Assembly: GCF_001194135.2 (NCBI RefSeq)
Contig: NC_068986.1
Span: 99,639,480 to 99,676,046, forward strand
Length of the DNA stretch: 36,567 nucleotides
Source: Octopus bimaculoides
Lineage: Eukaryota
Reading direction: 5' to 3'
A program made the translations under genes and the position numbers. The notes beneath the pieces were generated by a model, which saw nothing but the letters and a program-made list of their open reading frames with translations, was not told where the DNA came from and ran no database searches. Below, in pieces: positions 1 through 36,567 of this stretch. Positions within the stretch are counted from its first letter, which is position 1. Each line of letters starts with the position of its first letter.

Positions 1-55
1 TATATATATATATACATGTATGTATATATATATAATAAATAAAATATAATATATA

Positions 56-94
<39 letters not shown>

Positions 95-236
95 GCATAT
101 CTGGCTACATGACGTCACCAACGGTGCAAATAACAAGGATTAAACAAAAAATGACACACACACACGCACACACAAACACACACACGCACACACAAACACA
201 CACACGCACACACGCACACACACATGTATATATACA

Positions 237-267
<31 letters not shown>

Positions 268-270
268 GTG
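1..270. repeat. (TA)n, (CA)n and (TG)n microsatellite block
   Basis: Direct read: TA-rich 1-104, CA-rich about 151-225, TG-rich about 236-270. Confidence 0.95.
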
Positions 271-273
271 TAT

Positions 274-423
274 GTCAGGCTTCAGATTCTGTCTACTAAA
301 TCTTCTCACAGCGCTTTGGTCGGTCTCAGACTGTAGTAGAAGACACTCACCCAAGGTGCCACGATGTGAGACTGAACCTGGTACCCTGTGGTTAGAAAGA
401 AAACTTCTTACCATACAGCCACG
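274..423 (-). mobile_element. SINE family A, diverged 5' portion (tRNA-like head plus CORE-like segment; octopus OR-type)
   Basis: Aligns by eye to the copies at 11108, 18459 and 34241 (gctttggtcgg...agtagaagacact...cccaaggtgccacg...actgaacc...tgtggtt...cttacca). Confidence 0.85.
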
Positions 424-1398
424 TATATATGTTTGCACTTTCGCGCGCGAGCGCGCGTGTGTATGTTCATATATATGCATATAAGGATAAATACATAATT
501 CGTATGTATTTATACACACATACAGAAATACACACCCGCACATTTCCCCACATATAAATGGAAGCACAGATTCACGCTCGCGTATGTACACGTATTATTA
601 AATACTTTACGTTTTTGATATATTTTCTTAGAATGAGAAATTCATATTAATAACTAACCACAGCAATTTATTCGCTAATATAGATAAAAACAAATTACTT
701 CAGGAAAATTAATAATCTTCCTGAATGATATCATATTCATATGGACTACAGATGATAATGAATTTTAATTTATAATTAAGCTTTAATGTTTTTAATGATG
801 CAGAGATATAAATGAAATCTACTTCAATCTACGACGTAGAAAAAATTATTATTTTGGCTAATTTCTATAGAACTTTTAAAACCCACCACCAACATAACAC
901 TCTACGATCTATAATTTTCCGGATAAATTTATCAATAGAAGTTTTAAAACAATAAGATACAATTATTTAACAGTTCACACATTACAGGTATACGCCCTCC
1001 CCGCAAAACAGAAGTACAGACCATTTCATTATTTAAACATGTATATTTTTTCCTAATTTAAAATTTTTTGCACGCACACATTGAACGGAGATTTAGGAGA
1101 TAAATTCCAGCAAGCCTTATTGATTTTTTTTGATAATTCTAAAAATCTATAAACCAGACACGGTGTCGCCGGATAAGGAAGTTATTCGTGGAGCTTGTGG
1201 AAGAAATTAAATCCAGTATCTAACACATTCACTTCGGATTTGGGAAGCAGTTTTAGAAGGATCTGAGCTAAATCCTGTTATTAAAACTATACTCTACATT
1301 GGATCATGCCACTAAGAGGTATTATATATTTTGTGGCATGCTCATGCTCTTGCTTGATGGGGCTAGGGTCATTCCAAGTTAGAGGTCCCAGAGAAGGC

Positions 1399-2200
1399 AT
1401 CATGCCTAGAGCCGATCAGATCCACCAGAGCTCTCCATCACTAGCAATTCCGTGCCAGCATTTCGGCATTATGCAAGATGACGTCGAGACTCGGGAGCCT
1501 ATGTTGTTCACTGGGGAGAAGGTATTGACGTTGTGTTCTCCGCATTTGCCAGTTTTTGTCAATGTATAAAGTCTGAGTGGAAGCGCAATGGCCCAGTGGT
1601 TAGGTCATAGGATCGCGGTTTCGATTCCCGGACTAGACGTTGTGAGTGTTTATTGAGCGAAAACACCTAAAAGCTCCACGAGGCTCCAGCAGGAGATGGT
1701 GGCGAACCCTGCTGTACTCTTTCACCACAACTTTCTCTCACTCTTACTTCCTATTTCTGTTGTGCCTGTAATTCAATGGGTCAGCCTTGTCACACTGTGT
1801 CACGCTGAATATCTCCGAGAACTACGTTAAGGGTACANNNNNNNNNNCCTATTTCTGTTGTGCCTGTAATTCAATGGGTCAGCCTTGTCACACTGTGTCA
1901 CGCTGAATATCTCCGAGAACTACGTTAAGGGTACACGTGTCTGTGGAGTGCTCAGCCACTTGCACGTTAATTTCACGAGCAGGCTGTTCCGTTGATCGGA
2001 TCAACTGGAACCCTCGACGTCGTAAGCGACGGAGTGCCAACACACACAACGCATAAAGTCTGATACTCGTCTCACTGTGCGAAAGAAATTCTCGCATAAT
2101 CACACGATCTGCAATTAATAGCAGCCAAATATACCTCAAAACACAAACTATTGTCTTTAGAATGAGGTAAATCTTAGATGCATCCTCTCCACTAAAAACG
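1399..2200 (-). mobile_element. Degenerate RTE-like LINE 3' end, interrupted by a SINE
   Basis: After removing the SINE and one TSD the minus strand reads ...IMREFLSHSETSIRLYTLTKTGKCGE, then (frameshift) TQRQYLL...LARNC**WRALVDLIGSRHD. This resembles the RTE C-terminal pattern FLGH..R..LE.L..TGK.EG..RGRQR...WR. Confidence 0.45.
1577..2050 (+). mobile_element. SINE family B (tRNA-derived head), near full length, with 11-bp TSD
   Basis: Head ggaagcgcaatggcccagtggttagg...ggtttcgattcc (A/B-box-like); CAA/CA tail; TSD ataaagtctga at 1566-1576 and 2053-2063; homologous to 13076-13268 and 19036-19373. Confidence 0.92.
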
Positions 2201-2669
2201 TAAATCGTAAGTCTGCTTATTCAGGATTGGTTTGGGTCTTAGCAACAGAAGTCTATAATTTATCATTACACTCACGTCATATCGTTTACGACATATAGTA
2301 TGGGAAAGTTGAAAGATTAAAGGAAGTAATGAATAAATAATGCCCTTCACATGAACATCTACCATAGTTAAAATTTAAGATGAGACGACTTTACAATTCC
2401 GCTTTTGAAAAATCAATATACTAAACCAAATGCTGATATTAATAATGGATATATAAATAATTTAGTAGATGAAATATATATAACATTATGGAAACATATT
2501 CAACATGATAAATACTACAAAATTACCAATTAGTAAAATCAATGAAATAAGATATAAATTGTATTCTATGAACTTAATGGCCCTGATAAGAGAATAGATT
2601 AACACAAAAATTCAGTAAGCAGAGCACAATATTATATTAATGGATAAAATCGCTACTTTTGTATTAATA

Positions 2670-3495
2670 TACTTTTATCTGATCAAGAAGTATCTGGACT
2701 GTTGCTATAGAAACGAAGCTAAAGTACGCAGAGTGAAGTCGCTCGAGACAGATTCACCTTGAACTCTGCTTTTAACGTTGTAGCTCATTTCCGTGGTTTA
2801 CAGTAGTGCTCGGAAGGAAGATGTGTAGCGTGTGAGCGTCGCATTGACCATGACAGAGAAAGTTGAGCAGAGAATCTGCATGGAATGTTGCCAAAAGCTT
2901 GGCGATACCTACTCAGAGGCCTACGCAAAGTTTTCAAAAAGTTTTCATCGCTCTCGACACAATCAAGGACAGTTTGTGCAACTGAAACCCGCGTGTTTCT
3001 TTCGTCAGCTGAAAGCAGTTTTGGCACAAACTTGGCAGACACGCATCTCGTACACAAATCTTCTGTGATAATGGACTGAACTCATCCGTAACTAATCTGC
3101 ACAGCCTCTGATATCTCACGGATGGTGATTCGACGATTTCTCCTCAGAGCTGCACGCATATTTGCAATGTTTTTCTCAGTTCTGCTGGTTGCGGGACTCC
3201 CAGGACGTTCGTCAACCTACAGAACTACTGCTACTCAAGTTTCTTGAATATTTTAAACTCCAGTTTCTCGCAAATTTAAATATTCATTGTCATTCACTAC
3301 GTCCAATTCACAAATTTGAATATTCCTTGCATTCACTGCGAGAATTCCATTCTCATGTGCAAAGTCTCTCACTTTCTCTTTTAAGCTTTCATTCGCTATT
3401 TCGAAAACCGATAGTTTGTTGTATTAATGAATACGTAATTTATTATTTATTGAATGAAATTTTTTTAAATACCCATATACTTTTTGATCGCGGGA
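2670..3495 (+). mobile_element. Internally deleted and inverted mariner relic
   Basis: Plus strand from 2850: MTEKVEQRICMECCQKLGDTYSEAYAK (mariner N-terminal HTH). Minus strand about 3210-2926: VDERPGSPATSRTEKNIANMRAALRRNRRITIREISEAVQISYG*VQSIITEDLCTRCVSAKFVPKLLSAD...DENFLKTL. TIR remnants gatcaagaagtat (2681-2693) and atactttttgatc (3477-3489). Confidence 0.85.
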
Positions 3496-3759
3496 TAGCT
3501 GTGAGAAGAGCCTAGAAATTTGAGTAATAACTATTACAAGACGAGGAGAAAAAAAAAGATACCGACAAGCACTCGAAACTTGCACTTTATTCACAGTTTC
3601 CGGACACTCTGTACCACGTAGCCAATATTTACACAAAAAAGTTGCACGAGCGACTTCAACAGTAACACCCTCGCGCACACACATAGATACACATACACAT
3701 AAATGAAAGGCAATGAATGTGTGTGTATGTGTGTTTGCTGTTCATTGACAAAACTTCGT

Positions 3760-4135
3760 GCTGCATTACTTTTGCGAAATCTTGTCAGTGCGCAGGTCGC
3801 GGTTTCAAAGCAAAGAAAATATTTTGACACAAATGAAATGTTAATGTTGAAGTGAAACTGGTACTACTTAAATACAGAGGTTCCTTAGCGGTTCTACTTA
3901 AATACAGGTGTTACGTACGAAATATTCTAAGTGTACGCTGTGTGGACGTGTAATGACACCCTAACACTCATCCTAACTAACCCTCTCCTTCATATTGCTA
4001 CGTAGATGCATCGGGACCACTGTATTTAAGTAGTGCCGTGAAACTAACGGTTTCTGTGTGTTCTTGAACGGCTTACAAACATCTACGCTGCAATTGTTTT
4101 TGTTTCAGCACTCGATCTTAGATCGAGTGAATTGT
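3760..4135 (-). repeat. Dispersed repeat, copy 1 (interrupted by the MITE at 3860-4037)
   Basis: Without the MITE it aligns to the reverse complement of 32479-32686 (ttgtcagtg..gtcgcggt..gaaaatattttgaca..gttgaagtgaa..acgctgcaattgtttttgtttc). Confidence 0.8.
3860..4037. mobile_element. 178-bp MITE with TIRs and 8-bp TSD (Merlin-like termini)
   Basis: TIR ggtactacttaaatacagaggttcc / gggaccactgtatttaagtagtgcc (22 of 25 match); perfect TSD gtgaaact at 3852-3859 and 4038-4045; extra internal TIR sub-repeat at 3894-3907. Confidence 0.88.
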
Positions 4136-5176
4136 TATGTCCATAATTTTTTTTAAAAATCAGTGTGGATAAATCCTAATAATGACCATCTCAGGCTCTC
4201 CGATATTTTAATTTCTAAACAGAAACAGAAATTGGGAGCAGGGAGTGAGGTTGCAAAAAATTCATAATTTCGCAAATTTTCTTTTTTATAGCATAAAAAT
4301 GTATTTATGGTGAAAAAAATATTGAAAAACATCAATGCAAGTNNNNNNNNNNNNNNNNNNNNNNNNNNNNNNNNNNNNNNNNNNNNNNNNNNNNNNNNNN
4401 NNNNNNNNNNNNNNNNNNNNNNNNNNNNNNNNNNNNNNNNNNNNNNNNNNNNNNNNNNNNNNNNNNNNNNNNNNNNNNNNNNNNNNNNNNNNNNNNNNNN
4501 NNNNNNNNNNNNNNNNNNNNNNNNNNNNNNNNNNNNNNNNNNNNNNNNNNNNNNNNNNNNNNNNNNNNNNNNNNNNNNNNNNNNNNNNNNNNNNNNNNNN
4601 NNNNNNNNNNNNNNNNNNNNNNNNNNNNNNNNNNNNNNNNNNNNNNNNNNNNNNNNNNNNNNNNNNNNNNNNNNNNNNNNNNNNNNNNNNNNNNNNNNNN
4701 NNNNNNNNNNNNNNNNNNNNNNNNNNNNNNNNNNNNNNNNNNNNNNNNNNNNNNNNNNNNNNNNNNNNNNNNNNNNNNNNNNNNNNNNNNNNNNNNNNNN
4801 NNNNNNNNNNNNNNNNNNNNNNNNNNNNNNNNNNNNNNNNNNNNNNNNNNNNNNNNNNNNNNNNNNNNNNNNNNNNNNNNNNNNNNNNNNNNNNNNNNNN
4901 NNNNNNNNNNNNNNNNNNNNNNNNNNNNNNNNNNNNNNNNNNNNNNNNNNNNNNNNNNNNNNNNNNNNNNNNNNNNNNNNNNNNNNNNNATATATATATA
5001 TATATATATATAAATATATATATAGTGGCTGTCTACTCCTTATGCAGCATTTGACCACCTCCTGTACCTACACCTTAGAACCATCATGGCATCTGATGTG
5101 GGCTTTTTAAACCAGCCAATGTTTTGAAAAGACACTCACATTGATTGCATATATATATACGCACACACACACAGAA

Positions 5177-6452
5177 TATGCGATGGGTAAATTGTTGTCA
5201 TTTTATATTTTTTTATTTCGCGCATGCACGCTTTTTGTCTGATTTTGTCGACTACACAGTATAGTAGGGTCAGTTTGGCAACGTTTGTGACAAAAACAGC
5301 ACCATGACGCAATTCACTCTGCCAGAAATTTGCAAATGACATGTTGTCCTGCTTGGCAGTGCGAACATTTCAGAGTATTTGGGTCTCAATCCGAGGACAG
5401 TGCAGAGGGTTCGGAAGAAGTTGGATCAGTCTAATGGTGAATACAAAGGTACGGCGGCACGGAAAACTCACTCTAATCGTTCTGGTAAGGAAAAAAGTCT
5501 CCTGAATTTGTTGGTGAGATCCAGGCCATAATTGACAACGATCCCTCCAAGCCAATCAGGTCTATCGCCAGGAACATGGGAGTTTCTGAGTTTCTTATCA
5601 GGCATGTAGTGCAGGAAGATATTCGGTAATCCTCGTATAAGATGAGAAAGGGCCAATATTTATCCCAAGCCATCAACAAGAGGAAAGACAGCGCTACGAA
5701 GCTTTTGGACAAACTCAAGCATTCCCTGCAACGGAACATTCTTTGGTCTTTCTCAGACAAGAAAAATTTCTGCCAGGATGAGGGTGTGAACACACAGAAC
5801 AACTGTTGCCTTGCCAATTCCCCAGAACATGTACCGATAGTGAAAAAAATCAAACATCCAGTCAACATCATGGTGTTTGGAGTGATTACTAGTGATGGCG
5901 ACGTTATGTCCCCATTCATCTTCCCACACGGCCTCAGGCTTAACACGGACCCTACATCATGTGCCCGGAGGGTGTAATGCAGCCCTGGGTCAAGAGAGCG
6001 GCTGCTGGATGACATTATATCTGACAACTGGACTCTGCAACATGCCACAAAAGCAGGAGAATCCAGTCATGATTGTCAGACAATTTCCGCGACCACATCA
6101 CTCCTAACATCTGGCCATCGAACTCATCAGACTGCAACCCCTTTGATTATTATGTGTGGGGCGCAGTTGAGTGAGAGACCAACAAAACTCGTTGAAATAC
6201 AAAAGATGAACTGAAGGCAAGGATTATGGCACCATTCACCAACTTAAACAAGGAGACCTCCAGAAGAGTTGCAGGAGATTCCAAAGTCATCTCGAGGCCA
6301 TGGTTGAAGCCAATGGCGATTTTATTGGATAAATTTACTCTTTGGTATTTCAAGATATTTTTATGTAATACTAGCAAACATATCTGCTAAATTGAGACGT
6401 CAGTGTTAATTTCATTTTTCCATAATTTAGACGACAATTTATTCACTGCACC

Positions 6453-6455
<3 letters not shown>
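5177..6455 (+). mobile_element. maT-family (DD37D) Tc1/mariner-superfamily transposon relic; transposase pseudogene about 5304-6332
   Basis: HTH ISEYLGLNPRTVQRVRKKL; FSDKKNF; IMVFGVITSDG; QLDSATCH followed by exactly 37 residues to the D of WPSNSSDCNPFDYYVWG. Multiple stops and frameshifts; imperfect TIRs share taaattgtYgtc. Confidence 0.9.
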
Positions 6456-6516
<61 letters not shown>

Positions 6517-7827
6517 ACACACACATACATATACTTTATATATATATATGTATATATACATGTGTTCTGAACGTGTGTGTGCATGTGTGAGTGTGTGTGT
6601 GTGAGTGTGTGTCTGCTGTATATCTGCCTAATAGTACTAGCAACATTCTTAAAGCAACCTTTCTCTAATTGAAAAAAGAATACAGAATAGGAAAAATAAT
6701 GTCAACCGAAGAGTTGACGACTCTAAAACTGAAGAATATTCTTTACGTTTGGTACCACTAACTTACATAGACTAATAGGCACCGCCAATGCATGACGAAA
6801 GCAACCTCTGAATTGTCGTTCGGTTATATTTAACGGTTTGTTAGTCCCACAATTCTTTTGAGATATATCCTCGCTCAACTGCACATTCCGGAACACAATA
6901 GATTGCAAACGATGTAGATTGTTTAATCATGTTATTGTTATACCATTTAAAACATGAGGCTACTTGTTATCAAATACTCTTTAAAAATTCTTAAAAGCGT
7001 TACGGTTATTGTTCTCAAAATAGCCTTAGACGCAAAACAAATACATACACTCAAACGGTGATAAAATCAAATTCGCATATGTATATACATACACATGTGC
7101 ACACAGTTATTTGCGCGTACGTATATATTCATAGACACACACACACACATGTATAGGAACAAAATCACAGTGATGAATTTACAGATACACACGCAATCTC
7201 ACAAACACACACACACGTATTAAAATAACACTAGTGTCTTTTCTGTGCATCCATCAATTAAAATGAAGTCATCCTAAAAGCCAATAGCAGAGCCAACATT
7301 TGTCGCTTTTATCTGCTAGAAATCGCAACCAAATCATCTCTCTCAGTTCACAACTTGCGGTCTTAATATACGAAGGACGTACTGTATATTTAAGATGCAC
7401 TGAGAGAAAAAAAAAACAGGTATGGGATAGGCAAACCGGGAATGTTTGGATCATAGATCCATGGATGAAGGATATGCTAGTGCAAAACTATATCAAAACG
7501 GTCCTGTGTATGATCTTTTGCAGGGTTACTTGTCATACAAGAAATGCGAACCAGCTCTATTTCAAATCACATACATAAATAAAATGGAGAAAGTACATCA
7601 GATAATGTATTCCTAGACATTTCGAACAAGACATATGGTCACGGCGAAAATGTCTTTGAACACATTGAGTCTGGCTGATAAAGACTGATCAAACAACAAA
7701 ACAAGCAATTAATATATTCTCTTTCTTTCTCTCTCCCTCTCTCTCTCTCTTTCTCACCCTCTCAGTCATTTCAGACAAACATTCTAAAACCTCAGTAGCA
7801 TTAATAGCATCGATAATCGATAGTGTC

Positions 7828-8175
7828 TTTAATAGTTTATTCTGATGAATACTAAAGGTGTCCTATGAAGATAACATGATAGACATCGAGGTAGTAAGAC
7901 AAGCAAAAACCTAGAGAAAGTTTCGTAACGGCATAAGGCGACAACAGGTTCAGTTCATTGGATATCATTTGAGAAGACAAAGCCATGATTATTCGGTGAC
8001 GACCGGAGATTAACATGAAGAAGAAGTCAGGCAAGATAAAGAGATAGCACACTTGCAGGTCTTAGCTACCGTCTTCAGATAGCTGGTGCAATAAAGTGCT
8101 AATTTGCGTGGGTCAGTAGGTCGATCTCATGGAGGTCGATGATCAACGGGATCTGTAAGTATACCACATGAAGAT
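7828..8175 (+). mobile_element. Degenerate RTE-like LINE 3' end
   Basis: Plus frame ILKVSYEDNMIDIEVVRQAKT*RKFRNGIRRQQVQFIGYHLRRQSHDYSVTTG and terminal SWRSMINGICKYTT*; resembles the RTE C-terminus; runs into a (GA)n tract. Confidence 0.6.
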
Positions 8176-8215
8176 CGATAGAGAGATAGAGAGAGAGGAG
8201 TGGAGACATAGAGCA

Positions 8216-8304
<89 letters not shown>

Positions 8305-8372
8305 CAAAGGAAGAAATAAAGAAAAGACAAGAGAGAAAGAGAGGGTCGAGAATGAAAGAGAGAGAGAGAGAA
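8176..8372. repeat. (GA)n microsatellite / purine tract
   Basis: Direct read. Confidence 0.95.
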
Positions 8373-8862
8373 AATAAACAAATGTGTCCGGATGAACACC
8401 ATCAATAATAAATGCATAAGATTGTCTACTTGACCAGCTCCGTTTTGCTCACGTTTACTCTGACAACCGGAAGTGGTTACTGCGCGTACGCCGGTTGTCA
8501 AAGTACAGACTGTTAAAATATTAATATTTGACTTTCAGCGTATTGTCCGAGTACTGCTATCTCGACCTTTTGGAATTTGTAGTCAAGTGTTCTTTAAATC
8601 GTTTCTTTCTGTTATTTAAAACTAGATGAGGGTGGTCAATATTGTTCTAGATATAATATGTCTCAGCGATTGATAGAAAATGTGGTTCTGGCCGAAATGC
8701 TTTTGATTATAACTTTGCACCATCGTGACTGATATTGCGTTAAATACAAACAACAAGAGGTATACAGACGAACAAACGAGGAGTGAGCTAACAAAGGACA
8801 ATTTATTTGGAAGCTTGACTTGTTAGAAACAACAGTTACATCACATTCAAACTACACCTTAG

Positions 8863-9240
8863 TGTGGCAGAATCGTTACAACGCCGGGCGAAATGCTTAG
8901 CGGTATTTCATCTGTCTTTATGTTCTGAGTTCAAATTCCACCGTGGTCAACTTTGCCTTTCATCCTTTCAGGGTCGATAAATTAAGCACCAGTTACGCAC
9001 TGGGGTCGATGTAATCGACTTAATCCTTTTGTCTGTCCTTCTTTGTTCCCTCTGTGTTTAGCCGCTTGTGGGCAATAAAGAAATAAGAAACGTTAGCACG
9101 CCGGGCGAAATGCTTAGTGGTATTTCATGTGTCTTTACGTTCTGAGTTCAAACTCGACCGCGGTCGACTTTGCCTTTCATCCTTTCGGAGTCGATAAATT
9201 AAGTACCAGTTGCAGGCCTTGTGCCTAGAGTAGAAAAAAA
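8863..9240 (+). mobile_element. SINE family C, head-to-tail dimer (8863-9086 and 9087-9240)
   Basis: Unit acgccgggcgaaatgcttag...gagttcaaa...gtcRactttgcctttcatccttt.gg.gtcgataaattaag.accagtt occurs twice; A/B-box-like head; A-rich end. Confidence 0.85.
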
Positions 9241-10754
9241 TAACATACCAGACTGTTTGAGAACAACGACGACTCATAGGTACACGATCTGAAAATCGGG
9301 GCTAGAGAGTATTCCATTGAAAGAATCCATAAATTGAGTGAAGAAAATGTTATTGTTATTCTTTATCTCCTGGTTATCGCTGAATGGATATACTTGCTAT
9401 CAAAGGCTTTCGAACCGAGATTACTTTCCGTGACTTATCTTCGTTTCTGTAACTAGACTTCACTTTAACCATGTACAACTTGTGCGTGGCATGTGTATTC
9501 TTATTGGCTGCTGCAAGTATTATATCTGTATCGACGAATTTGACACACGGATTTTTCTGTTAAAATGTTTCACTATCCATTTGTTTAATTCTTCGTATTA
9601 CCATACCGAAAAATTTATTATACCCATATGAGAATTACCAATAAATACATCTACAGTAATCTCTTTTTATTGTGCACGGATGTATTTTTTATTCTTACAT
9701 CTTATATANNNNNNNNNNNNNNNNNNNNNNNNNNNNNNNNNNNNNNNNNNNNNNNNNNNNNNNNNNNNNNNNNNNNNNNNNNNNNNNNNNNNNNNNNNNN
9801 NNNNNNNNNNNNNNNNNNNNNNNNNNNNNNNNNNNNNNNNNNNNNNNNNNNNNNNNNNNNNNNNNNNNNNNNNNNTATGAAGCGATGCAAGATTCTCTTT
9901 TCTTTCTGGGAAAACAAAGCATCAGAACGCAGGAGCTGGCGCCAGTCCTGCTTCTCTTCAATTCAAAGATTTGAGCAAAGTCGACTCCAATATCGGGGCC
10001 AACTTCCTGCTAGCATGAAATGCACACTGACAAAACGCCGCTCTAGATAAAAAAAACGCCATTCCTACCTGTCATTGTTTTGTGATACGGAGCAAAGCAG
10101 GGTTTTCCGCTTACTCAAGAAAACAGGTAGTAAATGATCCACAAGCACTCGAGAAAAATGAGTCCTTGTTCTGTTTGCCAAACGTTTGCAAGGCACCTCC
10201 AGGCCCCAAGAAACAGATGCGTATCCATAGAACATAGCTACCGTTTTATTTTACTAAACCCTCATTTGTCATTCACGACGAGATAATCAATGACACACAC
10301 TAATGCATACATCTGACATTTTTTTTTTGCATTAATCTGCAAAACTCTATACACACACATAATGTTTTTGTTGTTTAACAATAAGCTGTATCTTCTTCAT
10401 CCATATATTTCAAGTCTCCTCAACTTGTTTTTTTATTATTAAATTCCATTTGCCAATAATTTTCTCTCCTGGTTTTAAAAACAAAAGAGAAATTTCTTTT
10501 TTTTTATTTTGACTCGTTTTTGTTTTATTTTCTAAACATTTATATATAAACATATTTATAGATATATGTAAATACATTCATACTTATACACACACACTCA
10601 CATATATATATATATATATATAAACACATATATATGCGTACACACATATACGCGTGTGTGTATAGTTTTATAGTTTTGTTATTTAATACTTAAACGCGTG
10701 ATTACTATTACAGTTTTGCTTGTTATGACAGCAGAATCTATCAAACCGACCTAT

Positions 10755-10786
<32 letters not shown>

Positions 10787-10918
10787 ACACACATATGCAC
10801 ACAAACAAACACACACGTACACACACGCACATACACACAAATATACACACACGTACATACACACACAAACACACACAAACACACACAAACACATACATTC
10901 ACTCTCTCTAACGCATAG

Positions 10919-10952
<34 letters not shown>

Positions 10953-11047
10953 ACACACGCACACACACACACTCTCTCTCTCTCTCCCTCTCACACACAC
11001 ACACAGACTCACACACAAACACAAATATACGTCTCTATGCATGTATG
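10755..11047. repeat. Compound (CA)n/(CT)n microsatellite
   Basis: Direct read. Confidence 0.9.
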
Positions 11048-11049
11048 TA

Positions 11050-12685
11050 TCAGGTTGAGTAAAAAGTAAGAAGCCATGGAGGATTTGTACCGGACTTTTG
11101 CAGAATTACTCTATAATCTTTTATTTGTTTCAGTCATTTGACTGCGGCCATGCTGGAGCGCTACTTTTAGTCGAACAAATCGACCCCAGTATTCATTCTA
11201 TGTAAGCCTAGTATGTATTCTATCGGCCTCTTTTGCCGAACCACTAAGTTACGGAGACGTAAACACACCTGGGTCACTTGTCAAGTGATGATAGGGACAA
11301 ACACGGACACACAAACACACATACACACACACACACACACACGTATATATAAATATATATACATATATATACGATGGGTTTCTTTCAGTTTCCGTCAACC
11401 AAACCCAATCACAAGGCTTTGGTCGGCCCGAAGCAATAGTAGAAGACACTTGCCCAAGGTGCCAGGCAGTAGGACGGAACCCGGAACCATGTGGTTGGGA
11501 AGCAAGCTACTTACTACGCAGTCACTTGTCTGATAATACAGACATAGACTCGCCCAAATGCATCATTAAATTAAAATTGATATTTTTGGCACCGTTGCTA
11601 CAATCATCTGAAATGAAACTGTCAAAGCGCGATATTCGAGCAATTTTGCTATTCAACTTCAAGCAACGAGGTAAAGCAGCGAAAACTGCTAGCGATATCA
11701 TCGAAGCATTTGGCGAGGAAATGACCAGTGATTGGTCAGCTAAAAAATGGTTTAAACGATTCTAAGTGGAATGCTGAGCCTCGAAGATCGTGAGGGTAGT
11801 AGACGCACATCTGTCATCGATGACGGTTAATTAAAGTCCTTCATTGAGAATGACCCAGGTAAAACAACTCTAGAACTGGCAAAAGACGAAGAAGTTAGTC
11901 AGAAAACTGTCAGCAGCCATTTGCATGAGATCGGAAAATCAAAAACAACAACAAAAAAAAAGGTACTATTTGAATGAAAGTCAGAAAATGCGCAGATATG
12001 AAATTTGCTCGTCGCTTCTCCGTGACTAGACCGATTCATTTCTCGACAGTATTGTAACTTGCGATGAAAAGTGAATTCTGTACAATAATAATAAAAAAAA
12101 AAAAAAACATTGTTCGCAGTGGTTGGCTCAAAATGAAGCACCGAAAACCTTCCCTAAACCCGAGCTCTTCAAAAAGAAAGTTATGGTGACTGTTTGGTGG
12201 TGCATTTCTGGACTCATCCCCTATAATTTCTTAAAACCCGGAAAAGCCATTACTGCAGAAACATGTTACCGTAAAATTACCAAAATGAACGAAAAACTGC
12301 TGCTCCTCATTCCCAGACTGGTTAGCAGAAGACTCGTAATCATTATTCATAGCAATGCTCGACCACTCATTTTACGATTGACGCCCTAGAAGTTGAGAGA
12401 ACTTGGCTACGAAATTCTTCCCCAACCAGCTTATTCCCCAGACCTTTCTCCTACCGACTACCACTTTTCCAAATACCTTGATGGTTTCCTGAGAGAGAAT
12501 GAGTCCAAAAATCAAACCAATGCCGAAAGTTCGTTCAAAGAGTTCATCAGTTCCAGTACTTCACATTTTTATGTTAGCGGAATAAACAAACTTGTAACTC
12601 GTTGGCAAAAAAAATTCCGCATTGTTGAAATATATTGTGATTAATTTCATGTTTGAAAGCGTTGCTTACTTTTTACTCAACCTGA
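11050..12685 (+). mobile_element. Full-length defective mariner (Hsmar1/cecropia-like), copy 1, with a nested SINE
   Basis: Perfect 23-bp inverted termini including the TA TSD (tatcaggttgagtaaaaagtaag 11048-11070; cttactttttactcaacctgata 12665-12687). Relic MKLSKRDIRAILLFNFKQ..., IVTCDEK*, KKVMVTVWW, HSNARP, YSPDLSPTDYHF. Confidence 0.95.
11108..11525 (-). mobile_element. SINE family A inserted in the 5' UTR of mariner copy 1
   Basis: Homologous to 18459-18834 and 34241-34663; splits gcagaatt|gtctgataa, which is contiguous in mariner copy 2 (gaaattgtctgataa). Confidence 0.92.
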
Positions 12686-13031
12686 TATATCTATATATAC
12701 ATATATGCTTTCTATAATTTGCTACTGAAGCAATATTATTCCTCAGGACCTAAAGTGTTGGTGCAGTGAATTTTACAGTCATCTTTATTGGAAACTCTCT
12801 GCTGAGGAAAGCTGACAGCAACTGCGACGATTTCGATTAAACCAAATAGATCTAATGAATTGAACCCATTTTGCTAACAACTTTTCAGCCACGGGTCACT
12901 TTTGAGCTTTTGGAATGTATTCAAGTAAAAACAAAACATATACATGTATATGTATGTATATATACCTATATNNNNNNNNNNNNNNNNNNNNNNNNNNNNN
13001 NNNNNTATACATGCATGCATACATACACACA

Positions 13032-13065
<34 letters not shown>

Positions 13066-13075
13066 CATACATGCA

Positions 13076-13268
13076 TGTTGTTGTTGTTGGCACTCTGTTG
13101 CTTACGACGTCGAGGGTTCCAGTTGATCCGATCAACGGAACAGCCTGCTCGTGAAATTAACGTGCAAGTGGCTGAGCACTCCACAGACACGTGTACCCTT
13201 AACGTAGTTCTCGGGGATATTCAGCGTGACACAGTGTGACAAGGCTGACCCTTTGAATTACAGGCACA
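13076..13268 (-). mobile_element. SINE family B, 3' half only
   Basis: Near-identical to the reverse complement of about 1860-2045; embedded in ATAC/CA repeats. Confidence 0.92.
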
Positions 13269-13449
13269 TCATACATGCATACACACATACACACATACAC
13301 ACACAGATATATATTTATATATACGCAATTAAGTACAAGAATGGCCATTACATTGATACTACGTAATCTTCCCTTTTAATGTTTATAATTGATACCTACA
13401 CACATTTTAGCTATTTTGCTTATGATATCATATTGGAATTCTGAAATAT

Positions 13450-14175
13450 TTAAAGGCCACATTTAAAGCATCGTGGAACTCTGCCTTCTACCCATACTCT
13501 CAGTACTATTTCTCCTGACGACACCGTCTCCACCAAATTTTCCAGCTGCTTCGCTTCCGCTTGTATGCTGATTTCCAATGTTTTTCCACTATATCTTCCT
13601 TCCTCCGTCTATATAGCTTGGAGGACAGCCACCTCCTCCTCACTTCCAACGGGGACGGCTGCCGCAACCCAAGCCACTTCTACATCGAGTGGAATTACTT
13701 TTACCTTCCCCTTACAAGTTTTTCTTCCAAGGTACCTGGGTAGAAGAACTACCTCCTCCGTTTTTACAGTTGCACTCGCCAACCTCTTTGCCTCCTCCGC
13801 TGTCCTAAACTGGACAACCACCGTCCCATATCCATTTCCTTTCGCTGTGTATGTCACTTCCTTCGAAAGCCCCTTCAGTGCTTTTTCTACTTTTTCCATC
13901 TCCATCCGCTCCACCTTCCTTTTCTCCACTGCGTACACCTTGTAGGTAATGGTCTTCTTTTCCATATTTTCCATGACCCTTTTCGGGGGTAATAACTTTT
14001 ATTCACCGCCCACCTACTGTGTCATCTTACACAGCTCCTTCAGTCCGGCAATGTCCACCTCCCTTTTCTTCACCTCTGCAGCCTCAGCAAAACTCTTTAC
14101 TCTTTCCAAATGCTCGTCCATTCTATTTACCGCCTTAAAGAGCTCCTCCTCCGCTTAGGACAGCTCATAATCGCT
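13450..14175 (-). pseudogene. L1/Tx1-like non-LTR retrotransposon ORF1 relic (RRM-like region plus start of CCHC knuckle)
   Basis: One frame over 242 codons with 4 internal stops (14155, 14014, 13999, 13609). Motifs YGTVVVQFRTAEEAKRL, LLPRYLGRKTCKGKVKVIP and VWVEGRVPRCFKCGL*; GC-richer than flanks; upstream part lost in a gap. Confidence 0.7.
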
Positions 14176-14782
14176 NNNNNNNNNNNNNNNNNNNNNNNNN
14201 NNNNNNNNNNNNNNNNNNNNNNNNNNNNNNNNNNNNNNNNNNNNNNNNNNNNNNNNNNNNNNNNNNNNNNNNNNNNNNNNNNNNNNNNNNNNNNNNNNNN
14301 NNNNNNNNNNNNNNNNNNNNNNNNNNNNNNNNNNNNNNNNNNNNNNNNNNNNNNNNNNNNNNNNNNNNNNNNNNNNNNNNNNNNNNNNNNNNNNNNNNNN
14401 NNNNNNNNNNNNNNNNNNNNNNNNNNNNNNNNNNNNNNNNNNNNNNNNNNNNNNNNNNNNNNNNNNNNNNNNNNNNNNNNNNNNNNNNNNNNNNNNNNNN
14501 NNNNNNNNNNNNNNNNNNNNNNNNNNNNNNNNNNNNNNNNNNNNNNNNNNNNNNNNNNNNNNNNNNNNNNNNNNNNNNNNNNNNNNNNNNNNNNNNNNNN
14601 NNNNNNNNNNNNNNNNNNNNNNNNNNNNNNNNNNNNNNNNNNNNNNNNNNNNNNNNNNNNNNNNNNNNNNNNNNATATATATATACACTAAGGGTGATAA
14701 ATTGAATATTAATTTCAATTTAAAACCAGTGGTCTAGCATATTAAAAAAATCTGATCATTCAGAAAAATTGTATTACATGCG

Positions 14783-15227
14783 TATAAAAAGGGATGGCCA
14801 CTAAATGGACATCCAATATGCTAGAAAGAGGTCATCAACGATCCAACCACAAAGGAAAATAATGTTCACCAGAAAAAAAATCAGCAAACACCAGAGCAAA
14901 GGCGGGCAAGACAAAATGAAAAATATACAAAATATAGAATTAATCGTGTACCGGTTTCGCCATCAACTTTTTTACTTACGTAACAAACGTTCGTGGTTCG
15001 TCAGCACAATCGTTCTAAAATCAATATAATTTGCAGAACTATACATGAATTGTCTTCGTAAAATTTGACGTGTGTACAGTTCTACCGATTACATTGGGGT
15101 TATTTTCAAATGTCTCAGCTCCGGCGCTGAATTTTTTTCTGGAGAACATTTTTTTCTATGTGGTTGGGTCGTTGACGACCTCTTTCTAGCATATTGGATG
15201 TCCAGTGAGTGGTTATCCCTTCTTATA
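14783..15227. mobile_element. MITE-like fold-back element with about 102-bp TIRs, TA-flanked
   Basis: 14783-14885 matches the reverse complement of 15126-15227 (shared core tggacatccaatatgctagaaagaggtc); about 240-bp non-coding interior. Confidence 0.8.
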
Positions 15228-15297
15228 TGTATATATATATATATATATACATATTTGTTTTGCAAGATTTTTGATGTGAAATCGTGTGTTGAAACAG

Positions 15298-15642
15298 ATG
15301 TTGTTGTACTTGGGGATGGTCATATTGCCAGTTTAGCCAATAAAAACATACGCACTGTATATTTGGTGTTAATTTGCTTCAGCTTTATATTACATTAATC
15401 TTAATCTTATTTCGGCCAGAGTTCTAACCTTGCTAACTTCAGTTAGCAAGGTGAGACACACATAAGAAAGAAGGAAACAAAGGACCACTGATGAGGTCAC
15501 AGAAGTGTGACGAAAGAACTCTGGCCGAAATAAGATTAAGATTAATGTAATATAAAGCTGAAGCAAATTAACACCAAATATACAGTGCGTATGTTTTTAT
15601 TGGCTAAACTGGCAATATGACCATCCCCAAGTACAACAACAT
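15298..15642. repeat. Perfect 128-bp inverted repeat (15298-15425 / 15515-15642) with a structured 89-bp spacer
   Basis: Arms read as exact reverse complements; the ORF track shows the same peptide tail [32 protein letters not shown] on both strands. Confidence 0.97.
15482..15526 (+). ncRNA. Minimal type I hammerhead-ribozyme-like motif (possibly Penelope-associated)
   Basis: GGACCA-CUGAUGA-G-GUCACA(GAAG)UGUGAC-GAA-AG(AA)CU-C-UGGCC: core CUGANGA and GAAA, 6-bp stem II, 2-bp stem III, CUC triplet, 5-bp bulged stem I. One extra G after A9; activity untested. Confidence 0.55.
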
Positions 15643-15737
15643 GTATATATATATTTTTACATATACACATATATATGTATATATATGCATATATATGAAT
15701 ATATATATACATGTATATATATATGTATATATATCCA

Positions 15738-15780
<43 letters not shown>

Positions 15781-18032
15781 NNNNNNNNNNNNNNNNNNNN
15801 NNNNNNNNNNNNNNNNNNNNNNNNNNNNNNNNNNNNNNNNNNNNNNNNNNNNNNNNNNNNNNNNNNNNNNNNNNNNNNNNNNNNNNNNNNNNNNNNNNNN
15901 NNNNNNNNNNNNNNNNNNNNNNNNNNNNNNNNNNNNNNNNNNNNNNNNNNNNNNNNNNNNNNNNNNNNNNNNNNNNNNNNNNNNNNNNNNNNNNNNNNNN
16001 NNNNNNNNNNNNNNNNNNNNNNNNNNNNNNNNNNNNNNNNNNNNNNNNNNNNNNNNNNNNNNNNNNNNNNNNNNNNNNNNNNNNNNNNNNNNNNNNNNNN
16101 NNNNNNNNNNNNNNNNNNNNNNNNNNNNNNNNNNNNNNNNNNNNNNNNNNNNNNNNNNNNNNNNNNNNNNNNNNNNNNNNNNNNNNNNNNNNNNNNNNNN
16201 NNNNNNNNNNNNNNNNNNNNNNNNNNNNNNNNNNNNNNNNNNNNNNNNNNNNNNNNNNNNNNNNNNNNNNNNNNNNNNNNNNNNNNNNNNNNNNNNNNNN
16301 NNNNNNNACACACACACACACACACACATATGTAAGTATGTATATATATATATGTGAGAAAGATTTCCAAAATATCTCTACGAGTGTCTACATATGTATA
16401 GAGAAATTTGACAGAACACATTATTTATGCTTTTTTGAAAATTTTCTCATTTATAGCTTATATTTTTTTATTTTACTGTTTAAATACTCTATTACTGTTA
16501 CATTTCGATTATTATGACAGCTGAATCAATCAAACCGACCTATATTTTCAAGTTCTCCAACAAACACATTTAAAAAAAAATATTCATATTCGTTGCGAAA
16601 ATAGCTTTAGACAGCCAATGCCATTGCAACAAAATGGCACATAAAACCAGCAATCAATCTCAGTGATGTATTTGCAATTGATGGTAAAACATATTTAGTC
16701 GAAAATATATATGAAATCCTATGTGATAAATGGAAGCGATGAAACATTTGGAAACCGAATATCGGCATTAGCAAGAAGATATGAATAACTACAGCAGTAT
16801 TTTACTAATGTGATTCATAAATTCTAATGGGGTTTCTACTGAGAAACACTAATCGGGCTATTGATTTATGATTAAATATCTATTCTCTTTGTGTTTGTTT
16901 TCATTAGTATTTTCATAAAGTAAGAAAATAAATATCAAACGCATAATAAAGTTAGTTATACTATGATGTCAGTCTTTCTGGCAATAATTGCTTTCGTTTT
17001 ATGCTTCACTCGGAGATATTGAATGATTCTATAATTTTCAGTCCCATGGTCTTTGGAGAGTAGTAAAGAGATCATTTACTATATTGGCTGCCCCCACTCG
17101 TCTCATCATGTCTCAATAACAAACGTGACAAATTATACAGGTCGTGATAATCGTCGCTGGGTCAACTAACAGTAAGTATAGTTTGCTAAATGTAATGGAA
17201 AGCAAATACCAAAATAAAACAACTCGCGAATATAAATAGTAAAAGAAATATTTTCAATCTATTTGTGTTGAGAGAAGCGCTTCGACTGCAGATTCATTCA
17301 GCCGTAGAGAAAGGAAATCGAAGTTGTTGGAATATTCCTACAATATTTGTTTTAGTATTGCAGATAATGTGACAGTAATTGAATACATATAAATAAAGAA
17401 TAAAATTAAATATACAGATATCTTGTTAGGTTCTGTCAATGCTTTCTTTGTAAAGACATATTGAGAATAAATTACATATAAAAATAATTTACAGAAATAC
17501 GCATTACGGAATCTTAATATTATTTTGACAGATCAGATGGAAAGAGCTCTCTCGGTTAATCTGAAACACAAGCACCAAGCAAGCAATTGATAATTGGTTC
17601 GAATAATGTCGGCAGAAATCTTGTCTTTTTTTTAAACTTAAATTCTCACGTATTCGTATTCAAATTTATACACTCGGTTTCACTACACACACAAACACAC
17701 ACATACACACACACACGCACACACACACACACACATACACGTATGTATATGAAATAATTAGTTCGTTTTAAGTCAAATTATATAATAAAATAACCGCAGT
17801 ATGATTCAACACTTGATTGAGTCACAAAGCAATATATAAATTAATACGTCAAACCTATCTATACGCCACCTACTTATCATTCACTTAGATCTTAGATCTT
17901 AGCTGTTCCATAAACGACTTCTCAAAGAATATGTGAAGCTAAAATGAACCGAAATAAGGCACATTCTAACGAAAGCAAGCAACCCAAAACTTCAAAATCA
18001 AATTTGACCTGTAAACAATTTACATGCGCACG

Positions 18033-18172
<140 letters not shown>

Positions 18173-18458
18173 CACATATATATAGATCACAGATGAAATC
18201 CAAATATTCTCTGTATAGAAAACACTTATTCGTGCTCAAAAGATTCATACTTAGACTCCCATGTCTTTACAGGGGATCATTCCACAAGCTAAAGGAAAGG
18301 CTGTAAGAAGGATCATGTTGAACTGGTACAGAAGCAATTAAGCGGATAAACAAATTAGACACATAAAATATGTTAAATATATTGAATACATCAAATATAA
18401 AATATGTGTATATGTATAGGAGAGAAAGCAAAAAGTGGAAATTTCGAGATGAATATAT

Positions 18459-18834
18459 ACTCTTTTACTTGTTTCAGTCATTTGACTGTGGCCATGCTGG
18501 AGCACCGCCTTTAGTCGAGCAAATCAACCCCGGGACTTATTCTTTGTAAGCCCAGTACTTATTCATTCTATCGGTCTCTTTTGCCGAACCGCTAAGTTAC
18601 GGGGACATAAACACACCAGCATCGGTTGTTAAGCAATGCTAGGGGGACAAACACAGACACATACACACACACATATATATATATATACATATATACGACG
18701 GGCTTCTTTCAGTTTCCATCTACCAAATCCACTCACAAGGCTTTGGTCGGCCCGAGGCTATAGTAGAAGACACTTGCCCAAGGTGCCACGCAGTGGGACT
18801 GAACCTGGAACCATGTGGTTGGTAAGCAAGCTAC
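18459..18834 (-). mobile_element. SINE family A, head truncated by an assembly gap
   Basis: actcttttacttgtttcagtcatttgactg...gccgaaccgctaagttacgggg...(CA/TA)n...gacgggcttctttcagtttcc...ggtaagcaagctac. Confidence 0.93.
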
Positions 18835-19035
18835 NNNNNNNNNNNNNNNNNNNNNNNNNNNNNNNNNNNNNNNNNNNNNNNNNNNNNNNNNNNNNNNNNN
18901 NNNNNNNNNNNNNNNNNNNNNNNNNNNNNNNNNNNNNNNNNNTACACAGAATACAAACGATAGGGAGAATGGAAGGGGAGGAAGAGAGGTGTTATAAGTC
19001 GAGCAGCTGTTTCTTTGGATTCGGCGATCCATACT

Positions 19036-19373
19036 GTTGTTCGCACTCCGTCGCTTACGACGTCGACGGTTCCAGTTGATCCGATCAACGGAACAGCCCG
19101 CTCGTGAAATTAACGTGCAAGGGGCTGAGCACTCAACAGAAACGTGTACCCTTAACGTAGTTCTCGGGGATATTCAGCGTGACACAGGAAGAAAGAATGA
19201 GAGAAAGTTGTGGTGAAAGAGTACAGCAGGGTTCGCCACCATCCCCTGCCGGAGCCTCATGGAGCTTTAGGTGTTTTCGCTCAATAAACACTCACAACAT
19301 CCGGTCTTGGAATCGAAACCGCGATCCTATGACCGCGAGTCCGCTGCCCTAATCACTGGGCCATTGCGCCTCC
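19036..19373 (-). mobile_element. SINE family B with intact tRNA-like head and a 44-bp internal deletion
   Basis: Reverse complement begins ggaggcgcaatggcccagtgattagggcagcggactcgcggtcataggatcgcggtttcgattcc; possible decayed TSD cgatccatact / cgatcgatgct. Confidence 0.92.
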
Positions 19374-19511
19374 ACGATCGATGCTAATATTGGTAGATAT
19401 ATCACAATGTGTGGCCCTATGGATGCAATTAACAGGGGACGAGACCAAGTCACCCTCATCGGGATAGAGATCTTACATTTCAGATCTTAATGCATTAAGT
19501 ATATATATAAA

Positions 19512-19865
19512 TGATCTCATACCCCTAACATTTGGGCTCCTAATTCCCCAGACCTGAATCAATTCGACAATTACATAAGGAGCGTTGTTGAGTGAGAGGT
19601 CAATGAACACGCCCATAACACCAAAGATTCTTTGAAAGCTGCTATAGTCAGAATGATGTCCAAAATGAACCAGGGCCACTTGATTCGTGCATGTAGAGGA
19701 TTTAGATCTAACATAGAAACATTTGTTGCAGCTGAAGATGGATGGCTTTATTGAATAAAATTATAGAAAACGTTTATTGTCATCCTCATAGTATTTTTTA
19801 TTAAAAAAGGTTGTTATATATCTGTTTTCTTTTATAAACATAAATCTGTCCTCAAATATCTTACG

Positions 19866-19872
<7 letters not shown>
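19512..19872 (+). mobile_element. 3' fragment of a second, diverged maT-like transposon
   Basis: PNIWAPNSPDLNQFDNYIRSVVE*EVNEHAHNTKDSLKAAIVRMMSKMNQGHLIRACRGFRS...; homologous at protein level to the C-terminus of 5177-6455. Confidence 0.8.
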
Positions 19873-19911
<39 letters not shown>

Positions 19912-19998
19912 GCACACACACACANNNNNNNNNNNNNNNNNNNNNNNNNNNNNNNNNNNNNNNNNNNNNNNNNNNNNNNNNNNNNNNNNNNNNNNNNN

Positions 19999-20048
<50 letters not shown>

Positions 20049-20890
20049 GTACATATGTGCGTGCGTGAGTGAAATTAGCTTATGAAATGTAATAAGATTA
20101 TGCATACAAAATTCATTAAATACTCTAACAGGAAATCTGTTAACCAATTTCATATTGATTTGTTCATAGTCTATATCAGGGCATTCACTTAGTACATATA
20201 GTCTGTGAACATACATTATGGTGAGAAATGGAAAACAATTATCAATTGATTAATTCTTCTGCGGCTTGAGAAGAAATTAAATAAAACACACAATAGAACA
20301 GAATCTAAATATGTAATTACAACACGATCGTGCATGAAATATTACCTATTCTATTCTTCACAATAATAAAAAAGAACCTTGTCCTATATGGTGCAAGCGG
20401 TGCAACAGGAAATTGGTTAATGCTAGCTATAATAACTATGTTACTGAAAATATGTATTCGTTGATATACCAGTTGTCGACATTGAAGTCCGCAAAACTAT
20501 TATATTTTGGACAAAAACAGTAAAAGGAACAGAACACTGGGGCGTGAAATATGTTTGCAAACAGATGACATCAAAAACTAGAGCCGAAAGAAGAGCCTAA
20601 CGGAACATATGTAAGTATAGAACTGCAGAGTGTTAGCAAGTGAAAAACTTGACACAGGAAAGGCATCAAACAGATGGGTTATATTGCTATACGCATCTTT
20701 ATATATGAAGAAGTTATTCTTTTAGGCACATTTCATAAAAATCATTCAGTTTTTCATATCAGGGGTTTGCATTTAGGGAAAAATATCGCCCGTAAATATA
20801 TATACATGTATATATATGCAGTGGCGATATGTATATGTATATATATATATATATATATACATATCGCCCCTGCATATATATATTTTGGGG

Positions 20891-22072
20891 GAAATTGTCT
20901 GATAAAACAGACATAGACTTGCCCAAATGCATCAATAAATTAAAATTGAGATTTTTTTCACTGTTGCTGCAATTATCTGAAACGGAACTGTCAAAGCTCG
21001 ATATTCAAGCAATTTTACTATTCCACTACGAAAAAGCAGCTGAAACTGTTTGTGATATCAAAGAAACGTTTGGTGAGGAAATGATCAGTGAATGGTCAGC
21101 TCGGAAATGATTTAAACGATTTCGCAGTGGGGAGCTGTGCCTTGAAGACTGTGGGCGTAGTGGACGCCCATCTGTCATCGATGACGGTTAATTAAAGACC
21201 GTCATTGAGAAAGACCCACGTAAAATCACTCGAGTACTGGCAAAACATTTACAAGTTAGCCAGAAAACTGACTGCAAACATTTGCATGCGATCGGAAAAT
21301 CACCCCCTCCCCCCAAAAAGACTTTTTGACAAATGGATACGATTTGAATAAAAGTCAGAAAATGCGTTGATATGAAATTTGCTCGTAGCTTCTCCGTGAC
21401 GAGACCGATTCATTTCTCGACAGTATTGTAACTTGCGATGACAATTGAATTCAGTACAATAATAAAAAAACGTTCTTCGCAGTGGTTGGATCAAAATGAA
21501 GCACCGAAAACCTTCCCTAAATCCGAGCTCTTCAAAAAGAAAGTTATGGTGACTGTTTGGTGGTGTACTGCTGGAGTCATCCCCTATAATTTCGTAAAAA
21601 CCGGAAAACCCATTACTGCAGAAACATGTTACCATAAAATTACCAAAATGAACGAAAGATTGCTATTCCTCATTCCCAGACTGGTTAGCAGAAGACGCTA
21701 AATCATTCGTCATGGCAATGCTCGACCACTCATTTCACTAACAAGGCTCCAGAAGTTTACAGAGCTTGGTTACGAGGTTCTTCCCCCACTCAGCTTATTC
21801 CCCAGACCTTTCTCCTATCGACTACCACATTTTCAAGCACCTTGATGGTTTTTTGCATGAGAAAAATTTCGAAAATCAAACCGATGCTGACAGTGAGTTC
21901 AAATTTCCATAACTCCAGAATATTGTTACTGGAATAAACAAACTTGTAACTCATTGGCAAAAATGTTGTAATTGTAATGGTACATTTTTGATGAATAAAA
22001 TTTCCGCATTGTTGAAATATATTGTGATGAATTTCATGTTTGAAAACGCTTCTTGCTTTTTACTCAACCTGA
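20891..22072 (+). mobile_element. Defective mariner, copy 2 (same subfamily as 11050-12685), 5' TIR missing
   Basis: Colinear with copy 1 from ttgtctgataa to ctttttactcaacctga; FKRFRSGELCLEDCGRSGRPSVIDDG*LK; KKVMVTVWW; HGNARP. Confidence 0.95.
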
Positions 22073-22094
22073 TCTATCTATCTATCTATCTATA

Positions 22095-22165
<71 letters not shown>

Positions 22166-22457
22166 ACACATACATACATACATACATACATACATACATA
22201 CATACATAATTTACTATGTTATTTTATATTATACAGTGACTAATCATCGTGAGGGAAAAAAAACCTAGTACAAACTATTTGTATTCAGTTCATTTCGATA
22301 GAAGCATCAAACCTATATGTTTAAGTTAGCTATTTATATTGTTTTACGCATTTATAGCGAAAATAGCATTAGGCGACAGATCCTATTAGTAGAAAATTGA
22401 TCTACATAATCAGGCTGGCTGCTGTAGTGCAATGAATGTTAATACACATGCATTGCA

Positions 22458-22489
<32 letters not shown>

Positions 22490-22917
22490 TCGTATTGAAA
22501 GTGCTATATTTAATGAATGAGATACTACGCATACGCAAATACATCCAATATATAAAAATAAATTTCCTACTCGTACAGGAACATATAAATATTTACTTAT
22601 TCGGTTAATGCCTTCTGCCATTACTTTCAATTTCACTAATACACTATCAATCATACTGGCTATAATAGTAAATAGTAACATGGATTGTTGTTCAGCGTGG
22701 ATATATGATGGATTAGAGTATTTGTATGCTGTAAAATAACGACGGAAGGCGTTTGACGAATAAATATTACTGCACTTTACACCATGTTCGAGTATATTTT
22801 CACTTGCCCCTATCAAACAACACACACAAACATACATACAGATGTACACACACAGACACACACATATCCATACAAGCATATATATGTATGTATGTATGTA
22901 TGTATGTGTGTCTCTCT

Positions 22918-22965
<48 letters not shown>

Positions 22966-23236
22966 TAAGATTATTAATAATAATACGTTTACCAAGTGGT
23001 CAGTACGTTAAAAACCATTCTAGGTAATTTATACAAATATTCTGTAATTATAATGCATAATTATAATGAGGGGTCGGCTAATTGCCTCGCCATGAACTGA
23101 ATTAGAAATAGACGCGTACATATTTATTCCAACACTTGCAAATTTATATTAGAAACAGAGGAAAGTCCAATAGAAAAGGTAGACAGAGGAATAAAAAAAT
23201 CGGCAATGATTCACATGTGGTTACATTTTATTTGTC

Positions 23237-23551
23237 TATTGATAATAAGGAGAATGAAGAATTTGAACATTCAAATTTTATGTTCATTTCCAGTTAGTTT
23301 GTTATAATAATAATAATCCATCACGTCTTACGATCACACCAACTGCATATTATTACATATTTATATGCAGCAATTTATGCATTATTCGTATCAACGTACT
23401 AATAATGCATAAATTGCTGCATATGAATATGCAACAATATGCAGTTGGTGCGACCGAAAGACGTGTTGGATTATTATTATTATGAATAAACTAACTGGAA
23501 ATAAACATAAAATTTGAACGTTTAAATTCTCCTTTCTCCGTATTGTCTATA
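23237..23551. repeat. Imperfect palindrome, about 150-bp arms, 14-bp spacer
   Basis: Hand pairing of 23237-23386 with 23401-23551 gives 16 non-Watson-Crick pairs and one bulge (about 89% paired). Confidence 0.93.
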
Positions 23552-23704
23552 GCGTACTTTACAATCTAAGCAGCCAAGAACTAAACTGTAATATCAGACG
23601 GGAGCTAAATGAAGTTTACAAAAATATGCCCCATCAGAAGAAACCAGCCTTGACTTTTTACTCAGAGAAATTCGGTATCTGCCTAGATATTATATCACTC
23701 CTAT

Positions 23705-23742
<38 letters not shown>

Positions 23743-24311
23743 NNNNNNNNNNNNNNNNNNNNNNNNNNNNNNNNNNNNNNNNNNNNNNNNNNNNNNNNNN
23801 NNNNNNNNNNNNNNNNNNNNNNNNNNNNNNNNNNNNNNNNNNNNNNNNNNNNNNNNNNNNNNNNNNNNNNNNNNNNNNNNNNNNNNNNNNNNNNNNNNNN
23901 NNNNNNNNNNNNNNNNNNNNNNNNNNNNNNNNNNNNNNNNNNNNNNNNNNNNNNNNNNNNNNNNNNNNNNNNNNNNNNNNNNNNNNNNNNNNNNNNNNNN
24001 NNNNNNNNNNNNNNNNNNNNNNNNNNNNNNNNNNNNNNNNNNNNNNNNNNNNNNNNNNNNNNNNNNNNNNNNNNNNNNNNNNNNNNNNNNNNNNNNNNNN
24101 NNNNNNNNNNNNNNNNNNNNNNNNNNNNNNNNNNNNNNNNNNNNNNNNNNNNNNNNNNNNNNNNNNNNNNNNNNNNNNNNNNNNNNNNNNNTATATATAT
24201 ACAGATATTACAATAATTATATACTTAATTATAACAAATGATTGGCATTACGACTCTCCATGCGCTGAAAAAAAAAGACGCCAAGTGACCGCCAGCAGCA
24301 TCTTTTCAGCG

Positions 24312-24546
24312 CAAATATCTAATATACCCAATATAATCTGGTGCTCATACACATTTAACTACTACAAATTATATCTACAACAATTAGTATCATAAAATAG
24401 GGTTTATATAATTACTTATATAATAACTTTACTTAATTTGTGTATTATATAAACCCTATTTTATGATACTAATTGTTGTAGATATAATTTGTAGTAGTTA
24501 AATGTGTATATTAGCATGAGATTATATTATGTATATTACATATTTA
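24312..24546. repeat. AT-rich palindrome with a perfect 66-bp core
   Basis: 24347-24412 is the reverse complement of 24444-24509; 31-bp spacer; imperfect extension of about 35 bp each side. Confidence 0.93.
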
Positions 24547-24887
24547 GAATAAGATTAAACTAAGAATTTTTTTTATAAATAAATGAATAAATAAATTAAT
24601 AAATAGATTAATTATAGTAATTTAACTTAACTTATGTATATACGTATTTAAGTTTTAGATTATTTAGACTTGATGATTTTCCAGGAAATGATATACTACA
24701 GTTAATTTCACCAGTACTTTAATGAATCAAAAATCAGATCCGCTCGCGGAAAAAAAAAATACATACATCAGATTCAAAAACACCGCTACAAGCGAAAGTT
24801 CCTACACATAAAGGAAAGAGGACCAGAGAAACTGTAAACCAAATCCCTTTTTTTTTTTGCTATCTTCATTTCTCCATTTTCAGGGAT

Positions 24888-25026
24888 GGGGAACTGTGCT
24901 CAACTGGTACTTTTTTTATCGACCCAAATAGGATGAAAGGCAAAGTCGACATTTAAACTTAGAGCCGAAAGACCGCCGAAATTCCACTAAGCACTTTGCC
25001 TGTCGTGCCCACGATTCTGCCAGTTC
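24888..25026 (-). mobile_element. SINE family C, diverged monomer
   Basis: Reverse complement ctggcagaatcgt...gtcgactttgcctttcatcct...gggtcgataaaaaaaagtaccagttg matches 8863-9000. Confidence 0.8.
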
Positions 25027-25055
25027 TTCACTTAATATTAAACATTAAACTTTAA

Positions 25056-25441
25056 TGCATTATATGGATAATTTATCCTCATCACGCTGTTTATAGCATT
25101 ATCACGCGTTTGAGAAATAAATTTATTTCTGTATCTTACAATACATCTCAACGCTTCTAAAAAAATAAAAAAAAAATAAAAAGTTTACTTTCATCGTAAG
25201 TGGAATTTAACGTTAGCGTCTTATGAAGCTAAATTTATAAGTCGTAAAATTGCAGAAGAGTTCGTTGCGGGGCAGTTTGGTTTAATGGTAAAACATTTGA
25301 CATGTAATCACAGATATATGAGTTCGAGTCTCATGGCTGGCCGGTAACGTATTTATCTGCATTATATGGATAATTTATCCTGATCACTCTATTTATAGCA
25401 TTATCACGCGTTTGCAGAAATAAATTCATTTCTGCATCTTA
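25056..25441 (+). repeat. 83/84-bp direct repeats (25056-25138 and 25358-25441) bracketing a tRNA-like sequence
   Basis: tgcattatatggataatttatcct.atcac.ct.tttatagcattatcacgcgtttg.agaaataaatt.atttctg.atctta; about 6 differences. Confidence 0.92.
25271..25342 (+). tRNA. tRNA-Thr(UGU)-like sequence, probably a pseudogene
   Basis: 72-nt cloverleaf: acceptor GGCAGUU/GGCUGGC (1 mismatch, 2 GU), D stem GUUU/AAAC, anticodon stem UUUGA/UCACA with loop CAUGUAA (U33 replaced by A), perfect T arm AUGAG-UUCGAGU-CUCAU; A box TGGTTTAATGG and B box GTTCGAGTC. Confidence 0.7.
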
Positions 25442-26807
25442 TTAAATTTTAAAGAAATTGACGCACTATGTCAAAACAATTAATATGTTAAAGCTGCAAT
25501 CGAAGGAAAACACAAAGAAAAATCGTGAACTGCTACATAACAAACAAAACGTAGAAACGAATCAAGCATGTTTATGAAAACTAGTTCATCTCCTGCCAAA
25601 GTCCAAATGCAACTATTAACAATACACAAACAGAAAAACAACATGGAAGTGCTTGCTATCACCAACCAATACATGACCACAACTACGTACAAACTTCATT
25701 TTTGTCTTCTTAATTTTTAGTCACTACCTGCAGACATTGAACATAATCAAACAGTAAAAATAACACTTAACAAAACCCAAAAAGCAAATAACGATTATAC
25801 GCTATTGTGTAGTCTAATACCATACAGGTTGATATGTTAAATGTTTGTAAAAACCAGATCATACCCTGATAAAAGACAAGAGATAAGAGTGTACATGAAC
25901 ACACAAACAACACCATTACCTAATATGGTAAATTTCCAAAAACTGGCATTGCTTAGTATTGTTGTTACTTTGTAATCTTTATAATTTCTTGCAAATACAT
26001 TTTGTTGCAGATTTTTATTACCTAGAGGCAATCACTAAGCTCTTCGTATTCTCTAAGCTATCCGTTGCAGATATTCAGTGTTGTTTGTAGGAGAATTGTT
26101 ATCACGCCATCGACCGGTTTTAGATTTAATGCTTATTGTTGGTGTGAAATGCCAATTTATCAGTTAAAATAAAATCTGATGCCATTTAATCTTCGGCTCC
26201 TGGTTAAAGGAAAACGACCGGCAGCTTCAACACAGCCGTTGCTTCATATACATTATCAACGATCTACTGACCGAGAGCAAAGAACGGTTTTAAATTTCTG
26301 TCTTACACGCGATCAGGTGATCTGTCATCCTTCTTGCATTCCGGATTCCATACAAATGATGAACATTTTGGACAGGATCTACTAACAATAAATCAATGAT
26401 TTTCAACGGGATCTTGATTTGATTCCAGCGTAGATACTATATATGTGTATTATTATTATGATATATGCATATANNNNNNNNNNNNNNNNNNNNNNNNNNN
26501 NNNNNNNNNNNNNNNNNNNNNNNNNNNNNNNNNNNNNNNNNNNNNNNNNNNNNNNNNNNNNNNNNNNNNNNNNNNNNNNNNNNNNNNNNNNNNNNNNNNN
26601 NNNNNNNNNNNNNNNNNNNNNNNNNNNNNNNNNNNNNNNNNNNNNNNNNNNNNNNNNNNNNNNNNNNNNNNNNNNNNNNNNNNNNNNNNNNNNNNNNNNN
26701 NNNNNNNNNNNNNNNNNNNNNNNNNNNNNNNNNNNNNNNNNNNNTATATATATATATATGTATATATATACACGTCTGTGTGTATGTGTGTGTGTGTGTG
26801 TGTGTGT

Positions 26808-26839
<32 letters not shown>

Positions 26840-27277
26840 TTATTGGTAATTGAATTAAGAATACTCAAATCCGGAGCAACTACCGCAAGGCATCCTGACA
26901 GAGGTCCTTGCATTTCCGTCAATCTACAACACTGGGTCCCCCACCATTTTTTTAGCGAGCCTGAATAAATAAAGAGCAAAGTTAACTTCGGTGAAGTTTG
27001 AACTCAGTTTGCAGAGTGTCGGAACAAATACTTCGTTGCAGGAAATCAATACCCAATCTTCTTCAAATATCTCCTGTAGATTGAGGAAGGATACGTTGGA
27101 TAATATGCGTATAAGTACATTATATCAAAGGGAAGAATGAATAAAGCACAGTCGTAGTTAAGGATAGAGAGCAACAGGGAAAACAGGTTGGTCAGTTTTG
27201 AGTACAGAATAACACATATGCTGTGGCTTACTACTTATGGAAACGGAATATGAGACAAATCGATATAGCATGGGGCA

Positions 27278-27392
27278 AAACAATAACAACAGCAACAGCA
27301 ACAACAACGACAACGACAGCGGAAGCAGAACAATAGCAACAACAAAAAACAGCAAGAACAGTGGCAATAACTACAACAACAGCAACAATACT
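27278..27392. repeat. Degenerate (CAA/CAG)n trinucleotide tract
   Basis: Direct read. Confidence 0.85.
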
Positions 27393-28067
27393 ATGTAAAT
27401 GAATGAAGAAGACGTGTGAGTGATCCGTATTTATTTCCGACATATACGAACCGTAATGGCGGAGGCCACATATGTACACCTCCCCGACTCTCTCACTCAA
27501 ACATGCATACAATCAGCTCGTTTTCATGTATATGTGTGTGCGCCCCATTAGAGTTGTGAGTGTGTGTGTGTGTGAGTGGGCGTATTCGTAGCGTCCGTTT
27601 GGAAATCTCTCTCTAATGCACAAACACATTTTTACTATACTCAACTTGACAGCTTGGTTACACCATAGGAATTTACCGATAGTACTTTAATAGGACATAT
27701 ATATATGTATATATATATATATNNNNNNNNNNNNNNNNNNNNNNNNNNNNNNNNNNNNNNNNNNNNNNNNNNNNNNNNNNNNNNNNNNNNNNNNNNNNNN
27801 NNNNNNNNNNNNNNNNNNNNNNNNNNNNNNNNNNNNNNNNNNNNNNNNNNNNNNNNNNNNNNNNNNNNNNNNNNNNNNNNNNNNNNNNNNNNNNNNNNNN
27901 NNNNNNNNNNNNNNNNNNNNNNNNNNNNNNNNNNNNNNNNNNNNNNNNNNNNNNNNNNNNNNNNNNNNNNNNNNNNNNNNNNNNNNNNNNNNNNNNNNNN
28001 NNNNNNNNNNNNNNNNNNNNNNNNNNNNNNNNNNNNNNNNNNNNNNNNNNNNNNNNNNNNNNNNNNN

Positions 28068-28098
<31 letters not shown>

Positions 28099-29510
28099 CA
28101 TATATATGTTACGGAAATTGTCAGTAAATTATATATATAAAGAAAAAGCTAATCTACAACATAAATCTTCTGGCCGTGTTGCTACTTGTGGTTGCTGTAA
28201 GAACAATGTGATTGAACATAGAGGTCATTGTTGTTTAACCCCAGGACAGTTCTGAATGATCAGACCAATGCTCTAAAGTATTCCAGTATCTCACTTGTCA
28301 CTTGTATTTTCTTGCCAGGGTGATTAGTATTTTCATTTATTTAATTCTAACATATTTTATTCATCTACCCTTCGATCCTTAACTTGAACTAAATATTAAG
28401 AAGAAAATAAAACTACGTGTCAAAGACTGGAGATGACTCGGGACATGTTTCCAGGATTTTCTTGAGATATATGTGAAAAGATATTATTCGTCTCACTTGC
28501 CGGAGTGGTGAAAGATAAAACAGAAAATATTTGTTGGAGAAGTGCAATTATTGTAAACATATTTTGTGTATAAATCATTAAAACACTAACTAGTAAATAT
28601 AAACAGCGAAGAAATAGTAAATGTGAAATTAGCAAATATACTTTTCTGATAAATGAGACAACTATGAAAATGTTTGGTTTTACTCTGGACGTATTGGCAA
28701 GAAATTTTCTTCCATATATGTCTTAGTTCACTGTATATTCCATATGCCTTAAAGTCCTCCTTATATTCTATAGGCTTCTGCATAAGCTTTTCCTACTTTT
28801 TATAGTCTGATGTGATCATTATTTTTGTTCCCACTAACAATTGCGCAGAGCACAAGGCAATACAAATACATTGTGTATCACTGGTAGTCGTGTCAGTGCA
28901 AAGCATCTATCGTGTTTTCGTTTTTCCGAATGAAACAAAGACAAAATTGAAAATGATAAGATTTTATTACCAGCAGCTGGTGTTTTTCATTATTACATTG
29001 CATACAATAGTTGCAAATTGAAGAAGAGCAAGGAGATAATTTACAGACTTTCTCACTAACACTATTAGAAGACTTCTAACTATATTAAGGTGCTGCTAAA
29101 ATTTCTCAGTCAAATGAGATCAATGGGTATATCAATACGTCAGCCATTTAGAATTTGGGATGGTGGAGAATATGTGTAAGATGTGCCGCTCCTGTTTAAA
29201 TATTTTGAAGAAAATGAAACACCCACTAACCAATTTATCAAACCAACTAGAATGTTCGTTGAAGATCCGGTATGCCACTCACCCTCAAAAAAGAGAAGCT
29301 CATTTGCAAAGTTCAATTTATAATTTGTTATTCTCCAAACAATTTACGCTGATTAACATCATAACTGGTATGGCTCTAAAGTTTTTAAAACACCAACGCC
29401 GTAACAAAAGTTTTGTGAAATTAAATGTTCATAAGTATTTTGTTATTCATTCATATATTAGGATGTTACCAGTCGCGCACATACAGAGAAACACGCACAT
29501 ACTCACACAT

Positions 29511-29566
<56 letters not shown>

Positions 29567-29589
29567 GTATATAAATATATAAATACACA

Positions 29590-30856
29590 CACAAGTTGGT
29601 AATGTTTTATAACTACAAAGAATACTTTCATTCATCAATGTATGCACCCATATAGTCAATACACTTTTGCCATTTCAACGGTAGCTTGTCTAGCCCAGAA
29701 CTGTAAAAGCCTGGCAATCTAGAGTCAATAAAATCTTGGAAGTCTTGTTTTACAGCATCATCAGAATTAATTTTTTTTCTTATCAAAATCTTATACAAAT
29801 TCTGGAAGAAGTGGCAGTCAGCGGGGTCAAGATCAGGTGAATATGGTGGATGATGGAGAACTTCCAACATCAACTCCTCTATCTTTACCAATGCCATTTT
29901 TGCGATGTGTAGTCTGGCGTTGTCTTGCAATAAAATCGGAGTGGAACTCTTGACTAATCTAGGTTGTTTTATGTAAGTTTCTGCATCATTTGGTCCAGCT
30001 GGCTGCAGTATACTTCGGCCGTGATTGATAAAGCAGGTTTGATGAAATCATAATGGATCACATCTGCGCAAGACCACCAAACACACTTCCATCAGCGTCT
30101 TTTGCTGACATTCTTCTTTTTGGACTGTGTTTTGGTAGCTAGCCTTTGTCCAACCATTGTGCTGAACGTTTACAGTTGTTGTATTGGATCCATTTATCAT
30201 CACATGTTAGAATTCCATTAAAAGATTATTCATTTTTGTGACGAGAAAGTAGCATAATCCAGGCTTCGAAACGTTGCTGTTTCTGACTTTCATTGAGTTC
30301 ATGTGGATCCCACTTATCTAACTTTTTAACTTTACCGATTTGAACTAGGTACGTTAATATTGTTAGCTTGCTAATACCAAACAACATTGATAATTCATGG
30401 GGAATTTGAAATGAATCTGACTCGACGGGGGCTTTCATTTCGTCATTATCCACCTTTGTTTCTGGTCGACCGCGTTGCTCATTTGTGAGGTCAAAGTTAC
30501 CAGAACGAAATTTTGCAAACCAATTTCATACTGTCCGCTGTGTAATAACATTAGAATGAAATACTCCATTAATATTCTGAGCTGTCTGTGATGCTGTATT
30601 TCCAAGAAAGAACTCATATTTCAAAACTACGAATTTCCGACTTATCCATCTCTAAACAAAAATAGCAAAAAAAAAAAAAAAAAAAAAAAAAACGATTTTT
30701 AAATACTTTGTAAAGCGTAAAATAGGTTAGAATAAAGAAATAGATGTGTCAGCTTTTTAACAAAAAATAAAGGTTGTCAAAATATAATAATGGCGCAAAA
30801 TGAGCACCTGTCAAATTTTACCATATACCTTACTACAAATTTCATACTTGACGACC

Positions 30857-30859
<3 letters not shown>
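29590..30859 (-). mobile_element. Third long mariner (DD34D) relic, different subfamily; transposase pseudogene about 30649-29628
   Basis: MDKSEIR..KYEFFLGNTASQTAQNIN, WFAKFRSG, LDKWDPHELNESQK; QDNARLH followed by exactly 34 residues to the D of YSPDLDPAD; 5' terminus ttaggtcgtcaagtatgaaatt resembles a Mos1-type TIR. Left boundary approximate. Confidence 0.9.
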
Positions 30860-30895
<36 letters not shown>

Positions 30896-32432
30896 TATAT
30901 GAATATACATACGTGCACACGCACAACACACACACAACCATACAAACACATACACATACATAATTCAGCATACACAACTGTCAATGCAGGTATGTTATTT
31001 TAATCTTCATATCTCTCCTTTCTCCATCCGTTTTTGTACCTTGTCAGCTCACTTCTTTTTGTAGAAGAGCAAGGCTCGAAACATGAAAAACTTCCATTTT
31101 TTTCCTGAGCATCAAATTAAGCACCCTGTTTTATGTTCACTCTTCTCTTATTTTTTTTGTTTAATTTTAAACTAGATATATATATAATCAAATAAGTAAC
31201 AGGATGTCAAGTATTAATGCAATACGACCATTTCAAGCGACTCCATTTAATTGAACAATGCAAGCATTACATCAGTTTAAATACAGTGCCATCTTCAGTT
31301 GCAAGAAATAGGGTTTTCAAAAGACAAGATATATTAATATAATTTTTCTCAAATATTTTATCAGAGCTAGAGAATGAAAGAATTTCATGTTGCCACTATT
31401 GCAGCAAGAATGAGCTAAGAGAAGAACGACTACAACTTTGGAGTGACATAGAATGGAACACAGTGGGGGTAATAATATTGTAATTCATTTCTAATTCTTT
31501 TAGCTATCTCCTTATCATCAACAAATAATCTAAAGCTAGCAGACTGCGTCTATTGAGAATAAAGAGCATTACTCACACACGCACGTACACACACACAAAC
31601 ACACACATACATAATGTAATTAAGATTTAGTTGAATTTGGTACTTAAATTGAAGTATAGTCCCCACGCTTCATATATATATGTGTGTGTGTGTGTATAGT
31701 TACTTAAGGTTTGGTATAGTTCCCACACTTCAAAAATATTACTTGAATATTGATTATCAAGACTCTGTGTAGAGGTGCTTCTACCTAATATTCCTGCTGT
31801 TTGTGCAAACAACGCAACCGGGCAAAGTGAAGATATCCGCTCTTGGTAATTCAGGCATGTACTTGTTATATATATTTTATATAAAGGTACTTTCTCTAGT
31901 ATTTTCGAAGTGTAGATTCCAAGTTAGGGGAACCGAATATGAATATGTAACAAAGATGTACAGGTGTCAATTCATTACGGCCCTTTGAAGCGGCTCCATT
32001 CAATTGATTAATGAGAACATTCTGTCAATTTGAAAGAAACCACTCTCTTCGGATGACCGCATAGGTATCACACATAGAGGATAGAAAAATTTACATCAAT
32101 AATGGAGACCAAAATATTGACATTGTTTCCTATTGTTATATCTGTGGCAGAATAGGCTTAGAAAATAATGCCTACCTTGTTAATCCTACTATGATTTAAA
32201 GAGTAACAGAGGAAATAGTAGGGGGGTCAAGATAAAAGAAGTGGCGACGTAGATACTTATACCTAGAAGATTTATGTAGCATTTAGAATTAAATCCCCAG
32301 GGAGTTGTCAACTGTATTCTCTTTGATGATGATAAATCAATTAAAGCCAGAGCAGAGGATGCAGTAATTGACGTTGCAGTAATTGACTGGTAAGAGAATG
32401 ACTGATGGAGAAGGGGTGGACACTGGAAGAAA

Positions 32433-32478
<46 letters not shown>

Positions 32479-32480
<2 letters not shown>

Positions 32481-32686
32481 CGGAGATGTACTTTCATAGC
32501 AAGTAACCTGGTCTGAGATCATGTGCAGAAACAAAAACAATTGCAGCGTGTAAGGTGTTTATAAGCCATTAAAAACCACAGAAAAACCTTTAGATTCACT
32601 TCAACATTTCATTTTAATTTGTCAAAATATTTTCGTCGCTTTAAGACCGCGACGTGGTCACTGACAAAATTCCGTGATGCAGCAAT
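32479..32686 (+). repeat. Dispersed repeat, copy 2 (uninterrupted; carries the empty site of the 3860-4037 MITE)
   Basis: agattcac at 32592-32599 (reverse complement gtgaatct) corresponds to the single-copy target gtgaaact. Confidence 0.8.
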
Positions 32687-32698
32687 TATATATATATA

Positions 32699-33155
32699 TA
32701 TAAAATCCATATTCAATTAAATGGCGATTTAATGTTTAATAATTATTCATTGATAAATTGATAATCAGTCATTCCTACAATTGTTTCAATTTGTCTCATT
32801 CAATTAATCACAAATTTATATAATAAATCTGCATTCATAAATTATGAGCAAAATATCATATATTAGACATTAAAAAATTATGTGTTGACCAAGCTGTTCT
32901 TTCCAGCAGAAAGAACAGATTGGTCTACTCTGCTGGTAAGAACAGATGGGTCAACATGAAATTTCTTAATGTCTAATATTTCACTGATGATATATTGCTC
33001 ATAACTTACAAATGCAGATTTATTGCATAAATTTATCATTTATTCAATGAATACAAATTGAAACAATTGTAGGGATAAATGATTATCAATTTATTAGTAA
33101 ATAATTATTAAGCATTAAATCTCCATTTTCTTTTCTTAATTGAATATGGATTATA
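32699..33155. repeat. Long imperfect AT-rich palindrome, about 210-bp arms, 18-bp spacer
   Basis: Paired segments include aatccatattcaattaa/ttaattgaatatggatt, cctacaattgtttcaatttgt/acaaattgaaacaattgtagg, tattagacattaa/ttaatgtctaata and ctgttctttccagcaga/tctgctggtaagaacag; several indels. Confidence 0.9.
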
Positions 33156-33235
33156 TGCTTAATATGTGCCTATTGATTAAGGGAGATTTATTTCCCAAAG
33201 ATATTAAGTATTCTTGGATGCAATGATCCATTGTG

Positions 33236-33268
<33 letters not shown>

Positions 33269-33450
33269 CTCTCTCTCTGTGTGTGTGTGTGTGTGTGTGT
33301 GTGTATACACACACACTTAAGACTTAATACAGTTTTTGAAGTGTAAAATAGATTAAAGCAAAATATTATTCCAAAAAGAATGTTATGAAATCTTTTATGA
33401 GGATGTTACTAACATTCTTAGGGAAGCATTTTTTTAATACATACGTAGAT

Positions 33451-33523
33451 AGGCACACGATTGAGTGCGTGGTAAGAAGCTTCTTTCCCAACCACATGGT
33501 TCCGAGTTCTGTTTCACTGCGTG
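33451..33523 (+). mobile_element. SINE family A tRNA-like head, rest lost in a gap
   Basis: gtgcgtggtaagaagcttctttcccaaccacatggttccgagttctgtttcactgcgtg is the reverse complement of the heads of the minus-strand copies. Confidence 0.8.
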
Positions 33524-34240
33524 NNNNNNNNNNNNNNNNNNNNNNNNNNNNNNNNNNNNNNNNNNNNNNNNNNNNNNNNNNNNNNNNNNNNNNNNNNNNN
33601 NNNNNNNNNNNNNNNNNNNNNNNNNNNNNNNNNNNNNNNNNNNNNNNNNNNNNNNNNNNNNNNNNNNNNNNNNNNNNNNNNNNNNNNNNNNNNNNNNNNN
33701 NNNNNNNNNNNNNNNNNNNNNNNNNNNNNNNNNNNNNNNNNNNNNNNNNNNNNNNNNNNNNNNNNNNNNNNNNNNNNNNNNNNNNNNNNNNNNNNNNNNN
33801 NNNNNNNNNNNNNNNNNNNNNNNNNNNNNNNNNNNNNNNNNNNNNNNNNNNNNNNNNNNNNNNNNNNNNNNNNNNNNNNNNNNNNNNNNNNNNNNNNNNN
33901 NNNNNNNNNNNNNNNNNNNNNNNNNNNNNNNNNNNNNNNNNNNNNNNNNNNNNNNNNNNNNNNNNNNNNNNNNNNNNNNNNNNNNNNNNNNNNNNNNNNN
34001 NNNNNNNNNNNNNNNNNNNNNNNNNNNNNNNNNNNNNNNNNNNNNNNNNNNNNNNNNNNNNNNNNNNNNNNNNNNNNNNNNNNNNNNNNNNNNNNNNNNN
34101 NNNNNNNNNNNNNNNNNNNNNNNNNNNNNNNNNNNNNNNNNNNNNNNNNNNNNNNNNNNNNNNNNNNNNNNNNNNNNNNNNNNNNNNNNNNNNNNNNNNN
34201 NNNNNNNNNNNNNNNNNNNNNNNNNNNNNNNNTATATATA

Positions 34241-34663
34241 TTCTTTTACTGTTTTATTTGTTTCAGTCATTTGACTGCGGCCATGCTGGAGCACCGCCTT
34301 TAGTCGAAGAAATTGACCACAGGACTTATTGTTTGCAAGCCTAGTACTTATTCTATCGGTCTCTATGGCCGAACCGCTAGGTTACGGGGACGTAAACACA
34401 TCAGCATCGGTTGTCAAGCGATGTTATGGGACAAACACTCACACACACACACACAGACATATACACACACACACATACACACATATATATACATATATAC
34501 GACGGGCTTCTTTTAGTTTCCGTCTACCAAATCGACTCACAAGGCTTTGGTCGGCCCGAGGCTATAGTAGAAGACATTTGCCCAAAGTGCCATGCAGTGG
34601 GACTGAACCCGGAACCATGTGGTTAGTAAGCGAGCTACTTACCACACAGCCACTCCAGCGTCT
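34241..34663 (-). mobile_element. SINE family A, essentially full length
   Basis: Complete head (reverse complement gctggagtggctgtgtggtaag...ggttccgggttcagtcc), CORE-like tgggcaaatgtctt segment, internal (CA/TA)n and 3' part. Confidence 0.93.
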
Positions 34664-34787
34664 ATGTATGTACATGCACTTGTATCTTCTGCTTAGAAAA
34701 CAAATTCTGCACTTACACTTGCAACTCTTCTGCTCATGTGGCTTGACTCCATTCTTTTCCAGTTGTTCGTACAAACATCATGTTATG

Positions 34788-34789
34788 AA

Positions 34790-34844
<55 letters not shown>

Positions 34845-34848
34845 GTTA

Positions 34849-34879
<31 letters not shown>

Positions 34880-34896
34880 CATTATTATTATTGTTA

Positions 34897-34935
<39 letters not shown>

Positions 34936-34992
34936 CATTATTATTATTATCATTATTATTATTATTATTATTATTGTTATTATCATTATTTA

Positions 34993-35062
<70 letters not shown>
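34788..35062. repeat. (ATT)n microsatellite, about 275 bp, interrupted
   Basis: Direct read. Confidence 0.97.
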
Positions 35063-35063
<1 letters not shown>

Positions 35064-36567
35064 CTATTAATCTATTTAAATTCCGGAATTGTTACCTCTT
35101 TCTCGACGTATATCAATACTAAGTACCCAGTTGACTATGTGTTTTCCATGCAGAAGGAGTCACTGGGTAATCTTCCTTTAGCCATTCTTTCAACTCTGTT
35201 AAACTCTGTTACTGCTCTCATTGATTATAGTGTCTAGAACTCTCATAGATTTCTCCATAGCATTAGTAAAATGCGTAGATTTTTCCCCCCACAGAATTTA
35301 TGGCCAATGCTCATAATATGGATGAAAGGATATAGCAGATAAATCTTGTTGCTGAAAAACCAAAACGGCAGTGAAAGTTAATTTAACGTCATAAATACAA
35401 ACTAGGCTCAGGAATTAATCAAACATCAGCAAATCTGGGCAGTTCATTTGAAAATAAGAATGGTAGAACAAGCCAGAAGAAAACAATAAAGATGAAAAAC
35501 TAATTCCATTCGTATAGGTTTTTATATTCATTCTTCATTCTCAAATCATAGTTTGCATGTTTCTAGTAGCTAAAGCTACGTTATGTTACATTTATATGAT
35601 GAAGACACAGTGGTGGTATTTGAAGAGACAGCAATAATGAAGAAGCATTGATTGATTACACGTCCGTAGGATTTCTTATCTTATTCAGCCATCTGAATTG
35701 CTTGAGATAAAGAAAAATCAGTTTCCATTTAAAGCTAGCTTTTCCAATGAGAGCAAACAAAAGCTAAGGACAAACGGAACTACATGCGACAAAGAAGTTA
35801 GTTTTCTGTGAGCTACTTTATGTTGCTATATAAAATGTTAGAAAGGTGAATAACATTTGAGTATATTAGAACAACTATGTCGAATTCGATGGTAAGGGAG
35901 GTCATTACTATTACCAATTGTAATTCCTGGGGGATTTTTATTTTTGTTTGTTTCTTTGATATTTATTTATTTTTCCTTTTCTGTTTTATATTATTGATTA
36001 TTCTCTGCCCGTTTTCTTCTTCCTGTTGTTGAAAACCAATATACTTAGCGACTTCAGTCGTTGAAGATGACCGTCAAGTTAATACTACCAGCTAATGCAT
36101 ACATGCATATATACGTGTGTGTTTGTGAATAAGTGCGTAAATACATGTAGATAAACAAACACCGCTCATACATAAATAAAATAAATAGATAACCTCAGAC
36201 ATAAACGCGCTTCATATAGACACATAAATGTACAACCCATAAATAAGCGCATACAAGCTTCACAAATACATAAATAACTGAACAGGCAGACACACACACA
36301 CACACACGCACATGCCTGTGTATGTATGTGTTGTTAAGAAATGTGTTTCACAAATATGTGGTTTCGTGTTTATTCCCACTACGATACGACGCCGACGGTG
36401 TTTTCTATCATAACTTTGGGTTGGCCAATATTTTGTGATCTGTGACTAAAATTCAGGAGACAGAAACTGTCCAAAAACTTGCATAAGTCTGTTTTTCCTC
36501 TTTCTTCTACCACTATTCTCTCTCTCTCTCACTCTCTCTCTCTCTCTGTGTGTGTATATATATATAT

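What the first reader, a model, noticed from the sequence alone, without database searches (positions are those of the whole stretch)
15482..15526. Hammerhead-ribozyme-like motif locked by a perfect cis-antisense arm
Seen: all parts of a minimal type I hammerhead in order (stem I GGACCA/UGGCC with one bulge, CUGAUGA, stem II GUCACA/UGUGAC, GAAA, 2-bp stem III, C17), predicting cleavage after 15521. The upstream 128-bp arm is complementary starting exactly at A15.1 (15515), so it would sequester stem III, the cleavage site and the 3' strand of stem I while leaving the core unpaired. A second register (stem II GGUCA/UGGCC then GAAA) overlaps. Established: Penelope-like elements carry minimal hammerheads with very short stem III, and a natural viroid hammerhead tolerates an extra base between A9 and G10.1. 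Inference: a retroelement-derived ribozyme whose activity would depend on transcription start, i.e. a possible conformational switch. This may equally be an accidental product of inversion.
Basis: partly seen in the sequence, partly recalled or inferred. Interest (0 to 1): 0.85.

Follow-up and report, generated by a model that had tools for sequence, protein, structure and literature searches.

The report
Penelope-type hammerhead in inverted retroelement stub
The hammerhead-like motif is real and matches the minimal hammerheads carried by Penelope-like retrotransposons, and the perfect "antisense arm" is most simply the inverted, truncated twin copy that these elements often leave when they insert into TA repeats, so this is an ordinary dead retroelement fragment, not a new riboswitch.

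Summary
At 15482-15526 (+) lies GGACCA/CUGAUGA/g/GUCACA-GAAG-UGUGAC/GAA/A-GAAC-U/C/UGGCC. A perfect 128-bp inverted repeat (15298-15425 / 15515-15642) has its right arm starting at A15.1.

No Rfam hammerhead model scores it. However, its departures from the canonical motif are the published hallmarks of Penelope-like element (PLE) minimal hammerheads:
- one extra base between A9 and G10.1
- a G10.1-C11.1 pair
- a 6-bp helix II
- a short helix I
- a tiny helix III

The experimentally active Anolis PLE hammerhead has the same plan under my descriptor. Chance expectation is about 1e-4 to 1e-5 per window.

The locus also fits published PLE insertion architecture. Two 5'-truncated copies lie head-to-head with their 3' ends outward. 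One side carries a roughly 43-nt extension ("tail"). The ends are A/C-rich. The hammerhead lies 121 nt from the copy's 3' end. TA microsatellite flanks both sides.

The proposed "conformational switch" is a by-product of that geometry. No family copies, reverse transcriptase or reads were available, so family membership remains inferred.

Verdict: a new member of a known kind, of low to moderate interest.

The parts
15224..15254 (.). Left remnant of the (TA)n microsatellite, the presumed insertion target
   Evidence: TRF finds a TA array of 15.5 copies. Sequence.
15255..15297 (-). One-sided extension of about 43 nt attached to the 3' end of the inverted copy; a candidate PLE 'tail'. On the element's sense strand it reads CTGTTTCAACACACGATTTCACATCAAAAATCTTGCAAAACAA and is A/C-rich.
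   Evidence: It is unique sequence between the TA array and the left arm. A+C is 0.65-0.75. PLE tails of 30-40 bp present at only one end are described in PMC8557442, and as the stretch between two reverse-transcription start sites in PMC11167929. The assignment is inferred.
15298..15425 (-). Shorter, inverted, 5'-truncated copy (128 nt) and left arm of the perfect inverted repeat. It covers the element from A15.1 of the hammerhead to the 3' end and lacks the catalytic core.
   Evidence: 128/128 complementary to 15515-15642.
15426..15642 (+). Longer 5'-truncated copy (217 nt) of the putative PLE 3' region (pLTR end). It contains the hammerhead. Its last 128 nt form the right arm.
   Evidence: There is no other copy in the window.
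15427..15452 (+). 11-bp hairpin with a UUCA loop at the junction of the two copies. It is either part of the element or a junction palindrome.
   Evidence: Fold. Self-complementary blast hit 15423-15456.
15482..15487 (+). Hammerhead helix I, 5' strand (GGACCA, A15484 bulged)
   Evidence: Pair probability 0.93-0.99 in arm-free RNA.
15488..15495 (+). Catalytic box C3-A9 (CUGAUGA) plus one extra G between A9 and G10.1
   Evidence: The extra nucleotide is a conserved PLE min-HHR trait. PAc has a U at this position.
15496..15511 (+). Helix II: six Watson-Crick pairs GUCACA/UGUGAC, opened by G10.1-C11.1, with loop GAAG
   Evidence: Pair probability above 0.9.
15512..15521 (+). G12 A13 A14, then A15.1-G-AA-C-U16.1 (minute helix III), then C17. 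Predicted cleavage is after 15521.
   Evidence: A monomer helix III is sterically impossible. The 15.2-16.2 positions are G-C (palindromic) but the AA loop is not palindromic.
15522..15526 (+). Helix I, 3' strand (UGGCC)
15617..15642 (+). A/C-rich 3' end of the copy (ATGACCATCCCCAAGTACAACAACAT), the presumed reverse-transcription start region. The ATG opens a frame that stays open through the tail on the inverted copy ([23 protein letters not shown]).
   Evidence: The PAc reverse-transcription start lies in ACAACACA, 82-89 nt after the cut. Here the copy ends 121 nt after the cut. The ORF reading is speculative and found no homologue.
15644..15780 (.). Right-hand imperfect (TA)n microsatellite running into the assembly gap at 15781-16307
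   Evidence: TRF finds 68.5 copies at 79% matches. Gap map.

Best explanation
[quoted passage not shown] It sits in a (TA)n microsatellite of an animal genome.

Two cDNA copies of the same RNA 3' region were laid down head-to-head, one primed from each cut DNA strand:
- a 217-nt copy on the + strand (15426-15642)
- a 128-nt copy on the - strand (15298-15425), which carries a 43-nt 'tail' (15255-15297) because it started at a more distal reverse-transcription start site

Their shared part is the perfect 128-bp inverted repeat.

The longer copy retains the element's minimal type I hammerhead (15482-15526). In intact, tandemly arranged PLEs this motif lies in the pseudo-LTR about 100 nt upstream of the reverse-transcription start. 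It is thought to process the element's RNA, cleaving poorly on its own and better as a dimer or with the element's protein.

At this locus the ribozyme is a lone copy, because the twin is truncated exactly at A15.1 and has no core. Its helix III loop is not palindromic. It is therefore most likely inactive or barely active.

The masking of its 3' half by the upstream arm is a by-product of the insertion geometry. The truncation point may have been helped by reverse transcriptase stalling at the base of helix II.

What is shown and what is inferred:
- Shown: the motif, the repeat, the flanks, the predicted folds and the chance rarity.
- Inferred from the literature: PLE origin, dual-strand priming, tail identity and inactivity.
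For: 1. The motif has every invariant hammerhead core base in order.

2. It shares the extra features that Cervera & de la Pena report for PLE min-HHRs: a nucleotide between 9 and 10.1, G10.1-C11.1, a helix II of 6-8 bp, a helix I of 4-5 bp, and a helix III of 1-2 bp with a 2-4 nt loop and complementary 15.2-16.2.

3. Positive control. The same descriptor run on the tandem junction of the biochemically active Anolis PLE (PAc) returns CUGAGGA + U + a 6-bp helix II + GAA + A-CG-U + C17 + a 3-bp helix I. This is the same plan.

4. Chance expectation is 1e-4 to 1e-5 per window and about 1-9 per genome. Metazoan genomes are reported to carry thousands of PLE min-HHRs.

5. Architecture published for PLEs (PMC8557442): strong 5' truncation, an adjacent inverted 5'-truncated copy forming inverted repeats, a 30-40 bp tail at one end only, the HHR near the 3' end, and a bias for (TA)n. 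All five have a counterpart here.

6. Mechanism. The PAc protein cuts and extends both DNA strands at AT-rich DNA and starts reverse transcription in an A/C-rich region 82-89 nt past the HHR cut. The tail is the stretch between two start sites. Here the copy ends in ...GTACAACAACAT, 121 nt past the cut, and the tail is also A/C-rich.

7. Arm-free RNA folds into helices I and II.

8. Penelope elements and Rfam hammerhead hits are reported in a cephalopod genome. The window looks like an invertebrate draft, probably a cephalopod.
Against: - No Rfam hammerhead model matches, even at E<=10 on 71 nt.
- There is no second copy of the element in the window.
- The window holds no PLE reverse transcriptase or GIY-YIG coding remnant.
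- No related sequence was found in the searchable collections or papers.
- So family membership, core conservation and helix covariation are untested.
- Loop 3 (AA) is not palindromic, unlike the published rule.
- Helix I needs a bulge.
- The tail is 43 nt rather than 30-40.
- The HHR-to-end distance is 121 nt, against 82-89 in PAc.
- The repeat sits in a 1.1-kb contig between two gaps of a short-read scaffold, so the junction itself could be misassembled.
- The descriptor was fitted after the fact.
Confidence: 0.58

Rival explanations
1. The hammerhead is a genuine PLE-derived motif, but the inverted repeat is not biological. A short-read assembler or gap-closer joined PLE-containing reads in opposite orientation, or collapsed two loci, next to a microsatellite and a gap.
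For: - The contig is only 1,106 bp and lies between N-gaps at 14176-14674 and 15781-16307.
- The arms are 100% identical.
- Craig et al. state that PLE tandem/inverted structures often cause problems in short-read assemblies.
Against: - The structure has exactly the orientation (3' ends outward), one-sided tail and TA flanks expected of real PLE insertions.
- The junction at 15425/15426 has no long shared k-mer that would drive a false join; only a 26-34 nt palindrome lies there.
- No reads were available to test this.
Confidence: 0.15
2. The hammerhead-like string is a chance match inside an unrelated inverted repeat, such as a foldback or MITE-type DNA element, a local inverted duplication, or a hairpin-RNA locus.
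For: - Rfam hammerhead models do not match.
- The only Rfam hits are generic long-hairpin miRNA models far below threshold: MIR4208 at 58.9 bits against a gathering score of 140, and MIR2655.
- A few chance hits per genome are expected under my relaxed descriptor, and the number of windows screened is unknown.
- A MITE-like inverted repeat lies just upstream at 14783-14885 / 15126-15227.
Against: - The per-window chance is 1e-4 to 1e-5.
- The unscored extras (insertion after A9, G10.1-C11.1, helix lengths) match the PLE class and the PAc control.
- No target-site duplication flanks the repeat...GAAACAG | arm ... arm | GTATATAT.
- Position relative to the repeat's outer end, the A/C-rich ends and the TA target all fit PLEs.
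Confidence: 0.12
3. The unit is not a truncated autonomous PLE. It is a copy of a short non-autonomous hammerhead element (non-LTR retrozyme or SINE-like derivative of a PLE pLTR) mobilised in trans by PLE enzymes.
For: - Animal type I HHRs are mostly in non-autonomous retrozymes (PMC7229834).
- Retrozymes are proposed to derive from PLE pLTRs (bioRxiv 10.64898/2026.07.22.740005).
- No RT remnant lies nearby.
Against: - Retrozymes are defined by tandem repeats of about 150-400 bp. Only TA arrays are found here.
- Retrozyme HHRs are usually canonical (helix I 6 bp, helix II 4 bp), whereas this one is of the min-HHR type.
- With one locus the two cannot really be separated.
Confidence: 0.1
4. 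One reading: a selected conformational switch in which the upstream antisense arm gates ribozyme activity according to the transcription start site.
For: - The arm starts exactly at A15.1.
- When present, the arm buries helix III, the cleavage site and the helix I 3' strand in a -247.5 kcal/mol duplex.
- Arm-free RNA adopts helices I and II.
Against: - The geometry is explained without selection by PLE insertion.
- A lone min-HHR with a non-palindromic helix III is not expected to cleave well in any context.
- PAc needs its protein to cleave.
- There is no evidence of transcription, conservation or other copies.
- A 128-bp perfect duplex is an irreversible trap rather than a switch.
Confidence: 0.04

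Closest known systems
Minimal hammerheads of Penelope-like elements (min-HHR; Cervera & de la Pena 2014, PMC4209133)
   Same: - Type I topology.
- Full CUGANGA...GAAA core.
- An unpaired nucleotide between A9 and G10.1.
- A G10.1-C11.1 pair.
- A 6-bp helix II.
- A 4-5 bp helix I with no obvious loop-loop contacts.
- A vestigial helix III with complementary 15.2-16.2.
- Occurrence as a single dispersed motif in a truncated element.
   Different: - The 2-nt loop 3 (AA) is not palindromic, so the dimeric helix III would carry two A-A mismatches.
- Helix I has a bulge.
- No link to an RT/EN ORF or to a consensus family could be shown here.
PAc (Poseidon, Anolis carolinensis) hammerhead and insertion mechanism (PMC11167929)
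   Same: - Same motif plan under one descriptor.
- The HHR lies about 100 nt upstream of an A/C-rich reverse-transcription start (ACAACA-type sequence).
- An AT-rich target.
- Both DNA strands are used as primers.
- An optional tail lies between two start sites.
   Different: - In PAc the ORF starts at A9-U-G10.1 and the cut-to-start distance is 82-89 nt. Here it is 121 nt (164 nt with the tail), and the only ATG is 96 nt after the cut.
- There is no sequence similarity.
- PAc cleavage was measured. Nothing was measured here.
PLE 'complex tandem/inverted' insertions with tail and (TA)n bias (Craig et al. 2021, PMC8557442)
   Same: - An inverted 5'-truncated copy abutting a direct copy.
- Inverted repeats whose outer ends are element 3' ends.
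- An extension on one side only.
- Microsatellite flanks that hide any target-site duplication.
- The locus sits at an assembly trouble spot.
   Different: - In the typical figure the inverted copy precedes a pLTR plus a full-length ORF. Here both copies are short stubs.
- The (TA)n bias was described mainly for Naiads, which lack canonical HHRs.
Non-LTR retrozymes (Cervera & de la Pena 2020, PMC7229834)
   Same: A type I hammerhead in AT-rich non-coding repeat DNA of an invertebrate, with a proposed evolutionary link to PLE pLTRs.
   Different: - There is no tandem array.
- Retrozyme HHRs are canonical and usually detectable with Rfam Hammerhead_1. This one is not.
Extra nucleotide in the chrysanthemum chlorotic mottle viroid (+) hammerhead (De la Pena & Flores 2001, as cited in PMC4209133)
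   Same: One additional residue between A9 and G10.1 is tolerated in a natural hammerhead.
   Different: That is a viroid type III ribozyme and the extra base is A. From memory, and unverified here, a G at that position was detrimental in that context.

Membership tests
Hammerhead ribozyme (any type) | Conserved core C3 U4 G5 A6 N7 G8 A9 ... G12 A13 A14, A15.1-U16.1, H17 | tested here: met
   CUGAUGA 15488-94, GAA 15512-14, A15515, U15520, C15521. One inserted G lies after A9.
Hammerhead ribozyme (any type) | Three helices around the core | tested here: inconclusive
   Helix I (5 bp plus a bulge) and helix II (6 bp) are predicted with probability above 0.9 in arm-free RNA. Helix III (2 bp with a 2-nt loop) cannot form within one molecule.
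Hammerhead ribozyme (any type) | Match to a curated covariance model (Rfam hammerhead families) | tested here: not met
   No hammerhead hit at gathering score, nor at E<=10 on 451 nt or 71 nt.
Hammerhead ribozyme (any type) | Site-specific self-cleavage after position 17 | not testable with these tools
   Needs in vitro transcription and cleavage assays.
PLE minimal hammerhead (min-HHR) | [quoted passage not shown] | tested here: met
   G15495. The trait is listed in PMC4209133. PAc has U.
PLE minimal hammerhead (min-HHR) | G10.1-C11.1 pair, long helix II (6-8 bp) and short helix I (4-5 bp) | tested here: met
   G15496-C15511; helix II is 6 Watson-Crick pairs; helix I is 5 bp.
PLE minimal hammerhead (min-HHR) | Palindromic 15.2-16.2, and palindromic loop 3 when present (dimer formation) | tested here: not met
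   G15.2-C16.2 are complementary, but loop 3 is AA. AGAACU is not self-complementary. Cofold shows no clean intermolecular helix III.
PLE minimal hammerhead (min-HHR) | Belongs to a genomic family of copies with covariation in helices I and II | not testable with these tools
   There is no other copy in the window. The source genome is not searchable. Public scans were empty.
Penelope-like element insertion | RT plus GIY-YIG ORF, or linkage to one | tested here: not met
   tblastn of the PAc protein against the window gave only a spurious hit at E=3.4, and a motif regex was negative. Absence is expected for a 217-nt stub, so this does not exclude PLE derivation.
Penelope-like element insertion | 5' truncation with an adjacent inverted 5'-truncated copy, 3' ends outward | tested here: met
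   15298-15425 (-) and 15426-15642 (+) share the terminal 128 nt. The criterion comes from PMC8557442.
Penelope-like element insertion | 30-40 bp tail at one end only | tested here: inconclusive
   A 43-nt A/C-rich unique stretch (15255-15297) lies on the left side only. Without other copies it cannot be told from ordinary flank.
Penelope-like element insertion | AT-rich or (TA)n target, and an A/C-rich reverse-transcription start downstream of the HHR | tested here: met
   TA arrays at 15224-15254 and 15644-15780. The copy ends in GTACAACAACAT, 121 nt after the cut.
Non-LTR retrozyme | Tandem repeats of about 150-400 bp, each with a type I HHR | tested here: not met
   TRF finds only period-2 and period-6 arrays. 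There are no direct repeats of the unit.
MITE / foldback DNA transposon | Terminal inverted repeats flanked by a target-site duplication, with multiple copies | tested here: not met
   The flanks ...GAAACAG and GTATATAT... show no duplication. There is no other copy in the window.
miRNA / hairpin-RNA precursor | Match to a curated precursor family | tested here: not met
   MIR4208 scores 58.9 bits against a gathering score of 140, and MIR2655 scores 36.7 against 122. These are generic long-hairpin matches.

The most novel reading that the evidence does not exclude
The head-to-head PLE stub works as a direction-dependent RNA device.
- Transcription entering from the left yields a perfect 128-bp dsRNA hairpin. 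This would be a ready substrate for Dicer or ADAR, and so a source of small RNAs or editing directed against the PLE family's hammerhead/3' region.
- Transcription starting inside the spacer yields a foldable hammerhead.

A stranger formal variant also exists. The junction reconstitutes a split type III-like hammerhead: U15425 as U16.1, A15426 as H17, the hairpin 15427-15452 as helix I, the core and helix II in place, and the 128-bp stem as helix III. It is interrupted only by a 35-nt linker before C3.
Probability: 0.05. Interest if true: 0.55.

Novelty: new member of a known kind. Interest (0 to 1): 0.3.

Why it matters
The value is mostly practical.
- A textbook-looking hammerhead that Rfam models miss can still be assigned by the published PLE min-HHR hallmarks and by insertion architecture.
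- Perfect inverted repeats beside TA microsatellites and assembly gaps in invertebrate drafts can be a signature of PLE integration rather than regulatory hairpins.
- If the family proves young and abundant in the source genome, it would add an active-looking hammerhead-bearing PLE lineage to this taxon, probably a cephalopod.
- It would also give a natural example of cDNA truncation at the base of the ribozyme fold.

It does not open a new kind of mechanism.

Tried and rejected
- **Rfam.** I ran it at gathering score on the whole window, then at E<=10 on 451 nt and 71 nt. There was no hammerhead hit. I could not run a known PLE HHR through the same tool as a positive control.
- **Second register.** GGUCA/UGGCC followed by GAAA at 15527-30 is rejected because nothing downstream pairs with GGACCA as helix I.
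- **Type III-like reading using the 128-bp stem as helix III.** Rejected as canonical because 35 nt separate helix I from C3.
- **Independent assemblies of the locus.** Exact-protein look-ups of ORFs 15390-15566(-) and 15072-15398(+) were not on record.
- **Exact 28-mer of the core.** No hits in metagenome, viral or prokaryote contigs or in papers.
- **Possible PLE ORF start** (MTIPKYNN..., 36 aa). It was too short for one tool and gave no hits in 1.84 billion representative proteins.
- **Neighbouring 121-aa ORF 13609-13974(-).** No homologue and only a sub-threshold Pfam hit.
- **PLE coding remnants in the window.** None found by motif regex or by tblastn with the PAc protein.
- **Supplements with PLE/HHR consensus sequences.** Those for the two key papers are not held, and Lunse et al. 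2017 is not held.
- **Sampling more of the source genome through repeat-encoded proteins.** I considered this and dropped it as too low-yield.
- **Organism.** I did not verify it. 'Octopus or cephalopod' rests on my memory of a SINE sequence.

Full report
**Context**

The window is a eukaryotic short-read scaffold.
- It has twelve N-gaps, most of them bordered by TA or CA microsatellites.
- It contains mariner-type transposase remnants.
- Several interspersed repeat families are present.
- The only Rfam hit above threshold is a tRNA.
- From memory, one repeat resembles an octopus SINE, so I suspect a cephalopod. I did not verify this.

The finding lies in a 1,106-bp contig (14675-15780) between two gaps.

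**Checking the observation**

The string at 15482-15526 (+) reads GGACCA CUGAUGA g GUCACA GAAG UGUGAC GAA A-GAAC-U C UGGCC. All invariant hammerhead positions are present and in type I order. There are three irregularities:
- an extra G between A9 and G10.1
- a bulged A in helix I
- a helix III of two pairs closed by two bases

The inverted repeat 15298-15425 / 15515-15642 is 128 nt, 100% complementary and separated by 89 nt.

ViennaRNA predicts the following:
- Helices I and II dominate the arm-free RNA, with pair probabilities above 0.9.
- The monomeric helix III is sterically forbidden.
- A transcript with both arms collapses into a -247.5 kcal/mol hairpin that buries everything from 15515 onward.

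Nothing downstream can form helix I with it, so I reject it.

**Is it more than chance?**

- A relaxed descriptor finds only this site on either strand of the window. The descriptor allows: the core, 0-1 inserted base, helix II of at least 4 bp opened by G-C, GAAA, 0-6 nt for helix III, UH, and helix I of at least 4 bp or 5 bp with one bulge.
- Forty megabases of first-order Markov sequence gave one hit for core + helix II + GAAA and no full hits.
- Importance sampling over 10 million planted cores gives 1.1e-4 full hits per window, or 1.7e-5 with a helix II of at least 6 bp. That is about 9 and about 1.4 per 2.7-Gb genome.

The motif is therefore not expected by chance in one window, but a handful per genome could arise. 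The descriptor was written after the fact, so the true rate is somewhat higher.

**The Rfam result**

No hammerhead family matches at gathering score, at E<=10 on 451 nt or on 71 nt. The only hits are generic long-hairpin miRNA models far below threshold. Taken alone this would argue against a ribozyme.

**What the irregularities mean**

Cervera & de la Pena 2014 (PMC4209133) defined the minimal hammerheads of Penelope-like elements (PLEs). They list features that were not in their search descriptor but emerged consistently:
- a conserved G10.1-C11.1 pair
- a larger helix II (6-8 bp)
- a helix III that is absent or only 1-2 bp, capped by a 2-4 nt palindromic loop, implying action as dimers

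The candidate meets all of these except the palindromy of its AA loop.

As a positive control I took the published consensus of the Anolis PLE 'PAc', whose hammerhead was shown to cleave, with C3/G8 mutants as controls (PMC11167929). I ran the same descriptor on its tandem junction. It returns CUGAGGA + U + a 6-bp helix II (G10.1-C11.1) + GAA + A-CG-U + C17 + a 3-bp helix I. This is the same plan as the candidate.

Metazoan genomes are reported to hold thousands of such motifs. Penelope elements and hammerhead hits are reported in a cephalopod genome. Given that, a PLE origin is much more likely than chance.

**The inverted repeat**

Craig et al. 2021 (PMC8557442) describe PLE insertions as follows:
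- They are strongly 5'-truncated.
- They often have an inverted 5'-truncated copy immediately adjacent, forming inverted repeats.
- They carry a 30-40 bp 'tail' at one end only.
- The HHR lies near the 3' end.
- They are biased toward (TA)n microsatellites, which hides target-site duplications.
- They are troublesome for short-read assemblies.

The PAc study adds mechanism:
- The protein cuts and extends both strands of AT-rich DNA.
- Reverse transcription starts internally in an A/C-rich region (ACAACACA), 82-89 nt past the hammerhead cut.
- The tail is the stretch between two alternative start sites.

The locus maps onto this point by point:

| Coordinates | Feature |
|---|---|
| 15224-15254 | (TA)n microsatellite |
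| 15255-15297 | 43-nt A/C-rich unique stretch on the left only |
| 15298-15425 (-) | inverted 128-nt copy |
| 15426-15642 (+) | 217-nt copy |
| 15644-15780 | imperfect (TA)n running into the gap |

The 217-nt copy has its hammerhead cut site 121 nt from an end reading ...GTACAACAACAT.

Both copies have their 3' ends outward, as expected if each cut DNA strand primed a cDNA on the same RNA region. The perfect identity of the arms then follows from a single, recent event. No target-site duplication is visible. There is no tandem repeat of retrozyme size.

The arm begins at A15.1 because that is where the shorter copy was truncated. This may be where reverse transcriptase met the base of helix II and the core, which is my inference.

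The twin has no catalytic core, so the locus holds a single min-HHR with a non-palindromic helix III. PLE min-HHRs cleave poorly even as dimers, and PAc needs its protein. The motif here is therefore probably an inactive relic.

The 'lock' is a by-product, and a 128-bp perfect duplex would be a trap rather than a reversible switch. I rate the switch hypothesis at about 4%.

**What remains untested**

I could not obtain any other copy of the element.
- There is none in the window.
- There is none in the searchable DNA collections, protein collections or papers.
- The window has no PLE coding remnant.

Conservation, covariation, linkage to an RT/GIY-YIG ORF and the reality of the assembled junction are therefore all open.

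I put about 0.75 on the motif being PLE-derived. I put 0.58 on the full explanation, which adds that the foldback is real and was born at integration.

The main rivals are:
- an assembly artefact of PLE copies (0.15)
- a chance motif in an unrelated foldback (0.12)
- a non-autonomous PLE-derived element rather than a truncated PLE (0.10)

**Verdict**

This is an unannotated member of a known class in a known type of insertion structure. Interest is low to moderate.

Noticed in passing
window 14783-14885 and 15126-15227: A second, older inverted repeat (103 nt, 88% identity, 240-nt spacer). It is bounded by TATAA-type sequence on both sides and abuts the left TA array. It looks like a MITE (Tc1/mariner-type TA target) or another foldback insertion. 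It has no hammerhead core.
   Followed up: partly
window 15423-15456: A small palindrome (11-bp stem, UUCA loop) sits exactly at the junction of the two inverted copies. With U15425, A15426 and the downstream core it formally mimics a type III hammerhead whose helix III is the 128-bp stem, apart from a 35-nt linker before C3.
   Followed up: partly
window 11112-11526, 18456-18834, 34247-34654 (partial copy 281-422): Three to four copies (82-86% identity) of a roughly 400-bp SINE-like repeat, each next to a CA/TG microsatellite. From memory it resembles an octopus SINE, which would make the source a cephalopod. This is unverified.
   Followed up: no
window 11526-12715 and 20895-22105; also 2785-3081(-), 5630-5974(+), 29631-30525(-): Decayed mariner/Mos1-type transposase copies: weak Pfam DDE_3 and HTH_48 hits, and a 1.1-kb pair at 82.5% identity.
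   Followed up: partly
window 25270-25343, flanked by 25056-25138 and 25358-25441: A tRNA-Thr(TGT), the only Rfam hit above threshold. It is bracketed by 84-bp direct repeats at 93% identity, which suggests it sits inside a duplicated or mobile unit rather than being a plain tRNA gene.
   Followed up: no
window 13609-13974 (-): A 121-aa ORF with an RRM-like GYGTVVVQF motif and a lysine/glutamate-rich N-terminus. It has no homologue in 5.8 billion proteins and only a sub-threshold Pfam hit. It could be an unannotated retroelement ORF1 or could be spurious.
   Followed up: partly
window 1603-2050, 13077-13268, 19035-19334: Another interspersed repeat family (93-97% identity). One copy is split by the 10-N gap at 1838-1847, with an 88-bp perfect duplication across the gap (1750-1837 = 1848-1935). 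That is a likely gap-closing artefact, and it shows the assembly does make local duplication errors.
   Followed up: no
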